A DNA stretch of 64,000 nucleotides from Phycisphaerales bacterium (GTDB lineage: Bacteria; Planctomycetota; Phycisphaerae; Phycisphaerales; UBA1924): the NCBI GenBank assembly GCA_020427635.1, contig JAGQOH010000001.1, positions 26,155-90,154 of the forward strand, given 5' to 3'. A program made the translations under genes and the position numbers. Of this stretch, positions 1 to 64,000 are shown piece by piece. The notes under the pieces were generated by a model that saw only the letters and a program-made list of their open reading frames with translations, did not search any database and was not told where the DNA came from. Each line of letters opens with the position of its first letter. Positions within the stretch are counted from its first letter, which is position 1.

Positions 1-486
1 CGCGAGGGCCTCGCTGGCTTCGATGGCCATGACGAGGGCCTTGCGCGCGAGGGCCGCCTGTTCCGGTGTGTAGCGCCCGAAGCTCGCTGCGGGCTCACCC
101 AGCGCATCGGTGAACATGTCGATCGCTTGGTCCACCTGGGCGAACAATGGATGGTCATCGGGCAAGGTGTGCGTGACGGAGGAGGTTTCGAAGGTCGCGT
201 TGATGAGGATGGCGATGCGATGACGGGCGAGTTCGATGTCGAGCAGATAGGGCAGGTCGCTATCAGGCAGCAGCGTGGTCTGCAGTGTTAAGCGGCCGCA
301 GGCGCCGGCGTCGTATTGCATCGCGAACGCCACGGCGTCGGGGGTCGGCTTGAGGCATTCGATGACGCCGTCCTTGAAGACGATTTCGCTGGGTAGGGCC
401 GCTTGGTCCTTGTCCAGCAAGCACGCGTGGCGCAGGGAGCACTCAGCGGCGGGGGCGAAATCGTCAAAGACGGCAAAGCGAAGCAT
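1..486 (-). CDS. hypothetical protein, 3' end cut by window edge
   Basis: Not in ORF track (no stop in window). Manual reverse translation from the ATG at 486-484 reads uninterrupted to position 1 (MLRFAVFDDFAPAAECSLRHACLLDKDQ...EQAALARKALVMAIEASEALA). No family recognised. Confidence 0.45.
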   Translation of the reverse strand, partial: MLRFAVFDDFAPAAECSLRHACLLDKDQAALPSEIVFKDGVIECLKPTPDAVAFAMQYDAGACGRLTLQTTLLPDSDLPYLLDIELARHRIAILINATFETSSVTHTLPDDHPLFAQVDQAIDMFTDALGEPAASFGRYTPEQAALARKALVMAIEASEALA

Positions 487-625
487 GGAGTCGGATGTCT
501 CCTCGGGCCAACCCAGTCCGGCGCCGACCACACATCGGCGCAGGTGAGCTATTGTCGGGGGGAATCGCCCCTTGGCAAGCGGGGAGGGGAGTCGCCACCC
601 GGCAAGACTTTATTGGGAGGGCTCA

Positions 626-1585
626 ATGGCCATTACGATCGACCCCATGGAAGCCGTTTTCGAGACGAATCTGCCCTTCCCCAATAAGCGCCAGGGCAAG
701 GTGCGGGATATCTACGACCTGCCGGCGGATCCGAAGGCAGGGGATCCGCGGCTGTTGATCATCGCGACGGATCGGATCAGTGCGTTCGATGTGGTGCTGC
801 CCAATCCGATCGTGGGCAAAGGGGCGCTGCTCACACAGTTGTCCAAGCGCTGGTTCCGGTTCATCGAGGCGAAGGGGCTTTGCAAGACGCAGACCGTGTC
901 TGGCGATGATCTGGCGGATCGGATCCCGGCGCATGTGATGCAAAGCAGCGTGGTGGCGCGGAAGTGCGAAGTGGTGCCGATCGAGTGCGTGGTGCGGGGC
1001 TATCTCGATGGCTCGGGGTGGAAGGAATATCAGCAGACCCAGGAAGTCTGCGGCGTGAAGCTGCCCGCGGGGCTGCAGCGGGGCGGAGAATTGCCCGAGC
1101 CCATCTTTACGCCCGCGACGAAGGCCGAGCAAGGCGAACACGATGAGAACATCACGTTTGAGCGCGCCTGCGAAGTCGTGGGCACGGATGTCATGACAAG
1201 GCTGCGCGATACGTCCATGGCTATCTATAAGGCAGCGCGGGCGCACGCGCGGGAGCGTGGAATCATCCTGGCGGATACGAAGTTTGAGTTTGGCTGGCCC
1301 GTTGACGCCAATGGCAAGCGCACGAGCGATGAGCTGATTCTGATTGATGAAGCGTTGACGCCCGACTCGAGTCGCTATTGGCCGCTCGATGCATGGAAGC
1401 CGGGCGGCGCGCAGCAGAGCTTCGACAAGCAGTTCGTGCGGGACTACTTGCAAGAGTTAGTCGATCAGGGCAAGTGGGACAAGACCGCGCCGGGACCTGA
1501 GCTACCGGACAGCGTCGTTGCCGGCACGATTGCGCGCTACAGGGAAGCGATTGAGAAGCTGTGGGGCGAGGTCAAGGTGAACTGA
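626..1585 (+). CDS. purC: phosphoribosylaminoimidazole-succinocarboxamide synthase (SAICAR synthetase)
   Basis: ORF 572..1585. The internal ATG at 626 (MAITIDPMEAVFETNLPF...GKVRDIYDL...IATDRISAFD...ILADTKFEFG) matches the long-form PurC pattern. Confidence 0.9.
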   Translation: MAITIDPMEAVFETNLPFPNKRQGKVRDIYDLPADPKAGDPRLLIIATDRISAFDVVLPNPIVGKGALLTQLSKRWFRFIEAKGLCKTQTVSGDDLADRIPAHVMQSSVVARKCEVVPIECVVRGYLDGSGWKEYQQTQEVCGVKLPAGLQRGGELPEPIFTPATKAEQGEHDENITFERACEVVGTDVMTRLRDTSMAIYKAARAHARERGIILADTKFEFGWPVDANGKRTSDELILIDEALTPDSSRYWPLDAWKPGGAQQSFDKQFVRDYLQELVDQGKWDKTAPGPELPDSVVAGTIARYREAIEKLWGEVKVN

Positions 1586-3386
1586 CAGCGGTGAGTGTCT
1601 CGCAGGCTGTGAGCAGGCTCAGCGCGGTTGCATCGGCGGTGACGGTTTGATCCCAGAGCGCTTTGCGCACGCCGCCAAGTGAGCGTCCGGGATTGGGGTA
1701 CATGTGGGCCTCGGCGTCGGACACGCTGAGTTGCTTGAGAAAGCGCAGGCCTCTGGCGAGCTTGGGCAACTCGTCGATCACGCGTTCTTTGGGGGTGAAG
1801 CGTTCGTCCCCGAACATCGTCGCCAACAGGGCCAATGGTTTTGCACTTTGCCAGGTCGGCAAGGGCTGTCGCGCCCGCGTGAAGACAGTGCCGCCAATGA
1901 GGTCGCGCTCGTTGCCCGCGTCCATCGCCAGCACCTGGTGGTCCCAGATCACATCGCGCAACACGTTGAGCGCCGAATCATGGTCAACTGAACCGTCATC
2001 GTGCGCATTGGCCATCGTCGCCCAGCCAAGCCATGGCATGAGCGCAACGAGCTGGCCGGGTGGGGTTTCGTTGAACAGTCGGTCTAGTTCCACTTCCACT
2101 GGGGCGTGTTCGACCGTGGGCAGGTGCGGTTTCGCCATGGTGAGCCCATAGACCGCGATGGCGCGCGTGATCATCGCTTGTTCATCGACGGGCTGCTCAC
2201 CGCGCAGGGCCGCCGAGCACGCCGACGCGGCTCGATCCGCGAACTTGGCCAACTCCTCTTCGGAGATGCCGATCGGGATTCCTTGCTGGCGCGCTTCCGA
2301 CCAGGCGGCGAGCCACAGCCCAAGCGCGGCGGTGTCGCCCATCGGATCGAGTTCGGGCGGCTGTACGACCGTGATGTCGAAGAGCACATCCCATGCGGTG
2401 CGCCGTGCCGCCTTTGCCAGTTGCGGATCGACGCCGGGCGTGCGTGCGTAGCGCGCCAGGGCCAATGCCGCCAGGGCCTGTGCATGCGGCTCGGCCACGA
2501 AAGGCTCATATTCATCCCGCGCGGCGCGATAGGGGCCCATGAGGCCAAAGGGTTCTTCGCCCGGCCACATCGACCGCATCAGGTGCGACGCCATGCCATC
2601 TGCGAATGCCCGAATGCTCTGCGTGTTGACCGCAGCTTCGTCGACCAAGCGTCCGCCGCGCGTCAGGAACATTGGTGCGCTTGTGTCGCTTGCCATCGCG
2701 ATGTGTGTGACCTTGAAGCGATAGATGCGCACGTCGACCTGCTTGCGCAGCTCATTGAGTTCCATGGGCGGCGCTTCGGCTCGCGCACACGCCACGCGCA
2801 GCGCGCGCTCGACTGATGAATCCGTGGCCAAGATCACCGCGGGGAATGCAGCGCCCAGGCGATCACCCACGCGCGCGGCCACGCCTTCGAGCCCCTGTGG
2901 CACGACAATCGACGCGGACGCAAAGGTATCGCCCGCCAATGGAATCAAAGGCCCCGCGAATTGCACATCAATCGCACGGGGAATGACGCCCACGCCTTCG
3001 ACGGTGCGGGGCGGCTTGGCTTGCGCCATGACTTGTTCCATCGCTTGGCGCAGCGCGGCGCCGTCGTCGGCCATGACTTCGGCACGTCCGATTACCTTGC
3101 CATTTTCGCGAAGTGTCAAACAGACGCCGGTTGTGCCGGGCGGATCGCTCAGGTTTTGTGCGACTTCTTGCGACCAGGCGCTTTGGGCCTGCACGACCTG
3201 CTGGTAGGCTTGCATCGCGGCTTCGGGCCCAGGTGGGTCAGACTCGCCCGCCGCGGCGACTGGCGGCAAACAGGCCAGCGCCACGAGCAGCGCGACGCGA
3301 CACAGGCCTCGCGCCGCATCGGCAACGCGCAGCAACGGACGTTGCGCTTCCCCCCTCACGGATGTTGCGAATTGGCGACGCGCCAT
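1572..3386 (-). CDS. exported hypothetical protein (possible AMMECR1-like N-terminal region)
   Basis: ORF 1572..3956. The internal ATG at 3386 gives MARRQF...RVALLVALACLPPVAAAG, a signal-peptide-like N-terminus. The ORF part upstream is Arg/Ser-rich junk. Function not recognised with certainty. Confidence 0.55.
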   Translation of the reverse strand: MARRQFATSVRGEAQRPLLRVADAARGLCRVALLVALACLPPVAAAGESDPPGPEAAMQAYQQVVQAQSAWSQEVAQNLSDPPGTTGVCLTLRENGKVIGRAEVMADDGAALRQAMEQVMAQAKPPRTVEGVGVIPRAIDVQFAGPLIPLAGDTFASASIVVPQGLEGVAARVGDRLGAAFPAVILATDSSVERALRVACARAEAPPMELNELRKQVDVRIYRFKVTHIAMASDTSAPMFLTRGGRLVDEAAVNTQSIRAFADGMASHLMRSMWPGEEPFGLMGPYRAARDEYEPFVAEPHAQALAALALARYARTPGVDPQLAKAARRTAWDVLFDITVVQPPELDPMGDTAALGLWLAAWSEARQQGIPIGISEEELAKFADRAASACSAALRGEQPVDEQAMITRAIAVYGLTMAKPHLPTVEHAPVEVELDRLFNETPPGQLVALMPWLGWATMANAHDDGSVDHDSALNVLRDVIWDHQVLAMDAGNERDLIGGTVFTRARQPLPTWQSAKPLALLATMFGDERFTPKERVIDELPKLARGLRFLKQLSVSDAEAHMYPNPGRSLGGVRKALWDQTVTADATALSLLTACETLTAVSSP

Positions 3387-3700
3387 GTTGCATCGTTGCA
3401 ACAAGGCGGAGGCGAAGCAACGTGCATGCGCGCGGTTTTGGGACTGCAAGCATGCGTCAGAGCCTCGCCAGCCGGGATTGGCGGCAGGGACTTGCCTTTG
3501 GCACGCGCCTTGTAGATAGCTCGGCGACAACTCAAGAGATGCGGAGTATTCGGACATGGCCGTGATCATCAAAGGTGCAGCAACGCGAGCGGTTCTGGCG
3601 CTCGATCTGACGGCACATCGCCGCCGGATCTTGATCCTTACCGCGCTCACGTTTGCCGCGATGTGCTGAACAACCTGATCTTCCACCGCAAGAACCTGTG

Positions 3701-3740
3701 AAAAGAGGCGGCATCTCTGCCGCCCCTGTTTCGTTTTTGC
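3701..3740. terminator. hairpin (GGCGGCA-TCTC-TGCCGCC) flanked by A-run and T-run, downstream of rpsA
   Basis: 7-bp GC stem at 3707-3724, with aaaag upstream and tgtttcgttttt downstream, so it is readable as a terminator on either strand. Lies ~30 nt after the rpsA stop. Confidence 0.4.
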
Positions 3741-3756
3741 CTGTCTGACCCAGCCC

Positions 3757-5517
<1,761 letters not shown>

Positions 5518-5741
5518 GTGATGGAGTGACGTCTGCGCCAGGCGAGGCGCCATTCGTCGTCCACGGTGCGAAGGTGACGACACTGCCGCCGACGTCGCGG
5601 CGGGGGTAACGGATTCGGCTTTCCGTGCGGGCCGCGCGGCCCAACGAACGGCGCACCAGCAAGTCGAGCGCCACTCGACCTGAGGGGCAGAGTGTAGCGG
5701 AATGCCCGCAAGCGTCCACCGCCCGGGGCACTGCGACTTGG

Positions 5742-6857
5742 TCAAGATTCGGTCCCGCCCAGCAGAATCCGGCGGTGGAGATTCGAGAGGGGGAGCTCGG
5801 CGACCCCTTCTGCGTTGAGGAATTGTCCGCGCAGGGGCTTTGTGCGGGGTTTGATCGCGGTCTCGAAGACCCGAGCCTCGACCCGGCGATGGGTTAGCTC
5901 GTGCCGGAGCACCTGGCGGGCGGGGTTGACGGGTTTGGCCAGGCGGAGGGCCTGGGCCAGCTCGGCGGCGGCGGCGATGTAGGACCGAGGTCGCGTGGAA
6001 AGCTCGACTGCCGGCGCTTGCCAAAGCCCCGCCCAGAGGCCGGTTGCGGGCCGCTGTTCGACGAGGATGCGCCCGCGGGCGTCGCGGACGAGCAGTGCGA
6101 TGTGGTGCAAAGTTTGGCGCTTGGGGGGTGCTTTGGGGCGCGGGATCGTGTCCTGGCGATTGGTTCGGCGCGCAATACAGCGCGCGCGCAGTGGGCACAT
6201 GTCGCACTTGGGCGCGCGCGGCGTGCAGATCGTTGCGCCGAGCTCCATGAGGCCTTCGTTGGTCGGCGCGATGTTGCGGGCACTCTCGGCAATCGCGGTT
6301 GCCTCGGTCCACGCGACAGGCTCGGCGTCCTCCGCGGGCACGTCAATGCCATGCACGCGCAGCAGGACACGCCGCACATTGCCATCGACGATCGGTGCGC
6401 GCACATGAAACGCAAGTGAAGCGATGGCGCCGGCGGTGTAGGCGCCGATGCCGGGGAGCGCGCGAAGCTCGGCAAGATCGGCGGGGACCATGCCTTGGTG
6501 TTGGTCGACGATGGCTTTGGCCGCGGCGTGGAGGAGGCGTGCGCGGCGGTAGTAGCCAAGCCCAGACCACAGCGCAAGGACATCCTGCTCTGGCGCGTGT
6601 GCGAGCGCCTGTACGGTCGGGAAGCGCTCGACAAAGGGATCGAACTTCTCGAGCACGCGGGAGAGTTGCGTCTGTTGGGCCATCAGTTCTGACACGAGAG
6701 ATATGTAGGGATCACGAAGTCCAGTGGAGGGGTCGACATGTCGCCAAGGGAGGTCACGCGCGGTGGCGATGAACCAGCGTTCGAGGGCAAGTGCGATCCA
6801 GCGCGCGGTGGGCGCGGGTGCGTTCTGGGTGGGAGTTGTGCGCACAGAGGTTGTCAT
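5742..6857 (-). CDS. mutY: A/G-specific adenine DNA glycosylase
   Basis: LPWR, LVSELMAQQTQ, GLGYYRRAR, GIGAYTAGAI and a C-x6-C-x2-C-x5-C cluster (CTPRAPKCDMCPLRARC). ATGA overlap with the downstream transporter stop. Confidence 0.88.
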   Translation of the reverse strand: MTTSVRTTPTQNAPAPTARWIALALERWFIATARDLPWRHVDPSTGLRDPYISLVSELMAQQTQLSRVLEKFDPFVERFPTVQALAHAPEQDVLALWSGLGYYRRARLLHAAAKAIVDQHQGMVPADLAELRALPGIGAYTAGAIASLAFHVRAPIVDGNVRRVLLRVHGIDVPAEDAEPVAWTEATAIAESARNIAPTNEGLMELGATICTPRAPKCDMCPLRARCIARRTNRQDTIPRPKAPPKRQTLHHIALLVRDARGRILVEQRPATGLWAGLWQAPAVELSTRPRSYIAAAAELAQALRLAKPVNPARQVLRHELTHRRVEARVFETAIKPRTKPLRGQFLNAEGVAELPLSNLHRRILLGGTES

Positions 6858-8401
6858 TCGGCGGTTTGGCTCGGCTGGGGTGCGAAGCTATTGCGGTCCA
6901 TGGTGCCAATCGTCCATTGTTGAATCGTGAAGGCCGCGACGGTGAGCAGTGCGATGCCAATGAGATTGAGCAAGATGCCCGCGCGGGCCATTTGCATGAC
7001 GTGCAAGCGCCCGGAACCAAACACAACTGCGTTGGGAGGTGTTGCGACGGGAAGCATGAACGCAAAGCTGGCGCCGATTGCGGCGGGTACGCAGAGGAGC
7101 AGGGGATCGACGCCCAGGCCAACTGCGATACCGGCGAGCAGCGTGACGAAGATGGTGGCAGTGGCGGTGTTGCTGGTGAGTTCGGTGAGAAAGACGATGA
7201 CGCCTGTCACTGCAAGCACGAGCGCCCAGGTCGGCCAGTGGCCAAGTTGCGCGAATTGATCGCCAATGGCTTGGTCGAGCGCGCTGGCCTTGAATGCACT
7301 GGCGAGTGAGAATCCGCCGCCAAAGAGCAGGAGCACGCCCCACGGCAGTTTGACTGCCGTTTCCCAGTCAAGCGTGAAGACGCGGTTGCGCAGGTCGACG
7401 GGAATGATGAAGAGTGCAAGGGCCGCGATGATTGCGACGGTGCTGTCTTCCAGCGCGGCGAGGATCGGTACGGCGCCTTCCAGTGGTTTGCGGAAGATCC
7501 ACAGGAAAACAGCGCAGAAGAAAACGTACATGACGATGCGCTCGGCATGCGATGTCTTGCCCAGGGCGCGGAGCTCTTGGCGGATGAAGTCGCGCCCTCC
7601 AGGGATCTCATCGTTGGGCAACGGGTGGAGGAAACGTGTGAGCAGGAGCCACGTGACGACGAGCATGACCAGGGCGAGCGGCGCGCCCAGCATCATCCAA
7701 TGCGCGAAGGCGACTTCGAACCCAAAGCGTTCGTTGAGCACGCCCAGGAGGATGCCGTTGGGCGCGGTGCCGATGGGCGTTGCGATGCCGCCGATTGACG
7801 CGGCGTATGCGATGCCAAGCAAGCTTGCGATGGCGAGTTGTGGCTGCGTTTTGCCGATGCGCTGTTCGACGACGCCAATAACCGAGAGGACAGTTGGCAG
7901 CATCATGACGGTGGTTGCAATGTTGGAGATCCACATGCTCAAGAGCGCCGAGGCGATCATGAACCCGGCGACGAGCATGGGTTGGCGTGACCCAACGCCC
8001 AGCATGATGGTGAGTGCGATGCGGCGATGGAGTCCCCAGCGCTCCATGGCGAGCGCCATCATGAAGCCACCCATAAAGAGGAAGATGACTGGGTGGGCAT
8101 AGGGCGCGGCGGCGGCGGTGGGCGACATGACGCCAAGCCAAGGGAGCGCGACGAAGGGCACGAGGCTTGTTGCGGGCAGCGGGAGCGCTTCGCTGAGCCA
8201 CCACCACGCGACAAGTGTGGCGATGGCAGCGGTGCGTCGCGCGGGCTCTGCGAGCGACCAGGTGTCATTCGCGAGCGCGCCGAGCAGGGCGTACATCGCC
8301 AGCGCGAACACAGGCCCCAGGACGATCAACGCGGCGCGCAGCAGCCCGGCGCGGCGACCTGCGGGGGGATTGGGGCTGGCCAAGGTCGGATCACTGGGCA
8401 T
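6854..8401 (-). CDS. DASS/SLC13-family anion:sodium symporter
   Basis: ORF 6854..8542. Polytopic membrane protein with SNTATATIF and LPVATPPNAVVFGSG motifs. Start placed at the ATG at 8401 (MPSDPTL...); the longer 8542 start is possible. Confidence 0.8.
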   Translation of the reverse strand: MPSDPTLASPNPPAGRRAGLLRAALIVLGPVFALAMYALLGALANDTWSLAEPARRTAAIATLVAWWWLSEALPLPATSLVPFVALPWLGVMSPTAAAAPYAHPVIFLFMGGFMMALAMERWGLHRRIALTIMLGVGSRQPMLVAGFMIASALLSMWISNIATTVMMLPTVLSVIGVVEQRIGKTQPQLAIASLLGIAYAASIGGIATPIGTAPNGILLGVLNERFGFEVAFAHWMMLGAPLALVMLVVTWLLLTRFLHPLPNDEIPGGRDFIRQELRALGKTSHAERIVMYVFFCAVFLWIFRKPLEGAVPILAALEDSTVAIIAALALFIIPVDLRNRVFTLDWETAVKLPWGVLLLFGGGFSLASAFKASALDQAIGDQFAQLGHWPTWALVLAVTGVIVFLTELTSNTATATIFVTLLAGIAVGLGVDPLLLCVPAAIGASFAFMLPVATPPNAVVFGSGRLHVMQMARAGILLNLIGIALLTVAAFTIQQWTIGTMDRNSFAPQPSQTAE

Positions 8402-8503
8402 GACCTGTGGAAGGTACGGCGCACTCGGACCTTGTGCATGCCAGGTGATGGAGATTCGGGGATTTGGACCGATATACTCGACACCCGCTCTTCTTGAAAA
8501 GGA

Positions 8504-9379
8504 TTGCCTCCCACCGTGTGGCTGGATCTGCTGCGACATCAATGGGCACGCTTGGCCGACTACTCGCCCTGGGAAGTGGCGGTGGAGCTTGCGATCATCT
8601 GGATCCTGGTGTGGGTGATTTACCGTTTCGTGCGCGGGACGCGCGCGGCGGGCGCCTTCAAGGGCGTGATCGTGCTGGTGATCGTGTCGTTCCTTGTGGT
8701 GCCGCTCGTGTTGCGGACGGGGCTGTTCCCGCGGTTGTCGGCGTTGTACGGGAAGGTGCTGGGGCTGGCGGCGATTGCGTTGGTGGTGACGTTTCAGCCG
8801 GAGTTGCGCCGGGCGCTCATTCGGATTGGCGAGGCGCCGTTCTTTCGGATGACGCAGCGCGAAGTGCGTCCCGTGATTGATGCCGTCGTGAGCGCATGCA
8901 CGTTCCTGAGCAAGAACAAGTTTGGCGCGATCATTGCGTTTGAGCGCAGCACGGGGTTACGCGAGCTGATCGAAGCTGGGAAAGCGCTGAATGCAGATGT
9001 CTCGTCGCATCTGTTGAGTTCGATCTTCTGGCCCAACAGTCCGTTGCATGACATGGGTGTCGTGGTGCGCGGTCCCAAGCTGGTGGCGGCGGGGGTGCAG
9101 TTTCCACTTGCCGATGCGGAAGACATGCCCGATCCGCAACTGGGCACGCGGCATCGCGCGGCGGTGGGGCTGGCGAAGGTGAGCGATGCGGTCATCGTGA
9201 TTGTGAGTGAAGAGACGGGCGCGATCACGATTGCGGAGGGGCGGGAACTTCGGCGGTGGTTGACGCCTGATCAGCTGCGCGAGGAACTCGAGAAGCGGCT
9301 CATCCGCGGCGTCTCGCCAAGCAATGGGCGGGCGATTGAAGCACCGAGCGAGGGCATGACGGCGGGTGAAGAGCCATGA
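8504..9379 (+). CDS. cdaA: diadenylate cyclase CdaA (DisA_N domain)
   Basis: N-terminal TM helices followed by FGAIIAFERSTGL...GTRHRAAVGL...VIVIVSEETGAITIAEGG-like DAC motifs. The track start is TTG; the exact start is uncertain (GTG at 8516 is possible). Confidence 0.88.
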   Translation: MPPTVWLDLLRHQWARLADYSPWEVAVELAIIWILVWVIYRFVRGTRAAGAFKGVIVLVIVSFLVVPLVLRTGLFPRLSALYGKVLGLAAIALVVTFQPELRRALIRIGEAPFFRMTQREVRPVIDAVVSACTFLSKNKFGAIIAFERSTGLRELIEAGKALNADVSSHLLSSIFWPNSPLHDMGVVVRGPKLVAAGVQFPLADAEDMPDPQLGTRHRAAVGLAKVSDAVIVIVSEETGAITIAEGRELRRWLTPDQLREELEKRLIRGVSPSNGRAIEAPSEGMTAGEEP

Positions 9380-10416
9380 TTGATCGCATTCGCACGGGCA
9401 TCCTGATTTCGATCATCACGGTCGCGGTGTGGATCTTTGCAGAGCAGGAGAGCTTGACCGAGGCGCGTGAAGTGGCGCGGATCAGCTTCGAAGTGCCCGA
9501 GGCGATGCGGGATGAGTTGGCGCTGGTGCGCCCGGATGACTTTACAGGCGAGGTTGAGGTGGAGCTGCGCGGGGCACAGGCGTCTGTGCAGACCGCTCGC
9601 GCACGATTGAGCGAATTGCAGAAGATCTCGCCTGAGCAAGCGGGGCTTGCGACGCGCGAAGATGGCAAGGCCACCATCAAGATGGCGGATGTGATTGCAA
9701 ACTTGCCCGGCGTGACATCTTCGGGTGTCGAGGTGGTTTCGACGAGGCCCGCGACGGTGACGCTGGAGGTGATCAAGCTCGAACGGTTGCGACTGCCGGT
9801 CGTGGCGGACGTGGGCGAACTGGAGTTGCAAGCGCCCCCGGCGGTGTCGCCCGATGCAATTGATGTCACGATGCCGGCGCGGCTGGCGACGGATGCCGAT
9901 CAGTTCCACATCACCGCGGTGGTGGATCCGAGTGAGTTGCAGGACTTGCCGCCAGGTGAGCAGGTGCAGCGGCAAGCGAGGCAATTGCTCCTGCCCGAAG
10001 CATTGCGGGGTGTCCGCGGCGTGCGGCCCATTGGTGTGCAGCGCGCGACGGTGTCGTTCATCGTGCGCCAGACGAATGATTCGACGCCAGTGCCGAATGC
10101 GGTGATCGAGATCTCGCTGCCGCCAAGTGCATATGACGCGTGGGCGTTGGAATTGCCGCCGGCGTCCGCAGTGGTGAGCGTGACAGCGAAAGGGCCTCAG
10201 GAAGCGATTCAGCGGATTCGATCGGGTGCAACGCCAGTGATTGGCGTGGTGGATGCGGTGCTTGGAGACCTGCGCGAAGGGACGATGCCGTTGGCGGTCG
10301 AGTGGTTCATTCGCGTGGATGGTCGATTGCGGCCATTGCCGGCGGGCGTGGTGATTGAGGATGCGCCGCAGGAAGTGACCGTGACGGTCAGGCCGCGCCA
10401 AGCGGAAGCGCAGTAG
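9376..10416 (+). CDS. cdaR: YbbR-like domain protein, probable CdaA regulator
   Basis: ATGA overlap with cdaA, an N-terminal TM helix (ILISIITVAVWIFA) and a repetitive beta-rich body. The cdaA-cdaR pairing is a conserved arrangement. Confidence 0.6.
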   Translation: MIDRIRTGILISIITVAVWIFAEQESLTEAREVARISFEVPEAMRDELALVRPDDFTGEVEVELRGAQASVQTARARLSELQKISPEQAGLATREDGKATIKMADVIANLPGVTSSGVEVVSTRPATVTLEVIKLERLRLPVVADVGELELQAPPAVSPDAIDVTMPARLATDADQFHITAVVDPSELQDLPPGEQVQRQARQLLLPEALRGVRGVRPIGVQRATVSFIVRQTNDSTPVPNAVIEISLPPSAYDAWALELPPASAVVSVTAKGPQEAIQRIRSGATPVIGVVDAVLGDLREGTMPLAVEWFIRVDGRLRPLPAGVVIEDAPQEVTVTVRPRQAEAQ

Positions 10417-11377
10417 ATCCGGCCAGCAGGGCAAGGTGTTCATGCGCACGGGCGGCGAAGCGGCTCGGATCGCGCTCAACGCGGACCTTCTGTGCGAGCG
10501 ATGCACGATCGCTTGTCTGTGCTGTATTCAGGGCGCTCGACATCGCGTGGGCGAGCACACGGCGGTTTCCGGGTGGCACGATGTTGGCGAGCGAGAGGTG
10601 CGTCGCGCCGGCGTCGATCGCGGAAGACGCTTGTGCAACGACAGGCAACGCCTGGGCAGCGGCCCAGGCAAGGCCCGCAGCGCGCACGGTGGCCCTGTCA
10701 TGTGTGGGCGCATGCAGCGCGGCGTCCGCGCCGGCAAGCAGCCGCGGCAAGGGCGCATCGTCGATGATCACACTCCAGTGGTGGTAATGGCGCTCAACAA
10801 AGCGCAGCGCGCGGTCGACGTGTGCTGCGCCTGCGGGCAGCACAACACAAATCGGTGAAGCACCGAAGGTCAACACTCCGCCCAGGTAGGAGGCGATCCA
10901 GGCGTCGCATGCGGCGGCGGGCTCCGCGATGCTGAGCAGAACGCGCGCGTTCGTTGGAATGCCCCAGGCGGCGCGCACTTGGTCGCGGTTGTGTGCTGCG
11001 ATCGCAGCAGTGTCCACGGGCCAAGGACCAGCGTCCAGGCGGTTGGCACTCAACGTGATGATGTGCTGTGACGGCGCGGGGATGGGTGTGCCGGGCCAAG
11101 CGATGAGGATGTCGGGCGTTGCGCCGGTGTCGCGCCAGATGCGGGCAAGCTGGCGCTGGCGCGAAAGCGGCGCCGTGGCGCGGGGTGCAATGTAAATGTT
11201 TGTGGGCAGGCCAAGACATTCTGCGCGGGGGGCGTCGTCGACATGCATCGCGAGGATGCACTGGTGAACTGACCACGACGGCGCATGATGCATGAGCGCT
11301 GCGCACGCGAGGCACGCAGGATCGCCGGCGGCTCGTGGGTTGATCAGGTGGGCGATGCGCAGGGGCGAGGCGGTCAT
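10388..11377 (-). CDS. hypothetical protein, possibly degenerate GT-B glycosyltransferase-like
   Basis: Clean 329-aa ORF with an ATG start and a 4-nt overlap with the upstream gene stop. Only a vague GT4-like layout; function not supported. Confidence 0.4.
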   Translation of the reverse strand: MTASPLRIAHLINPRAAGDPACLACAALMHHAPSWSVHQCILAMHVDDAPRAECLGLPTNIYIAPRATAPLSRQRQLARIWRDTGATPDILIAWPGTPIPAPSQHIITLSANRLDAGPWPVDTAAIAAHNRDQVRAAWGIPTNARVLLSIAEPAAACDAWIASYLGGVLTFGASPICVVLPAGAAHVDRALRFVERHYHHWSVIIDDAPLPRLLAGADAALHAPTHDRATVRAAGLAWAAAQALPVVAQASSAIDAGATHLSLANIVPPGNRRVLAHAMSSALNTAQTSDRASLAQKVRVERDPSRFAARAHEHLALLAGSTALPLGAA

Positions 11378-12042
11378 GTGCCCAAGCCGGTGGTGCGTTC
11401 ACTGGTGAAGAAGAGCTGCGCGAGGCGAAGTCCAACGGTGTTGGCCAGTTCGCGCTCGGCGGCTGAGCGCTCGGCGAGGGACATGCCGTACACCTGGCCA
11501 TGTCCGGTGGGCAAGCTGATGACGAGCGGGTAGCCGCCATCCCCCGCGGGCCAAATGCGGGCATTGGTCATCGTGTCAAACACTTTGACTTCGAGCGCGG
11601 CAGCCGGTGACACGCTGGCGCCATCGCGCGAAAGCGTGAATTCCTTCACTTCGGCATAGACGATGACTTCGGCACCGACTTCGCGACCGATGTCGACGAT
11701 GCTGAGTGGCTCGTCGCCTGACTCGCCCGCCGCGGCGCGCAACGCGGAGGTTGCTGCAATCATCCGTCCCGTCTTAATGATGTCTTTATCGAGCAGCGTC
11801 TGTTCGGCCATGCGCGCGATGTCTGAGCGCAATGAGCGTTTGGGCAAGCGGGAGTTTCGGTCATCCACGAAGATGACGGTGGGGCGGTTGCCTTCCAGAT
11901 CGGCGACGGCTTTGTTCTTTGGTGGGCCCTCCACCGCATAGACGATCGGCGCAACGATATTGCACGCGCCTGCGCACAACAGCCCGGCCAAGGCGACGCT
12001 CGCGACGAAGCGCTCAATACTCGATGCGATTGGGCTCATCAT
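11374..12042 (-). CDS. putative lipoprotein (paralog of 12014..12721)
   Basis: Signal/lipobox-like LLCAGAC. Shares its architecture with the upstream gene (..VxEFxL..., C-terminal ..LFFxxE). The track start at 12048 is TTG; ATG at 12042 is used here. Confidence 0.5.
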   Translation of the reverse strand: MMSPIASSIERFVASVALAGLLCAGACNIVAPIVYAVEGPPKNKAVADLEGNRPTVIFVDDRNSRLPKRSLRSDIARMAEQTLLDKDIIKTGRMIAATSALRAAAGESGDEPLSIVDIGREVGAEVIVYAEVKEFTLSRDGASVSPAAALEVKVFDTMTNARIWPAGDGGYPLVISLPTGHGQVYGMSLAERSAAERELANTVGLRLAQLFFTSERTTGLGT

Positions 12043-12721
12043 GGTCAAAGAATAGCCACGCGACGCGATTGGCGACGCGCTCCTGCAGGTTTGCGATCAC
12101 GACGGCGGTGCTCATGTCATTCTGTGTGTAGCCGACATCATCCGGGAAGGGGATGTAGAAATCCTTCGTGAAGCTGAAGTCGACAGCGCCCGGGTCCTCA
12201 GCTTCCACGACGCCGACGCGCACACCCGCGCGCCCATTCCATACATAGCGGTTGCCCGGCTCATACAACCGAAACTCATGCACATCGACAATGATCAAGC
12301 GCGTGACACCAAGGTGTTCCGCAACCTTGCCATAGGTCCAGGCCTCCCAGCGCGGGGTGGCGTATTGGAACTCAAGGACGCGCGGCCCTGGAACGACGCC
12401 CGTCGCTTGGATCTTGTCGTTGGCGCCGATCATGCGTTTGGAGACCGCGTTGGTCAGGACGCCGACCAGCTGCGGGTACTCGCCCGCGATGCCGCGCGTC
12501 GTCTGAATGACGACCGCATAGTTGTGGCCTGCCAGATCCTCGTACTCGGCGTACTTCAGCGAGCTGCCCGTGTCGTGGGCGCTTTGGGCCATGCCTCCGA
12601 TGAGGGCGGGGACCCAGCAACCGGCCATCGATGACAAGGCCGCCGCCAGGACGAGGACGAGGGCGAGGCCTGCGCGCGATCCACGTCGGTTTGGTTGGGC
12701 GGGCGGTTGGGTCAAGGTCAT
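12014..12721 (-). CDS. putative lipoprotein
   Basis: ATG start, signal peptide plus lipobox (LSSMAGC). Paralogous to the downstream gene. Confidence 0.5.
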   Translation of the reverse strand: MTLTQPPAQPNRRGSRAGLALVLVLAAALSSMAGCWVPALIGGMAQSAHDTGSSLKYAEYEDLAGHNYAVVIQTTRGIAGEYPQLVGVLTNAVSKRMIGANDKIQATGVVPGPRVLEFQYATPRWEAWTYGKVAEHLGVTRLIIVDVHEFRLYEPGNRYVWNGRAGVRVGVVEAEDPGAVDFSFTKDFYIPFPDDVGYTQNDMSTAVVIANLQERVANRVAWLFFDHDEPNRIEY

Positions 12722-12758
12722 GTCCTATTGGCACCGGACGTCGATTCGGTTCCGCTTG

Positions 12759-13226
12759 CTAGCCCCGTGCGAAGAGCAGTGTATAGCCCCAGCCCAGGAG
12801 CAGGCCCCCGACGAGCAGCCACGGGAGGCGCGGTGTGATGATTCGGCTGGCCGTCAGGCCAAGCGATGAACCCGTGCAGGCGACGTGGGTTGCGACCCAG
12901 AAGGTCACCGCAGCGAGCAGGGCCAGCAGTGCTCCGAAGGGCTGGCATTGCAGCGCCGCGACAGGGTGCAGGTGGGCGGCGTTGGAGAAGGCGGTTGTCA
13001 TGCCGCAGGTCGGGCAGGGGAGGTCGAAAACGCTCTTGAAGCTGCAGGGCGGCAGGCCCAGCTGCTGATGCGTGCCCATGCCCGTGGGGTCTGGTCGCAG
13101 GACAGCTGCGGTGACGAGGACCGCGAGGCAGCCAATCGAAATCAAGCCGGCCCAGACGCGATGCGTCGCATCTGCGCGTCTTGGGATACCCAGGGCCGAG
13201 GGGCCTTGTGTGGGTGACGGGGTCAC
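12759..13226 (-). CDS. DUF2752-like membrane protein
   Basis: CPxC pair (PPCSFKSVFDLPCPTCGMTTAF) between TM helices, as in DUF2752. GTG start. Confidence 0.55.
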   Translation of the reverse strand: MTPSPTQGPSALGIPRRADATHRVWAGLISIGCLAVLVTAAVLRPDPTGMGTHQQLGLPPCSFKSVFDLPCPTCGMTTAFSNAAHLHPVAALQCQPFGALLALLAAVTFWVATHVACTGSSLGLTASRIITPRLPWLLVGGLLLGWGYTLLFARG

Positions 13227-13238
13227 GCCCGAAGCGTA

Positions 13239-14057
13239 TCAGCCTTGGCCGACGCTCCAACGGAGGAAGCTCTTGACCGTGCCGCCACCCTTGAGGAGGT
13301 CTTTGATTTTGACGGAGGGGTCTTTGACGAAAGGCTGCTCGAGGAGGGCGAGGTCGGAGTAGAGCTTGTTGACCTTGCCATCGACGATCTTGGCAGCGAT
13401 CTCTTCGTTCTTGCCTTCTTCAATGGCCATCGCCATGGCGAGCTTGCGCTCGCGCTCGATCACCTCCGCGGGCACATCGTCGCGCGTCACGCCCTCTGGG
13501 CGCGGGACGGCGGCGGTGATGTGCATGCAGATGTCGCGGGCGACGTCATCCGCGACGGCGCCTTCGCACTGCAAAAGGACACCGGTCTTGCCATCGTGGT
13601 GGACATAGGTGCCGAACGAGCCGTTGCTGCCGGCATCGACCTTCTTGCAGCGTGCGACGGAGATGTTCTCGCCGGTCTTGATGCGGAGTTGGTCGACCAG
13701 GGCGCTCATTGCGTCGGTCGTTGCGACATCGCCTGCGGGGGCTTTGAGGGCAAGCTCGGCAATCTGTGCGGTTGCGGCGCCGAACTCATCGTTCTTGGCG
13801 GTGAAGTCGGTTTCGGCGCGAAGCTCGCAGATGGTCGCACTCTTGCCATCGGCAGCGACCTTGATGGCGATGCGGCCTTCGCCTGCGGCGCGGTCGGTGC
13901 GCGTGTCCATCTTGCCCTTCATCTTGACGCGGAGGGCTTCCTCGGCGGCGGCCATGTCGCCATTGGTTTCCATGAGCGCCTTCTTGCACTCCATCATGGA
14001 CAGGCCGGTCTTCTGACGAAGGTTCATTACTTCCTTGGCGCTGATCGTGGCAGTCAT
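13239..14057 (-). CDS. tsf: translation elongation factor Ts
   Basis: ISAKEVMNLRQKTGLSMMECKKALMETNGDMAAAEEALR UBA-like N-terminus. Located downstream of rpsB. Confidence 0.95.
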   Translation of the reverse strand: MTATISAKEVMNLRQKTGLSMMECKKALMETNGDMAAAEEALRVKMKGKMDTRTDRAAGEGRIAIKVAADGKSATICELRAETDFTAKNDEFGAATAQIAELALKAPAGDVATTDAMSALVDQLRIKTGENISVARCKKVDAGSNGSFGTYVHHDGKTGVLLQCEGAVADDVARDICMHITAAVPRPEGVTRDDVPAEVIERERKLAMAMAIEEGKNEEIAAKIVDGKVNKLYSDLALLEQPFVKDPSVKIKDLLKGGGTVKSFLRWSVGQG

Positions 14058-14150
14058 GATCGTCTCCGAGCGAACGGTTCGAGGATGGCGCGACAGGTGG
14101 TCGCGCGGGTCAGTGTGATGGGATGTCGTACCTGCGTTGCGAAGTGAACG

Positions 14151-15020
14151 TCAGCTGGTCGTGCCGGGCGCCGCGGACGTGGCCGAGGCGACTGCGGACT
14201 CGTCACCCTCGTCGTCGGCAACTGGGCTGGCTTCGGCGGCACGGAACTGGGCCCGACTGCTGCGGCGCGGTTGGTTCTTGTCGGCGGCGCCTTCGGCGGA
14301 CTCGCGCTCGCCTGTCTGCGTGACGCGGCGGGTCTTGCCATCGGTGATCGCGCTGCAGAGCTCGCGGATGACGACGTCGATTGAGCGCATCGAGTCGTCG
14401 TTGCCAGGGATCGGGATGTCGGCGAGTTCCGGGTTGCCATCGGTATCGATCAGGCAGATCGTCGGGATGCCCAGCTTGCGGGCCTCGAGCAGCGCGTTGC
14501 GCTCGCGCTTCACGTCAATCACGACCAGCGCACCGGGCAGCTTGGTCATGTTGCGGATGCCTTCGAGGTTGCGCTTGATCTTGCGCATCTCGCGGCGGAG
14601 CTGCGACTCCATCTTCTTGGAGTAGCTTTCGAAGTTGTCGCCCTGTTCGATCGTCTCGAGCTCTTCGAGGCGCTTGAGGCGGGAACGAATAGTGCGGAAG
14701 TTCGTGAAGGTGCCACCCAGCCAACGCTCGGTGACCCAGTGCATGCCCACGTCGCCAACGCGCGTCTGCAGCACGTCGCGGGCTTGGCGCTTTGTGCCAA
14801 CGAAGCAGACGTCTTTGCCCGACGCTGTTACGTTGGTCAGGAATTTGCGCGCTAAAAGGAGACCTTTGATGGTCTCCTTGATGTCGATGATATGGATGGC
14901 GTTGCGCTTGCCGTAAATGAACCGACCCATGCGGGGGTTCCAGTTGCTGGAGCGCTGGCCAAAGTGAATGCCAGCTTCTACCAGGTCTTTCACAAGCGAT
15001 TGTGTTTGGTTGTCGGCCAT
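14151..15020 (-). CDS. rpsB: 30S ribosomal protein S2
   Basis: ORF 14151..15110. ATG at 15020 gives MADNQTQSLVKDLVEAGIHFGQRSSNWNPRM...; acidic/Ala-rich C-terminal tail. Confidence 0.95.
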   Translation of the reverse strand: MADNQTQSLVKDLVEAGIHFGQRSSNWNPRMGRFIYGKRNAIHIIDIKETIKGLLLARKFLTNVTASGKDVCFVGTKRQARDVLQTRVGDVGMHWVTERWLGGTFTNFRTIRSRLKRLEELETIEQGDNFESYSKKMESQLRREMRKIKRNLEGIRNMTKLPGALVVIDVKRERNALLEARKLGIPTICLIDTDGNPELADIPIPGNDDSMRSIDVVIRELCSAITDGKTRRVTQTGERESAEGAADKNQPRRSSRAQFRAAEASPVADDEGDESAVASATSAAPGTTS

Positions 15021-15375
15021 GACGGGCAGTCCTGTCTGTGTTTCTCGTGCAGCGGAACCCGCGAGCGAGGGATCGGGAGTCGGCAGGGTCCAACGCACCT
15101 TGCCGACCACGCTCGCGCAAGGTCGCTTCTGGTTTGGCGTGCCGCTTGGGCTCGCCTCTCTTCAATGAATAGTCCTCGGCCCCGTGCGCACGTCCATCGC
15201 CCGATGCCGTTCAAGCCCAGGCCGGTCCGCCTGAGCCCACCGTGGGACAGTGTAGCAGGGGGGGCGGGAATCGCAAAGGGAGGGGCCAGCGGGCAGGCGT
15301 GGTGAGGCAACCGGGGTGCCGCCCGCCGGTGGAACTGGTGGTATCGGGTCCGATTCCGAAGGAGGAAACGCGATC

Positions 15376-16456
15376 ATGCGGCTCGCCCGAACGCCCCCAA
15401 TCGTGTTTCTCTTGGTCGCAGTTCAAGTCTCCGAGGCTCGACAGGCGGACAACGCACCGACCCAACTCGCCCAATACCCCGGCGCCCCGCATGAGGACCG
15501 AGCCGGGAACCTCTGGTTCAGCACAGTGGAAGAGGGGCTGATTCGGTACGACGGCGAGGCGTTCACCACCTTCACGACCAAGGATGGGCTCGGGGGCGAC
15601 ACGATTCGGCAGATCCTTGAGGAGCCCGATGGCACGCTTTGGATTGCGACGACGGGCGGCTTGACGAAGTACGACGGCGAATCGTTTACGACGCTGACGG
15701 CGTATGAGGGCCCAGTTCCCACGCGCGGGTTTGGTGAGCAAGGGTTCCATCGCGATTTGTGGGACGTGATCATTGACAGACGTGGCGAGATGTGGATCGC
15801 CACGATGGATGGCGTGTTCCGCTATGACGGGAAGTCGTTTGTGCGATTCCAACTGCCCGTTGTGGCGTCGAAGGAGAAGTCGGAGTTCACGCCGAGGATG
15901 GTCTATTGCATCTTCGAAGATGCGAAGGGCGACTTGTGGTTTGGAACGGACGGCGCGGGCGCTGTGCGATATGACGGCACCGAGTTTGTTGTGTACACGA
16001 TGGAAGACAATGGGTTGTGTGGTGACCAAGTCTGCGCGATCTTGCAAGATGGCCGCGGCGACTACTGGTTCGGCACCTCGAATGGCGGTGTGAGCAAGTT
16101 TGACGGGCGAACGTTTTCCACCTGCCTGAGAACCAAGGAGTTCTCCAAGCACACCGGGTGGGGGCGGTTCATGAGCATTACGGAAGACCGCATTGGCAAC
16201 GTGTGGTTCGGCGTGTCAGCGCAGGGCGGCGGCGTGGGACGGCGAGGCGTTTACGTATTTCAATGACGCGGACGGGCTGGGCGGTGGGGGTGTGCCGAGC
16301 ATCCGCGAAGACAGGCAAGGGACGATGTGGTTTGGGACGACCGCAGGGGTGTATTGGTTTGATGGGCAGAGATTCAACAACTTCACGCGAGATGAGCCTG
16401 CGCGGCCGGTGCGCGACCGACCGCTGCCCTCCAACCAGACCACTCCGCCTCAATAG
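15376..16456 (+). pseudogene. two-component-regulator-propeller (Reg_prop-like) repeat protein, apparent frameshift near 16226-16236
   Basis: ORF 15316..16266 (signal peptide from the ATG at 15376) has LWFxT..GLxxYDGxxFTxFT repeats. ORF 16193..16456, in another frame, continues the same repeat (WDGEAFTYFNDADGL...MWFGTTAGVYWFDGQRFNNFT). The frames switch inside ggcggcggcgtggg. Confidence 0.6.
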
Positions 16457-16569
16457 AGGCTACCGTCGGGGCGTGGGCTGATCGGGCCAACGTTGCCGCG
16501 TCCCTCGCCCGATGCTACGGTTGACCTTCTCGGGCAGGTCCCGGGGTGTTTGAGAGAGAAAACGACGAC

Positions 16570-16644
<75 letters not shown>

Positions 16645-16770
16645 TAGAGATAACTGTCGAGTAGCAAACGGCCTAGCGCTCGACAATGCAAGCCATGGAG
16701 GCCACTCATCGACTCGTTTTAGGGTCGGACTCGCGAAAGTCCGACCCCGAAGCAGGTCCGAGGAGCCTCC

Positions 16771-18051
16771 ATGCGTCGGATCAAAAAGCGCAAGAAAACC
16801 ATCCCTGAACCGAGGTTGCTTGGCAACGGCTCGGCGGGCGTCAACTTCGCAGGCACGCGCATCACGCTCGGTCCTTGGGATCACGAACAGCACTGTCCGA
16901 GTCCACTTGCGAGTCTCACATACGCGCACTTGCTCGCCGCGTGGGAGGCCAAGGGCAGGAAGCCGCTTCCCGGCGAAGCCATCGAAGCGATCAGGGAACG
17001 CGCACGCGCGGAACTCAACGGCGGTTCATCACGAAAGCGCGAACCGAGCAAGACCGTTGGTGACTTGATCGACGAGTATGTTCGGTTGAAGTCCGAGGAT
17101 CAGCGGCACGCGGTCACACCATCCACACAACGGACGATCCGCCATCATCTCATTTGGTTCCAAGAGCGCTACGGGGCGATGCCCGCGGAGACGTTCGGGA
17201 TTGCGCACCTTGAAGAGTCGCAGCAGATTCTCATCGCCCAGCAGCGCTGCAACTACAGGACGATCAACCTGCGCATCCGCACGCTCATCGCCGCGTACAA
17301 GCGGGGGGTGCAACTTGGATGGGTCGAGCCGACGCAGATCGTGGCGCTCACGGCGATCACACATCTCAGCGTCCGCTCAAAGGGCGTCAAGCCTCGCTAC
17401 GTCGCTTCCAGGAAGTGGAACGGCGTACCCGATGACATCTTCGAGGCGACGCTCAAGCACGTTCAGCTGCCGATGGTCCGCGATATGTTGCGGCTGCTCC
17501 GGTTGACGGGCATGCGCTGCGGGGAGTTGTGCGCGATGACCCTCAGCGAGGTGGACATGTCAGGCGATGTCTGGGTCTACATGCCAACGGAGCACAAGAC
17601 CGCGCACAAGGGCAAAGAACGACCGATCGTCCTCGGCCCGCGTGCGCAGACGATCCTCCAGCAGTACATGCACACGGACCTCAAGCGTCCGCTCTTCTCA
17701 CCACGCGAGGCGATGGAGGCCTTCTGGGCGGAGCGCCGTGCAAACCGAAAGTGGCATCCTTCGACGAACAAGGCGCGCGATGCGCGATTCCGCGAGGAGC
17801 CGAAGCATCGACTTGGCAAGCAGTGGTCGAGCGCGGCGATCGGGCGGGCGGTCACGCGAGCCTGTGAGCGGGCGAAGGTCGACCACTGGTCGCCCCATCG
17901 ACTTCGGCACGCCTACATCAACGACATTCGGCGGGAGTTCGGCGAGGAAGTCGCGCAGAAGCTTGTGGGTCACGCCAGCGCGGAGATGACGCGGCAGTAT
18001 GGCGATGCGGATTTGCGGGCGATGGCCGAGGCTGCGAGGAAGGTTGGTTAG
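16771..18051 (+). CDS. int: tyrosine recombinase / integrase (int1)
   Basis: ATG preceded by aggagc. Catalytic pattern LTGMRCGE (R) ... HRLRHAY (HxxR) ... GHAS ... RQY (Tyr). 125 nt downstream of tRNA-Pro. Confidence 0.85.
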   Translation: MRRIKKRKKTIPEPRLLGNGSAGVNFAGTRITLGPWDHEQHCPSPLASLTYAHLLAAWEAKGRKPLPGEAIEAIRERARAELNGGSSRKREPSKTVGDLIDEYVRLKSEDQRHAVTPSTQRTIRHHLIWFQERYGAMPAETFGIAHLEESQQILIAQQRCNYRTINLRIRTLIAAYKRGVQLGWVEPTQIVALTAITHLSVRSKGVKPRYVASRKWNGVPDDIFEATLKHVQLPMVRDMLRLLRLTGMRCGELCAMTLSEVDMSGDVWVYMPTEHKTAHKGKERPIVLGPRAQTILQQYMHTDLKRPLFSPREAMEAFWAERRANRKWHPSTNKARDARFREEPKHRLGKQWSSAAIGRAVTRACERAKVDHWSPHRLRHAYINDIRREFGEEVAQKLVGHASAEMTRQYGDADLRAMAEAARKVG

Positions 18052-20528
18052 GCGTCTCGATACCGCCAGTGGAGCTTCTTGGTCTCCCAGACGACTCCTT
18101 CTAGAGCCTGCTCGTCTCGGTATTGCTCAAAGAGTCGCTGGATGTTTTCTGGGAGTTCATCATCGCCGGGGTAGGCGAGGAGAACGCGATTCGGGAGTAG
18201 GTCTATCGCCACAGCGGCGAGTTTGTCTACATCCTCCTCGTCGAATCCACTTACTTTGCTCTTCACCTCACCGATCACCAACTCGCCGTTCACGAAACAC
18301 ACGAGGTCAAGGTCTGTGAAAGGTTGTTTGCTTCCGCTCTCGAACACATCCAAGGAGGGAAGCACTGCGGGGGTATGGCTGTGCATCCCACTCGAAACGA
18401 CTTCGAGGGCTTGAATCACTGCTACTACACCCCGACGCCGAATCGCTTCTTGGGCGAGCGTGTTGACCTGATAGAACCACGGAGGTTCAGAGTCAAGCAG
18501 GTTCTTCGCTCCGCAACCGGAACAAGTCAGAGTTGAGGCTATCTCGTCGACATAGACCCACTGCTTCGTAAGACAACGGTCGCAAGTGAACTCGGTGCCC
18601 ATCCGGAGAATGTCTCGGTGGATGAGCGAATCGAGTTCGTCGTTCATCTCATGGTGTTCCCAAGAAGCGTATTTCCAGTAGCCGTGCTCCGGGTTCTTTT
18701 TCCTTGCCTTGCCGCCCAGAGTGCCGAACAAGGTCTGTAGCTGGTTTTTCGTGAACCCCGGTGCATTCCGAGGAGAGGTTTGTATCGAGCCCGCGAGGTA
18801 GCTAGCCGCTTCATCAAGGCCAGCATGTTCTTGCAACTCCTCTATGCTCCGCACGTCAAGTCCTGCAAGTAATCCTGGCCTTTGCTCTCTCATCCGTAGC
18901 AACGCACGTCTCACTGACTGCTCCGTCACTCCCGGAGATAGCTTTGGACCTAGCACCATCTGATGCAGAGCCGGCCCCCAAAATGGATCGCCCAGAATGT
19001 AAGCAGTCTGATATGGCGAGCCGAATAGTCGAACGAGTGCTCCTAGGAATTGTCCTTCATCCGAGACGCGACACTTTGTGAACCGTGTCTCGCGTTTGAG
19101 ATGAACTTCTCCGACACCAGCTTGACTCATCCAGTTGTGAAAGAGTCCTCCCGGTGTTGGAAGGTGCACATATATTGGTTCCTCTCGGTTCGACATCGCT
19201 CGGCATGGCAACCGGGTCCGCTCGATCCGACGAACCGGGCAGCTAGGGAAGATCGCGGCGGCCAATCCCTGCCTCTGCGGAAGTTGCCAGATCAAGTCCC
19301 CGGAAACAGACTCGTCGATGTACGGGATGGTGAAGTCGACCATGAAGCAATCTTGACTTGACGGTCCTTCGAGGAAGTCAGGGAGGCGGACTTCGACAGC
19401 GGCTACTCCTTGGCTGACGTCGCAAAGGTGATTGCGGCTTAGGGATCTGCCGCTTGGTGCCGCCCAGTCCTGCCACATCGACGCATGTGGGTAAAAGCTT
19501 GGGGCACCGGGCAGCCCAAGGTCCCCTTCCGGAACGTCCTTGGCTTCAAACTTCAATTGCCATTGCTTCCCCAGGCCTTCCGCGATCGGAGCGAGTGACG
19601 CGGAAGCCTCGCTGCAGCTGACGACCAGACCTTGTTTCGTTTGCTGATTCCCCTCCGAATAGTTGTGGTCGATCCAATCGCGAAGTTGAGACAGAGACGC
19701 CTTATCATTCGCGAGCATCGAAGGAACCCATGCCACAGCCCTGTTGCGTTGAAGCGGATGACGAGACATTCGGATGGCTCGGAACAGCAAGAGATCATCG
19801 AGTGAGTCTCCAACCACGACGGTAAACCGGTGTTCATAGATGCCGCCCTCTGAGGTGAGCGGCCATGCTCGCCAAGCTGAGAGATCGTCGGGCGAGAAGG
19901 TGCCGCGATGTCGGTTTCCGAGAAGTAACTGGGAGAGCTTGGGCCCGTCGTAGTGGTCGAATCCGAGGTCGGAATAAGGAGCCTCTCGAAGTGCATCAAT
20001 TGTCTCTAGGTCATTGAAGAGCGTTCCGAAGTTGACGGCGATGAATCGCCCATGGATGTCATTGCCAGCGTTCCCGTGGATGAACTGAATGAGAGGTTGG
20101 AAGTGGGTTCTCGCGAGCCTTGCGATGGCCTGCGGAATCGACTTGATTCCAGTTGGTGTGTATCGCTGGAATACGCTCGGAGCGTGAAGTGCTTTTTCGA
20201 TCGGGAATCGAGCATTGATCTGGAAGATAGCGGGTGCGATATGCCGGTTGATCCACTTCGAGGTGTCGTCCGAGAGTCCGCGAAGGGCATAGATGCAATC
20301 AGGATCGGTGGCAATGAGTAGACGCTTCCATGCCTCTGATATCTCACCGTTCCTCGCAGGAACGATCGCGTTGTATCGACCGCCCCATCGCGTGCTGAAG
20401 TAGCACGAGAGCTCCTCGAAGTCCGCAACGGCCGTCTCCGCGTCGGCGTCGATGACGACGGCGACTCGCATCGGGCGAGGTGTAGCTCGGATCATAATGG
20501 ATTGGTCGGGGAGAGGGCGAGGGAACAT
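18048..20528 (-). CDS. orphan 826-aa protein with C-terminal zinc ribbon and PD-(D/E)xK-like nuclease motif
   Basis: ORF 18048..20714. ATG at 20528 lies 24 nt after the upstream stop. C-terminus has CDRC-x17-CSGC, then FTDLDLVCFVNGELVIGEVKSK (D...ExK). No family recognised in the N-terminal ~650 aa. AT-richer than the host. Confidence 0.7.
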   Translation of the reverse strand: MFPRPLPDQSIMIRATPRPMRVAVVIDADAETAVADFEELSCYFSTRWGGRYNAIVPARNGEISEAWKRLLIATDPDCIYALRGLSDDTSKWINRHIAPAIFQINARFPIEKALHAPSVFQRYTPTGIKSIPQAIARLARTHFQPLIQFIHGNAGNDIHGRFIAVNFGTLFNDLETIDALREAPYSDLGFDHYDGPKLSQLLLGNRHRGTFSPDDLSAWRAWPLTSEGGIYEHRFTVVVGDSLDDLLLFRAIRMSRHPLQRNRAVAWVPSMLANDKASLSQLRDWIDHNYSEGNQQTKQGLVVSCSEASASLAPIAEGLGKQWQLKFEAKDVPEGDLGLPGAPSFYPHASMWQDWAAPSGRSLSRNHLCDVSQGVAAVEVRLPDFLEGPSSQDCFMVDFTIPYIDESVSGDLIWQLPQRQGLAAAIFPSCPVRRIERTRLPCRAMSNREEPIYVHLPTPGGLFHNWMSQAGVGEVHLKRETRFTKCRVSDEGQFLGALVRLFGSPYQTAYILGDPFWGPALHQMVLGPKLSPGVTEQSVRRALLRMREQRPGLLAGLDVRSIEELQEHAGLDEAASYLAGSIQTSPRNAPGFTKNQLQTLFGTLGGKARKKNPEHGYWKYASWEHHEMNDELDSLIHRDILRMGTEFTCDRCLTKQWVYVDEIASTLTCSGCGAKNLLDSEPPWFYQVNTLAQEAIRRRGVVAVIQALEVVSSGMHSHTPAVLPSLDVFESGSKQPFTDLDLVCFVNGELVIGEVKSKVSGFDEEDVDKLAAVAIDLLPNRVLLAYPGDDELPENIQRLFEQYRDEQALEGVVWETKKLHWRYRDA

Positions 20529-20551
20529 CACTCCAGTATTGCAACTGAGAG

Positions 20552-21694
20552 CTACCTGCGGCGTTTGGTTAGCATTGGTAAGCACAGCACTACCAGCGAG
20601 CTTGGCGCCGGGATCGTTGCTACCCAAGCCTCTTGATGGCCGCTGGGGTTGAAGCCAGTCCCGACGAGGGTCATTCCATCCGCCGACACGGCGAACCCAT
20701 CGGTGAGATGCCACCCGGTCATGTCAAGCCCAAGGTCATCGCTGAGGAAGTCTTCGACCAGTCGGAATCCGGTGGCTTGCGTCCAGAGGAACGCCGCACC
20801 GCCGGGATACTGCGCGATGTCTGCGCGACCAATGACAACCGACCCATCATCGCTTACGCCGCGGGCTTCGCTGTCGAGTCCATTGCCACCGGTGACCCCG
20901 AGGCCAATCACGCCAGTTGCTTCTGACCAAAGGAATGCTTCGGTGATGCTGAAGCCGCCAAAGTTGGAGCCACCTGCGCCGACGATGAACGCGCCGTCTC
21001 CACTCACGCCGTAGGCCGCGGTTGGCGTCACTCCATCGCCCGACGGAAGCGCGACCATCCCGTCAGATGGTGTCCATCGGAAAGCGGCCATCCCAACGGG
21101 ACCATTTGCATTTGAACCGACGATCACCGAGCCATCGCTATTCGCAGCAGTTGCGAAGCCGCCGCGCGAGAAAGCTCCAGGAAGTGTCCCGAGTTCGACC
21201 ATCCCCTCAGACTGAGTCCAACGGAAGGGTCGATCACTAAACGTCGCACCGTAGAGCGTTGAGGACTGTCCGACTACGACATTGCCATCGCCGGAGATTC
21301 CTAGAGCTTGGCTATAGAAGTTTGCGCCCGGAAGATCGCCGAGGCCGACCATCCCGCCAGTGCTCCAGTGAAACGCTTCCCATCCATCTGGTGAGCTACT
21401 TGAGCCTGTGATAAACATGCCGTCATCGCTGACACTGTGCGCGCTGCTGGCAAATGCTCCGCCGGGAAGATCACCAATTCCGACAAGACCTGATTCGCGG
21501 GTCCAGCGAAATGCTTCTTGTCCCGTTGCTGAGTTGCCCCATCCGACAACGACCGAGCCGTCTGCACTCACGGAGCTTGCGACGCTCTGGAATGTTCCAC
21601 CTGCGAAGTCGCCAAGCCCCGTGAATGATGGTGCGGATGCAAGCACCGAATGCGCGGAGATCAGCGCAACGGTCAAAGCCGATAGCTTGTGCAT
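20552..21694 (-). CDS. HAF-family extracellular repeat protein with PEP-CTERM anchor
   Basis: ORF 20552..21730. ATG at 21694 gives a signal peptide (MHKLSALTVALISAHSVLA), about 8 repeats of S.DGsvvvG....eAFrWt...Gmv.LG.LpG, and the C-terminal IPAPSSLVVLCLPMLTKRRR. Confidence 0.8.
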   Translation of the reverse strand: MHKLSALTVALISAHSVLASAPSFTGLGDFAGGTFQSVASSVSADGSVVVGWGNSATGQEAFRWTRESGLVGIGDLPGGAFASSAHSVSDDGMFITGSSSSPDGWEAFHWSTGGMVGLGDLPGANFYSQALGISGDGNVVVGQSSTLYGATFSDRPFRWTQSEGMVELGTLPGAFSRGGFATAANSDGSVIVGSNANGPVGMAAFRWTPSDGMVALPSGDGVTPTAAYGVSGDGAFIVGAGGSNFGGFSITEAFLWSEATGVIGLGVTGGNGLDSEARGVSDDGSVVIGRADIAQYPGGAAFLWTQATGFRLVEDFLSDDLGLDMTGWHLTDGFAVSADGMTLVGTGFNPSGHQEAWVATIPAPSSLVVLCLPMLTKRRR

Positions 21695-21730
21695 GGTCCC
21701 TTCCCTCCTAAGGAGGGACGATCTTCGCAC

Positions 21731-21746
21731 TTGACGGGGCTGTCAA
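21731..21746. promoter_or_regulatory. TTGAC-N6-GTCAA palindrome (ttgacggggctgtcaa)
   Basis: Overlaps the int2 stop codon, ~37 nt upstream of the HAF gene start. Same half-sites as 22890, 27925 and 29264. Confidence 0.4.
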
Positions 21747-22840
21747 CTGCCAACGTGCGCCCCGCCCCCAAACGGCACCTGAATCGCCTTGGCGAGCCTT
21801 TGCTTGGCCCGGTCGCCCCGGCGGTCGTACTTGGAGGTCGTGACCGGGCTCGCGTGCCCAACGTGCATTTGAATGTCGCTCAGCGGTTCGCGCGCGTCGA
21901 TGAGGTCGCTGATTGCCGTGCGACGGAAGTCGTGCGGGCTCAGGCTTTCGATTCCCGCACCATCGGCGAGTCGCCTGACCGCTTGAAAGACGCTGTTCGG
22001 GTCCAACCGACGAGGCTTCTTCGTCTGCTTCGTCGTGTAGAAAACCTGCTTGCCCCCGCGCGAGACGGGCAACAACAGCGCGCCGTCACTATCACCGCGC
22101 AGGTTCACCCAGCGATCGAGCGCGATCTTCGCGCCGTTCGAGATGAAGATATGCCGTGAGCGCTGGCCCTTGCTATTGAGAATCGCGAGCGTGCCGTTGT
22201 CCCTGTCATAGTCGCAGAGATCAAGCGCGACGATCTCCGCACGACGAAGGCCAACGCACAAGAGGCCGAGAATCGCCGCATCGCGCACGCCGCGCGGTGT
22301 CTCATCGGCTTCCGCGATCTTGAAGAGCGCTCGTCGCTCGCCCCACTTGATGTAGCGCCCGGCAACCTTGTCAGTCTTTGCCTTCTTCGCCCGAAACTCT
22401 CTGAGCAGCGCCCGCTCGCGATCGGTGTTGATGAGTTCCAGTTCGCAGCAAGCGCGAACAACCCCGCGAACTGCCGCGAGCATCTTGTTCTGCGATGCAG
22501 GCGAGAGCGCTGCGCCCTTGCGGTTCCTGATGTTTCCGCCGTTGGTCGCGCCGAGGATCGTCGCCCTGAGCCTCCGCGAGTCCTTGACGGTCATTCGTTC
22601 CCAAGCGATGGCGCGCACATGATCGTCGGTGACATGCGCAAGGTCATCGAGCATCGCGCTAAGCAACCGCCGGAGCGCCGAGCGCATGCCCAGTCGGCTG
22701 TTCTCCGCGTCGAGGCCGTCGATGTACCACTCAACCGGGTCGCAGTCGCGCTCAGGAAGAACCTCCCTCACGAGTTCCCAATCGCAGACGCGAGTTCGGC
22801 TGAGAGTGATACTGGTCCCGGGCTCGGTTCCGGTCGGCAT
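21743..22840 (-). CDS. int: tyrosine recombinase / integrase (int2)
   Basis: GLRRAE (R) ... HDFRRT (HxxR) ... GHAS ... SKY (Tyr); ATG start. Confidence 0.85.
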   Translation of the reverse strand: MPTGTEPGTSITLSRTRVCDWELVREVLPERDCDPVEWYIDGLDAENSRLGMRSALRRLLSAMLDDLAHVTDDHVRAIAWERMTVKDSRRLRATILGATNGGNIRNRKGAALSPASQNKMLAAVRGVVRACCELELINTDRERALLREFRAKKAKTDKVAGRYIKWGERRALFKIAEADETPRGVRDAAILGLLCVGLRRAEIVALDLCDYDRDNGTLAILNSKGQRSRHIFISNGAKIALDRWVNLRGDSDGALLLPVSRGGKQVFYTTKQTKKPRRLDPNSVFQAVRRLADGAGIESLSPHDFRRTAISDLIDAREPLSDIQMHVGHASPVTTSKYDRRGDRAKQRLAKAIQVPFGGGAHVGS

Positions 22841-22889
22841 GGCCTGTTCCTTCCGCTGTACGGTTCGACAACTTCAATTATCGTAAAAG

Positions 22890-22905
22890 TTGACTCTAGG
22901 GTCAA
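22890..22905. promoter_or_regulatory. TTGAC-N6-GTCAA palindrome (ttgactctagggtcaa)
   Basis: 50 nt upstream of the int2 start, in an AT-rich stretch. Confidence 0.45.
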
Positions 22906-23030
22906 GTGAGAAGTTGCCAGATGAGGGCGCGCCGTGCGGCACGCTGCGCAAGGAGGGTCCGCTGTGGCGCGTTGAGCGGTCGGGGATGCCCTGGGGCGGG
23001 GACGGTTGCGCGAACCGGACTGAAGGCCTA

Positions 23031-23324
23031 TCAGGCGGCGTATAGCGAGGCGAGTGAGCGCGCGGTCGCGTCGAACCGCTCGTTGATATTGGGTAAGGCC
23101 AAGATGTCAGGCATTTGTTGTGCCTGTTCGTCGAGCCGCGCACGGATGTCCGCGAAGGCTTCGGCTTGCGAAGGAAGATCAAGAGCATCGACGTTCGAGC
23201 GATGGCCGATCATTGCGAGGGCTTCAATCAATGCAAGGCGTTTCTCGATGATCGAGCGCTGGAAGGCCTTACGCGCACGAAGGTCACGCAAAGTCGAGTT
23301 GATAATTGATCTTGTAGACGCCAC
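23031..23324 (-). CDS. hypothetical protein (island)
   Basis: ORF 23031..23471 overlaps the upstream gene. A GTG at 23324 lies 1 nt after that gene's TGA (translational coupling) and gives a 97-aa helical protein. Start is uncertain. Confidence 0.35.
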   Translation of the reverse strand: MASTRSIINSTLRDLRARKAFQRSIIEKRLALIEALAMIGHRSNVDALDLPSQAEAFADIRARLDEQAQQMPDILALPNINERFDATARSLASLYAA

Positions 23325-23325
23325 G

Positions 23326-23709
23326 TCAATCCTCGCTGCTGGACACGGGGAGTCCCTGTCGAACAAGGGCGCTCGTGTCAAGAACTCCCGCATCGAGTCG
23401 CCCGTCGATGATGTCGGCAGCGATTTCGTCGAGTTCGAGCAGGAGATCGATTCCCTCGCTTGGTTTACCAAGGCAAAACTCGAAAATTGTTTTCACTGCG
23501 GTGATGCGATCCGCAGCGTTCGTAGTCTTATCCGCGGCGATGTTGCTCAGCACGCCAAGCAACTTCGGCAGCAGATCATGCGACTCGGCAACGTCGAGCA
23601 GCCTGTGCCGCAACGTTGACATTTTGCGCCTGACGCTGTTGCCTCGCCCATAGGTATTGCCGCTTGTAAAACGGCCATTTTCGTCGCGTCCATGCGCCGC
23701 CGGCTCCAT
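23326..23709 (-). CDS. hypothetical phage-like protein (GRFTSGNTYGRG motif resembles DUF5681)
   Basis: ATG at 23709 overlaps the upstream stop (ATGA). The sequence looks like a real protein. The family call is tentative. Confidence 0.5.
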   Translation of the reverse strand: MEPAAHGRDENGRFTSGNTYGRGNSVRRKMSTLRHRLLDVAESHDLLPKLLGVLSNIAADKTTNAADRITAVKTIFEFCLGKPSEGIDLLLELDEIAADIIDGRLDAGVLDTSALVRQGLPVSSSED

Positions 23710-24449
23710 CACGCGCCTCCAGCAGCGAGCGCGAGCGGATCGCCCGAAGCGCCGCCAATGCGAGTAATGTCCTCGCGTGCGGCGGCAAGCCGCTCTTCAA
23801 CCGCGCGAATCGACTTCGACAGAGTCGTGACAATCTTCGCCTGCGCAGGTGATCGTGCGATGTTCCATTCAACCAGCAAAGCCTCGACTTGTTCGTCTGC
23901 GAGCCAAGCGCGACGAAGTGGAATCGGCGCTAGCAACAGCGATTCAGGCAACACATCGTCGCCCATTTCGATGGAGTTCCGCACAAGCTCAACAACACCG
24001 AGTGGGACGGTTACGTCGAGTAGGCCGCTCTCTCGCAATTCGCTGATAACTGCAAGCCGTTCACTGAGCGACAGCGACTTCGTTGCTCGGCCTTCGCCGA
24101 GCATCCTTGTTTCCCCTTCAAGGAGGCGGCGCAGATGTGCAAGGTATCGGATTGTGCCAAGCGATTCCAAGCGCTGGCCGTAGTTCAGGGCCAGCCGACC
24201 AAGCTCGGCCTTGCGACCAGTTGCCGTGTAGTCCGTGGAACGTCGGACGTTCGTAGCGGCCTTTTCGAGGTCCGCGCGAAGCAGGTCGAGGCGTTGAATC
24301 TGCTCGCCACAACCGGCGATGTACCGCTTCAGATCGCTTTGGCCGTCGAACGTTGAATCGGCATCAAGCTGTTCACGGCTCGGGACCCGGCCAATGCCAA
24401 ACTCGGCGGCGACTTTGACGACGTCATCCATGACGATTCCTTTCTTCAT
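23709..24449 (-). CDS. hypothetical protein (island)
   Basis: 246-aa ORF with an ATG start (MKKGIVMDDV), helical and coiled-coil-like. No family recognised. Confidence 0.55.
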   Translation of the reverse strand: MKKGIVMDDVVKVAAEFGIGRVPSREQLDADSTFDGQSDLKRYIAGCGEQIQRLDLLRADLEKAATNVRRSTDYTATGRKAELGRLALNYGQRLESLGTIRYLAHLRRLLEGETRMLGEGRATKSLSLSERLAVISELRESGLLDVTVPLGVVELVRNSIEMGDDVLPESLLLAPIPLRRAWLADEQVEALLVEWNIARSPAQAKIVTTLSKSIRAVEERLAAAREDITRIGGASGDPLALAAGGA

Positions 24450-24551
24450 AGCTTCCGCGAAGTGTTATTATCGCGCATCATCAGAGTACGCGCTCACCGT
24501 ACTTGATTCAAGGGTTTGACCGTCGATTTCCGCCTCCTCTCGGGCGACGAC

Positions 24552-25022
24552 TCAGCGAAAGATCAGCAGAAGCTCCCTGGCGCTGAACCCCGTGCCGTCG
24601 GCGTCGATCAACATCGACTCCAGGACGAACCTCAACAGCTTCTCCGCCGCTTCGTCGTCGGTGTCGAGCGTGCGAACCCCGGCCCGCTCAAGCATCCACG
24701 CGGGCGGAGCGTCGATCCGACCGGCCATGGCGCGCAGGACCCAAGGCATCATCGCCGACACGTCATCGAACCCGTAGCCGCCGTCAGGGTCCGGCTCCAT
24801 TCGAGGGACCGTGCAGATGGCGACTGCGAGCCTTGCGCGATTGATCCAACGAGGCGTGTTTCGCTCGGGCAGGGCCGCGAGGAAGATTTCGCTTCGCAGC
24901 CATTCGACGGGAGGCAGGGCCTCGCGCTCGTGATCGGGCAGGCTCGCGTCATGCGCGAGCTTCGCGATGATCTCGTCGAGCGGGCGCGCGTCCAGATAAG
25001 TCTCTTCATGGGTTTGCATCAT
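24552..25022 (-). CDS. hypothetical protein (island)
   Basis: 156-aa acidic ORF with an ATG start. No family recognised. Confidence 0.5.
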   Translation of the reverse strand: MMQTHEETYLDARPLDEIIAKLAHDASLPDHEREALPPVEWLRSEIFLAALPERNTPRWINRARLAVAICTVPRMEPDPDGGYGFDDVSAMMPWVLRAMAGRIDAPPAWMLERAGVRTLDTDDEAAEKLLRFVLESMLIDADGTGFSARELLLIFR

Positions 25023-25094
25023 TCAATTTCCTTTCAGAGGTTCGAGCCGCAAGTCCGGTTTTCGAACGGGGCGCGGATGGGCGCGCCTGGGTCA

Positions 25095-25188
25095 GTCAAA
25101 TTTGACGCGCGCACCGCGCTCGTATGCGCACGCACATAATCAATATCTCCTGCGCGATGCGTGTGCGCACGCATGGAGTGTGCGGTGC
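25095..25188. repeat. iteron-like repeats plus GTCAAATTTGAC palindrome; putative replication origin
   Basis: Perfect 12-bp palindrome at 25095-25106. TGCGCACGCA occurs at 25125-25134 and 25164-25173, with related GCGCAC/GTGCGG motifs nearby. Lies in the 275-nt non-coding gap next to the primase gene. Confidence 0.35.
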
Positions 25189-25246
25189 GTCCCAAATCGC
25201 CCTTCACATGGGCGCAAACTCGGTTGACCGCAATCCGAGCCGACAA

Positions 25247-25282
25247 GTTTGTCATGTGGTGAGCCCCCACCTCATGACAAAC
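25247..25282. terminator. strong hairpin after primase stop (gtttgtcatg..ggtg-agcccc-cacc..catgacaaac)
   Basis: About 14 bp of pairing with one T:T mismatch. The T-run (gttttt) is on the + strand; only ttgtcgg follows on the - strand. Begins 16 nt beyond the primase stop. Confidence 0.5.
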
Positions 25283-25297
25283 GTTTTTCGCCGATCC

Positions 25298-27403
25298 TCA
25301 AATGGGCAAGTCTGGCGCAAGCTCACCCCTCCAATTCGCGTTCTTGTCGAGCAACTTGTTCGCAATCGCACGGGAGAGCAGCATCGCACGACTTGTTCCG
25401 GATTCGACCCGGACACTCCCCGCCTGCTGGGTCGGCCCATCAGGGCCATCGTGCACAAGGCCAAATTCGTGTAGCACTCTCGCGAACTGCCGCTGATTCG
25501 AGATGCTTGCGAGGAGCGGCTTCTTCCGCCCTTGGACCCCTGCGACAGCGCCGTAGCGGAGCGCTAGCCAAACGCGCCGGTCGTCGTCGATCTGAAGCCA
25601 GACCTCCGAGTCGGGATGCCCCCGCGACCATCGGCCCGGCTCAGGCATGTCCAACAAAGCGAAATACGAAGCGAGCCGCGCCATCATCGAAGCGCGTTGA
25701 ACGACCGTCGTCTTCGTGCCGTCGGTCGCTTCCTTCTGAATGGTTACAACAACATCGCGATCGTGCATCAGCGCTTCAACAAGCTGATCCTTGAGCGCAC
25801 GTGCAGCCTTACTGTTTGGACCGAGCGCCTTCGCCGCCCCAACAAGCGTGTTCGGAATCATCTCAACAACGTCAGCCCAAGCAGCGGCCATCAACACACC
25901 GAGCACGCGGGCAGCTTCCTCGTGTGTGCGTGCGCGCTGCGGGTCCCAATCACTGCCTCGTAACACCGCTTCGCGCGCACCCGCCGACTTGTGATTGGTA
26001 ATCCGAGTGATCTTCACAAGCTCACCAAGCTTTTCCGACCATGCATGCTCGCCGAGCACAAACCGAGCATCCCAACGAGCGCGAATGAATTCAATCAAGT
26101 TCGCAATCATCGTCGGTGTGGGAGGCGATCCCCCCGCCAGTGTTTCTGCCTTCGCGATGGCATCCATGCGCGCTGCATGGCGAGAGAGCAATAGCTTCGC
26201 TTCCCCAGGCGCACTCAGTGAACGAATCCACGTTCGTAGGCGGGGCACATCTCGCTTCGATACGGCCCCGCCACCGGCCTCGACGAGTTCCCGAATCGCC
26301 TTCGCCGCGTCTGACCCGGAACGCTCACTCGGGCGCAGGATGATCGGAACCGTTGTATCGCCATAGGTCGCGTCCCAAGTTAGTTCGATCGCGCCTCGCA
26401 CCCTCGCAGCATCGGTCAATACAAGCTTGACTTTGCGCCACTCGCGAGCCTCAGCCTCCGGAATTGCTATGGAAATGGGCCCGTCCGGGGTCTGCATCCA
26501 AGGCGCGGGCGTCACGTCATCGGCCATCGCGCGGGCACGTTCAGACAGGTCATCACCTAGCGGCGAATATCTCTCGCGAAGATCATGGAGCGCAGGATCA
26601 ATGACGTACTTGCGCAGGTAACTGCTCGATCCGCGACTTTCATCCCACTTCGCACGAGCTCGCCCAGATTGCCGCAACAGGCTCTCAAGCTGCGCGCGGT
26701 CTTGCGACCAGAACGCCAACTGGCGAGCCAGTGCAAGATCAGCCTCGCTGTCGCTCTTGTGCCCGGCATCGCCGCCCGCGAAGAGTTCGCGAAACTTCGA
26801 GCCGTTTGATGCGTTCGCTGCGCGTTCGAGGATTTCCGCGTCAGACATCAGCGGCGAACCGAATGACGCCGAGCGAGGACGAGCATCGCGAGGTGTTTCC
26901 GGCTCGGCGAAGTATCTCCCAAACAGCCAATCAATCGCGGGCTGATTCTCGACCACTTCATCCGGGCCATCTCCGAACTTCTCGCCGGTGAAGACGAAGA
27001 ATCGATCGCGGTCATAGACTTCGAGGCCTTTGAACGACATGCCTTTGCTCGTGCGCCGCCTTCCCGGAGGTAGTGTCCCGCGCACATAGATATGCAGGCC
27101 ACGCTTCGACTTCGAGAGCTCCGTGAAGCTCCCGAGCTTGTCGAGAATGTGCCTCGCGTCTGCCGCGAGGTTGCCTTCTTCGTCGATACACCCGTCGAGA
27201 TCAATCCCGATGATCCCTCGTCCGTCAAAGACGAAACCGAGGCCATCGACATGCCTCGCTTCGACTGCCGCACGAGCTTCGCCGAGGCTGAAGCTCGTTC
27301 GCGTCACGTCGCATGTTCGCCCGCGAAGGTCGCGCGGTGCCTTGTCGCCTTTCCAGCAGACCCAGCGCCCTTCACTGAGCGTATTCGGAATGCTATGCTT
27401 CAT
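25298..27403 (-). CDS. primase-polymerase (AEP/Prim-Pol N-terminal domain + PriCT-2-like domain), no recognisable helicase Walker A
   Basis: ORF 25298..27508, ATG at 27403. Motifs GIDLDGC, SKSKRGLHIYV, LEVYDRDRFFVFTG, then KSDSEADLALARQLAFWS...RAKWDE (PriCT-2-like). The C-terminal ~370 aa are unassigned. Confidence 0.75.
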   Translation of the reverse strand: MKHSIPNTLSEGRWVCWKGDKAPRDLRGRTCDVTRTSFSLGEARAAVEARHVDGLGFVFDGRGIIGIDLDGCIDEEGNLAADARHILDKLGSFTELSKSKRGLHIYVRGTLPPGRRRTSKGMSFKGLEVYDRDRFFVFTGEKFGDGPDEVVENQPAIDWLFGRYFAEPETPRDARPRSASFGSPLMSDAEILERAANASNGSKFRELFAGGDAGHKSDSEADLALARQLAFWSQDRAQLESLLRQSGRARAKWDESRGSSSYLRKYVIDPALHDLRERYSPLGDDLSERARAMADDVTPAPWMQTPDGPISIAIPEAEAREWRKVKLVLTDAARVRGAIELTWDATYGDTTVPIILRPSERSGSDAAKAIRELVEAGGGAVSKRDVPRLRTWIRSLSAPGEAKLLLSRHAARMDAIAKAETLAGGSPPTPTMIANLIEFIRARWDARFVLGEHAWSEKLGELVKITRITNHKSAGAREAVLRGSDWDPQRARTHEEAARVLGVLMAAAWADVVEMIPNTLVGAAKALGPNSKAARALKDQLVEALMHDRDVVVTIQKEATDGTKTTVVQRASMMARLASYFALLDMPEPGRWSRGHPDSEVWLQIDDDRRVWLALRYGAVAGVQGRKKPLLASISNQRQFARVLHEFGLVHDGPDGPTQQAGSVRVESGTSRAMLLSRAIANKLLDKNANWRGELAPDLPI

Positions 27404-27467
27404 TTGGAACCTCATTCGCCGCGTCGGACCATGCCAGCAAAAGCAGTCCGCGCGGCGTTTTTCGTTT

Positions 27468-27653
27468 TCAGTTTCGATCCCGAGTGCTGATGTGCTGTTC
27501 AACATCACGCAGCTTGAAACGCCATTGGCCGCCGATCTTCAACGCTGGTAGGCGCTGCTGCGTCGCAAGCCTCGTGACCGTTCGATGTGAAACACCGAAT
27601 CGCTTTGCAACTGCGCGAGCACTCACGAACTCACCTTGTTGGTCTGCCTTCAT
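27468..27653 (-). CDS. xis: AlpA/excisionase-family HTH DNA-binding protein
   Basis: 61 aa. VSARAVAKRFGVSHRTVTRLATQQRLPALKIGGQWRFKLRDV is the MerR-like HTH_17 pattern. Lies directly upstream of the primase. Confidence 0.75.
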   Translation of the reverse strand: MKADQQGEFVSARAVAKRFGVSHRTVTRLATQQRLPALKIGGQWRFKLRDVEQHISTRDRN

Positions 27654-27924
27654 ATGACATGAGCCCCTGACAGACGCCTTGCTGCGTCTGCTGTGTTCCG
27701 GAATCCCGTTGTGTTTGGTGAGGCGTTTCGCCCCGGCTCACCGGTCGGCACCGCGCTGCTTGACCGGAAGCCGCGCGCGTCGCTCGGGATTGGCTTTCGT
27801 GCGGAGCGGGTCAAGCTCCGACCATCCCGGGCCGTCTGGGAGCGGACGCCCCCGCGTGCATGGTCAGAATAGCCATCGGAGCCATCATGTCAAGGCGCAA
27901 GTATTGCGCTGACAAGTACTTACG

Positions 27925-27940
27925 TTGACCCTAGGGTCAA
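27925..27940. promoter_or_regulatory. perfect palindrome TTGACCCTAGGGTCAA
   Basis: 16/16 self-complementary. Located in the non-coding region between xis and the right-arm cargo. Additional half-sites occur nearby (cttgaccg around 27759-27766, cgggtcaag around 27808-27816). Confidence 0.5.
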
Positions 27941-27998
27941 GTTGAGCAGGCCCACTCAGGGGCCTCAGATCGGCTCTGGGCGATTGCCAAGCCGTGCC

Positions 27999-28036
27999 AA
28001 ACAAAACGGGGCCCGCAGGAGGTTCCTGCGGGCCCC
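27999..28036 (-). terminator. rho-independent terminator of the 65-aa gene
   Basis: 13-bp perfect stem ggggcccgcagga/tcctgcgggcccc with a 3-nt loop. On the minus strand it is followed by ttttgtttg. Lies 30 nt after the stop at 28066. Confidence 0.8.
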
Positions 28037-28065
28037 AGGGATCATCAGATCCGTGATACCGAAAC

Positions 28066-28263
28066 TCAGAAGTTGCCGGTGTTCTTGCGCACCGTGCCGC
28101 GCTGAAGGTCCAGCATCGCGGCTTCGTAGTTGCTAATGGGCTTCCCGTTCAGGTTCGCCCCTGTCACAACACCATTCGGAGCATGGACGTGAAGTTGGCC
28201 CTGTGGGATGTCCTTCACGTAGTCCGTGCTCCGCCCTTGTGCCTTACCCTGCGATCCGTACAT
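28066..28263 (-). CDS. small hypothetical protein (65 aa)
   Basis: ATG start, a dedicated strong terminator and non-junk composition (MYGSQGKAQGRSTDYVKDIPQGQLHVHAPNG...). No family recognised. Confidence 0.5.
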   Translation of the reverse strand: MYGSQGKAQGRSTDYVKDIPQGQLHVHAPNGVVTGANLNGKPISNYEAAMLDLQRGTVRKNTGNF

Positions 28264-28318
28264 GGCAGTTCTCCGATCTCTGCGTTCAGATTGCGACCGT
28301 CATACGCCCCGGTCACAC

Positions 28319-28439
28319 GGGCGGGATTCTGGCCAGCCTCCATGAAAGGGAACGGGGCTTAAAAAGCGGTTCAGAGCGGTCGGTCGGCACTTCCCTTCAG
28401 GTTTTTAACGCCGCCCCTTATCATAGGGGGCGGGATTCT
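28319..28439. repeat. 12-nt direct repeat GGGCGGGATTCT x2 in divergent control region
   Basis: Exact copies at 28319-28330 and 28428-28439. The second is adjacent to the hairpin ccgcccct-tatcat-agggggcgg, just upstream of the 153-aa gene. Confidence 0.5.
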
Positions 28440-28475
28440 CTCGCCCATGGTGTACTAGCTGAGGTGGTACGTCTG

Positions 28476-28937
28476 ATGTACGAGAGTTCAACAGACCGAG
28501 AAGCCATCGACCCCTTCCATGGGAACGCCTGTAGTTGCCGGGCGTGCTCGGTGCTAATCGAGCCGGACCAAGCGGCGTATGAGGAATTGAAGCAAACACG
28601 TATCGAAGCCGCACTCGCCCGGCTCACCCAGATCTTGTCTAGCGGCCAATGGAACTCGCGCCCCAAGATGCGGAGTGTCGTCGAAGTCTTGGAGGAAATC
28701 CTCGACCAACCGAATGCGCTGCGTGTCTTCGTGAAGGCGACCTACAGCGACGCGGACGGTGAACTCGTTAGCACATGGGTGCAGGACTTCTTGGCCCAAA
28801 CACATGAGATCAAGGTGTCGAATGTGACAATCGGTAACGTTGTTCGCGAAATTCAGCGGGTTGCACAATCCACCCTTGCGAGACAGAATGAGAGTCTTGC
28901 GGAGAAGACCATAGATGGACAATTCAAATCCATTTGA
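28476..28937 (+). CDS. hypothetical protein (153 aa)
   Basis: ORF 28203..28937. Internal ATG at 28476 is preceded by gaggtgg. CxC-x2-C near the N-terminus, then helical. No family recognised. Confidence 0.5.
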   Translation: MYESSTDREAIDPFHGNACSCRACSVLIEPDQAAYEELKQTRIEAALARLTQILSSGQWNSRPKMRSVVEVLEEILDQPNALRVFVKATYSDADGELVSTWVQDFLAQTHEIKVSNVTIGNVVREIQRVAQSTLARQNESLAEKTIDGQFKSI

Positions 28938-29136
28938 TCGGACTCAGGACATCAACGCTCGCCCGTTGGGTCTTGGCCACAACCCCTACGGCTCTGTTCA
29001 ACCCACGCTTTCAAATACCGACGGTTTGCGTTCGGCGCTAAACGCTTTCTTTGATGAGGTCCACTCAGCGAGGAATCCCGCGTCTGCGCCTTTTGGTGAG
29101 ACGCACGGGCCCCAGAAGCCACCCTCGCTCTTTTGA
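28915..29136 (+). CDS. small hypothetical protein (73 aa)
   Basis: ATG preceded by ggagaag at correct spacing. Overlaps the upstream gene end by 23 nt. Low-complexity Pro/Gly-rich sequence. Confidence 0.3.
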   Translation: MDNSNPFDRTQDINARPLGLGHNPYGSVQPTLSNTDGLRSALNAFFDEVHSARNPASAPFGETHGPQKPPSLF

Positions 29137-29263
29137 AGCCCGCCTTGACACTCGTAGCCGTCGCGCACGCCCAAGTCGCCCGTTGATCGGGGGGTCGAAG
29201 TCGTCTCTTTCGACCCCGCCGACCCTTTTCGACCCTAACTCTAGCGGGGTCAACAACCGACAC

Positions 29264-29279
29264 TTGACCCTAGAGTCAA
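29264..29279. promoter_or_regulatory. TTGAC-N6-GTCAA palindrome (ttgaccctagagtcaa)
   Basis: 75 nt inside attR. Preceded by repeated tcgaccc motifs (29205-29240) and a looser gaccctaactctagcggggtc palindrome. Confidence 0.45.
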
Positions 29280-29353
29280 CTTCAGTAGTATCAGCAACTT
29301 AGTGGTTCTCAATGGCGCGTGAAATAGCGGGGGTCTCAAGCCGCTCGGGGCGG

Positions 29354-29395
29354 CTGGGGGTCAAAAGGTCGCAGGTTCAAATCCTGTCACCCCGA
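29354..29395 (+). repeat. attR: 42-bp direct repeat (tRNA-Pro 3' fragment)
   Basis: Identical to 16602..16643. The upstream sequence cannot form the D-arm or 5' acceptor stem, so it is a fragment and not a second tRNA. Confidence 0.9.
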
Positions 29396-29515
29396 TTTGC
29401 GGTCTCGATGGCCCCGGCAAGTGCCGGGACCATAGTTGTTTACGGCAGGTTCACTCGTATCCTGTCATCCCCGGGTCCCAGGCATTCTGTCTGACCTAGA
29501 TGAGTTGCGTACTCG

Positions 29516-30139
29516 TTAGGCATGATCGCCGCGGCATGACTTGCCGTATGCAGTGGGGCTCGTTCCGACCATTCGCTTGAAGTGCAGCCTGAGGAGTTGG
29601 GCGTCCGCGAATCCCGATGACCTTGCGACCGTGTCGATATCGGTGCTGCCGGACTCCAGGATCATCTGGGCATGGCGCACCCGTTCGTGGGTGAGCCACC
29701 GGTGCGGCGTCGTGCCGGTCACGGCCTTGAACCGACGAGCGAACGTCCGCGAAGACATGTGCATGCGACGTGCGAGCGACTCGACGGTGTGCCGGCGGGT
29801 GAGATCGCGGCGAACATCATTGAGAAGCGCGTTCAGCTTCGCGTCGTCAGGCGCCGCGTCGATCGGAACATCAATGAACTGCTGCTGCCCGCCGTCGCGG
29901 TGTGGCGGGATGACCGGTCGCCTCGCCACAGCGTTGGCAATGCTCGCTCCGCAGTCACGTCTGATGAGGTGGAGGCCGAGGTCAAGCCCCGCGGCGCTCC
30001 CAGCCGAAGTGAGCACGTTGCCCTCGTCCACGTACAGCACATCCGGGTCAATGGTCAGCGTCGGGTAGGCCGCGGCGAGCTCGTCGGCGAATGCGTTGCC
30101 AACAGCGTCTTGAACAGCCGTGCGGCGTTCCGGACATGT
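29516..30139 (-). pseudogene. GlxA-type AraC-family regulator, 5'-truncated
   Basis: Has the HTH_AraC C-terminus and only the tail of the DJ-1/PfpI domain (..AAAYPTLTIDPDVLYVDEGNVLTSAGSAAGLDL..). An in-frame stop at 30140-30142 leaves no room for the missing ~100 N-terminal residues. Confidence 0.6.
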
Positions 30140-30166
30140 TCAAGTCGAGCCCGTGGCTGCGGCCGA

Positions 30167-30230
30167 TAGTTTGGAGTCCAAATATTTTTTGCCGACTGCC
30201 TTGACTCTTGGTAGTTTGGACTCCAAAATA
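30167..30230. promoter_or_regulatory. duplicated near-palindromic operator TAGTTTGGA(G/C)TCCAAA(A)TA upstream of marR-like gene
   Basis: tagtttggagtccaaata at 30167-30184 and tagtttggactccaaaata at 30212-30230, flanking an AT-rich spacer. The second copy ends 5 nt before the ATG at 30236. Confidence 0.6.
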
Positions 30231-30235
30231 GATGC

Positions 30236-30955
30236 ATGAACGGACCGGAGTCCTTGCGACAGGCATCCCAGAACACCGCGGATAACACCGCCTCCCAGGT
30301 CGCCACTGGGCTGGCCAAGCTGGCGCTGGTCTTCCGCCACGAGGCCTGGCAGGCGACGGGCGAGCACGGGCTCACGCCCACACAAGCGCAGATCCTCGCG
30401 GTCGTCGCAGGAGCGGCCTCGCCGATCGGGCTCTCGGGTGTCGCCGAGCAACTCGCGATCACAGCGGGCACTGCGAGCGCCGCGGTCTCCACGCTTGTTG
30501 AGAAGAGACTGGTCGCCAAGAAGCGGTCGAAGGAGGACGCCCGGGCGATCCAACTCACCCTGACCGCGAAGGGGAAGCGAATCGCGGCATCTGCAGCGGA
30601 GTGGCCCGAGACGGTTCTCGCCGCCGCTGCTTGTCTTCCCGACCGTGAGCAAGCCGGGCTCGTCCGTGGGCTCATGGCTCTTATCCGCGAGCTGCAGGAG
30701 CGTGGCTCGGTGCCGACCGCTCGCATGTGCGTGGGCTGCCGTTACTTCCGGCCGAACGAATACCCGGGCGAGGCCAAGTCGCACCACTGTGCATACATCG
30801 ACGCCCCGATCGGCGACAGCGACCTGCGGGTCGACTGCGCCGAGATGGAGCCCGCGTCCGCCGATCTCGCGCCGCGCTTGTGGACCCTGCTCATCGATGG
30901 CAAGCGTCCGGAGCCGAGTGGGTCGCGCGACGCTGCGGTCTCATCAGGGGCATAA
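30236..30955 (+). CDS. MarR-family regulator with Cys-rich C-terminal extension
   Basis: Winged-helix MarR core (LTPTQAQILAVV...LVEKRLVAKKRSKEDARAIQLTLTAKG) plus the C-terminal CVGC-x17-C-x15-C. Confidence 0.75.
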   Translation: MNGPESLRQASQNTADNTASQVATGLAKLALVFRHEAWQATGEHGLTPTQAQILAVVAGAASPIGLSGVAEQLAITAGTASAAVSTLVEKRLVAKKRSKEDARAIQLTLTAKGKRIAASAAEWPETVLAAAACLPDREQAGLVRGLMALIRELQERGSVPTARMCVGCRYFRPNEYPGEAKSHHCAYIDAPIGDSDLRVDCAEMEPASADLAPRLWTLLIDGKRPEPSGSRDAAVSSGA

Positions 30956-30988
30956 CCAGACCACTCTGCGCCATAAGGAGATAACAGC

Positions 30989-31693
30989 ATGCACCACCGA
31001 AACCAGATTCTGAACCTCACCGCAGCCGCATTGGCTGGCTCTCTGCTTGCGGGATGCGCGACCACCGAGTCAACATCGAGCGGGCACTCGTCCTGGGGCT
31101 CCAGCTACAGAGCAGTCCAGGGGACCGAACAGCCAGCACGCAACGCCGGATTCCGGGCGGCATCCGAGGCGGAGTTCGAGCTGCTCAAGAAGTCGGTGCT
31201 GTTCACCGACGACGACGTGCGGTACCTCCGCTTGTCGCGGGCTGTGCTCGAACCGAACGTCGATGAACTCCTCGACGTCTGGTACGGGTTCGTCGGCTCC
31301 AACGAACACCTCGTGTATTACTTCTCGCACCCGACGACAAAGCAGCCTGACGGCGAGTACCTCGACCGCGTTCGGGGCCGGTTCCGCGAGTGGGTGCTCA
31401 CGACCGCGGACGCGGACTTCGACCAGGATTGGTTGAACCACCAGCTCGAGATCGGGCTGAGGCACCACCGCTTGAAGAAGAACCGCACCGACGGTGTCGA
31501 GGCCGTCGACCACATCCCGATGCGCTACGTCATCGCGCTGCACTACCCGATCACGACGACGCTCAAGCCGTTTCTCGCGCGGGGTGGGCACAGCGACAAG
31601 GACGTGCAAGGGATGTACGAGGCGTGGCGTAAGGCGGTGCTGATGACCGCCATCCTGTGGAGCCAGCCGTACGTCGAGCCTGGAGATTTCTGA
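30989..31693 (+). CDS. protoglobin-domain protein with lipoprotein signal peptide
   Basis: aaggag SD. Lipobox LLAGC. Then a globin-sensor-like pattern (FTDDDVRYLRLSRAVLEPNVDELLDVWYGFV...LEIGLRHHRL...). Confidence 0.65.
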   Translation: MHHRNQILNLTAAALAGSLLAGCATTESTSSGHSSWGSSYRAVQGTEQPARNAGFRAASEAEFELLKKSVLFTDDDVRYLRLSRAVLEPNVDELLDVWYGFVGSNEHLVYYFSHPTTKQPDGEYLDRVRGRFREWVLTTADADFDQDWLNHQLEIGLRHHRLKKNRTDGVEAVDHIPMRYVIALHYPITTTLKPFLARGGHSDKDVQGMYEAWRKAVLMTAILWSQPYVEPGDF

Positions 31694-31769
31694 TCTGATC
31701 GTCTGATCCCGAGAGGCGACATGGTGTCGCCTCGATTCACCGCCACACAACCCATTAACGGAGTTGAAC

Positions 31770-32009
31770 ATGTCGACGAAAGCTGTTTTCTATCATGCCG
31801 GATGCCCCGTCTGCGTCGATGCCGAGCGAACCGTAGCGGAAGGCCTCGACCGGGACCGGTTCAATGTCGAGATCGTGCATCTCGGTGATCAAGCGGGCCG
31901 TATCGCTGAGGCGGAAAGCTCCGGCGTGAAGTCGGTCCCGGCCCTCGTGATCGACGGCCAAGCGTTCCACATCAACCACGGCGCAGATCTCTCGGCGCTG
32001 AAAGGGTAG
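31770..32009 (+). CDS. thioredoxin-fold protein (CPVC, glutaredoxin-like)
   Basis: MSTKAVFYHAGCPVCVDAE...VPALVIDGQ. ATG at 31770 (the track start at 31764 is TTG). Confidence 0.6.
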   Translation: MSTKAVFYHAGCPVCVDAERTVAEGLDRDRFNVEIVHLGDQAGRIAEAESSGVKSVPALVIDGQAFHINHGADLSALKG

Positions 32010-32170
32010 TCGAATTTAACTCAGCGGCGAGTCGGCCGGTCACCCTTCGGTCGCAGGCCTGTTGGAAGAACGGAGCTCGAGAGGTTCAGGGGCGGTGGAT
32101 TCACTGCGCCCAACAGAAAGCTTCAGCCTCGAGATAATACGATCAGCGTTTCTGGCTTCCAGAGGCAGAT

Positions 32171-32214
32171 CTGGGTCGCAAAAAGTTCAACTGGAGTTCT
32201 GTCACCCCGACTAG
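32171..32214 (+). repeat. degenerate third copy of the tRNA-Pro att repeat
   Basis: ctgggtcgcaaaaagttcaactggagttctgtcaccccgactag aligns with the 42-bp repeat with indels. 32199-32214 is an exact 16-nt match to 16632-16647, including the ctag flank. Confidence 0.55.
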
Positions 32215-32231
32215 CTTGAGATTCGTGATTG

Positions 32232-32267
32232 AAAAAAGAGCCCTTCGGCGAGCGCGCCGAAGGGCTT
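32232..32267 (-). terminator. rho-independent terminator of PEP-CTERM gene
   Basis: Minus strand reads agcccttcggcg-cgct-cgccgaagggct followed by cttttttc. Lies ~70 nt after the stop at 32335. Confidence 0.7.
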
Positions 32268-32334
32268 TGCTATTGCGAGGATGGGTTCGCGCCGAGACAC
32301 GGCTGCGCCGACCTTCGTCGGTTGGTTTGCACCG

Positions 32335-33075
32335 CTACCTGCGCCGTCTGCCCCTGCAGCCAGCGACGAGGAAGGCGACCGACGGGAGCGCCAACGCACC
32401 AGGGGCAGGAACGAGAGCAAACGAGTCGAGGAATCCCGATTGTCCGCCCGGGATCTGTGAATCCTGACCGTTGACCATCACGGCTGTCACCGTGAGCGTA
32501 TCCCCGACCGATACGCCCGGAAGGGTGATCGAGAACAGCGTGCCGCCCGGGTTCCCCGAGGCCGCGCCGCCGAGGTTCCCGTCCGGGATCGCAGCGGTGA
32601 GCAGGTCGACCAACACCGATGGGCTCCCGATGCCGTTGGACGACAGCGACACGAACCACTGCCCAGCGATAAAGTTCGTCTCCCGCCCGGCGGCGAACAT
32701 CAGGGTGTAGTCGCCGTTTGCCGGGGCCATGACCGACTGCGTGAGCGATGCCTGTGCAAGAGGCTCGCCCGAGCCGCCCTGATTCCCTTCGAATGAACGG
32801 AACCAGATCCCGGTGCCGGTTCCGGGCGGCTCGGTGCCGCCGACACCGGTGTTCTGCGCGTTCGCGAACCCGGTCTGGAACTGGGCACCCAAGTTGAACC
32901 CGTCCGGCGTGTTCGCAGTCAGGCTCCATGCGGAGTTGCTGCTAAGGCCGCCCGATGTTGCCATCGAGAAGTTCCCGTCGTCGAGAAGGTTGGCCGGACC
33001 CGCGAGCGTCGTTGGCGACATTGTCGCCGACGCGACCAGGCCGAGCAGCCCGAGCCGCACATTCAAATATGTCAT
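32335..33075 (-). CDS. PEP-CTERM-anchored secreted protein
   Basis: ORF 32335..33447. ATG at 33075 gives a signal peptide (MTYLNVRLGLLGLVASA). C-terminal VPAPGALALPSVAFLVAGCRGRRRR. Confidence 0.8.
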   Translation of the reverse strand: MTYLNVRLGLLGLVASATMSPTTLAGPANLLDDGNFSMATSGGLSSNSAWSLTANTPDGFNLGAQFQTGFANAQNTGVGGTEPPGTGTGIWFRSFEGNQGGSGEPLAQASLTQSVMAPANGDYTLMFAAGRETNFIAGQWFVSLSSNGIGSPSVLVDLLTAAIPDGNLGGAASGNPGGTLFSITLPGVSVGDTLTVTAVMVNGQDSQIPGGQSGFLDSFALVPAPGALALPSVAFLVAGCRGRRRR

Positions 33076-33395
33076 TGAAAAACTCCCTGATTCTCGAGTC
33101 TCGCGATCGGCTGTGCTGGCGATCGTGCGGGACACTCCTGATTTGTGCTCGCTCACTCTACCCGCGCCTCGGGGCATCCAAAAATCAAACTGTCGTCTTC
33201 TCACCTCATTTTCGACACCCCAATCTCTCCCCATCTCCCCCATTTTCCTCTCCCTGCCTTCCTTCGCTCTGGCCCCTCGCTTGCCAACCACCACCGGCCA
33301 AAGGCGGAGACCACTTTGCGCAAGCTGTCCCCAGTCCTGCCCACACCGCGAACTCAGAGTCGGCGTCTCCAGTTTCCAGAGGCCGACCTGAGTCG

Positions 33396-33420
33396 AAAAA
33401 AGGAGGACCGGTGTCCTTTC
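33396..33420 (-). terminator. hairpin plus T6 on minus strand in long leader region
   Basis: Minus strand reads aggac-accg-gtcct followed by ccttttttcg. No obvious upstream minus-strand gene ends nearby. Confidence 0.35.
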
Positions 33421-33538
33421 ACGCGGACCCGCTCGAAGCTTGTGCATAAGAAGAAGAGATCTTCGGCGAGTGCGTCGAAGGACTTTCTCATTTCAGGCCT
33501 GGGTGTTTGGTCGTGGGCGTGCGTCGGAGGCGTCATCA

Positions 33539-33997
33539 ATGCTGGACGGGAAGACAATTCGCTCGGCTGGGGAGAGCGTGCTGTGCTGGCTTGCGACTTG
33601 TTCTGCGGCGGGGGAGCCGAATGTTTCCCCCAAAGAGATCTTTGCGGTCTTCAATGGCGATTCGATTGTCATTGCGAATATCGCATCACCAAGGTCGGCA
33701 CGAAACATCCGCGAGCATGGGCGTGCGTGCGTGAGCTTCGTGAATGTGTTCACGCAGCGCGGCTATCAGATTCGGGGCGCTGCTCAAGAACTCCGCGCCG
33801 GCGACGATGGGTTCGCCGAGATTGAAGCGGTGCTGCTTGGCATGACCCAAGGCCAGTTCCCGTTCAAGTCGGTATTCCGGGTGATAGCGCAAGAGGTGAG
33901 CGAGATCATCGCGCCGCGGTACCGGCTGTATCCGGAGACGACAGAGCAGGAGCAGATCGAAAGCGCGATGATCAGTTACGGGGTTCGCCCGAGGTGA
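33539..33997 (+). CDS. pyridoxamine 5'-phosphate oxidase-family (split-barrel flavin-binding) protein
   Basis: ORF 33440..33997, ATG at 33539. Pattern LATCSAAGEPNVSPKE...IANIASPRSARNIREHGRACVSFVNVF. Confidence 0.6.
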   Translation: MLDGKTIRSAGESVLCWLATCSAAGEPNVSPKEIFAVFNGDSIVIANIASPRSARNIREHGRACVSFVNVFTQRGYQIRGAAQELRAGDDGFAEIEAVLLGMTQGQFPFKSVFRVIAQEVSEIIAPRYRLYPETTEQEQIESAMISYGVRPR

Positions 33998-34358
33998 CCG
34001 GCCCCTGGCCAGCCGCGGACTTGTAGCTCTCCTTGAGCCACTTCTTCCAAAGTCGGCTCGGCATCGGTTGTTCCGTCGAGAATCGGGCGGTGACCCAGCC
34101 ATTCTTGCCGACCTGCACGTCTTTGGGAGCTTCGTCGGCCATGTCCTGCGCCTCTCCCAGCGATTGGTCGAGCTTGAACATTGCTTTGAAACGCCCGCCC
34201 TGCTCGCCGACATAGAAAAAGGCTTTGCCTTTCACCTTGAAAGCTGATTGCGAGCACGAAGTGCCTTCGTCGACACTCTGCATCGCACGCGCGGTGTCGC
34301 GCATCAAATCACTTGGATTGCTCAATCGTTTGGCCACAGGTCCCTCGCGGTTTCCCAT
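33972..34358 (-). CDS. MmcQ/YjbR-family protein
   Basis: SAFKVKGKAFFYVG...GKNGWVTARF...WLKESYK matches the YjbR pattern. Confidence 0.55.
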   Translation of the reverse strand: MGNREGPVAKRLSNPSDLMRDTARAMQSVDEGTSCSQSAFKVKGKAFFYVGEQGGRFKAMFKLDQSLGEAQDMADEAPKDVQVGKNGWVTARFSTEQPMPSRLWKKWLKESYKSAAGQGPVTSGEPRN

Positions 34359-34505
34359 TGTATCGGGGGGGCACGACCCTCTTTGGAATGTGGGTGCCGT
34401 GGTTGCGGGGTTCTTGGCCGGCGAGGCGCAGCAAAGAAAAACGCCGCCCTTCGGAACAAGAGGACGGCGCGTCTCAGGGTATCTAAAGCCTGCTTCGGCT
34501 TGTCT

Positions 34506-35096
34506 TCAGCGACGACGACGGCGCAAGGCGCCAACGCCGCAGAGGCCCGCGAGGGACACGGCGCCTGGGGTCGGCACGACCCGCCATTGACCGATCAGGG
34601 TTGCGCCATTGGCAATGTCATCGGCAGTGTCAGCGGGAAAGTAGAGGTCGCCACTGGTGTTGCCTGCCAGCATGTCGGAATACTCCGATGCACTGAGCGA
34701 CCATGTGCCCGAGCCAACGAATGCCAGCGAGCCGGCGGTGAAAGTGACTGTGGAATCCGACGAGAAGCTCCAGATGTTCAGTCCAGGGTCCGCGCCCGCG
34801 ATGCCTCGAAGCAGGCGGGGGCTTAGGTCAGAGGGATTCTCGGCGTTGGTGAGGTCGCCACTCATAAGCGCGTTGGTGAGCGCCCCACCTGCGACGCCAT
34901 AGAAATTCTCAAGGTAGACGCCGGTTGTGTCGCTGCCGGCAACGGTTGCCGAAGACAGGCCGCTGGTTGCGGTGATCGTGACTTGGTTGGTGATGGTGAG
35001 ATCGACGATGAGCAGGTCTTCAGCGTTGGCTGCTGCCGCCAATGTTGCAACTGAAACCGCGGCGCAAAGCGCTCCCTTTGCTGGGGTGATGGGCAT
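34506..35096 (-). CDS. PEP-CTERM-anchored secreted protein
   Basis: ORF 34506..35519. ATG at 35096 gives a signal peptide (MPITPAKGALCAAVSVATLAAAANA). C-terminal VPTPGAVSLAGLCGVGALRRRRR. Confidence 0.8.
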   Translation of the reverse strand: MPITPAKGALCAAVSVATLAAAANAEDLLIVDLTITNQVTITATSGLSSATVAGSDTTGVYLENFYGVAGGALTNALMSGDLTNAENPSDLSPRLLRGIAGADPGLNIWSFSSDSTVTFTAGSLAFVGSGTWSLSASEYSDMLAGNTSGDLYFPADTADDIANGATLIGQWRVVPTPGAVSLAGLCGVGALRRRRR

Positions 35097-35314
35097 TGCC
35101 TTGTTCTCCTCTTGGATCTGACTCGCGAGCAATTTGTGCATGGCGACGCCCAGTCGCGAGACCGTGCGGCGCACAGGTGAAGCTACACCGACAATTGCCC
35201 AGGTCCAACGAGAAGTCCGGCAGTTTGGGGGAGCCCGGTGTTCCGATCGCGGGATCGGGAGGGTTGGCCCATTCCGACGTCCGATAACAGCTCCACCGGG
35301 GCGATGCACGCGGT

Positions 35315-36370
35315 TTATGCGGGAATCGAAGCGTCCTGCACGCAGGCGACCATCTCCGAGACGATTCGGTCGAGCGTGTATTCCTGCGTCCACTGCGGGT
35401 AGTGGCTGCGGAACTTTGCCATGTTCGTGTAGTAGCAGATGTGGTCGCCAATTCTGTTGGTGGGGTCGTAGGTCGTTCGTGGGCGCTTGCCGGTGTGTGT
35501 CGCGATGCGTTCGATGCATTCGAGCAAGCTGGCGGCGTTGTGCTTGCCGCCGCCAAGGTTGTAGACCTCGCCCGGGCGCGGCGCCTGTGCGAACGCCCAG
35601 AAGGCGCTAATGACATCGTGACAGTGGATCTGGTCGCGCACTTGCTTGCCCTTGTATCCAAAGATGGTGTAGGGGCCCTCCTGGAGCGCGGTCGCGACGA
35701 GATAGTTCAAGAAGCCGTGCAGTTCGACGCCGGCGTGTTGCGGCCCGGTGAGGCAGCCGCCACGGAAGATGCCGGTCTTTAGGCCAAAGTAGCGCCCGTA
35801 CTCCTGCGCGAGCAGATCGCCTGCGGTCTTGGAGACGCCAAACAGTGAGTGCGTCGAATTGTCGATGGAGAGCGTTTCGTCGATGCCGTTGGAAAATGCT
35901 GGATCGGCGTAGTCGTAGCGCGTTTCGAGCTCGACCAACGGCAGGGTGTTGGGCTTGTCTCCATAGACTTTGTTTGTCGAGACATGGATGAAGACTGCAT
36001 CCGGGCGGTGAATTCGGCACGCTTCGAGCAGGTTGAGTGTGGCAAGCGCATTGACCTCGAAGTCATCGAAGACGCGCTTGGCGGCGAGATCGTGGCTGGG
36101 CTGAGCCGCGGCGTGGATCACGAGGTCAAATGGCGTGTTCCTGAAGAGGCGGGCGACCGCATCGCGGTCTCGGATGTCGAGGTTGCGATGCGTGAAGCGA
36201 GGGCAGGTTGATTCGAGGCGAGCGCGGTTGGCGCTCGTGTCCCCCTTGGGGCCAAAGAAGTCGGCGCGCATGTTGTTGTCAACACCCAGCACATCGAAGC
36301 CCATGGCGTCGAAGAAAGTGACGGCTTCGGAGCCGATGAGTCCAGAAGAGCCGGTGACGAGCGTCAGCAT
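35315..36370 (-). CDS. NAD-dependent sugar epimerase/dehydratase (extended SDR, CDP-paratose-2-epimerase-like)
   Basis: ATG at 36370. Motifs LVTGSSGLIGSE and STNKVYGD; the Y-x3-K is presumably within SKTAGDLL. Confidence 0.8.
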   Translation of the reverse strand: MLTLVTGSSGLIGSEAVTFFDAMGFDVLGVDNNMRADFFGPKGDTSANRARLESTCPRFTHRNLDIRDRDAVARLFRNTPFDLVIHAAAQPSHDLAAKRVFDDFEVNALATLNLLEACRIHRPDAVFIHVSTNKVYGDKPNTLPLVELETRYDYADPAFSNGIDETLSIDNSTHSLFGVSKTAGDLLAQEYGRYFGLKTGIFRGGCLTGPQHAGVELHGFLNYLVATALQEGPYTIFGYKGKQVRDQIHCHDVISAFWAFAQAPRPGEVYNLGGGKHNAASLLECIERIATHTGKRPRTTYDPTNRIGDHICYYTNMAKFRSHYPQWTQEYTLDRIVSEMVACVQDASIPA

Positions 36371-36408
36371 GAGCACACATCCTGCATGAGTGGGGGAGTG
36401 AACATGAA

Positions 36409-37128
36409 TCACGGAGTCCAATTGGGCGCCCAGGGGAAGCCGGCGCCGTTGGCACGGAGTTCATCGATGAGCGAGCGATGCGCGAAGAATGCGTCGACCG
36501 AGTACAGCTCTTCGCTGTCATGACGCCAGAAGTCGCCAATGTCGACGAGGAGGAAGTCCATCGGGCGCAGGGCGTCGATGAGCTCGTGCAGGAGTGGCGT
36601 CTCGCCGCCGTAGCCGCGGCGCAGCCATGTTTCCAAGTGCAGGATGCGCGCGTGGGCGAAAGTGTTGCGTCCGCCCTCCAAGACGCGCAGCTCGCCGCCT
36701 TGGACATCGACCTTGATGACGTCGGGAGGCGGCAGTTCGAGCTCGTGTGCGTAATCGTCGAGTCGGCGCACGGGCACTTCCACCTTCTCGCTGGCGGGCA
36801 CGTTCTTGGTGAGCAGGGAGCTGCCAAAACCGTTGGGCTCGTTCCAGAAGTCGGCCTGACCGTTCAAGTTGCTCAATGCAACGCGATGCATTCGGAGCCC
36901 CGGGTGCAACCCAAGGTGGTGGGCGAGTACTTCGTCGTAGTCCGCGCGCTGGCCCGAAAGCGGCTCGAACATTTCAAAGCGAGCATCAGGGAAGTAGTCT
37001 GCCATGATGCTCGACCATGTCCCGTTCGACGCACCAATGTCGTAGAAACAGGCAGGGTCGAATTTGAGCTTTGAGAGGCGTCGGAAAAACAGCCTTTCAC
37101 TTTGTGCGAAGCTGGTGGCGGTGAGCAT
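36409..37128 (-). CDS. FkbM-family methyltransferase
   Basis: FYDIGASNGTWS...FEMFEPL...IKVDVQGGELRVLEG pattern. Confidence 0.75.
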   Translation of the reverse strand: MLTATSFAQSERLFFRRLSKLKFDPACFYDIGASNGTWSSIMADYFPDARFEMFEPLSGQRADYDEVLAHHLGLHPGLRMHRVALSNLNGQADFWNEPNGFGSSLLTKNVPASEKVEVPVRRLDDYAHELELPPPDVIKVDVQGGELRVLEGGRNTFAHARILHLETWLRRGYGGETPLLHELIDALRPMDFLLVDIGDFWRHDSEELYSVDAFFAHRSLIDELRANGAGFPWAPNWTP

Positions 37129-37137
37129 GATTTTGTC

Positions 37138-38220
37138 TCAACGGGCTGCGGCCGTGGCGGCGCGCCGAGGGTTTGACGATTCAGGACGTGAATAGAGCGG
37201 CAGGACAGTGACACCCGCGTCGCGCAGTGGCTGAGCGGATTGCCAGAGTGCGGCTTCGTGGGCGTCGGATGACAGCACAACAACATCGACGCCCATGGCG
37301 ATCGCCTGTTGTTGCGAGACGATTGGGCGATTGCCAAGCTGTGTGCCTTGAGCGCGCGGGTTGTCGTCGACGATTGCGAGCACTGGAAGCGGGAACTCTG
37401 CAAAGTGATCAGCGATGCGCCGCGAATGTTGGCCAGCGCCAAAGATGGCAGCGCGCTGGTGACCCTTTGCGGCGGCTTGCTCGAGCGCTCGTGTTACGCG
37501 GCCGCGCGGCGAGAGGTCAGGAATGTCGCTGCGCGCGCGGAGCGCCTGCAGCACATCGACACGCAGCCAGAGCGCATCGGCATAGGAGCTCTGCTCCTCT
37601 TTGCCCTTGGCCCACACCTCGTGGATTTGGTGCAATGCAAAGCCATGTTCGGCGAGGAAGCGGTCAACCTGCGAAAAGGTCGCGCAGCCCTCGTACTCCG
37701 GGGCGAACTGGCATTCGCAGTTGAGTCCCTTGAGAGCGGCGTGCAGCAGTTCTGTGGCGCCTTTGAGCACTTCCAGGTCGTAGCCCTGGGCGTCAACTTT
37801 GAGGAAGTCGACCGTGTCGATGCCGTGCGCCTTGGCCCAGGCGTCGAGGGTCGTGACCTCAACCTGCACAGTTTCGCGTGTTTCGTACCAGTCGCCGTAG
37901 TAGCGCTTCCCGAGTTCGCTGGGCGGTAGGATCGACGAGCACCAGTCGTTCTGCGTGACGTGGAACTCGGTTGTGCCGCAGGCGCTCCCGCATGCGAGGC
38001 GGTAGGGTCGGATGCGCGGGTCGGCTTCCGCGCGGGCGAGGAGCTTGGCAAAGGGGCCGGGCGAGGGTTCGAAGGCGTGGATGGTGGCGTTCGGGAACTC
38101 ATCGAGCATGCGCTGCGCGGTGAGGCCTTCGTTCGCGCCGACATCGACCATCACCAGGGGGGCGTCTCGGTCGATGCAGCGGGTCATCGATGCGTAGGCG
38201 TCGTACCCAAACAGTCGCAT
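37138..38220 (-). CDS. FkbM-family methyltransferase fused to C-terminal Rossmann-like module
   Basis: ATG at 38220. VDVGANEGL...HAFEPSP...LKVDAQGYDLEVLKG, then AAIFGAGQHSRR...LAIVDDNP...VVVLSSDAHEAAL...VTVLPLY. Confidence 0.75.
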   Translation of the reverse strand: MRLFGYDAYASMTRCIDRDAPLVMVDVGANEGLTAQRMLDEFPNATIHAFEPSPGPFAKLLARAEADPRIRPYRLACGSACGTTEFHVTQNDWCSSILPPSELGKRYYGDWYETRETVQVEVTTLDAWAKAHGIDTVDFLKVDAQGYDLEVLKGATELLHAALKGLNCECQFAPEYEGCATFSQVDRFLAEHGFALHQIHEVWAKGKEEQSSYADALWLRVDVLQALRARSDIPDLSPRGRVTRALEQAAAKGHQRAAIFGAGQHSRRIADHFAEFPLPVLAIVDDNPRAQGTQLGNRPIVSQQQAIAMGVDVVVLSSDAHEAALWQSAQPLRDAGVTVLPLYSRPESSNPRRAATAAAR

Positions 38221-38445
38221 GGTGGCTCCGTGGTCCAGGCGGGTCGGGGCGCACCATGGCCCCGCCAGCTTGGGTATCGGCATCTGCAACGCACCCGGGA
38301 TAGGACTTCTCGGCGCAGGTGGCCCGCCAATGCACCTCCACGGGCTACGCGCAACAGTTGCCGGTCATTCGGGCTTCTCAAGCGGCCTGAGCGACTGGGC
38401 CGATGCGCTTGGTTTGGTCCGCACCCATGGTTTCGCGAGGACCGC

Positions 38446-39570
38446 ATGAAGACCCCTGACGTCTGGTTTGCGATCCCCAGTGCGAACCCTGACAAGTGCC
38501 GACAGACCCTGCCCGCGTGGCGGGAGATGGGCTACAAGATCGCGGTGCTACAGAATTTCGAGCGGGGCGAGATTCCCGCCGACCTTTGCGTCTGGTCAGA
38601 CCACTACCCGGGCTGGCCTGGCAGCGTAAACATGCTTTGCAAGTCGATCGTGCCCAAAGACGCACGAGTTGTCGTGAGTGGCGGGGATGACATGCTGCCC
38701 GATCCGAATCACACGGCGCAAGAGCTGGCCCAGCAGTTTCTTGAGCGGTTCCCCGACACCTTCGGGGTGATGCAGCCGCACGGCGATGAGTTCCTCGCGG
38801 CACGTCGGTATTGTGGATCGCCCTTCATGGGACGTGCGTGGTTCGACAGCATGTACGGCGGGCGCGGCGGCATGTACGACGGGTATCACCACAACTACGC
38901 CGACAACGAGCTGTATTGGGTCGCGAAGGGCATGGGCGCACTTTGGGAGCGGCCGGACCTGAGCCATTATCACGACCACTTCACACGTGAAGGGCGCGCG
39001 GCGCCGGACTACTGGACAAGCGTGCGCAGCAACGATCTGCACGACTGCTTGTTGTATTACGCGCGCGTGCATGAGCGATTTCCTGGACATGAGCCGTTGA
39101 ACGTCGATCTCAAAGGGCGGAAGTACGCGCATCCGGGCGACTTGGGGCCATTGCTTGTGCTCGCAGATCAGCGCCTGCTTCGCGTTGCAATCGACAATCC
39201 GTTTGCGACCGCGATCTCGCGTGGGCTTGGCGAGGCGGCGGCAGACGGATGCACGTCGGTTGCGGTCTACGGCATTGGGTTTCACACGCAGGTGGGATCG
39301 GCGGCGATTGCCGAACCCCCTGTGCGCATCGCGTGTTTTATCGATGACAACGCGTCCAACCATGGGCGCGAGCTGTGGAACATCCCGGTTGTTTCGCGAG
39401 ACGACGCGCGTCGGATGGGTGTAGATGGAATCGTGCTTTCGGCAAACTCAGTTGAAGATCGACTATACGAGAACTGCGCGGCGTTCCTTGCGCAAGGCAT
39501 CAAGGTCTATCGCCTGTACGGTGAAACATCGAGCTCGCACGACAGGCAGCCGGTGCTGGGACTCACGTAG
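38446..39570 (+). CDS. unknown N-terminal domain (possible GT-A-like, GGDDMLPD) fused to the same C-terminal module
   Basis: ORF 37960..39570, ATG at 38446 (MKTPDVWFAIPS). C-terminus VAVYGIGFHTQ...CFIDDNAS...GIVLSANSVEDRL...IKVYRLYG. Confidence 0.6.
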   Translation: MKTPDVWFAIPSANPDKCRQTLPAWREMGYKIAVLQNFERGEIPADLCVWSDHYPGWPGSVNMLCKSIVPKDARVVVSGGDDMLPDPNHTAQELAQQFLERFPDTFGVMQPHGDEFLAARRYCGSPFMGRAWFDSMYGGRGGMYDGYHHNYADNELYWVAKGMGALWERPDLSHYHDHFTREGRAAPDYWTSVRSNDLHDCLLYYARVHERFPGHEPLNVDLKGRKYAHPGDLGPLLVLADQRLLRVAIDNPFATAISRGLGEAAADGCTSVAVYGIGFHTQVGSAAIAEPPVRIACFIDDNASNHGRELWNIPVVSRDDARRMGVDGIVLSANSVEDRLYENCAAFLAQGIKVYRLYGETSSSHDRQPVLGLT

Positions 39571-39591
39571 CGCGGGCGTGTGTATGGAGAA

Positions 39592-40671
39592 ATGCGTGTG
39601 GTACAGGTCATAGGCGACAGCCACACCTCAGTATTCGCCGGTTCATACCGGCTCGCGCCGATCTATCCGCGCCGAGCAAACCTCGCGTTGCCAGGCGTGC
39701 AGGTCTGGCATCTTGGGGCGCATCTTGCACATTCGGTGGGCACGCCGCGACATCACGTGCGCCGGAAGATCAAGGCCATTACCTCCAAGTCGAAGCGCGG
39801 CGATTGCATGCTGCTGTACTTCGGCGAGATCGATTGTCGGTTTCATGTGGTCAAACACGCGGGAAGCCAAAGGCGGATTGGCACTGTGGCGCGCGATGTG
39901 GCGCAGCGGTATGTCGAAGCGGCGCACACTTTGGTTGGCAAGCGGCCACTCGGATTCATTTGCGCACCGCCGCCAACCGTGACGCCGATCAACAACGATT
40001 TGCATCCGATCAACGGGACCTTCGTGCAGCGATTGGTCGCAGTTCGTGCTTTCAACAGCGCGCTGCACAAAGCCGCGCGGCACGTCGGCGCTCAGGTACT
40101 CGATGTTTTCGACGCGCTTGGCGATGCAGAGCACAGGCCGCGGGCATGCTATTTCGATGATGGAGTGCACGCCGATCCACGGGCGCTGCTGCTCTTCGTG
40201 CGTGAGCTGGCGAATTGGGGGTGGTTGGCGCCGAAGGCGAGCGAGGCGGTCGCCGCGGCGCAGGCCATTGCGCATGTGCAGCCGCCCGAGCGCCTGCCGC
40301 CCCTTGTTTTACCAGGCGGACTGGAGCAACCCGGTGCGGCGTGTGAATTGCTTGTGCGATACGCGGCCGCTCGCTGCGCGGCGCAGGGCGCTGCGCGCAT
40401 TGGCCTTTACGGAGCCGGTGCACACACGCGCCGGATTCGCTTTGATCCGTTTGAGGCTGCGGGTCTGCGTGTTGTGTGTGTCATTGACGATCGTGCGACC
40501 GCGCGTTCCATCCTTGGCGTACCGATTCGGCGCCTGGCGGAAGTGCGCGATATTGATGCTGTAATTGTCTCGTCCGATGCACACGAGGCAAAGCTGCTCG
40601 CCAAGGCAAGGTCCACACTTGGGCGGCGGGGCATCAAGGTTTATCCAATCTATGATTGGAAGGCGGTCTAG
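39592..40671 (+). CDS. SGNH/GDSL-like hydrolase domain fused to the same C-terminal module
   Basis: MRVVQVIGDSHT N-terminus. C-terminus IGLYGAGAHTRR...CVIDDRAT...AVIVSSDAHEAKL...IKVYPIYD. The GTG at 39580 is an alternative start. Confidence 0.6.
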   Translation: MRVVQVIGDSHTSVFAGSYRLAPIYPRRANLALPGVQVWHLGAHLAHSVGTPRHHVRRKIKAITSKSKRGDCMLLYFGEIDCRFHVVKHAGSQRRIGTVARDVAQRYVEAAHTLVGKRPLGFICAPPPTVTPINNDLHPINGTFVQRLVAVRAFNSALHKAARHVGAQVLDVFDALGDAEHRPRACYFDDGVHADPRALLLFVRELANWGWLAPKASEAVAAAQAIAHVQPPERLPPLVLPGGLEQPGAACELLVRYAAARCAAQGAARIGLYGAGAHTRRIRFDPFEAAGLRVVCVIDDRATARSILGVPIRRLAEVRDIDAVIVSSDAHEAKLLAKARSTLGRRGIKVYPIYDWKAV

Positions 40672-43172
40672 CCGCGGTCGGCAGCTGTCTGGATGCAGCT
40701 CGCCAGCTTGTCCAGCATTGCGCGCGCAAACTTCGCATAGGAAAACGATTCCAGGCTTGCCGATCGTTGCCATGCTGAGAGGTGCGCGCGGCGCTCTGTG
40801 TCGGAAATGAATGCGTCGGCGGCACGCTCAAGGGTTGCACTCGACCAGAATCCACTCTCGCTAGGATCGCCAATGAGCCAAGCGCCGCGGAAGGTGAGTG
40901 GCGCGCCATGTCGATCATGCCACGGTTGTTCGATCTGCTCCGGTGAGAGCACCTGCCATCCGTCGCGCGTGTGTTGCGGCGGCATGCCGAGCCGGGCGTA
41001 GAGTGCATGGACCATCATCGACTGCCAGTGGTCTGCAATAGGTGTGAATCGCCAGTTGTTCACGGCCCGATATGGATCCGGCTCGCTAGTAGAGTCGGGT
41101 TCGCTGGCAATGTCGTTCTGCGCCCACCACTCGAGCAAACGAGCATCCTCATGTTTGATGCGCGTGAGCGTGCAGCCACCGGAGAGGGCGCATTCCATGA
41201 TGCGTTGGTGGTGCATGCTGCCAAGCCCGGCGTGCAGGTTCACGGCGGCGCATTGGTACGCCGCGCGAAGCTCTTCGTCGTGCTGCAGCGCGCCTTGTGC
41301 ATATTGAGCGAAGCGGTCGTGCTTGTCCCAGCCATTGCCATAGAGATGAAGCCGCCAACCTCGGCGCTCGCAGATGTCTGCGGCCCACGCAATCATCTGG
41401 TGTCTGTAGATGCGCTCTGCGAGCGGATAGCCATAGCCCGCCGATACCATGGAGACGGTTTCGGCATCGCGACGCCCAAGCGTTTGCGCGCAGATATCAG
41501 CGCAGATGCCATCAATCGACGCATTGAGCGGTGTCTCCAGGCCACGGACCAGGAGTGCCTCGAACGCTTGCAACATGCTTTGCATGATCGTGCGCGATAC
41601 GTGCTGCTGTTCAGGCGGCAGCGTGGCCAAGATTCGATCGACCAATTGTGCGGGCGTTTCGGCGTGATGACTCACGAAGGCCATGTCGCACGTAAGGCGT
41701 TTTCGCAAGGCAGGATCGATCGGTCCCGTGTGGAACTTCGTCTCGCTCACGAGCACGGGCGTGGGGAGCACTTGATCAGGCGGATAGCCGAAAGACTCAA
41801 ACAACTCGCTATACGGGAAGCCCACGAGCAGATCAAGGGTGCCCACAGAGCGCCCCGCGTCAGTGCGGAAGAAGTCGGTGCAGCGGTCTTGCATCCATGT
41901 GACCAGCGGCACGTTGGTGGGCAGGATGTTTGACAGCATGGCGCGCGTGTGTCCGATCGAAACAACGACGTCGGGCTGCCAGTCGGCAAATGGGCGCGCA
42001 AACGCCACCGACGAGAGGCGCGTGTGATCATCCGGCTCGATGAGCATGCGCACATCGCATCCGAGGTTGCGCAGCGCGTCGGCGAAATCATGAGCGGAAT
42101 GCTGCACGAACGTCGAGAGACGCGAAGTTGGGATCAGTATGCGTGCGGGTGCTGTGCCGCCCGTGATTCCTGCGAATCGATCGGCCCACCAGGCCACGTC
42201 TCGCCCATCGTAGTTCGTGGCAACTCGGGCGCGAAGGGCGCGCAACTCGGCGGCTTGCTCGTCGGCGACTTCGTTCAGGATCGAGGCAGTGCCGACACAG
42301 CCCTCGGCAATCACTTTGTTGCCCAAGGCAGGCGTGGCGTAAACCGCGCCGCTGATGCCGAAGTCGATGCTGCGCCGAAGGTGGGCGGCGAAATCTTCTC
42401 CGCAATTCGGGCCAATGAACAATCGCGTGCGCTGGTGTGCGAGGACGTCACTGAGGTCGATGAGCGCAAGCGCATCGAGGAAGGCATCGACATCCGGGCA
42501 CACGATGACGAGCGCCTCGAGTTCACCAAGGTTGGCGCCCGGCGCCTGGTCCGCAATCAATCGGAGCAGCCAGGGTGGGTCGATGCCCTGGAAGTACACC
42601 GGCTTGCGAATGCCCTGCGACGCAGCTGCCGTGTGTTCCTTGAAGAGTGCGTCAGCACTAGCGCGCTCGTTCGCAAAGCGCACCCACGCGCCCGATGCGT
42701 CCTGGCGAATGAGGTTGCCATCGACTGTGCGGAACAGGCGTTCGCGGCTCGTGCGCTCGACCCAAGCTTCCACGTTGGAGATGAGATCAATTGGGTCAGC
42801 CGTGCGCTGCGTCAGCGCGCGAAGGTTGGCGAAGAGTACGGATTGACGATCGGCCAAGGAGATTGCATCGGAAGGCAGCGACTGCACCACGTTGAGCAGC
42901 TGCTCAATACCATCGTGCGCGCCCAGATCGATGGCCAATGCCTTCAGGAGTTCCAGGGCGCTCGTGCGAAGCCCGAGTTTCGCGTATGCCGCCGCGAGGA
43001 GGAACCGCAGCTCGTGATCCGTCGGTTGCAGGCGCACCGCTTGCACGCCCATGGGGACGAATGCCCAAGGGTTGCCGGAGCGCCCGAGCGCGACTAACTG
43101 GTCCCGTGTGACGCGGGTTGCGGGCGGCTTGGTCGCGGAGCCAGGTTGCACCGGCGCTTGAGAAGAGGCCAT
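40668..43172 (-). CDS. large TPR plus CgeB-like/DUF3880-type glycosyltransferase protein
   Basis: 834 aa, ATG start. N-terminal TPR-like helices. C-terminal AAVNLHAGLGSMHHQRIMECALSGGCTLT resembles the CgeB-family GT1 tail. Confidence 0.55.
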   Translation of the reverse strand: MASSQAPVQPGSATKPPATRVTRDQLVALGRSGNPWAFVPMGVQAVRLQPTDHELRFLLAAAYAKLGLRTSALELLKALAIDLGAHDGIEQLLNVVQSLPSDAISLADRQSVLFANLRALTQRTADPIDLISNVEAWVERTSRERLFRTVDGNLIRQDASGAWVRFANERASADALFKEHTAAASQGIRKPVYFQGIDPPWLLRLIADQAPGANLGELEALVIVCPDVDAFLDALALIDLSDVLAHQRTRLFIGPNCGEDFAAHLRRSIDFGISGAVYATPALGNKVIAEGCVGTASILNEVADEQAAELRALRARVATNYDGRDVAWWADRFAGITGGTAPARILIPTSRLSTFVQHSAHDFADALRNLGCDVRMLIEPDDHTRLSSVAFARPFADWQPDVVVSIGHTRAMLSNILPTNVPLVTWMQDRCTDFFRTDAGRSVGTLDLLVGFPYSELFESFGYPPDQVLPTPVLVSETKFHTGPIDPALRKRLTCDMAFVSHHAETPAQLVDRILATLPPEQQHVSRTIMQSMLQAFEALLVRGLETPLNASIDGICADICAQTLGRRDAETVSMVSAGYGYPLAERIYRHQMIAWAADICERRGWRLHLYGNGWDKHDRFAQYAQGALQHDEELRAAYQCAAVNLHAGLGSMHHQRIMECALSGGCTLTRIKHEDARLLEWWAQNDIASEPDSTSEPDPYRAVNNWRFTPIADHWQSMMVHALYARLGMPPQHTRDGWQVLSPEQIEQPWHDRHGAPLTFRGAWLIGDPSESGFWSSATLERAADAFISDTERRAHLSAWQRSASLESFSYAKFARAMLDKLASCIQTAADRG

Positions 43173-43250
43173 GCAAGGTTGATCGGTTCGGTTGAGGATT
43201 CGGCTGAAGTTTGCACGCGCGGTTGTTGCGCGATGTCGCTCGGGCCACCG

Positions 43251-44186
43251 TCAGCGTACCGCGATGAGCGCTTGCTCAAGCTCGGGATAGCGCCATTCGA
43301 AGCCCTCTTCTGCGAGGCGATTCGAGACGACAAAGCGTCCGTACAAGGCCAATTCGGGATCCGTGCACAGGACGAGGGGTGCGCCGAGACGAACCATCCA
43401 GGCGAAGCTTGGCAAGCCAATGGGCACTTTCATGACCTTGCGCAGCGTGCGCATGAACTCCCGCTGCGACAACGGGTTGGGCGCGGATGCGATGTAGACG
43501 CCCAGCATGGTCTCATTCGTAAGCGCGCGCTCGAAGAGGCGGTTCATGTCTTCTTCATGAATCCAACTCATACCTTGCTTGCCCGAACCGACGGTGCCGC
43601 CCAGCCCGAAACGCACAAGCGTCTTGAACCGCCCCATGGCGCCACAGCCCGCGCCGCGATCGCGTCCGATGACGAAGCTTGTGCGGAGGACGACGCCGCG
43701 CTGCGTGGCAAGTTTGGCGCTTTCGAACTCGGCCTCCCATGCGCGGCCAACGGTGGGCGCGAGACCCACACCGGTGGGGGAGTCTTCACTGCAGATGGCC
43801 GTCGGTGGATCGCCGTAGATGTGCGCGGTGGACATCTGGACCCAGACGGGAGGCGGGTGGTCGATCGCGCGCATCGCTTGCCCGAGCACGCGGGTCGATT
43901 CCACCCGCGAGCGAAGGATTTCATCCTGATGGTCGGGCGTCTTGATGCAATCGACGCTGCGCCCCGCGAGGTTGATGAGGCCCGCTGCCCCATCGAGCGC
44001 ACAATGCCAATCGCCATCGAGCGTGCGCCCGTCCCACGAGACATGCGTCCAGGGGCCAGTGACCTTTGGCGCGCTGCGGGAGAGGATGATGATGTCATGC
44101 CCATCGACTGACAGATGATGCGCGAGGGAGACGCCCAGGAAGCCTGAGCCACCCGCAATGACGATCGGGCTCTTTACGTCTGTCAT
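43251..44186 (-). CDS. TIGR01777/YfcH-type NAD-dependent epimerase-family protein (DUF1731 C-terminus)
   Basis: [11 protein letters not shown] Rossmann motif and overall YfcH-like layout. ATG at 44186. Confidence 0.7.
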
Positions 44187-44214
44187 GCTCACACGTTAGG
44201 CGGCGTGGCGCGCG

Positions 44215-44583
44215 TCAGGCCTGTGCTTCGACGATGGTCTTAAACCCGCCCCAGGCCATACGTTTCATGTCGAAGGGCATATTGTTGGGGTCGCACATCG
44301 CGGCCATGCGCGGGTCTTTCATGACCAGCTTGCCGACGCGATTGCGGTGGGCTTTGGTCTCGTACACGATCCACGAGAAGATGATGACTTCGTCGGCCTT
44401 GGTTTTCATGAGTTTCGGGAAGGGCAAGCCGAACGAAACGTCGAGGTCATCCTGCAGGCACTCGCAATACTCGATCGCGCCGTGCTCGATGAACACCTTG
44501 GCAGCCTGCTTTGCGATCTTCTTGTACGCGGGCAGGTTCTTCTTGGCCACGGCCAGGACGAAGCCATCGACGTAATAGGCCAT
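44215..44583 (-). CDS. DUF1428-family protein
   Basis: MAYYVDGFVLAV...YKKIAKQAAKVFIEHGA...FSWIVY...MPFDMKRMAWGGF. Confidence 0.7.
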   Translation of the reverse strand: MAYYVDGFVLAVAKKNLPAYKKIAKQAAKVFIEHGAIEYCECLQDDLDVSFGLPFPKLMKTKADEVIIFSWIVYETKAHRNRVGKLVMKDPRMAAMCDPNNMPFDMKRMAWGGFKTIVEAQA

Positions 44584-44594
44584 TGTTGCGTTCC

Positions 44595-45038
44595 TCAATC
44601 GGGGATGTTCGGCTCGACGAGCGTGGCGAGTTGCGCGAGCGATTCCTGCCAGCCCATGTAGCACATCTCCGTCGGGATCATATCAGGCACGCCTGATTGC
44701 ACGATGGTGAGTTCGGTTCCCGTGGAGACCTTGCGAAACGTGGTCTCGGTCCGCATCTCGCCGGGCACATTGGGGTCATCAAACGTGCCTGTGTAGACGA
44801 GTCTCTCACCCGGGGAGAGCTCGATATAGGTTCCGCCGAAGGAGTGCCCGTGCCCGGTCGAGAAGTTGGTGAAGGAAGACCTGTATGTGCCACCCACCTT
44901 TGCATCCACGTGATGGACGGTGCAGGTGAACCCATAGGGGGGCAGCCATTTGCAGACGGCGGCGGGGTCGAGAAATGCACGGTAGACAGTGTCAGGTTTG
45001 GCACGAAGCACGCGATGCAGTCGAATGGTGTTTGGCAT
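44595..45038 (-). CDS. SRPBCC/AHSA1-domain protein
   Basis: IRLHRVLRAKPDTVYRAFLDPAAVCKWL...GGTY...LVYT pattern. ATG at 45038. Confidence 0.7.
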   Translation of the reverse strand: MPNTIRLHRVLRAKPDTVYRAFLDPAAVCKWLPPYGFTCTVHHVDAKVGGTYRSSFTNFSTGHGHSFGGTYIELSPGERLVYTGTFDDPNVPGEMRTETTFRKVSTGTELTIVQSGVPDMIPTEMCYMGWQESLAQLATLVEPNIPD

Positions 45039-45058
45039 GTGGGCTCCTTGAAGCAAGC

Positions 45059-45514
45059 TTAGTGCTTCGCTGTTCCTTCGGCGCGCTCGCGAATACTGTT
45101 CATGAACATGCCCCAGCCTTCCGTCATGCCCTCGCGCAGATCCTGTGGAATCAGCCCCACACCTGTGTGCGTCAGCGTGACGCGCGTGCGCGTACCCTCT
45201 TCAGACAAGCGGTATTGCACGTGATTTGCGACCGCGAAACTCATGAACATCGGGCCAGCAATTTCGAGCAACGTGGGCGGCTTGATCACTTGCACGTGAC
45301 CCCAGAGATGGCCCTTGTGCTCGCCCAAGTCGCGATACCAGCGCCCACCCGGCCACGCCTCGAGCTTCCAGTTCATGGATGAGCCGTCAGGCTGCATTCC
45401 GCTTGGCCCCAGTTCTTCCAAGATCGCGTCAAAGGCGACCCGCATCGGTGCGTTGATTTCGATCTGCTGCACGATGTGCACAGACTGCACTTCTTCTCCA
45501 ACCGCTGCGGTCAT
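45059..45514 (-). CDS. SRPBCC/AHSA1-domain protein
   Basis: The second paralogous-type START-like protein. ATGA overlap with the arsR-like gene. Confidence 0.65.
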   Translation of the reverse strand: MTAAVGEEVQSVHIVQQIEINAPMRVAFDAILEELGPSGMQPDGSSMNWKLEAWPGGRWYRDLGEHKGHLWGHVQVIKPPTLLEIAGPMFMSFAVANHVQYRLSEEGTRTRVTLTHTGVGLIPQDLREGMTEGWGMFMNSIRERAEGTAKH

Positions 45515-45873
45515 GATTCGTCCTTCTTGCTGTTTGCGGCTTGTTCCCGCGCGGCATGTTCGGCCCGCGCCCTAATCGAATTCAATTGATGGCTCCAGAA
45601 CTGTTCGTACATCTTGACCCAGTCATGCACAGCCTTGAGCTCCTCTCCCCGAAGTCGGTAGACGCGCTGGCGCCCGCGTTTCGACGATGACACGACCCCG
45701 ACCTCTTTCAGCACCGCCAGATGCTTGGAGACGGCGGGCTGCGCCAGCTTGAGGGTGTGCACGATGGCGTTGACTGCCATTGCCCCCTGACGTGCCAAGA
45801 CCTCGATGATTTCCCGGCGCTTTGGCTCGGCAATGGCGGCGAAGACATCGGCGGTGGTCGCGAGACGGCCCAT
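45511..45873 (-). CDS. ArsR/SmtB-family transcriptional regulator
   Basis: VFAAIAEPKRREIIEVLARQG...VSKHLAVLKEVGVV...GRQRVYRL. ATG at 45873. Confidence 0.85.
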   Translation of the reverse strand: MGRLATTADVFAAIAEPKRREIIEVLARQGAMAVNAIVHTLKLAQPAVSKHLAVLKEVGVVSSSKRGRQRVYRLRGEELKAVHDWVKMYEQFWSHQLNSIRARAEHAAREQAANSKKDES

Positions 45874-45882
45874 AGCTCGAAT

Positions 45883-45902
45883 ATATTCCAATATTGGAAT
45901 AT
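45883..45902. promoter_or_regulatory. perfect 20-bp palindrome ATATTCCAATATTGGAATAT (putative ArsR operator)
   Basis: Self-complementary 20/20, 10 nt upstream of the arsR-like start codon, in the only AT-rich patch of the region. Confidence 0.7.
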
Positions 45903-45992
45903 GTCAAGGGCTGATGCGCTCCCGCGGGCGGATTTCTTGCAAGGCCAGTCGGGGGGACCTACCGTTGCAGGCAACCGGAGGCGAACCGAACC

Positions 45993-46919
45993 GTGGCAAC
46001 GACTAGTCGGCGACGGCTGATTCGAGTGAATGATCTCTCGGATGCCGCGTTGGCTGAGTTGTTTGCGCGGGCCAGAGCATTTGAGACGGGCGAGGCCTTG
46101 CCCGGCGGGCGGCTCCAAGGCAGGTTCGTCGTCAACCTTTTCTATGAGAACTCAACACGCACGCGCGTGTCATTCGAGGTGGCGGCCAAGCGGCTCGGGG
46201 CGGAGGTGGTGAATGTCACTCCCGCAGGCACATCCGTCGCCAAGGGCGAGTCGCTTGTCGACACCGTGCGCACGATCGAGGCGAATGGGCCCGATGTGAT
46301 CGTGTTTCGCCATCAGGACAGCGGCGCGCCGGAGGTCATCGAGCGGGAGACGAAGGCGGCGGTGATCAACGCGGGCGATGGCTCGCGCGGGCATCCGACC
46401 CAGGCGCTGCTCGACGCGATGACGTTGCAATCCACGCTCCAGCGCGAGAGGCTCGATGGCCTGATGGTCGCGATGGTGGGGGATGTGATCCACTCGCGCG
46501 TCGCGCGATCGAACATGGACTTGCTGCCACGATTGGGCGCACGGGTGCGGCTGGTCGGTCCGAGTTGCTTCGTGGCGGATGGGTTCCGGGATCTGGGGTT
46601 CGAGGTGGCGCACGATCTTGAAGAAGGCCTCCGCGGGTGTGATGTCGTGATGATGCTGCGCGTGCAACTCGAGCGGCACCAGGGAGTCAGTTTCGGCTCA
46701 ACGCGCGAATACCACAGGCGATATGGGCTCACAAAGGAGCGGCTTGATCGGTGCGCGCCACAGGCGTGGGTGATGCATCCGGGGCCCACGAACCGGGGCG
46801 TCGAGATGACAGACGAAGTCATGGATGACCCGCGCTGTCTCGTGCGGAGTCAGGTGGAGCATGGGATGTTCGTGCGGATGGCGGCGCTCGACATGCTGGT
46901 GAGCGGGGGTGCGGCATGA
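45993..46919 (+). CDS. pyrB: aspartate carbamoyltransferase catalytic subunit
   Basis: FYENSTRTR, HPTQALLD and HPGP motifs. GTG start. Confidence 0.92.
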   Translation: MATTSRRRLIRVNDLSDAALAELFARARAFETGEALPGGRLQGRFVVNLFYENSTRTRVSFEVAAKRLGAEVVNVTPAGTSVAKGESLVDTVRTIEANGPDVIVFRHQDSGAPEVIERETKAAVINAGDGSRGHPTQALLDAMTLQSTLQRERLDGLMVAMVGDVIHSRVARSNMDLLPRLGARVRLVGPSCFVADGFRDLGFEVAHDLEEGLRGCDVVMMLRVQLERHQGVSFGSTREYHRRYGLTKERLDRCAPQAWVMHPGPTNRGVEMTDEVMDDPRCLVRSQVEHGMFVRMAALDMLVSGGAA

Positions 46920-48268
46920 GCAAGAGCATGCTGATCACGGGCGGGCATGTGATCGACCCGGCCAATGGTGTGGATGAGCCGCGCGATGTGCTGGTTGGCG
47001 AAGATGGACGTATCTCGGCGGTCGAGCGCCCAGGAGTGATCAACGCCGAGCGCGCAGACAAAGTAGTTGACGCGAGTGGGTTGGTTGTTGCGCCGGGGTT
47101 CCTGGACATTCATGTGCATCTGCGCGAGCCGGGCGGGGAGGCGCAAGAGACCATTGAGACGGGCTGCCGAGCGGCGGCAAAGGGCGGGTTTACGAGTGTC
47201 TGGTGCATGCCCAACACCAACCCAACAAACGATTCGGTGTGGGTGACCAGGTACATCCTCGATCGTGCGCGCGAATCGGGCGGCGGCATTCATGTGCATC
47301 CGGTGGCGGCGGTGACGAAGGGGCTGGCGGGCAGGGAACTGAATGATTTCGGGGCGCTGCTTGGCGCGGGGGCCGCGGGGTTCACGGATGATGGGCGGCC
47401 GGTTGAATCGGCAGCGGTGATGCGCACCGCGATGATGCATGCGCGGGATCTTGGGGCCACGATCTTTGATCACTGTGAGGAACTTTCGATCACGGGCGCG
47501 GGGGCGATGCACCTTGGGCCGACGAGCCTGCGGCAGGGGATTCCAGGGATTCCGCGGTCAAGCGAGGCGCTCATTGTGATGCGGGATGGAATGCTGGCAC
47601 TGGAAACGGGGTGCCGATTCCACGTGCAGCATGTGTCGAATCAGGAGTCGGTCGAGGCGATCCGGTGGCTCAAGGCGCGCGGGGCACGAATCACGGCGGA
47701 GGCAAGCCCGCACCACCTGTTGCTCACCGATGAGCGGGTGGGTGAGGGTGAAACAAATGCGAAGATGAAGCCGCCGTTGTGCGAAGAAGCCGATCGGCAG
47801 GCGATCGTCGCGGCGTTGGAGGATGGCACACTCGACTGCATCGCCACGGACCACGCGCCGCACACCGCGAGTGCGAAGGCGAGGGGATTTGCCGAAGCGC
47901 CATTCGGGATCATCGGGATGGAGACGGCGTTCGCAAGCCTGCATACCGGGTTCGTGGTGCGTGGAAAGTGGACGCTGCGGTTCCTGATCGAGCAACTGAC
48001 GAGCGCGCCGGCCAAGGTGATGGCAGGAGCAATGGGCGAGGGCAAGGGGACGCTTGGCAGTGGCGCGCCTGCTGACCTCGTGTTGATCGATCCGAAGGCG
48101 ACGTGGCGGTTCGAAGAGCGGCATGTGGGCTCAAGGTCCAGGAACTGCCCCTGGATTGGGGAGACATTTCGGGGCCGCGTCGAGGCGACGTTTGCGGGTG
48201 GGCGGTGCGTGTATCGGGTGGTGGATGCGGGCGCGAGCTTGGCGCGAGCAGCGTCGGCGGGAACCTGA
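46916..48268 (+). CDS. pyrC: dihydroorotase
   Basis: PGFLDIHVHLREPG...DHAPH motifs. ATGA overlap with pyrB. Confidence 0.92.
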   Translation: MSKSMLITGGHVIDPANGVDEPRDVLVGEDGRISAVERPGVINAERADKVVDASGLVVAPGFLDIHVHLREPGGEAQETIETGCRAAAKGGFTSVWCMPNTNPTNDSVWVTRYILDRARESGGGIHVHPVAAVTKGLAGRELNDFGALLGAGAAGFTDDGRPVESAAVMRTAMMHARDLGATIFDHCEELSITGAGAMHLGPTSLRQGIPGIPRSSEALIVMRDGMLALETGCRFHVQHVSNQESVEAIRWLKARGARITAEASPHHLLLTDERVGEGETNAKMKPPLCEEADRQAIVAALEDGTLDCIATDHAPHTASAKARGFAEAPFGIIGMETAFASLHTGFVVRGKWTLRFLIEQLTSAPAKVMAGAMGEGKGTLGSGAPADLVLIDPKATWRFEERHVGSRSRNCPWIGETFRGRVEATFAGGRCVYRVVDAGASLARAASAGT

Positions 48269-48389
48269 TACAATGTGCCTTTGATGATGAAGCAAGCGGT
48301 GGTTGGGGGTGCGTGTTGGGCGACCTCGGGTCGTGCCTCAATCGCATTGCCCGATCCGCAGGACGTGCAAACCAAGACGTGTTGGCAAA

Positions 48390-48416
48390 GGCCCGTGACC
48401 CGGGCCTTTTTGTTTG
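48390..48416 (+). terminator. intrinsic terminator/attenuator between pyrC and pyrF
   Basis: ggcccg-tgacc-cgggcc followed by tttttgttt, 26 nt before the pyrF ATG. Confidence 0.55.
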
Positions 48417-48441
48417 GCCGCGTCGTGCGTGGAGGCGCGTC

Positions 48442-49290
48442 ATGAGCGTCGTGCTGCGCAAGCTTGCGAGGTCGATTGAGCGGGCGGGCGCGCCGCTCTC
48501 GGTCGGGCTTGAGCCTTCGCCGGCGTATGTGCATCCAATCTTTGGCGAGGGCATCAAGGGGCTCGAGCAGTTTCTGCTGTGCATCATCGAGGCGACGCAT
48601 GACCTCGCGGCGGCAGTGAAGCCCAACGTGGCGTTTTTTGAAAGCCTGGGCTCGCGCGGATGGGCGATGTTGGAACGTGTGCGAGCGAACGTGCCTGACG
48701 AGATGTTTGTCATCATCGATGCCAAACGTGGCGACATTGGCACGACTGCCGAGCACTATGCGCGAGCAGTGTTTGGCAATCTCGGCGCGGATGCGGTCAC
48801 CGTGAATCCATTGATGGGCGCGGACAGCGTCGAGCCCTTCCTGAGTTGGGGCGATCGGCTGACGTATCTGCTGTGCCTGACGTCGAATCTCGGCGCGGGA
48901 GACTTCCTCGAGCGTGACGACCTTGCGATGCGGATTGCGGAGCGCGCGGTGCGCTGGGACCAGGGGCGCGGGCGCCTTGGCTTGGTTGTGGGTGCGACGA
49001 AGGACGGGCAGCGCGTGAGGCAGATTCGCAGCATTGCCCCGGAGCTGCCCATGTTGATTCCGGGCATCGGTGCGCAGGGCGGCTCGATGGACGTGGCATG
49101 GCAAGGTGCGCGCCCCGGTGCGGGACTTGGCGATTGTGGCGTGCTGATGCATGTTTCGCGGAGCATCCTGCCCATGCCCAAAGAGCCGATCCACTCCGAG
49201 ATGCAGTTTGTCGAGATGGTGCGGAAGAGGGCGATGGCCCTGCGCGGCGTGATGAGCGAGGCAATGTCCAAGGAAGGAAGCCCCGCATGA
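48442..49290 (+). CDS. pyrF: orotidine 5'-phosphate decarboxylase (type 2)
   Basis: ORF 48103..49290, ATG at 48442 (MSVVLRKLARSIERAGAPLSVGLEP...). DAKRGDIGTT motif. Confidence 0.88.
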   Translation: MSVVLRKLARSIERAGAPLSVGLEPSPAYVHPIFGEGIKGLEQFLLCIIEATHDLAAAVKPNVAFFESLGSRGWAMLERVRANVPDEMFVIIDAKRGDIGTTAEHYARAVFGNLGADAVTVNPLMGADSVEPFLSWGDRLTYLLCLTSNLGAGDFLERDDLAMRIAERAVRWDQGRGRLGLVVGATKDGQRVRQIRSIAPELPMLIPGIGAQGGSMDVAWQGARPGAGLGDCGVLMHVSRSILPMPKEPIHSEMQFVEMVRKRAMALRGVMSEAMSKEGSPA

Positions 49291-49904
49291 GCGTGCGCAT
49301 CGACAAACGCGCGGCGGTGGAAGTCGAGCGACTTCTCGAGTCGACCGGCGCACTGTTGCGCGGCCATTTCAAGCTGAGTTCGGGGCTGCACTCGGATCGG
49401 TATTGCCAGTGCGCACGGTTGTTTGAGGACCCGGCAAGCGCCGGGCGCGTTGCGGGGCTCATGGCGCAGCAACTTGCAGGTGTGCAGGTGGATGTGGTGC
49501 TGGCACCGGCACTGGGTGGGATCCTCTGGGGCTATGAGCTTGCGCGCGCCCTTGGTGTGCGGTCGGTCTTTGCTGAGCGTGTCGGGACAGACTTTACGCT
49601 TCGGCGCGGGTTTGCCCTAGCGCAGAGCGAGCGCGTGCTGCTCGCGGAAGATGTCATCACGACGGGCAAGAGTGTCATGGAACTCGCGCCCTTGGTTGAG
49701 GCCGCGGGTGCGCAGGTTGTCGGTATTGCGGCGGTCGTCGATCGGAGCAAGGGCAGCTTTGCGCCCGCGGGCATCCCGGTGTGGGCGATGTGTCAACTGG
49801 AATTCAACGTGTGGGAGGCGAAGAACGTCCCGCCTGCAATCGCAGAGATGCCCGCAGTCAAGCCAGGTTCGCGCCCAGGCGCAAGCACGAGTTCGGCGGT
49901 GTAA
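49287..49904 (+). CDS. pyrE: orotate phosphoribosyltransferase
   Basis: ATGA overlap with pyrF. GHFKLSSGLHS...LLAEDVITTGKS PRPP motif. Confidence 0.88.
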   Translation: MSVRIDKRAAVEVERLLESTGALLRGHFKLSSGLHSDRYCQCARLFEDPASAGRVAGLMAQQLAGVQVDVVLAPALGGILWGYELARALGVRSVFAERVGTDFTLRRGFALAQSERVLLAEDVITTGKSVMELAPLVEAAGAQVVGIAAVVDRSKGSFAPAGIPVWAMCQLEFNVWEAKNVPPAIAEMPAVKPGSRPGASTSSAV

Positions 49905-49921
49905 CCCATGGAGGAGGGGCA

Positions 49922-51121
49922 ATGGTCAGCACATCGGACAGTGGCACGCCAATTGTGCAAGGAGCGTCAGCCGTGGCGGATGTGATGGGCGAGCCTGTGC
50001 GCATCGATCTGCCGCGCGCCGAGCCGATTGCCGCGCGCCGTCGCGCAATGCTCGAGCTCGAAGACGGCACGACGTTCCAGGGGCGCGCATTCGGGGCCGC
50101 GACTGCTGTTGCGGGCGAGACGGTGTTCAACACGGGGATGGTTGGATATGTCGAATCGCTGACGGACCCTTCATACCGCGGACAGCTGGTGGTGTGTACG
50201 TATCCGTTGATCGGCAACTACGGTGTGCCGAGAGACGCGCAGCGCGACGGCCTGTCAACGTCATTCGAGAGCGACCAGATTCATGCGTCGGCCATCGTTG
50301 TGGGGGACTATTCAGAGACGCAGAGCCACTGGGCGCAGGGGCGTTCGCTCTCGGAATGGCTGGTTGATGAACAAGTGCCGGGCATCACCGGTGTCGACAC
50401 GCGCAAGCTGACGCAGATTCTCCGTGAGCGTGGCTCGATGCTGGGGCGCATAGTGATTGAAGGTGGGGTGCCGCCCGCCTGGCGCGATCCGAACAAGGAC
50501 AACTTGGTTGCGGAGGTGTCGACGAAAGCACCGGTGTTGTATGGCGAAGGAAAGGGCAAGTCGCGCGTGCTGCTGATCGACACGGGCGCGAAATTCAACA
50601 TCGTGCACAGTTTGCTGGAGCGAGGTGTGGAAGTGCTGCGCGTGCCTTGGGATGACGATGTGCCTGCTCGTCTGGAGCGTGGAGAGGTTGCCGGCTTGAT
50701 GCTCTCGAATGGTCCGGGTGACCCGACGATGGCGGGCAAGGCGGTCGAAAGTGTGCGCACAGCGATTGCCAAGAACGTGCCGACGTTTGGCATTTGCCTG
50801 GGCAATCAATTGCTAGCGCTCGCGATCGGTGCGAAGACATACAAACTCAAGTATGGCCATCGCGGGCAGAATCAGCCGGTGATCGAATGCGGCACGACGC
50901 GCTGCTTCGTGACGAGCCAGAATCACGGGTATGCGGTGGATTCTCACAGTTTGCCGCGCGATTGGCGGCCATGGTTCGAAAATCTCAACGACAAGACGAA
51001 TGAGGGTATCCGGCACAGCTATGGCCCATTCCGGAGTGTGCAGTTTCATCCGGAGGCGTGCCCGGGGCCTGTGGACACGGCGTTCTTGTTTGACGAATTC
51101 GTGGGGATGCTGCGGCGCTGA
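49922..51121 (+). CDS. carA: carbamoyl-phosphate synthase small (glutaminase) subunit
   Basis: ATG at 49922 after ggaggagggg. MVGYVESLTDPSY, GICLGNQ and a His-Glu region. Confidence 0.9.
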   Translation: MVSTSDSGTPIVQGASAVADVMGEPVRIDLPRAEPIAARRRAMLELEDGTTFQGRAFGAATAVAGETVFNTGMVGYVESLTDPSYRGQLVVCTYPLIGNYGVPRDAQRDGLSTSFESDQIHASAIVVGDYSETQSHWAQGRSLSEWLVDEQVPGITGVDTRKLTQILRERGSMLGRIVIEGGVPPAWRDPNKDNLVAEVSTKAPVLYGEGKGKSRVLLIDTGAKFNIVHSLLERGVEVLRVPWDDDVPARLERGEVAGLMLSNGPGDPTMAGKAVESVRTAIAKNVPTFGICLGNQLLALAIGAKTYKLKYGHRGQNQPVIECGTTRCFVTSQNHGYAVDSHSLPRDWRPWFENLNDKTNEGIRHSYGPFRSVQFHPEACPGPVDTAFLFDEFVGMLRR

Positions 51122-51142
51122 GCGTGCGCGCACGGAGGAGCG

Positions 51143-54100
51143 ATGTCGCAGAAGCTTCCAAAGAGTGTGCTGATCCTTGGATCGAGTGCGCTGAAGATTG
51201 GTGAGGCCGGCGAGTTTGATTACTCGGGGTCGCAGGCAATCAAGGCGCTCAAGGAAGAAGGCGTTCGGACGATCCTGATCAATCCGAACATTGCGACGAT
51301 TCAGACGAGCGACTATCTGGCGGACGAGGTGTATTTCCTGCCGATCACGCCTGACTTTGTTGAAGAGGTGATCGCCAAGGAGAAGCCGGAGGGCTTGTTA
51401 CTGAGCTTTGGCGGGCAGACTGCGTTGAACTGCGGCTTGCAGTTGCATGATGCGGGCGTCTTGAAGAAGCACAACGTGCGTGTGCTGGGCACGCCTGTCG
51501 AGACGATTCGCAACACGGAAGATCGTGATCTGTTCGTCAAGCGACTCAATGAAGTTGGCGCGAAGTCGGCGCGAAGCAAGGTTGCAACAACGCCCGAGGA
51601 TGCGGCGGCGGTGGCCAAGCAACTTGGGCTGCCCGTGATGCTGCGCGTTGCGTATGCACTGGGTGGACTTGGGAGCGGGGTGTGCCGGAGCGAGCAGGAG
51701 GTTGAAGAACACGCTGCGCGGGCGCTGGCGCATGCGCCGCAGGTGCTGGTCGAGGAGTATCTCGAAGGCTGGAAGGAAGTTGAGTACGAAGTGGTGCGCG
51801 ACAAGTTCGACAACTGCATCACTGTGTGCAACATGGAGAACTTCGATCCGCTTGGCATTCACACCGGCGAGTCGATCGTCGTTGCGCCCTCGCAGACCTT
51901 GAGCAATCGTGAGTATCACAAGCTGCGCGAGATCTCGATTCGCGTGATTCGCCACTTGGGCATCGTGGGCGAGTGCAACATCCAGTTTGGGCTTGATCCC
52001 AAGAGCGAGGACTACCGCATCATCGAAGTCAATGCGCGGCTCAGCCGCAGCTCAGCACTGGCGAGCAAAGCGACTGGCTACCCATTGGCGTTTGTCGCGG
52101 CGAAGCTCGCGCTTGGGCGCGGGCTGTTCGAATTGAAGAATTCGATCACCGGCGTGACGAGCGCGTTCTTCGAGCCGGCACTTGATTACTGTGTCGTGAA
52201 GATCCCGCGATGGGACTTGAAGAAGTTCCGAGGCGTGTCGCGCAAGCTGGGCAGCGGGATGAAGTCCGTCGGCGAGGTCATGGCGATCGGACGTACTTTT
52301 GAAGAAGCGATTCAAAAGGCGCTGCGCATGCTTGATTTGGGCAAGCACGGACTGGTTGCCAATGGGCCATATGAAACGGTTGATCTTGACCGCGATCTAC
52401 GCGAACCAACGGATGACCGGATCTTCGCAGTGGTGGAGGCTTTTCGACGCGGCTACACGGTGGATCGTATCCATGAGCTGAGTCACATCGATCGCTGGTT
52501 CCTTGACAAGGTTGCCAACGTCGTATGGACGAGCGTGCAGTTTGAAGCGATGCGCCGAACCGGCGGCGATGTCATCAGCGAGCTTGACGAATCGACAATG
52601 CGCACTGCAAAGCGGCAAGGCTTCTCTGATAAGGCCATCGGGCGATTGATCGGCGTAACCGATCAGGATGTGCGCACACGGCGGAAGGCGCTTGGCGTGC
52701 GACCCCATGTGCGGCAGATTGACACGCTTGCGGCAGAATACCCGGCGCAGACCAACTACTTGTATCTCACGTACAACGCGGATCGATCAGACGGCGCATT
52801 TCCTGTCGAGAACGCTGTCCTCTTGCTCGGTTCTGGGGCGTACCGCATTGGCTGTTCGGTCGAGTTTGATTGGTGTTGTGTGACCGCCGGGCTCACGCTG
52901 CGCGAGATGGGCTATCGCACTGTGATGCTCAACTACAATCCGGAGACCGTGAGCACGGACTACGACGAGTTTCACCAGTTGTTCTTCGAGGAGATCAGTT
53001 TCGAGAGCGTGCAGGACATTTGCGACATCGTGCGCCCACTTGGCGTTGTCTTGGCAATGGGTGGACAAATCGCCAACAACCTCGCGGTGCGATTGGATGG
53101 GGTTGGCATCAACATTCTCGGGACGCCGGCGAAGTCAATTGATTCAGCCGAGAGTCGGCACAAGTTCAGTGCGCTGCTTGATGAGCTTGACATCGACCAG
53201 CCCGAGTGGCGCGAAGTGACGACGATTGATGACGCCTTGGCCTTTGCGAAGGACGTGGGCTATCCGGTGCTGGTGCGTCCGAGCTACGTGTTGTCCGGGG
53301 CCGCGATGGCGGTGGCATCGACCGACAAGGAGTTCGTGCGGTACCTGGAGCGTGCGGCACGGGTGTCGCCCGAGTATCCGCTGGTCGTGTCAAAGTTCTT
53401 GGTCAATGCGAAAGAAATCGAGTTTGATGCGGTAGCGGATCGAGGTGAGATCGTCGTCTATGCGATCTCGGAGCACGTGGAGAATGCCGGCGTGCACTCG
53501 GGTGATGCGACACTCGTCTTTCCGGCGCAGCGCATGTACTTTGAGACGATCCGGCGCATTCGGAACATCGCGCGCAAGATCGCCAAGCGGCTCGAGATCA
53601 CGGGGCCTTTCAATATCCAATTCATTGCGAAGGACAATCGCGTGCGCGTGATCGAGTGCAACCTGCGCGCGTCGAGGTCATTCCCCTTCGTGTCGAAGGT
53701 GATCAACCAGAACTTCATCGAGCTTGCAACGCGCATCATCCTGGGGCGGCCCTATGAGCGCCCGGACAAGCAGGCGTTTGAGTTGCACCATGTGGGTGTG
53801 AAGGCGCCGCAGTTCTCATTCACGCGGCTGGATGGCGCGGACCCCACGCTCGGCGTTGAAATGGCGTCCACGGGCGAAGTGGGGTGCTTGGGTGATGACT
53901 TCAACGAGGCATTTCTCAAGGCGTTGTTGTCAGTCGGGTATCGGCGCCCCATCCGGTCGATTCTGCTGTCGGTCGGCTCAACTGAGAACAAGGTCGCGCT
54001 GTTGAGCGCCATGCGCCAGCTCGCGTCGCTTGGAGTGAAGCTCTATGCAACGCCTGGCACCGCACAGTTCCTCGATGAACACGATGTGGAGGTCACGCAT

Positions 54101-54394
54101 TGTGGCCTGCCTTTGGAAGAGCGGGGCAGTGATGGAAGGCCCGGGGGGGCTGCGGATCTCATCCGCAAGCGTGGGGTCGACTTGGTCATCAATACGCCCA
54201 GTCACGACAAGGAAGACGAGTTGACCAATGGCTATGTGATCCGGCGCGCAGCAGCGGATTTCAATGTACCCCTGGTTACGAATTGCCAGATTGCCGAGCG
54301 GTTGGCGGAAGCGATGGCCGCAGTGCGGCGTGGTGACAGCACGTTGGAGATTAAGAGCTGGCAGTCCTATGCAGATGCGCCCCTGGAGGTGTGA
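51143..54394 (+). CDS. carB: carbamoyl-phosphate synthase large subunit
   Basis: 1083 aa with duplicated ATP-grasp halves and an MGS-like C-terminus. ILGSSALKIGEAGEFDYSGSQA N-terminus. Confidence 0.95.
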   Translation: MSQKLPKSVLILGSSALKIGEAGEFDYSGSQAIKALKEEGVRTILINPNIATIQTSDYLADEVYFLPITPDFVEEVIAKEKPEGLLLSFGGQTALNCGLQLHDAGVLKKHNVRVLGTPVETIRNTEDRDLFVKRLNEVGAKSARSKVATTPEDAAAVAKQLGLPVMLRVAYALGGLGSGVCRSEQEVEEHAARALAHAPQVLVEEYLEGWKEVEYEVVRDKFDNCITVCNMENFDPLGIHTGESIVVAPSQTLSNREYHKLREISIRVIRHLGIVGECNIQFGLDPKSEDYRIIEVNARLSRSSALASKATGYPLAFVAAKLALGRGLFELKNSITGVTSAFFEPALDYCVVKIPRWDLKKFRGVSRKLGSGMKSVGEVMAIGRTFEEAIQKALRMLDLGKHGLVANGPYETVDLDRDLREPTDDRIFAVVEAFRRGYTVDRIHELSHIDRWFLDKVANVVWTSVQFEAMRRTGGDVISELDESTMRTAKRQGFSDKAIGRLIGVTDQDVRTRRKALGVRPHVRQIDTLAAEYPAQTNYLYLTYNADRSDGAFPVENAVLLLGSGAYRIGCSVEFDWCCVTAGLTLREMGYRTVMLNYNPETVSTDYDEFHQLFFEEISFESVQDICDIVRPLGVVLAMGGQIANNLAVRLDGVGINILGTPAKSIDSAESRHKFSALLDELDIDQPEWREVTTIDDALAFAKDVGYPVLVRPSYVLSGAAMAVASTDKEFVRYLERAARVSPEYPLVVSKFLVNAKEIEFDAVADRGEIVVYAISEHVENAGVHSGDATLVFPAQRMYFETIRRIRNIARKIAKRLEITGPFNIQFIAKDNRVRVIECNLRASRSFPFVSKVINQNFIELATRIILGRPYERPDKQAFELHHVGVKAPQFSFTRLDGADPTLGVEMASTGEVGCLGDDFNEAFLKALLSVGYRRPIRSILLSVGSTENKVALLSAMRQLASLGVKLYATPGTAQFLDEHDVEVTHCGLPLEERGSDGRPGGAADLIRKRGVDLVINTPSHDKEDELTNGYVIRRAAADFNVPLVTNCQIAERLAEAMAAVRRGDSTLEIKSWQSYADAPLEV

Positions 54395-54415
54395 AACTGG
54401 GCGCACGAATGACGC

Positions 54416-54434
54416 AAACCGGACCTTCCGGTTT
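54416..54434 (+). terminator. hairpin aaaccgga-cct-tccggttt after carB
   Basis: 8-bp stem 22 nt after the carB stop. The T-run is only within the stem, so this is a weak call. Confidence 0.35.
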
Positions 54435-54529
54435 ACCCAAATGCGGGCAGTTGGAAATATCGGGCTGGGTCCTTGCACGGAGCGCGGTATGCTCCGACCG
54501 TGGCATTCCCTTTTTCTGGAGGAAGACGC

Positions 54530-56866
54530 ATGGCCCTGAAGGCGTTCGGCGCGGTCAATCGTGCATTGCTGGTCGGTTCGGCATTGGTGCTTGGCGTGGG
54601 TGCTGTTGCGATGGCGCACAGTGACGACCCCAAGGCGCTCGACCGCAACGGGCACTACATGGGGAACGGCTGGACCGCCGGTCGCGGCTGGCTTGGTGCG
54701 CCTGCTGAGGTCCTGGGGCAACAGGCCGTGGAGCGCGATCTTGGGCCCGATGGCCTGCTTGGGCCGGGCTTTGCCGCGAACAACGTGCAGTTGCATGCGT
54801 GGCTTTCGCCAAGCGATCTGGGTTCGCCGACCGGCGAAGGCGCCGACTGCTGGGGCTATGTTTCGGGCAGCGGGCGCGAGTATGCCCTGATCACCTTGAC
54901 GAATGCAACGGTCTTCGTCGAGGTGACAGACCCGAACAATCCCGTGGTCATTCACACGGATACCGCAGTGCCGAACAGCATCTGGCACGACATCAAGACC
55001 TTTGGCACCTATGCCTATGCGGTTTCCGAGGGCGGCCAAGGCATTCGTGTGTACAACCTTGCGAACATCGACAGCGGCGTCGTGACGCGTCTGTCTGACG
55101 TCACGACTGGTGGCGTGACCTCGAGCCACAACATCGCGATCGACACGACCAGTGGCTTCATCTATCGCTGCGGCGGCTCGTCCGGATTGGGTATTCGCTT
55201 CTACGACATCAACGCGAATCCTGCAGCGCCCGTGTATGTCGGGCAATGGACCGATCGCTATGTGCATGACGCACAGATCGTGACGTATACGAGCGGTCCC
55301 TACGCGGGCAAGCAGGTGGCCTTCTGCTGCTCGGGCTTTGGCAACGGCAGCACGGACACCGCCCTCTCGATCGTCGACGTAACGAACAAGGCAGCGCCCG
55401 TGGTGATGTCGATCACCCCCTATTCCTCGCGGGCCTATTGCCACCAGGGCTGGCTGAGCGAGGATCGCCAGTACTTCTATCTGGACGACGAGCTGGACGA
55501 GCAGACCTTTGGCGGCACGACGACGACGCGCATCATGGATGTGTCGAATCTCAACGCCCCGGTCGAACTGCCCAGCTATACCAACGGCATCAATTCGATC
55601 GACCACAACCTGTACACGAAGAATGGTCTTGCCTACGCGGCGAACTACCGTTCGGGTCTGCGCGTGCATGACCTCTCGAACCCCACAGCGCCCGTCGAAG
55701 TTGGCTTCTTTGATACTTATCCGGAAGGCGATGGCGCAAGCTTCAACGGCGCTTGGAGCAACTATCCGTACCTGCCGAGCGGCACGATCATCGTGAGCGA
55801 TATCGAGCGAGGCTTGTTCGTGCTGCGGTACTCGGTGCCGGAGTTGGCGCTGTGGCTTCCCTCGGGCGAGAAGGACTTGGTCAACCCGTTTGGCGATCAA
55901 CTCGACATTCAGATCGACGAGATCAATGGCGGCCAGTTCTCGTCAGGCCGCATGTATGTGGATACAGGCGCGGGTTTCGTCTCGTCGCCCTTGAGTGATC
56001 TGGGTGGCGGGCAGTATCGGGGGCTCTTCCCCTCGAGCGGCTGCGGCGATCCGGTCAGCTACTACATTGAGGCGGACAGCGTGGGTGGGCAAACGCTCGT
56101 GCTGCCGGTTGGCGCCCCGACGAACGTGTACCAAGCCATCTCAGGCACCGGGCAGGTCAATACGTATCTCGATGATGTCGAGGTCGACTTGGGATGGAGC
56201 ACATCGGCAGACGGCACCGTGACCTCGGGCTTCTGGGAGCTTGCGGATCCGGAAGGCACCGGCGCCCAGCCCGAAGACGACGCGTCGCCGGCGGGTTCGC
56301 TTTGCTGGGTCACCGGGCCGCTGGCGGGCACATCGGTCGGTTCATTCGACATCGATGGTGGCGCCGTGACGCTGGACTCACCCAGCATGGATGCGACGAG
56401 CGGCAGCGGGATTCCGTTTGTCGGCTACTCGCGCTGGTACTCCAATGACGCGGGCGCCGATCCGAACAACGATTCGATGACGGTGCTCATCTCGAACGAC
56501 GGTGGCGCGAATTGGGCCCTGCTCGAGTTGGTGACGGAGAATTTGGGCGTGTGGGAACCCAAGCAGTTCCGCGTTGATGACTTTGTCACGCCGACGGGCA
56601 ACATGGTGCTGCGGTTCATCGCGAGCGACCTGGGCGCGGGTTCGGTGGTCGAGGCGGGCATCGATGATGTTCGGATCGACTTCCTGCAGTGCGCTACGGT
56701 CATCCCGGGCGATGTCACGGGCGATGGCTGCGTCGATCTGAACGACCTGTCTGTGGTGCTGTTCAACTTCGGCGCCAACACGTCAACGGGCGACACCGAC
56801 GGCAACAACGTCGTCGACCTCGCAGATCTGTCGAACGTTCTGTTCTACTTTGGATCGGGCTGCTGA
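54530..56866 (+). CDS. LVIVD-repeat / choice-of-anchor-B-like secreted protein with C-terminal dockerin-like repeats
   Basis: ORF 54473..56866, ATG at 54530 with a signal peptide. Beta-propeller-like repeats (HDIKTFGTYAYAV, HNIAIDT, HDAQIV...). C-terminal DVTGDGCVDLNDLSVVL...DTDGNNVVDLADLSNVL. Confidence 0.7.
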   Translation: MALKAFGAVNRALLVGSALVLGVGAVAMAHSDDPKALDRNGHYMGNGWTAGRGWLGAPAEVLGQQAVERDLGPDGLLGPGFAANNVQLHAWLSPSDLGSPTGEGADCWGYVSGSGREYALITLTNATVFVEVTDPNNPVVIHTDTAVPNSIWHDIKTFGTYAYAVSEGGQGIRVYNLANIDSGVVTRLSDVTTGGVTSSHNIAIDTTSGFIYRCGGSSGLGIRFYDINANPAAPVYVGQWTDRYVHDAQIVTYTSGPYAGKQVAFCCSGFGNGSTDTALSIVDVTNKAAPVVMSITPYSSRAYCHQGWLSEDRQYFYLDDELDEQTFGGTTTTRIMDVSNLNAPVELPSYTNGINSIDHNLYTKNGLAYAANYRSGLRVHDLSNPTAPVEVGFFDTYPEGDGASFNGAWSNYPYLPSGTIIVSDIERGLFVLRYSVPELALWLPSGEKDLVNPFGDQLDIQIDEINGGQFSSGRMYVDTGAGFVSSPLSDLGGGQYRGLFPSSGCGDPVSYYIEADSVGGQTLVLPVGAPTNVYQAISGTGQVNTYLDDVEVDLGWSTSADGTVTSGFWELADPEGTGAQPEDDASPAGSLCWVTGPLAGTSVGSFDIDGGAVTLDSPSMDATSGSGIPFVGYSRWYSNDAGADPNNDSMTVLISNDGGANWALLELVTENLGVWEPKQFRVDDFVTPTGNMVLRFIASDLGAGSVVEAGIDDVRIDFLQCATVIPGDVTGDGCVDLNDLSVVLFNFGANTSTGDTDGNNVVDLADLSNVLFYFGSGC

Positions 56867-56900
56867 CCACGCTGCCCAGCATGGATGACGTGAGGCGATC

Positions 56901-57551
56901 ATGACGCAACCGAAGACTTCGGCGAAGGGATCGCCGCGCGCCACGGGTGGCGGCAAGAAGAAGGTCGCGGTGGGCGGCGCAGGGGCCGTCGTGCTGGCGA
57001 TCGTTGTGCTCGCGGTTCAGCACTTCACAGGTGTTGATCTTACTGGCCAGGGCGCGAAGGCGGGCGATGGCGACCAGCCCGTCGCCCGGCAGACCAGCCG
57101 CGCATCGGGCAACCCCCAGTCGCCCGCGAGCGCCACCAAGGCGCCCGCATCGCCACCCAAGGCGACCAAGCAGGCAAACCCGCCGGTGCAGGATCCGACC
57201 GACGACGCAGTCGCGGCCCAAGGAGTGCAAGCGATGAAAGAAGCGTTTGCCAACGGCCAGTCGGATCTGATCGTCGAGGCGGCGGGGCGCATCATCAAGG
57301 TGCTGCCCGACGATCACGAAGGCGATCGGCACCAGCGCTTCATTCTGAAGACGGCGACTGGACAGACAGTGCTTGTGGCGCACAACATCGATCTGGCGCC
57401 GCGCGTGCCCGTGCGCGAGGGCGATTTCGTTCGATTCAAGGGTGAGTATGAATGGTCGGAGCAGGGGGGCGTGATCCACTGGACGCACCACGATCCCAAG
57501 GGCTGGCGCGATGATGGCTGGATCGAGCACGACGGCAAGCTCTATCAGTAG
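56901..57551 (+). CDS. DUF3465-family protein
   Basis: TM helix, low-complexity linker, then VLPDDHEGDRHQRFILKTATGQTVLVAHNIDLAPRVP...GGVIHWTHHDP. Confidence 0.7.
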   Translation: MTQPKTSAKGSPRATGGGKKKVAVGGAGAVVLAIVVLAVQHFTGVDLTGQGAKAGDGDQPVARQTSRASGNPQSPASATKAPASPPKATKQANPPVQDPTDDAVAAQGVQAMKEAFANGQSDLIVEAAGRIIKVLPDDHEGDRHQRFILKTATGQTVLVAHNIDLAPRVPVREGDFVRFKGEYEWSEQGGVIHWTHHDPKGWRDDGWIEHDGKLYQ

Positions 57552-57602
57552 GCGTTGCCCTGGACGTTGCAGCCTGGGGCGTTCGATGTCACCCTGTCGG
57601 GG

Positions 57603-58334
57603 ATGACCGATGGCCCGATGCCAGATCGATTTGTGGGCTTGCCGCCACACTTGCCGCAAGTGCCCCATGAGCCCTACGTCCCGGGGGTCGCGCCCGAACT
57701 GGCGGCCAAGCGCTACTTCGACATCATGGATCAGCGCCGCTCGGTGCGATTTTTTTCCGACAAGCCGGTGAGCCAGGAGACGATCGAATGGATCGTGCGG
57801 ACGGGCGGGACCGCCCCGAGCGGCGCCCACAAGCAGCCCTGGCGGTTTGTGTGCGTGAATGATCCTGCGTTGAAGCGGGAGATTCGACTCGCGGCGGAGG
57901 AGGAAGAGCGCGAGTTCTATGAGCGTCGCGCCTCGCGCCGGTGGCTTGAGGACCTGGCGCCCTTGGGCACTGATGCGAGCAAGCCATTTCTCGAGATCGC
58001 GCCGTGGCTCATCGTCGTCTTTGCGCTCGTCAAGACCGATGATGGCGGGCAGGTGTACTACCGCGAGGAATCGGTGGGCATCGCATGCGGCATGCTCATC
58101 AGCGCCATTCACCACGCGGGGCTTGTCACACTGACACACACGCCAAGCCCGATGAAATTCCTGCAGCGCGTCCTGCATCGACCTGAGCATGAGCGGGCGT
58201 ACTTGTTGCTACCCGTTGGATACCCCGCGGCGGGCTGCACCGTGCCCGATCTGCGCCGCAAGCCGCTCGAAGAGGCTATGGTGGTGAATCGACCGGCGGG
58301 TGGGGCCGGTGATGGGCAGAGGATTGAGTCATGA
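57603..58334 (+). CDS. nitroreductase-superfamily protein, iodotyrosine-deiodinase-like
   Basis: [12 protein letters not shown]...[17 protein letters not shown]...[40 protein letters not shown] parallels IYD. ATG at 57603 (the track start at 57555 is TTG). Confidence 0.7.
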
Positions 58335-58951
58335 GGCGAGCAAGTGTGATGTGGATGGTGTGTGTCTGCGCTGTCTTGGGCGGGTGCAATCGCATCATGG
58401 GACAAGCGGATTGGGCGCGAGAGACAAACTTCGAGTTCTCCGAATTGCCTCGTTCACGTGCCTCGCAGATTCAGCAGGTTTTTCTCAATCACTCGCTGAG
58501 CTCCGAGATCATGGAAGATGCGTCGGTAACTACTTTCCGCGTGCGCGGGATCGTGGGCACACGCCAGCTTGCGTATGTGCTTCATGACATCGATCAGACG
58601 CTCTTGGCGATGGCCGAATCATCGCCGCTCGAACGCGCGACGTTGCGGTTTGGTTCGCTTGCTGCGCAGGGGCGCATCTACAGCACGATCGAGGTGCGTG
58701 TGTCGCAGAACGCACGGGCGTTCATTGCGGACCGATCGGCAGACTCGCCCTGGCGCGAAGTGCCTGTTGCGGAAGGTCGCTTCAAGGGCCCGGTGAACAC
58801 GTCACTGATGGTCGCCGAGCAGCGCGGGTGGGTGTATTACGCGGCGTATCGCGAAGGCGGCTTGACCTACGGGCGCGTGAACGTGCTGACGGGTCAAACC
58901 GAGAGCCGAGTGGATTTGCCGCCCGGTTTTCCTGCGCCTGTCGCGCGCTAG
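58331..58951 (+). CDS. putative lipoprotein
   Basis: [19 protein letters not shown] lipobox. 4-nt overlap with the upstream gene. Confidence 0.55.
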
Positions 58952-60066
58952 AAGGCGCCCGAGGCGCTGCCAATCAACAACGCGGCAATCGGACCAATGG
59001 CGTAGCCCATCCCGATCATCGCCTCGTGCCAGCCGCCTGCGTCGACCTCGGCTGAGCCCGCTTCCATCGCGTAGTAGAGCGCCGCGGCGTACACCGCGCC
59101 GACGCCTGCGCCGAGCGCGATGAGGCCAGCTGTCATCAAGCCCAGATTCGGCGCAAGCACGCAGCCAACCACACCGAGCAGCATGAGCGCGCCCGACCAG
59201 ATCGCGGTGCGCCAGCGCCCGTGCCAGCCATGCCAGCGCTCGAGCAGCAGGAACATCAAGAAGCGGCTGATGAGCCAGATCGAGGTGACGACCGCCGCCC
59301 GGTCGACAGGCACATCAAGCTGACTCAGCAGGTGCGGCAGAATGGGCGTCAAGGCCGCGTGCAACGTATAGCTGCACATCAGCAGGATCCGGAAGCCTTT
59401 CAGAAGCGTGCGCGCACGATCAATGCCATAGGACTCGTGCGCGAGCATCTCCTGATCAGCATGACCTGCGGGAGCGGGGTTTGCTGGGAAGAAGCGCAGC
59501 ACGATGCCCAGCGCAAGCAGTTGTGCCAATGTGAGCCCGCCAAAAACGATGAATGGCGCATGCTCAATGATCGGCGCGATGAACCACATCATCACGACCA
59601 GCGCCGATGCCCACGTGAGGTTGAAACGACCTGTCGCAAAGAGCAATCGCTTGCTGCGCCGCCCGCCTGAAAGATACGCCTCGACGGTTGGCCACAAGAA
59701 ACCGATGAGCGTCATGAAGAAGAAACCGAAGATCCAGATCGACCACGCGGCGCGCGCGAAGAATGGAAGCAGGGCCGCAGCGCCCGTACCGATCACGATC
59801 GCGGCGAGCCAACGGCGCAAGGACCACCCGCGCTTGGCGAGCAGGCGCATGAACCTGCCCGCCGTGGCGGCGCAAAAAGTGTAGACAACGCCAAACGCTG
59901 CGGCGAGGACCAGGTTCTGCTGCTTCGTAAAACCGAGGGCGTCTTCGGTGATGAAGAACATCCCGTTCCAGCCAATGCCTGAGCTGAAGCTGCACAGCCA
60001 TGTCACGCTGAGCACGGCCCAAAGGGGGGCGACGCCGGGTTGCGGTTGGTTTGGGTTGACCGTCAC
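58948..60066 (-). CDS. MFS transporter
   Basis: About 12 predicted TM helices. GTG start. Confidence 0.7.
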   Translation of the reverse strand: MTVNPNQPQPGVAPLWAVLSVTWLCSFSSGIGWNGMFFITEDALGFTKQQNLVLAAAFGVVYTFCAATAGRFMRLLAKRGWSLRRWLAAIVIGTGAAALLPFFARAAWSIWIFGFFFMTLIGFLWPTVEAYLSGGRRSKRLLFATGRFNLTWASALVVMMWFIAPIIEHAPFIVFGGLTLAQLLALGIVLRFFPANPAPAGHADQEMLAHESYGIDRARTLLKGFRILLMCSYTLHAALTPILPHLLSQLDVPVDRAAVVTSIWLISRFLMFLLLERWHGWHGRWRTAIWSGALMLLGVVGCVLAPNLGLMTAGLIALGAGVGAVYAAALYYAMEAGSAEVDAGGWHEAMIGMGYAIGPIAALLIGSASGAF

Positions 60067-60155
60067 GAGCGCCCCTTGAGCCCGCGGTTTTGCGGGCCGC
60101 GTGCGCCGACCCTATCATCGCATGTTCCCGCCCACTTGGGCGGGTGGTCATGTTT

Positions 60156-60229
60156 GTGGGTGTAGCTCAATTGGATAGAGCGTTGGCCTCCGAAGCCAAA
60201 GGTTGGTGGTTCGAGTCCACCCATCCACG
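60156..60229 (+). tRNA. tRNA-Arg (anticodon CCG)
   Basis: Manual fold: acceptor gtgggtg/catccac (one G:U pair), anticodon stem ttggc/gccaa with loop ctccgaa, T-arm ggtgg-ttcgagt-ccacc. Confidence 0.88.
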
Positions 60230-60302
60230 CTTTGAACTTCGCGACGATGTCGCGAGTAAGAAACTGTAGGACACCCTGGGAATGAATCCCAGGGCTACAG
60301 AG

Positions 60303-61538
60303 TCAAGAGCGCACAGCAATTAGGACCGTTTGGTCATCCTCGGCCGGCGCGCCGGCGCGGTGGGTGTTGGCCACGCGCACGATCGATGCACACATGGCGT
60401 CTGCGGAAGTGGGCGCGTTGGCGAGGGCGCTGGCAACGCCATTGGCGCGCAGGGCTTTGCCGCCCGCTGGGCGCGCGTCAAAGATGCCATCGGAGATGAG
60501 CAGGAGGGCATCCGCGGCCGAGAGTTGTGATGTGTTCGGGCCTTCGAGTTCGAGTTCGGCGTCAACGCCAAGCGGCGGAGCATTCGCACAGAGCGAATCG
60601 AATGTGCCGTCGGCGCGGCGGATGAGGATGGGCGCCTGGCCGGCCGCGACAAACGTCACCGATCCGGTCGTTGGCTCGATGGTGCCCATGAACGCCGTGA
60701 CGAATCGCCCGTGCGGCAGATCAATTGCGCACTGGCGATTGACGTGGCGAGCGACGTCTTCGAGTGGGGCGCCGAGGTACACGCCCATGCGCATCATTGC
60801 AAGCACCTGACTGACCGACAGGGCGGGGCCCACGCCATGCCCCGCGGCATCGGCCATGAAAAGCCAGAGCTTGCCATGAGCATGGATCGCGTCATAGGCA
60901 TCGCCCGCAGCTTCCGTGGCAGGCGCGCTGTGTGCCGCAAGCGACCAACCGGGAAGAACCGGCAGCGCCTTGGGAAGCGATGATTGCTGAATGAGGCGCG
61001 CGATGCGCAGCTCGGCCTCGAGTTCGTCTCGCCGGCGAGCCGCTTCGAGCAATGTTGCCCGGCGGAGGGCCATCGCCGCCTGATCCGTCAGGTGTCGCGC
61101 GACCTCTTCATCTTCGTCAGAGAACGTGCGGCCGTTGCCTGCTTCGTGCAGCACCTGCGCGACGCCGACCAACGCACCTGCTTCATCGATCAAGGGCAAG
61201 GTCAGCAGCGCGCCTGTGACGAAACCGCTGCGCTGGCTGATCGTTGGGTCAAAGCGCGCGTCCTTTGATGCATCGGCCACGTTGATCGAAGTGCGCAGGC
61301 GCGCCGCTTCGCCGATGAGGCCGCGATTCGCAGGCAATCGAAGGTCCCCCGGCAGGCCATGCGCGCGCGTGGCGTAGAACTCATCCTGTGCCATGTCATA
61401 CTGAAACACAGATGCGCGGTCGGCGTGCAACACGTCGCGCAGCGCGTCGATGATGACGGTCAGCACATCGTGCAGGTCGGGCGAGCCCGCCAGCCGCCGC
61501 GCCGCTTCGAGCACGCGTTCATACGCTTGCGCCTTCAC
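60303..61538 (-). CDS. GAF-domain PP2C/SpoIIE-family serine phosphatase
   Basis: N-terminal GAF-like region. C-terminal GDAYDAI...FMADAAGHGVGPAL...LLISDGIFD. GTG start. Confidence 0.8.
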   Translation of the reverse strand: MKAQAYERVLEAARRLAGSPDLHDVLTVIIDALRDVLHADRASVFQYDMAQDEFYATRAHGLPGDLRLPANRGLIGEAARLRTSINVADASKDARFDPTISQRSGFVTGALLTLPLIDEAGALVGVAQVLHEAGNGRTFSDEDEEVARHLTDQAAMALRRATLLEAARRRDELEAELRIARLIQQSSLPKALPVLPGWSLAAHSAPATEAAGDAYDAIHAHGKLWLFMADAAGHGVGPALSVSQVLAMMRMGVYLGAPLEDVARHVNRQCAIDLPHGRFVTAFMGTIEPTTGSVTFVAAGQAPILIRRADGTFDSLCANAPPLGVDAELELEGPNTSQLSAADALLLISDGIFDARPAGGKALRANGVASALANAPTSADAMCASIVRVANTHRAGAPAEDDQTVLIAVRS

Positions 61539-61547
61539 GGGGTTAGC

Positions 61548-62483
61548 TTACTCTGCTTCGTCGGCAAAGAGCGCATCGAGGTATCGCTTAGGTTCGAACA
61601 GTTCGATGTCGTCAGGCGTTTCACCCGTGCCAACGAACTTGACAGGGATGCCCGTGGTCTGGCGCACCGCGACCGCGATGCCGCCCTTTGCCGTGCCATC
61701 CAGTTTGGCAAGGAACACACCTGTGACGCCCGCGGCTTCCTGAAAGTGCTTGGCTTGCGACAGAGCATTCTGTCCAATCGTCGCATCGAGTACGAGCAGC
61801 ACTTCGTGCGGTGCATTCTCAATCTTCTTGCCAATGACATTGCGAATCTTGGCGAGTTGGCGCATGAGCGGATCTTGCGTTTGCAAGCGCCCGGCGGTGT
61901 CGAGGATGAGCACATCGACCTTGCGGGCCAGCGCCGACTCGCACGCGTCGAACGCAACCGCGGCGGGGTCGCCTCCTTGTTGGCCCTTCACGATCGGGAT
62001 TCCCAAGCGCTCGGACCAGATCTCAAGCTGGCGCACGGCGCCTGCGCGATATGTGTCGCACGCGCCGAGCATCACACTCTTGCCGTCGCGTACGATCGCG
62101 CTTGCGAGCTTGGCGATGCTGGTCGTCTTGCCTGCGCCGTTGATGCCCGTCACGAGGATCACGGTGGTCGTGCCGGCGGGCGCCATCCGCAGCGCGCGAT
62201 CCTCAGCAGGCCACAATGCGGCCAGCTCGTCCTTCAGGAACGCGATGACCTGGTCGCCTTCGGTCAACGTGCCGGCACGCGACTCCTTGCGCACGCGCTC
62301 CATGAGCGTGTTCACCGCTTCCAGGCCCAGGTCGGCTTGGATGAGCTTGGCTTCGAGCTCTTTGATGAGCGCATCATCGACAGTGCGCCCGTGCAACAGC
62401 GAGCGCAAGGACGTCGTGAAGGTCTCGCGCGTCCGCGTGAGACCCTTTTTGAGCCCGCCGAAGAGCCCTTTGAGGAGCGCCAT
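61548..62483 (-). CDS. ftsY: signal recognition particle receptor FtsY
   Basis: VTGINGAGKTTS, DTAGRL and LAKLDGTAKGG motifs. Confidence 0.93.
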   Translation of the reverse strand: MALLKGLFGGLKKGLTRTRETFTTSLRSLLHGRTVDDALIKELEAKLIQADLGLEAVNTLMERVRKESRAGTLTEGDQVIAFLKDELAALWPAEDRALRMAPAGTTTVILVTGINGAGKTTSIAKLASAIVRDGKSVMLGACDTYRAGAVRQLEIWSERLGIPIVKGQQGGDPAAVAFDACESALARKVDVLILDTAGRLQTQDPLMRQLAKIRNVIGKKIENAPHEVLLVLDATIGQNALSQAKHFQEAAGVTGVFLAKLDGTAKGGIAVAVRQTTGIPVKFVGTGETPDDIELFEPKRYLDALFADEAE

Positions 62484-62929
62484 TACGCGGCTCCTTCACG
62501 TTGCGCCAGCACCTGCTTGAGAATCGCATCAAGCAGTGCATTCACGAAGCCAGGTGAGCGCTCGGTACCGAACGTCTTTGCGAGTTCGATGGCTTCATTC
62601 ACAATGGCTTTCGGTTCGTTGGTCGTCTGGGTCATCTCGTAGTGCGCCAGACGCAGAACAGCGCGGTCGGCAGCGGGCATTCGGTGCGCAGGCCACTCAG
62701 GTGAAAGCTCGCGAAACGCGGTGTCCGCTTCGCGCCGACTGGCCCACGCGCCCTCCGCGGTGGCCATCGCCTTGCGCCGATCGCGCGGTTCGAACTTCAC
62801 GCCGTGCTCGTCGGCTTCAAAGTGCTCGACCCATGCACGCACTGTGTCAAGATTGTCGCCTTCCGCGGCGTCCAATTGGAAGAGCGCAGTGAATGCAAGC
62901 GTTCGGATATCACGCGGGCGGGCCATCAC
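62483..62929 (-). CDS. nusB: transcription antitermination factor NusB
   Basis: ALFQLD...ELAKTFGTERSPGFVNALLDAI pattern. The ATG at 62926 is an alternative start. Confidence 0.88.
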   Translation of the reverse strand: MMARPRDIRTLAFTALFQLDAAEGDNLDTVRAWVEHFEADEHGVKFEPRDRRKAMATAEGAWASRREADTAFRELSPEWPAHRMPAADRAVLRLAHYEMTQTTNEPKAIVNEAIELAKTFGTERSPGFVNALLDAILKQVLAQREGAA

Positions 62930-63474
62930 TCAAGTTCCTCATCGTCATCATCTTCGTCGTTCGCTTGATCGCCTTCGACCAGTGCCAACGCCTCGAGCAT
63001 GGCCAATGTGTCGAGCGCCGCATCCATGGCTTCTGCGCCTTTGTTACCCATGGCCCCGCCGGCGCGCGCCTCAGCTTGTTTGGCACTCTCGACGGTGAGA
63101 AGCCCGAAGCCGACTGGCACACCATGGTCGGCTGCGATGTGTGCAAGTGTCGACGACACTGAGTGGTTGATGTGCTGGTCGTGCGAGGTCTCGCCCTTGA
63201 TGACACAGCCCAGCGCGACGACCGCGTGAAACGCGCCCGACTGAATTGCCTCACTCACCAGGAGGGGCAATTCGAAGGCCCCCGGGGCTTCGATGATCGT
63301 TACCGTCGATTCGGTGCCGCCCAGGCGGCGCTCGAAGGCGGCGACGGCCCCCTCGCGCAGGTTGCATGTGATCCACTCGTTGTAGCGCGATACCACGATG
63401 GCCACCTGGAGCGCTTCCTCCGTGGCCAGTTGGACCAGGTCGACAGGCTCGATGGTGCGGACGAGGGGTGTCAT
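62926..63474 (-). CDS. ribH: 6,7-dimethyl-8-ribityllumazine synthase
   Basis: ORF 62926..63756, ATG at 63474. IVVSRYNEWI...PGAFELP...ALGCVIKGETSH...VGFGLLTV. Acidic C-terminal tail. Confidence 0.9.
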   Translation of the reverse strand: MTPLVRTIEPVDLVQLATEEALQVAIVVSRYNEWITCNLREGAVAAFERRLGGTESTVTIIEAPGAFELPLLVSEAIQSGAFHAVVALGCVIKGETSHDQHINHSVSSTLAHIAADHGVPVGFGLLTVESAKQAEARAGGAMGNKGAEAMDAALDTLAMLEALALVEGDQANDEDDDDEELE

Positions 63475-63525
63475 GGGGGCGGATCGTAGCCCCGCGAGGG
63501 GCTCGCGGCGCGTACCATCGCCCCC

Positions 63526-64000
63526 GTGCCTGCCCCAGCGTTCCAAGCCCTGGCTCCCTACCTGCACTTGACCAGGTTGTCGACTGCATTCGGGGCTCTC
63601 GCAAATGTGTGGTTCGTGGTGCTCTGGGTCCGTGGGGTGGCGCCGGAGCGGACAGGGCTCGTGGCCCGGGCGGGCGGGACGCTTACGCCCCCCGCGCTGG
63701 AGTGGCCTCTTTGGCTTGTGCTGGCCATCACCGGCGTGATCGCCCTCGCCCTTCACGGGTTCTCATCTGTGTTGAACGACACGCTGGACTTCCGGCGCGA
63801 CCAGGCGCTGCACCCCGGGCGTCCATTGCCCTCTGGTCGGGTTCATCGGGACAGTGCAGTGGTCCTGATCGTGGTGTTGCTCTTGCTGGCCTTGGCGGGA
63901 GCGTCGACCCTTGGGCGAGGCTCAGTGTCCGCCGCCGCTTCCGCTGCGGGGCTTATCCTGCTTTTTCACGCCGCGGCGAAGCACGTGCCTGCAGTTGGGT
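63526..64000 (+). CDS. UbiA-family prenyltransferase, 3' end cut by window edge
   Basis: Manual translation from the GTG at 63526 gives TM-rich sequence with LNDTLDFRRD (NDxxDxxxD). No stop before the window end. Confidence 0.5.
   Translation, partial: MPAPAFQALAPYLHLTRLSTAFGALANVWFVVLWVRGVAPERTGLVARAGGTLTPPALEWPLWLVLAITGVIALALHGFSSVLNDTLDFRRDQALHPGRPLPSGRVHRDSAVVLIVVLLLLALAGASTLGRGSVSAAASAAGLILLFHAAAKHVPAVG

Follow-up and report, generated by a model that had tools for sequence, protein, structure and literature searches.

An island-borne protein with a zinc ribbon and a predicted PD-(D/E)xK nuclease domain: a candidate for a new single-gene defence family

The tRNA-Pro island and its largest gene

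The window analysed here is a stretch of 64,000 nucleotides from a Phycisphaerales bacterium, and the gene of interest is cargo of a 12.75-kb element inserted in tRNA-Pro. An exact direct repeat of 42 nt (att) bounds the element: attL is the 3' part (16602-16643) of a tRNA-Pro(GGG) gene on the plus strand (16570..16644), recognised by both ARAGORN and Rfam, and attR is the distal copy on the same strand (29354..29395). ARAGORN also reported an 83-nt 'tRNA-Pro(cgg)' at 29313-29395, but Rfam ruled out a second tRNA gene at this site, which is an att remnant. An earlier note on this DNA, made from the sequence alone, had placed the gene on an integrase-bearing island between two integrases, and both statements hold. 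Tyrosine integrase 1 (16771..18051, plus strand; PF00589 at 7e-17) is convergent with the target gene, and the two share 4 nt at the stop codon of the target. On the other side, and in the same direction as the target, lie a gene for a HAF-repeat protein (20552..21730, minus strand; TIGR02913 at 1e-26), 23 nt upstream of the target, and, a further 12 nt upstream, tyrosine integrase 2 (21743..22840, minus strand; PF00589 at 6e-22). A replication module is represented by an island primase/helicase (25298..27508, minus strand), which matches the NrS-1 polymerase HBD domain at 1e-16 and the PHROG DNA primase/helicase at 7e-56.

The target is a real gene, a minus-strand open reading frame that runs from 20714 or 20528 to 18048, with its stop codon at 18048-18050. 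Translation from the ATG at 20528 (18048..20528) gives a protein of 826 aa, a member of an unnamed family of proteins of about 800 aa. In favour of this start, three of four close homologues keep the first 19 residues (MFPxxIPDxxI...); the NCBI gene call begins at MRVAVV and is 807 aa long. As the note had observed, no other gene of the island is as large (the primase comes to 736 aa), and its sequence is richer in AT than the host: the GC content of the gene is 0.562 (GC3 0.618), against 0.636 and 0.624 in the flanks and a GC3 of 0.78 in the integrase, a foreign composition. The motifs singled out in the note were located in the translation at residues 20-29 (MRVAVVIDAD), 234-249 (RFTVVVGDSLDDLLLF), 649-672 (CDRC...CSGC) and 737-758 (FTDLDLVCFVNGELVIGEVKSK).

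Two further features of the window deserve mention. A promoter-like site at 22905-22877, near integrase 2, overlaps a palindrome and is a consensus match only. At 59-60 kb, a minus-strand gene for a membrane protein accounts for the high AT skew.

Domain architecture and conserved residues

An AF2 model computed from 5 sequences reached a pLDDT of 39 and was replaced by a run with 68 sequences (pLDDT 87.9, pTM 0.87). Conservation was counted in 154 representatives, most of which share less than 50% mutual identity. In the model, the protein is divided into four N-terminal domains, a zinc ribbon and a C-terminal domain, all encoded on the minus strand. Domain A (residues 9-105; 20214..20504) consists of an N-terminal strand and a Rossmann-like (beta-alpha)4 unit, predicted with a pLDDT mostly above 90. 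Domain B (residues 233-330, beginning with FTVVVGD...; 19539..19832) is a second Rossmann-like (beta-alpha)4 unit, with a near-invariant G240 (147/148). They are followed by a beta-rich middle domain (residues 346-488; 19065..19493) with conserved D398, P417 and R434, and by a helical domain (residues 489-640; 18609..19064) with a conserved S489-D-E-G492 at its start. The two Rossmann-like strand starts recognised in the note correspond to the first strands of the two predicted (beta-alpha)4 units. An internal duplication of domains A and B was ruled out (hhalign probability <1%).

The note had recognised no family in the first ~650 aa, and our searches agree: Pfam, NCBIfam and PDB sequence searches found no family there. 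Domain A has no Pfam or PDB match, three N-terminal segments compared as profiles with PDB sequences showed no significant similarity, and 29 N-terminal domains had no consistent match in Pfam even under lenient settings. Domain A nevertheless contains invariant residues, namely R18 (130/130), W48-G49-G50 (G50 142/142), D75-P-D77 (D75 143/144, D77 144/144) and P99. This polar cluster of R18, W48-G-G50 and D75-x-D77, as invariant as the candidate nuclease residues described below, suggests a ligand-binding or catalytic pocket, and its acidic pair might just as well belong to another enzyme activity of the protein. Readings of the DxD motif as TOPRIM, PIN, GT-A or nucleotidyltransferase were dropped, given the misfit in motif position or spacing and the lack of support from any tool. 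To call the N-terminal region a sensor is an assumption, as the region is without an identified fold relative.

The zinc ribbon (residues 641-688; 18465..18608) is defined by four cysteines and predicted beta-hairpins. C649, C652 and C669 are each present in 151/151 representatives and C672 in 150/151, and the two CxxC knuckles lie on predicted hairpins (strands 641-648 and 655-659, and strands 666-668 and 675-677). Of 39 members, up to 10 weakly match zinc-ribbon families of Pfam. The CDRC and CSGC pairs had been correctly identified in the note; the spacer between them is 16 residues long, not 17.

The last domain (residues 689-826; 18051..18464) is predicted to be a nuclease of the PD-(D/E)xK type. 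Its modelled core has the order alpha-beta-beta-beta-alpha-beta with a pLDDT above 90 (helix 699-713, strands 726-730, 742-746 and 749-755, helix 764-777, strand 781-787); D741 stands at the start of the second strand and ExK lies in the third. The candidate active-site residues are essentially invariant, as are the cysteines of the ribbon: position 739 is D or E in 150/150 representatives, D741 is found in 150/150, E754 in 148/149 and K756 in 147/149. The highest-probability Foldseek matches are VC1899 (1xmx, 0.99), EcoT38I (7e8r, 0.95) and Can2 (8bao, 0.75), and MGME1 and BFVD models of viral 'restriction endonucleases' (up to 0.95) are matched as well, all with weak E-values (3e-3 to 0.2) because the query was the whole 826-residue model. 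In addition, the family HMM places [D/E]xD...ExK onto ELD...ECK of VC1899, an alignment that is not significant alone (E 0.6-1.1); the active-site residues of VC1899 are E291 and D293 (PMC7969007). Invariant residues, predicted topology, fold matches with a restriction-enzyme-type core and the motif alignment to VC1899 together support a C-terminus in which a four-Cys zinc ribbon precedes a PD-(D/E)xK-type nuclease core, as the note had proposed.

Distribution and genomic neighbourhoods of the family

The gene had been described as an orphan, and word-indexed searches would give the same impression: whether the query was the protein, a 5-sequence profile or a C-terminal profile, each recovered only 4-5 relatives and missed the family. 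An exhaustive HMM search, in contrast, found 2106 cluster representatives at E<=1e-3 (283 at E<=1e-30), and most of the best 150 of these 2106 are full-length proteins of 700-870 aa. An apparent orphan in word-indexed searches may thus belong to a family of thousands. We also screened GTDB with a degenerate DNA motif that covers about one third of the family, and about 27 of 185,579 species matched, across more than 12 phyla. The family is therefore rare and patchy yet phylum-spanning, and it is unnamed. Some members are plasmid-borne (in Burkholderia, including Burkholderia glumae, and in Piscirickettsia salmonis), and frameshifted copies are present at two loci (L025 and L032).

Existing collections hold little that resembles the window protein. 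Pfam (E<=0.01), NCBIfam and PDB sequence searches gave no match, PADLOC returned no model at E<=0.1, and PHROGs returned one borderline match, to phrog_12574 of unknown function (E 0.01). For 58 members, the PADLOC matches at E<=0.01 were limited to four, each of them single and weak, and Shedu was not among them. A tblastn search of 50,697 phage genomes found no match, and the sole IMG/VR motif match was due to chance and is not a family member; a phage origin was rejected on these results. We found no paper citing the accessions of family members.

The gene stands alone: there is no conserved partner, and among the homologues neighbour families never recur beyond one clade. Recurrent neighbours in Cloacimonadota proved to be purL/purQ and an aminotransferase, so that the partner-gene reading was dropped in favour of an insertion hot spot. 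Homologues are often found beside defence systems. A DISARM-like operon lies 119 nt upstream of one member, type III restriction-modification and Abi_C genes adjoin another, type IIG restriction-modification is found in two loci, and NACHT and HEPN genes, toxin-antitoxin pairs and Abi genes are also among the neighbours. Other members are carried by elements with a recombinase and a primase. Defence genes or recombinases are present in most loci with at least 8 kb of context, a small sample that does not amount to an enrichment test. Several loci have housekeeping flanks (purL/purQ, dnaE, tRNA synthetases), and no cas genes, including those of type III CRISPR systems, were found in the inspected neighbourhoods.

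Related nucleases and possible functions

The best structural matches to the model are found among the CRISPR ancillary nucleases Can2, Card1 and VC1899 (DUF1887), which combine CARF with PD-(D/E)xK and in which E291-L-D293 and E-C-K of VC1899 align with [D/E]739-x-D741 and E754-x-K756 of the family. The logic of a N-terminal regulatory domain and a C-terminal nuclease in a single polypeptide is likewise shared. However, the family protein is about twice as long and has a zinc ribbon ahead of the nuclease, Pfam and PADLOC detect no CARF domain in the window protein (one of 58 members matched CARF_PDDEXK at 0.003), and no type III CRISPR genes lie near the inspected members. NERD (PF08378), which belongs to the PD-(D/E)xK superfamily, is the only Pfam nuclease family matched by members, in one of 58 at 4.8e-5 and, at E<=1, in five C-terminal domains out of 39 (best 0.004). 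These matches are weak, confined to a minority of members and not significant by themselves; the window protein itself is unmatched, and NERD proteins are without the N-terminal architecture of the family.

In Shedu (SduA, DUF4263), the whole system is one gene of defence islands, whose product joins a variable N-terminal region to a C-terminal PD-(D/E)xK nuclease, and the note had considered the protein a possible divergent relative. This relationship did not find support: PADLOC Shedu models matched neither the window protein (E<=0.1) nor the 58 members (E<=0.01), DUF4263 is absent from the Pfam families reported for them, and there is no Shedu structure among the 50 PDB fold matches listed. 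The family protein is, moreover, much larger than Shedu and carries a zinc ribbon. The nearest nuclease domains are those of Can2/VC1899 (DUF1887) and NERD, not Shedu. Of the interpretation given in the note, the zinc ribbon and nuclease, the stand-alone gene, the island setting and the link of homologues with defence systems were retained, and the orphan status and the Shedu-like character were not.

We consider the protein a good candidate for a defence nuclease of a new kind, encoded by a single gene. The preferred reading, to which we assign a probability of about 0.5, is that the protein represents an undescribed family of stand-alone, single-polypeptide conflict or defence nucleases carried as cargo by mobile elements. 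The C-terminal 140 residues would form a metal-dependent PD-(D/E)xK nuclease with a predicted active site made of the acidic pair [D/E]739-x-D741 and of E754-x-K756, and the zinc ribbon just upstream probably contributes to nucleic acid binding or to the placement of the nuclease. The recognition or regulatory part would be the N-terminal ~640 residues, with two Rossmann-like, a beta-rich and a helical domain; it may recognise a cue that comes from an invader, be it a phage protein, a nucleotide-like ligand or a feature of DNA, and this recognition would license the nuclease to cut DNA, either that of the invader or that of the cell. Nuclease activity, sensor role and protective phenotype are all inferred here from sequence, model and context.

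The location and architecture of the gene can have other explanations. On the one hand, the protein could be a solitary restriction endonuclease, either type IV-like (modification-dependent) or type II-like, whose N-terminal domains read DNA modification or sequence while the nuclease cuts non-self DNA directly, with neither abortive infection nor small-molecule sensing. The single gene and the restriction-type fold agree with this, EcoT38I (rmsd 5.3 A over 134 columns) and the viral 'restriction endonuclease' models rank high among the fold matches, and methyltransferase-containing systems (type IIG, type III, DISARM) directly adjoin four loci, while the lack of a consistently linked cognate methylase fits a modification-dependent enzyme. 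Stand-alone restriction endonucleases show no sequence similarity to the family and have no counterpart of its large conserved N-terminal region, and a linked methyltransferase is missing. Against this explanation, neither SRA, EVE, YTH, PUA or winged-helix domains nor any further family that reads or binds DNA were detected in 58 members, the NTPase motor found in many type IV enzymes is lacking, and the R/GG/DxD cluster seems to resemble a small-ligand or catalytic pocket more than a DNA-reading surface. We regard it as unlikely, if worth keeping in mind.

On the other hand, the nuclease might serve the mobile element itself, in competition between elements, in the exclusion of rivals, or by assisting integrative elements and plasmids to recombine, replicate or transfer. 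The window gene is read in the same direction as integrase 2 and the HAF-repeat gene, across the short gaps given above, the Burkholderia glumae copy comes after three tandem tyrosine recombinases, one member lies within an element with a serine recombinase and Prim-Pol, a serine recombinase is found at locus L006, and some members are plasmid-borne. Most loci, however, have no recombinase in their visible flanks, many copies are lone insertions with housekeeping genes on either side, and defence systems are commoner as neighbours than transfer or replication genes; a service to the element is thus doubtful, and we judge it quite improbable. A low-abundance housekeeping nuclease of DNA repair or processing is very improbable indeed: although many PD-(D/E)xK nucleases are repair enzymes, and dnaE, pur genes and tRNA synthetases flank some loci, the rarity and patchiness of the family in the GTDB screen, the foreign GC of the window gene, its island with att repeats, the frameshifted copies and the plasmid-borne members all argue against it.

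If the preferred reading of a conflict or defence nuclease is confirmed, a widespread family of single-gene immune nucleases has been wholly missed by Pfam, NCBIfam and PADLOC annotation. More tentatively, and with less than even confidence, the protein may be the founding example of a phylum-spanning single-gene immune family (~2100 clusters), in which a previously unseen 640-residue sensor or enzyme module with an invariant R...WGG...DxD pocket controls a Can2-like nuclease through the zinc ribbon. Detection would then be linked to DNA cleavage in a novel manner, with no separate signalling enzyme in between. Confirmation of the preferred reading would also bring to light a large and conserved N-terminal module, in which the invariant residues indicate a distinct site for a ligand or for catalysis. 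The plasmid copies of Burkholderia glumae and Piscirickettsia salmonis come from cultured strains and provide natural entry points for experiments.

Predicted architecture and the zinc-ribbon nuclease module

The 826-aa protein (18048-20528, minus strand) had been credited in the earlier note with a zinc ribbon and a PD-(D/E)xK-like C-terminus, and this holds up on invariant Cys, D, E and K residues, the predicted core topology, Foldseek matches and a motif alignment to the nuclease VC1899. A confident AlphaFold2 model built from 68 family sequences (pLDDT 87.9, pTM 0.87) predicts that a strand at the N-terminus is followed by a (beta-alpha)4 Rossmann-like domain A (residues 22-104) and, beyond a mixed region (105-233), by another (beta-alpha)4 domain (235-329); next come a domain rich in beta strands (about 346-488) and one made of helices (489-640), and the chain ends with the zinc ribbon (641-688) and an alpha-beta-beta-beta-alpha-beta domain (689-826). 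Kinship between the two Rossmann-like domains was considered and rejected, as hhalign shows none. All motifs quoted in the earlier note are found in the translation, but the spacer between the two Cys pairs counts 16 residues and not 17.

Conservation was counted over 154 family representatives. In the ribbon, C649, C652 and C669 are each present in 151/151 and C672 in 150/151; in the nuclease domain, position 739 is D or E in 150/150, D741 is kept in 150/150, E754 in 148/149 and K756 in 147/149. Foldseek, queried with the complete model, ranks VC1899 first among PDB structures (1xmx, E 3e-3, probability 0.99), with EcoT38I (0.95) and the CARF nuclease Can2 (8bao, 0.75) as the other top matches; the remainder are Rossmann-like proteins of low probability. 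From a viral structure library, 'restriction endonuclease' models, MGME1 and RPB5 were retrieved. A profile of the nuclease segment independently aligns to VC1899 residues 258-315 with an E-value (0.6) that is not significant alone, and in this alignment the family's [D/E]-x-D falls on ELD and its GE-x-K on ECK. In the Can2 paper (PMC7969007), E291/D293 are given as the active-site residues of VC1899, and a double mutant in E-x-K served to inactivate TsuCan2. Membership of the C-terminal domain in the PD-(D/E)xK superfamily is thus well supported.

Assignment to a known nuclease family is not supported. The earlier note's suggestion of a very divergent Shedu-like protein finds no backing in PADLOC, in which no model of any system matched the protein itself, and among 58 members the four weak matches, each to a single member, do not include Shedu. 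No CARF domain was detected, and membership in Can2 (DUF1887) is likewise unsupported. NERD is the only nuclease family of Pfam to be matched, weakly and in a minority of members (one of 58 at 4.8e-5; 5/39 C-terminal domains), and membership is again not supported; zinc-ribbon families gave weak matches in up to 10 of 39 members.

For the N-terminal 640 residues, searches with the protein, 58 full-length members and profiles of three segments yielded no Pfam, NCBIfam, PADLOC or PDB sequence match, in agreement with the earlier statement that no family is recognisable in the first 650 residues or so; the sole borderline match, to a PHROGs family of unknown function, lies at residues 637-680. 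Nevertheless, this region contains positions as strictly kept as the catalytic ones: R18 (130/130), G50 (142/142), D75 (143/144), D77 (144/144), G240 (147/148), P417 (150/151), R434 (148/151) and S489 (149/152). In domain A (20214-20504, minus strand, residues 18-99), R18, W48-G49-G50, D75-P-D77 and P99 are as invariant as the catalytic residues of the nuclease, which argues for a second functional site and implies, from conservation, a putative second active or ligand-binding site.

Size and distribution of the family

The protein had been described as an orphan, and word-indexed searches appear to agree: one returned five proteins with 40-44% identity even with a profile query, and such searches gave four to five each. 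In contrast, an HMM search carried out exhaustively over 1.84 billion cluster representatives recovered 2106 proteins at E<=1e-3, of which 908 reach E<=1e-10 and 283 reach E<=1e-30, and most of the best 150 matches listed are 700-870 aa long and aligned end to end. The orphan status is therefore untenable, and apparent orphans from indexed searches need to be re-checked. A degenerate DNA motif, which spans about a third of the family, matched 31 stretches in GTDB (one genome per species), about 27 of them true members, from Cloacimonadota, Saccharibacteria/Patescibacteria, Planctomycetota, Chlamydiota, Clostridia, Melainabacteria, Gemmatimonadota, Acidobacteriota, Bacteroidota, Omnitrophota, Gammaproteobacteria and Myxococcota. 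In a Bacteroidota and an Acidobacteriota MAG (loci L025, 2551-5032, and L032, 24-2498) the gene is split over at least two reading frames, and these copies are either decaying genes or assembly errors. On plasmids, tblastn located members of full length from Burkholderia glumae (WP_257835394.1; E 2e-136 by the family HMM) and from Piscirickettsia salmonis (WP_155085025.1; 2e-82), and more distant ones in Bradyrhizobium and Rhodococcus. A search of 50,697 phage genomes gave no member, and a lone IMG/VR motif match was rejected as a family member.

The island and its gene order

An exact 42-nt direct repeat (16602-16643 and 29354-29395) bounds a 12.75-kb integrated element, and its left copy is the 3' part of a tRNA-Pro(GGG). 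ARAGORN reports an 83-nt tRNA-Pro(cgg) at 29313-29395, whose final 42 nt match the 3' end of the tRNA-Pro at 16570-16644 exactly; since Rfam recognises the left tRNA only, we reject a second tRNA gene and regard this sequence as the attR remnant of the island. Tyrosine integrase 1 (16771-18051, plus strand) overlaps the stop codon of the predicted nuclease gene by 4 nt, and the latter is followed in island order by a HAF-repeat gene (TIGR02913, 20552-21730), tyrosine integrase 2 (21743-22840), several genes that have no annotation, and a primase/helicase (25298-27508) whose HBD domain is of the NrS-1 type, all four named genes from the nuclease gene onwards lying on the minus strand. No capsid or transfer genes are recognisable between 16602 and 29395, and the island, with two integrases and a primase/helicase, resembles a small integrative replicative element or satellite. 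A family member at locus L047 belongs to an analogous element, where a serine recombinase and Prim-Pol are present.

Integrase 2 is separated by 12 nt from the HAF-repeat gene, and this by 23 nt from the nuclease gene, all three pointing the same way. The sole promoter-like site on that strand (22905-22877, a consensus match only) lies upstream of integrase 2, and its -35 is overlapped by the first of three copies of a 19-nt palindrome, GTTGACYCTAGGGTCAAGT (22889-22907, 27924-27942, 29263-29281), which is probably an operator for an island repressor. The reading frame that terminates at 18048 could start at GTG 20714 or ATG 20528; the ATG, used already in the earlier note, is the better start because the first 19 residues of the resulting 826 aa, MFPRPLPDQSIMIRATPRP, are conserved in three of four close homologues. 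The NCBI annotation in a Phycisphaerales MAG begins at MRVAVV (807 aa). The gene has 56.2% GC (flanks 63.6% and 62.4%) and a GC3 of 0.62, that of both integrases being 0.78; the HAF-repeat gene, which adjoins the family gene in no other locus, also has a low GC3 (0.61).

Genomic neighbourhoods and possible function

We consider a stand-alone conflict or defence nuclease of a new family, at a probability of about 0.5, the leading interpretation. A Can2/NERD-like PD-(D/E)xK effector, with the zinc ribbon directly before it, would be controlled by the large novel N-terminal region; the family spreads on integrative elements and plasmids. For the defence context the argument is guilt by association, drawn from some dozen independent loci, and not an enrichment statistic. 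A DISARM-like operon (MmeI/Eco57I methylase, Helicase_C, MZB/DUF1998, PLD) lies 119 nt upstream of one family gene; another has a NACHT STAND NTPase and a helicase on one side and a TPR-HEPN protein on the other; in P. salmonis the plasmid-borne copy adjoins RelE/ParE and a RecB-like nuclease with a helicase, and the distant Bradyrhizobium member has PrlF/YhaV upstream and an Abi protein near. One locus carries a type III R-M pair, the family gene and Abi_C in succession, and at two loci the gene adjoins type IIG R-M enzymes; a solitary restriction enzyme, possibly modification-dependent, would be a special case of defence, and we hold it to be doubtful.

Linkage to mobility genes is found beyond the island. 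On the B. glumae plasmid NZ_CP100298.1 (L041, 1953-10029) the family gene is preceded by a tandem array of three tyrosine recombinase genes and by one small ORF, with IS481 and MazEF near, a layout similar to 'recombinase in trio' elements that echoes the integrase linkage seen here; in one element a serine recombinase, Prim-Pol and Fic accompany the family gene, and at two loci (L007, L025) it directly follows a tRNA gene. That the protein serves the mobile element itself is, in our estimation, slightly less probable again than a restriction enzyme. In six Cloacimonadota loci (L012, L024, L033, L034, L035, L038) the family gene, at times joined by an ATPase_2 (AAA) gene, is inserted with purL/purQ on one side and a class-V aminotransferase on the other, and this variable site looks like a lineage-specific insertion hot spot. 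Housekeeping genes flank some loci, and no neighbour family was found to recur across clades; a housekeeping repair nuclease strikes us as very improbable.

The effector type and overall logic of the proposed defence nuclease are already known, whereas the libraries and papers searched contain no description of the family, its architecture or its N-terminal module, and none of the sources gives the family a name. It is a solid, experimentally tractable candidate. A Streptomyces plasmid protein found by tblastn has only the zinc-ribbon-nuclease module in common with the family: this 714-aa protein of S. longwoodensis (L045, 6531-8675) differs in its N-terminal part, so that shuffling may join the module to different N-terminal regions. 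Its gene lies near a trypsin-like peptidase/trypco2 pair and an N6 methylase.

Follow-up and report, generated by a model that had tools for sequence, protein, structure and literature searches.

A short palindrome, TTGAC-N6-GTCAA, is repeated four times on a 12.75-kb island inserted at a tRNA-Pro gene of an uncultured Phycisphaerales bacterium. The palindrome is real, specific to the island, intergenic and kept in a related element, and promoter-like sequences overlap two of its copies, S2 and S4. As judged from the DNA sequence, the four copies (S1-S4) are on balance probably operators for one sequence-specific protein of the conserved island backbone. This backbone, which is rare, is defined by o246, o128, a second, Xer-like recombinase (int2), a cargo slot and a tRNA integrase (int1). 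Its members exchange their replicase and Xis modules, and the cargo slot carries different defence-type genes in each. Small integrative islands with defence genes are common, but next to nothing is known of how they are controlled in the Planctomycetota.

In the window, that is, the whole stretch of 64,000 nucleotides that was analysed, the pattern occurs four times compared to 0.06 expected, and a count of at least four was reached in none of 100 shuffled sequences. All four copies lie within the island and between genes. The earlier note, which had not seen the motif outside the island, gave their coordinates and sequences exactly, and placed them correctly relative to the genes. The whole genome (3.06 Mb, 92% complete) contains nine copies, whereas a reversed-pattern control is found four times. 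The five copies off the island are all within ORFs of 313-833 codons, and no intergenic copy was found outside the island in this 92%-complete genome. The scan of the genome and of shuffled sequence, which the earlier note had proposed, confirms the observation. The form with CTAG at its center, at most one mismatch away from TTGACCCTAGGGTCAA, is present three times in the genome, each time on the island, and a genome-wide search found no sites with 2-3 mismatches to TTGACCCTAGGGTCAA.

The further statement that the palindrome stands at every module boundary was too broad: it is absent from the boundaries int1/nuclease, primpol/o156 and o156/o246. Isolated half-sites had also been described as related. 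Apart from the eight that belong to the palindromes, the island contains 30 TTGAC/GTCAA half-sites compared to 22.8 expected, which is a chance number. The inverted arrangement GTCAAATTTGAC in the putative origin is at chance level, and the two half-sites in the xis leader form no significant structure. The coordinates of the features are collected in Table 1.

Table 1. Palindromes, predicted promoters, genes and att sites of the island, in order of position in the window
Feature	Position	Strand	Description
attL	16602..16643	+	42-nt direct repeat inside tRNA-Pro(GGG)
int1	16771..18051	+	integrase adjoining tRNA
Weak promoter-like site before cargo	21718..21746	-	TTGACA, 17 nt, GATCGT; read from sequence
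S1, extended form	21728-21749		CACTTGAC-N6-GTCAACTG
S1	21731..21746	.	TTGACGGGGCTGTCAA; overlaps int2 stop codon; HAF ATG 37 nt on
int2	21743..22840	-	Xer-like tyrosine recombinase, 365 aa; candidate binder
Predicted int2 promoter	22877..22905	-	TTGACC, 17 nt, GATAAT; 10/12 matches
S2	22887..22908	-	22-mer CACTTGACCCTAGAGTCAACTT as read on minus strand; core 22890-22905
o90	23031..23324	-	97-aa helical protein; kept in G168; candidate binder
o128	23326..23712	-	N-terminal RDxxGRFxxG; weak small-terminase PHROG match; candidate binder
o246	23709..24449	-	rare unnamed family, backbone marker of such elements; candidate binder
xis	27468..27653	-	HTH_17 / excisionase family; unlikely binder
Predicted leftward xis-primpol operon promoter	27866..27893	-	TTGACA, 16 nt, TATTCT
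S3	27925..27940	.	perfect 16-bp palindrome TTGACCCTAGGGTCAA; between xis and right arm
S4	29261..29282	+	22-mer CACTTGACCCTAGAGTCAACTT; core 29264-29279; 75 nt inside attR
Predicted outward promoter at S4	29264..29291	+	TTGACC, 16 nt, TAGTAT; crosses attR
attR	29354..29395	+	exact copy of 42-nt attL repeat

The dyad has the same fixed geometry at all four sites, and the arms form a family of the type CACTTGAC-N6-GTCAAC. The centers of the TTGAC arms are 11 bp apart, which is one helical turn, so that both arms are on the same face of the DNA. S2 is the exact reverse complement of S4 over 22 bp. These two alone have identical central regions, which are inverted relative to each other and asymmetric by one base. 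S3 is perfectly symmetric including its central 6 bp, CCTAGG. S1 has the arms and flanks in common with S2 and S4, but lacks the CTAG center.

A promoter scan of the island found four promoter-like sites in total. S2 and S4 each provide the basis of one, and another, the xis promoter, is positioned 32 nt from S3. S2, located about 49-50 nt upstream of the int2 ATG, covers the -35 box and the spacer of the predicted int2 promoter, its arm TTGACC being the -35 box. The TTGACC arm of S4 is likewise the -35 box of the predicted outward promoter, the spacer of which is formed by the rest of the palindrome. A qualifying -10 box follows 0.87% of all genomic TTGAC sequences compared to two of the eight palindrome arms (P = 0.002). 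The promoter-like site at S1 is weaker, with a -10-like box below the scan threshold; on its 3' side there is a Shine-Dalgarno sequence, GGAGGG, and then the HAF ATG (21694). At S3, the center of which precedes the predicted start of xis transcription by ~73 nt, the scan found a -10 box on neither strand. The scan also found no promoter-like site between the tRNA and the int1 ATG. The predicted promoter at S4 and int1 are on the same strand across attP, and in the excised circle, whose geometry we infer, this promoter would read into int1.

A related element (G168) is present in the Phycisphaerales MAG OFTM391, which belongs to another genus of the same family. The genes are arranged as on the island: o246, o128, o90, site, int2, cargo, int1, tRNA. 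Five proteins are shared between the two elements and are 29-46% identical, int2 being the best conserved (46%). A perfect copy of the palindrome, TTGACTCTAGAGTCAA (G168a), is separated from the int2 ATG by 50 nt, compared to 49 nt on the island, and is the sole conserved block, the surrounding intergenic DNA being unalignable. Thus both the sequence and the position of the site are kept in another genus, a conservation that the earlier note had proposed to check. The center of G168a, TCTAGA, is symmetric. A one-mismatch copy with matching flanks (G168b) is situated 28 nt from the att-distal end. The second arm, GTCAA, is invariant in the full copies, S1-S4 and G168a, and reads TTCAA in the degenerate G168b. 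In G168, neither a good -10 box downstream of the conserved site nor a recognisable -10 box or outward promoter at the att-distal site was found, and promoter overlap is documented in this island alone. The Xis-like gene and the replicase of G168 are both non-homologous to those of the island.

G138 is the third element with this backbone. Upstream of its int2 homolog, a strong promoter is overlaid by CAGTTGAY, which occurs there three times, and these half-sites are direct repeats, not inverted ones. The 20-kb loci of four other int2 homologs (34-41% identity) lack both the motif and the genes of the backbone. The motif thus follows the o246/o128 backbone; the element comparison covered two or three related elements, and the branching of the int2 tree is without resolution. 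In 300 genomes of the order there is one CTAG-type copy in total, located in the related element. In 400 genomes of the family the flanked pattern is as frequent as the control and in no case close to island genes. Several unrelated genomes have look-alike dyads of the CTTGACCCTAGGGTCAAG type.

If the palindromes are operators, two subunits of one protein could be placed side by side on the TTGAC arms. A protein bound at S2 and S4 would shut off the int2 promoter and the outward att-distal promoter. At S1, in front of the cargo genes (HAF and zinc-ribbon nuclease), it may cover the weaker of the promoter-like sites, and at S3, upstream of the start of the xis-primpol-o246-o128-o90 operon, it could modulate that operon. 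After excision, the outward promoter at S4 would point across attP into int1, like Pcirc of ICEclc. Protein binding, its repressive effect and the circle-dependent expression of int1 are steps that we infer. The earlier note had proposed that the palindromes are the operators of a dimeric protein, encoded by the element, that coordinates the integrase, cargo and replication modules. This proposal is supported in part, as the sites are element-specific, dyad-symmetric and conserved, and the -35 box and spacer of a promoter are overlapped by two or three of them. Control of replication is not indicated, as the putative origin has no palindrome. The symmetry of S3 and of the G168 site is more readily explained by a symmetric binder than by recombination in one direction. 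Several observations count against operators: the direct repeats of G138 would not be used by a strictly symmetric dimer, S1 shares the arms and flanks only, its -10-like box being subthreshold, the overlap with promoters is confined to this island, and a protein with a recognisable repressor fold was not found.

The binder should be among the five proteins common to the island and G168. Of these, o246, o128 or o90 are favored, and int2, as an autoregulator, comes second. No recognisable repressor fold or family was found among the five. A family match was not found for o246, the structure model of o128 has low confidence, and the model of o90, the GTG start of which is 1 nt past the o128 stop, is a simple bundle of helices, to which no known structure was matched. 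Xis, suggested earlier as a binder, is an unlikely one, as conservation does not extend to it: G168 keeps the palindrome, but its Xis-like gene is non-homologous.

The main rival reading, possible though rather unlikely, is that the palindromes are the core sites of the Xer-like int2, with repression of its own promoter as a side effect. Circle multimers might then be resolved at S2, or the 6.4-kb block between S2 and S4 inverted. Int2 must have a DNA substrate, because its catalytic residues are all kept, in the island as well as in G168. It is the best conserved of the shared proteins, its nearest solved relatives are XerA, XerD and IntI4, and the conserved site is directly upstream of its gene in both elements. 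The palindrome can be read as 5-6-5 or as 9-4-9, with inverted arms flanking a crossover-sized center. The 22-bp identity of S2 and S4 is 9-4-9, as in the IR1-IR2 core of Tn4430 TnpI, where the cleavage is staggered by 6 bp (PMC2847244). The identical, inverted centers of S2 and S4 also agree with recombination, as do the bracketing of int2 by S1/S2 and of the right-arm genes by S3/S4, and half-sites in direct repeat, as in G138, are possible in accessory recombinase sites. However, the perfectly symmetric centers of S3 and the G168 site are without direction, and symmetric cores lose directionality, so that both deletion and inversion result (PMC2847244). The centers of S1 and of the second G168 site are unrelated, which makes recombination with the others impossible. 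Furthermore, the strictly conserved arm of 5-6 bp is short for a recombinase, four copies in one element would risk deletions, int2 homologs of similar identity occur in four other contexts with no motif nearby, and the correctly spaced -10 boxes of S2 and S4 would be superfluous. That int2 flips the 6.4-kb block, which comprises replication and o246-o128, via S2/S4, or swaps modules via S1/S2 and S3/S4, is doubtful. If these were working sites of int2, the island would be a two-recombinase element, with an internal rearrangement system separate from tRNA integration.

There is little probability that the palindromes are RNA or ssDNA hairpins, which would mark transcript ends or processing between modules and need no dedicated DNA-binding protein. 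All four are positioned between convergent or tandem transcription units, where read-through transcription is possible, and a 6-bp stem with a 4-nt CUAG loop, or a 6-nt loop on a 5-6-bp stem, can form. Such stems are very short, however, the Rfam search gave zero family matches, and S2 and S4 coincide with predicted promoters. The arms are invariant, including those of G168, with zero compensatory changes, and the CTAG loop is kept too, which argues for recognition of sequence and not of structure.

Slighter still is the chance that the palindromes are duplicated promoter cores (-35 box and spacer), the dyad symmetry of which has no function of its own. TTGAC is indeed the -35 consensus, and S2 and S4, identical over 22 bp, each have a -10 box. 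However, a promoter does not need the GTCAA arm, which is nevertheless invariant in S1-S4 and G168a; at S3 both strands lack a -10 box, and the G168 copy is kept without a recognisable one. Operators of a host regulator, with the island plugged into a host regulon, are the least probable of all: the palindrome is kept across two genera of the same family, but this 92%-complete genome has no intergenic copy off the island, and there is none beyond chance in 700 related genomes.

Taken as operators, the palindromes link the predicted promoters of recombinase, cargo, excision and, after excision, integrase by one short motif. They offer a direct handle on a regulator among few orphan proteins, or on the second recombinase. 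That a mobile element has the same operator at its different promoters is familiar from IncP plasmids, phages and satellites. What is gained is a new example, and a system open to testing, in a little-studied group; the mechanism itself is not new.

Sites of the CRP type, TGTGA-N6-TCACA, have the same 5-N6-5 dyad with half-site centers one helical turn apart, but their half-site is different, and the island has neither a CRP/FNR-family gene nor a host regulon. In MerR-type promoters the dyad starts in the -35 box, and the defining spacer is 19-20 bp. In the island, too, the first part of the palindrome is a TTGAC -35 box, and the remainder takes up the spacer. A MerR-type activator promoter was rejected, as the spacers are 17 and 16 bp and no full-length MerR protein is encoded. 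The inverted arms, short center and location upstream of a Xer-like gene resemble the TnpI IRS of Tn4430 (PMC2847244) and Xer/dif. Unlike in those systems, two of the best copies are symmetric in their center, the sites are scattered over kilobases, and in this island a neighboring pair of accessory direct repeats is absent. A tyrosine-recombinase core would have an asymmetric center and travel with the recombinase family. Of the palindromes, S2 and S4 alone are asymmetric, by one base, and the motif is missing from the loci of the four other int2 homologs.

Pcirc of ICEclc, described as a constitutive promoter, faces outward at the end of the element and comes to lie upstream of the integrase gene across attP after excision (PMC5812530). 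The predicted S4 promoter and int1 have the same geometry, but the S4 promoter is a sequence prediction that is overlaid by the palindrome and is unrecognisable in G168. In the KorA/OA system of the IncP-1 plasmids RK2/RP4, a small element-encoded dimer binds a short symmetric operator at the promoters of several modules; perfect copies are of high affinity and imperfect copies of low affinity, and the repressor also controls its own operon (PMC2665229). The island differs in having no KorA-like HTH protein, four sites compared to the seven of KorA, another operator sequence, sites that overlap the -35 box and spacer, and an integrative way of life in a Planctomycetota host. The likeness is in the overall plan: a short symmetric site, in perfect and imperfect copies, is repeated at the promoters of different modules.

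The window contains exactly four occurrences of TTGAC-N6-GTCAA, at the positions that the earlier note had assigned to it (S1 - S4 in the table below), against an expectation of 0.06; none of 100 shuffled sequences reached four. All four sites are intergenic and lie within the tRNA-Pro island, which is well defined by an exact 42-nt direct repeat, attL and attR. Rfam calls a tRNA only at the first copy of this repeat. The 83-nt 'tRNA-Pro(cgg)' reported by ARAGORN at 29313-29395 received no Rfam call and is an artefact, comprising the copy of the tRNA 3' half in attR and element DNA. A same-genus genome (G350) was checked for an empty site, but the match consists of the tRNA only and the flanks are too diverged. 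The whole 3.06-Mb assembly contains nine sites, compared to four for a reversed-pattern control, and the five sites outside the island are each within an ORF of 313-833 codons.

When placed in a common orientation, the sites align as CACTTGAC-N6-GTCAAC(T)(T). Three of the four are at most one mismatch away from TTGACCCTAGGGTCAA, and S2 and S4 share one identical 22-mer in opposite orientations. S1 has the arms and flanks of the other sites around an unrelated centre. The three CTAG-centred copies constitute a discrete family because there are no sites in the genome at two or three mismatches from their consensus. A literature search for the 16-mers found no paper. The isolated half-sites and the inverted GTCAAATTTGAC, which had been counted as additional related sites, turned out to be at chance level: apart from the eight that belong to the palindromes, 30 TTGAC/GTCAA are present in the island against 22.8 expected. 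The half-sites in the xis leader do not behave as a meaningful pair (z = -1.8) and are unpaired in the MFE RNA structure. Nor do the palindromes mark every module boundary, as had been proposed, since several boundaries lack a site.

Features of the island (window coordinates) and of related elements (contig coordinates)
Feature	Location	Strand	Description
tRNA-Pro anticodon arm	16595-16612		TTGAC-TGGGG-GTCAA
attL	16602-16643		42-nt repeat, within tRNA-Pro(GGG)
GGGTCG-Nx-CGACCC	16722-16747; 29192-29216; L007 15851-15874; L007 4295-4309		Palindromes flanking att sites
int1 ribosome-binding region	16758-16773; L007 15825-15840		AGGAGCCTCCATG
int1	16771-18051	+	tRNA-adjacent integrase
Zinc-ribbon nuclease-like gene	18048-20714	-	Cargo
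HAF-repeat protein	20552-21694	-	Cargo
S1	21731-21746		Palindrome
int2	21743-22840	-	Xer-like; Phage_integrase; best NCBIfam matches XerC/XerA
S2	22887-22908		Palindrome, 22-mer
o90	23031-23324	-	Orphan
o128	23326-23712	-	Orphan
o246	23709-24449	-	Orphan
o156	24552-25022	-	Orphan
prim-pol	25298-27403	-	Replicase
xis	27468-27653	-	HTH_17 / excisionase family
Promoter-like site before xis	27893-27866	-	32 nt from S3
S3	27925-27940		Palindrome
o65, o153, o73	28066-29136		Right-arm orphans
S4	29261-29282		Palindrome, 22-mer
attR	29354-29395		42-nt repeat
Cargo slot, this island	18048-21694		Zinc-ribbon nuclease-like gene and HAF protein
Cargo slot, G168	L007 11128-14273		OLD-family AAA_15/Toprim protein and 273-aa gene
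Cargo slot, L092	L092 5637-8290		SIR2_2 protein
o246/o128 pair	23326-24449; L007 7951-9077; L088 2309-3704; L092 4306-5381; L096 9778-10914		Overlapping genes
CAGTTGAY repeats, G138	L088 1420-1475		Three direct, one inverted
CTAGCGS clusters, L092	L092 92-351; L092 8377-8397		Att-distal end to replicase operon; before int2-like gene

The CTAG-type palindrome is very rare, with a single copy among 300 genomes of the order. This copy belongs to G168 (Phycisphaerales MAG OFTM391, contig L007), a member of another genus of the same family, and is found in an 11.8-kb element that is integrated in tRNA-Val and has the same gene order as the island. From its att-distal end, the element encodes a DUF1580-like HTH protein, a DUF5906 SF3 helicase and homologues of o246, o128 and o90, followed by the palindrome, the int2 homologue, an OLD-family cargo, the int1 homologue and the tRNA. 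The proteins common to the two elements are 29-46% identical, and their Xis-like and replicase genes are non-homologous. Alignment of the regions upstream of int2 leaves the palindrome as the sole contiguous conserved block, ending 49 nt from the int2 ATG in the island and 50 nt from the probable ATG in G168. A second G168 copy with one mismatch and matching flanks (AAGTTGACTC...TTCAACTA) is positioned 28 nt from the att-distal end, equivalent to the position of S4.

A third backbone member, G138, has homologues of o246 and o128 (hhalign probability 99.4% and 97%, respectively) upstream of its int2 homologue, and three direct CAGTTGAY repeats, the only three in the contig, together with one inverted copy, cover a strong TTGACA-16-TACAAT promoter before int2. 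The repeats are preceded by a clear intrinsic terminator and have the half-site of the island, but in direct orientation. A more distant member, the Logan contig L092, encodes a D5-type replicase, o246-like and o128-like proteins, a SIR2 cargo, and int2-like and int1-like proteins; the TTGAC palindrome is absent from this element. CTAG-containing CTAGCGS motifs cluster there at the two positions that S4/S3 and S2 occupy in the island, with P ~0.006, which is weak evidence given that the motif was picked after looking. The int2 phylogeny, in which two rows were badly extracted, gave no resolved answer on whether the backbone int2 proteins form a clade. The slot between int2 and int1 carries a different defence-type cargo in each element.

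Wider searches added little to this group. The int2 protein alone had no match in the genome contigs, and the int2 alignment found one distant match and no further related element in the metagenome contigs. The flanked palindrome was present at 40 loci in 185,579 species genomes, the G168 contig being the only related one, and the flanked pattern revealed no further related element in 400 genomes of the family. Word-index protein searches with o246 and o128 returned almost nothing but the queries. Viral contigs gave 27 single palindrome matches, about the number estimated for chance, and no island proteins. Two IMG/VR contigs of an unrelated phage (L019 653-712 and L029 169-228) have three tandem palindromes, TTGACCGGGGGGTCAA, TTGACCCTAGGGTCAA and TTGACCGGGGGGTCAA, amid GGGGTCAAAAA repeats, located between a gene with a C-terminal HTH, directly before the run, and a RusA-like gene; the arrangement suggests an iteron or origin array, not a relative of the island. 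Unrelated genomes of Streptomyces, Spirillospora, alphaproteobacteria and Legionellales (contigs L048, L065, L055, L059 and L066) have longer dyads based on CTTGACCCTAGGGTCAAG or CTTGACTCTAGAGTCAAG, which look like MerR-type promoter operators.

A promoter scan of the 13-kb island found only four sigma-70-like sites. Two of these are built on palindromes: S2 provides TTGACC, a 17-nt spacer and GATAAT on the minus strand, directed towards int2, and S4 provides TTGACC, a 16-nt spacer and TAGTAT on the plus strand, directed towards attR. A third lies before xis, close to S3. From these three, transcription is predicted to start near 22870 (-), 29298 (+) and 27859 (-), respectively. Only 0.87% of TTGAC occurrences genome-wide have a qualifying -10 box downstream, compared to two of the eight palindrome arms (P = 0.002). 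The minus strand of S1 reads TTGACA, 17 nt and GATCGT, which is below the threshold of the scan; by eye, its spacing to a downstream Shine-Dalgarno sequence and to the HAF ATG is sensible. Because no promoter-like site was found between the tRNA and int1, the predicted S4 promoter would serve int1 in the excised circle, reading across attP.

Selection very probably acts on the motif as a site that a protein binds in a sequence-specific manner, and on balance the palindromes are likely to be an operator set. With 11 bp between the half-site centres and perfect symmetry in two of the copies, the motif would fit two subunits of one protein on one face of the DNA. At two or three predicted promoters it would overlie the -35 box and the spacer, which is the place of a repressor operator. 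The main rival reading, in which the sites are recombination sites of int2, is less likely, although the enzyme is catalytically intact, is the best conserved of the shared proteins and is encoded next to the conserved palindrome copy. Furthermore, the 22-bp unit has a 9-4-9 layout, as does the TnpI core site (PMC2847244), and S2 and S4 could support a 6.4-kb inversion. However, S3 and the G168 copy have symmetric central regions, and symmetric cores lose directionality (PMC2847244). The strictly conserved stretch of each arm is short, the centres of S1 and of the one-mismatch G168 copy bear no relation to those of the other sites, and in four other 20-kb contexts the homologues of int2 (34-41% identity) are accompanied by neither o246/o128 nor the motif. 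Hairpins, bare promoters and a host factor jointly take up the small probability that is left. A host regulon was rejected, as all five off-island copies in the assembly are inside ORFs, the scan of 300 genomes of the order found only the G168 copy, and in 400 genomes of the family the flanked pattern was at control level and never close to island genes.

If the palindromes are operators, their binder should be among the proteins common to the motif-bearing elements, which leaves o246, o128, o90 and int2. The operator set proposed in the earlier note stands as likely, but its link to the origin was not borne out and Xis is probably not the binder, because it is not common to both elements: G168 has the non-homologous DUF1580-like protein in place of the HTH_17 Xis, and the SF3 helicase in place of prim-pol, yet has kept the palindrome. 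Core-type binding by int1 is unlikely as well, given that both elements retain the same palindrome but integrate into different tRNAs, whose anticodon stems are unrelated. The anticodon arm of tRNA-Pro has the palindrome arms around a centre of 5 instead of 6 nt, S1 (TTGACGGGGCTGTCAA) resembles it, and the 42-nt att identity begins in the anticodon loop. This likeness of sequence is probably a coincidence, because the G168 element uses tRNA-Val.

The orphan proteins offer few clues. Searches of PDB, Pfam, PHROG and NCBIfam gave nothing except a weak small-terminase (TerS) PHROG match for o128. An RDxxGRFxxG motif is conserved at the N-terminus of this protein, and its structure model is of poor quality; match and motif hint at a phage-satellite packaging module. 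The predicted model of o90 is a confident helical bundle that matches no known fold. The o246 family, which has no family or structure match, is very rare (23 proteins among 1.84 billion representatives); HMMER identified two close relatives of o246 (P0005 and P0006). In tRNA-integrated elements of Planctomycetota, the genes for o246 and o128 always occur together and overlap.

In both the island and the G168 element, the att sites are also flanked by palindromes of a second family, GGGTCG-Nx-CGACCC. One copy precedes the start of int1 by about 24 nt, and the other lies 110-140 nt inside the att-distal end. There are only seven copies genome-wide, and the stem sequences of the island and G168 differ in a compensatory manner. 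In the circle these copies would flank attP as arm or accessory sites, or they would represent an int1 leader hairpin. The int1 ribosome-binding region is identical in both elements, whereas the proteins are only 35% identical.

The closest analogue of the palindrome set, in its logic, is KorA of the IncP-1 plasmids, a 101-residue dimer that binds a 12-bp symmetric operator, of perfect and imperfect classes, at seven promoters (PMC2665229). The island would be a new example, from a phylum that is poorly known, of this known type of control, and it offers a clear experimental handle. The predicted outward promoter at S4, in turn, resembles the ICEclc promoter Pcirc, which becomes fused to the upstream side of the integrase gene only in the excised circle (PMC5812530).
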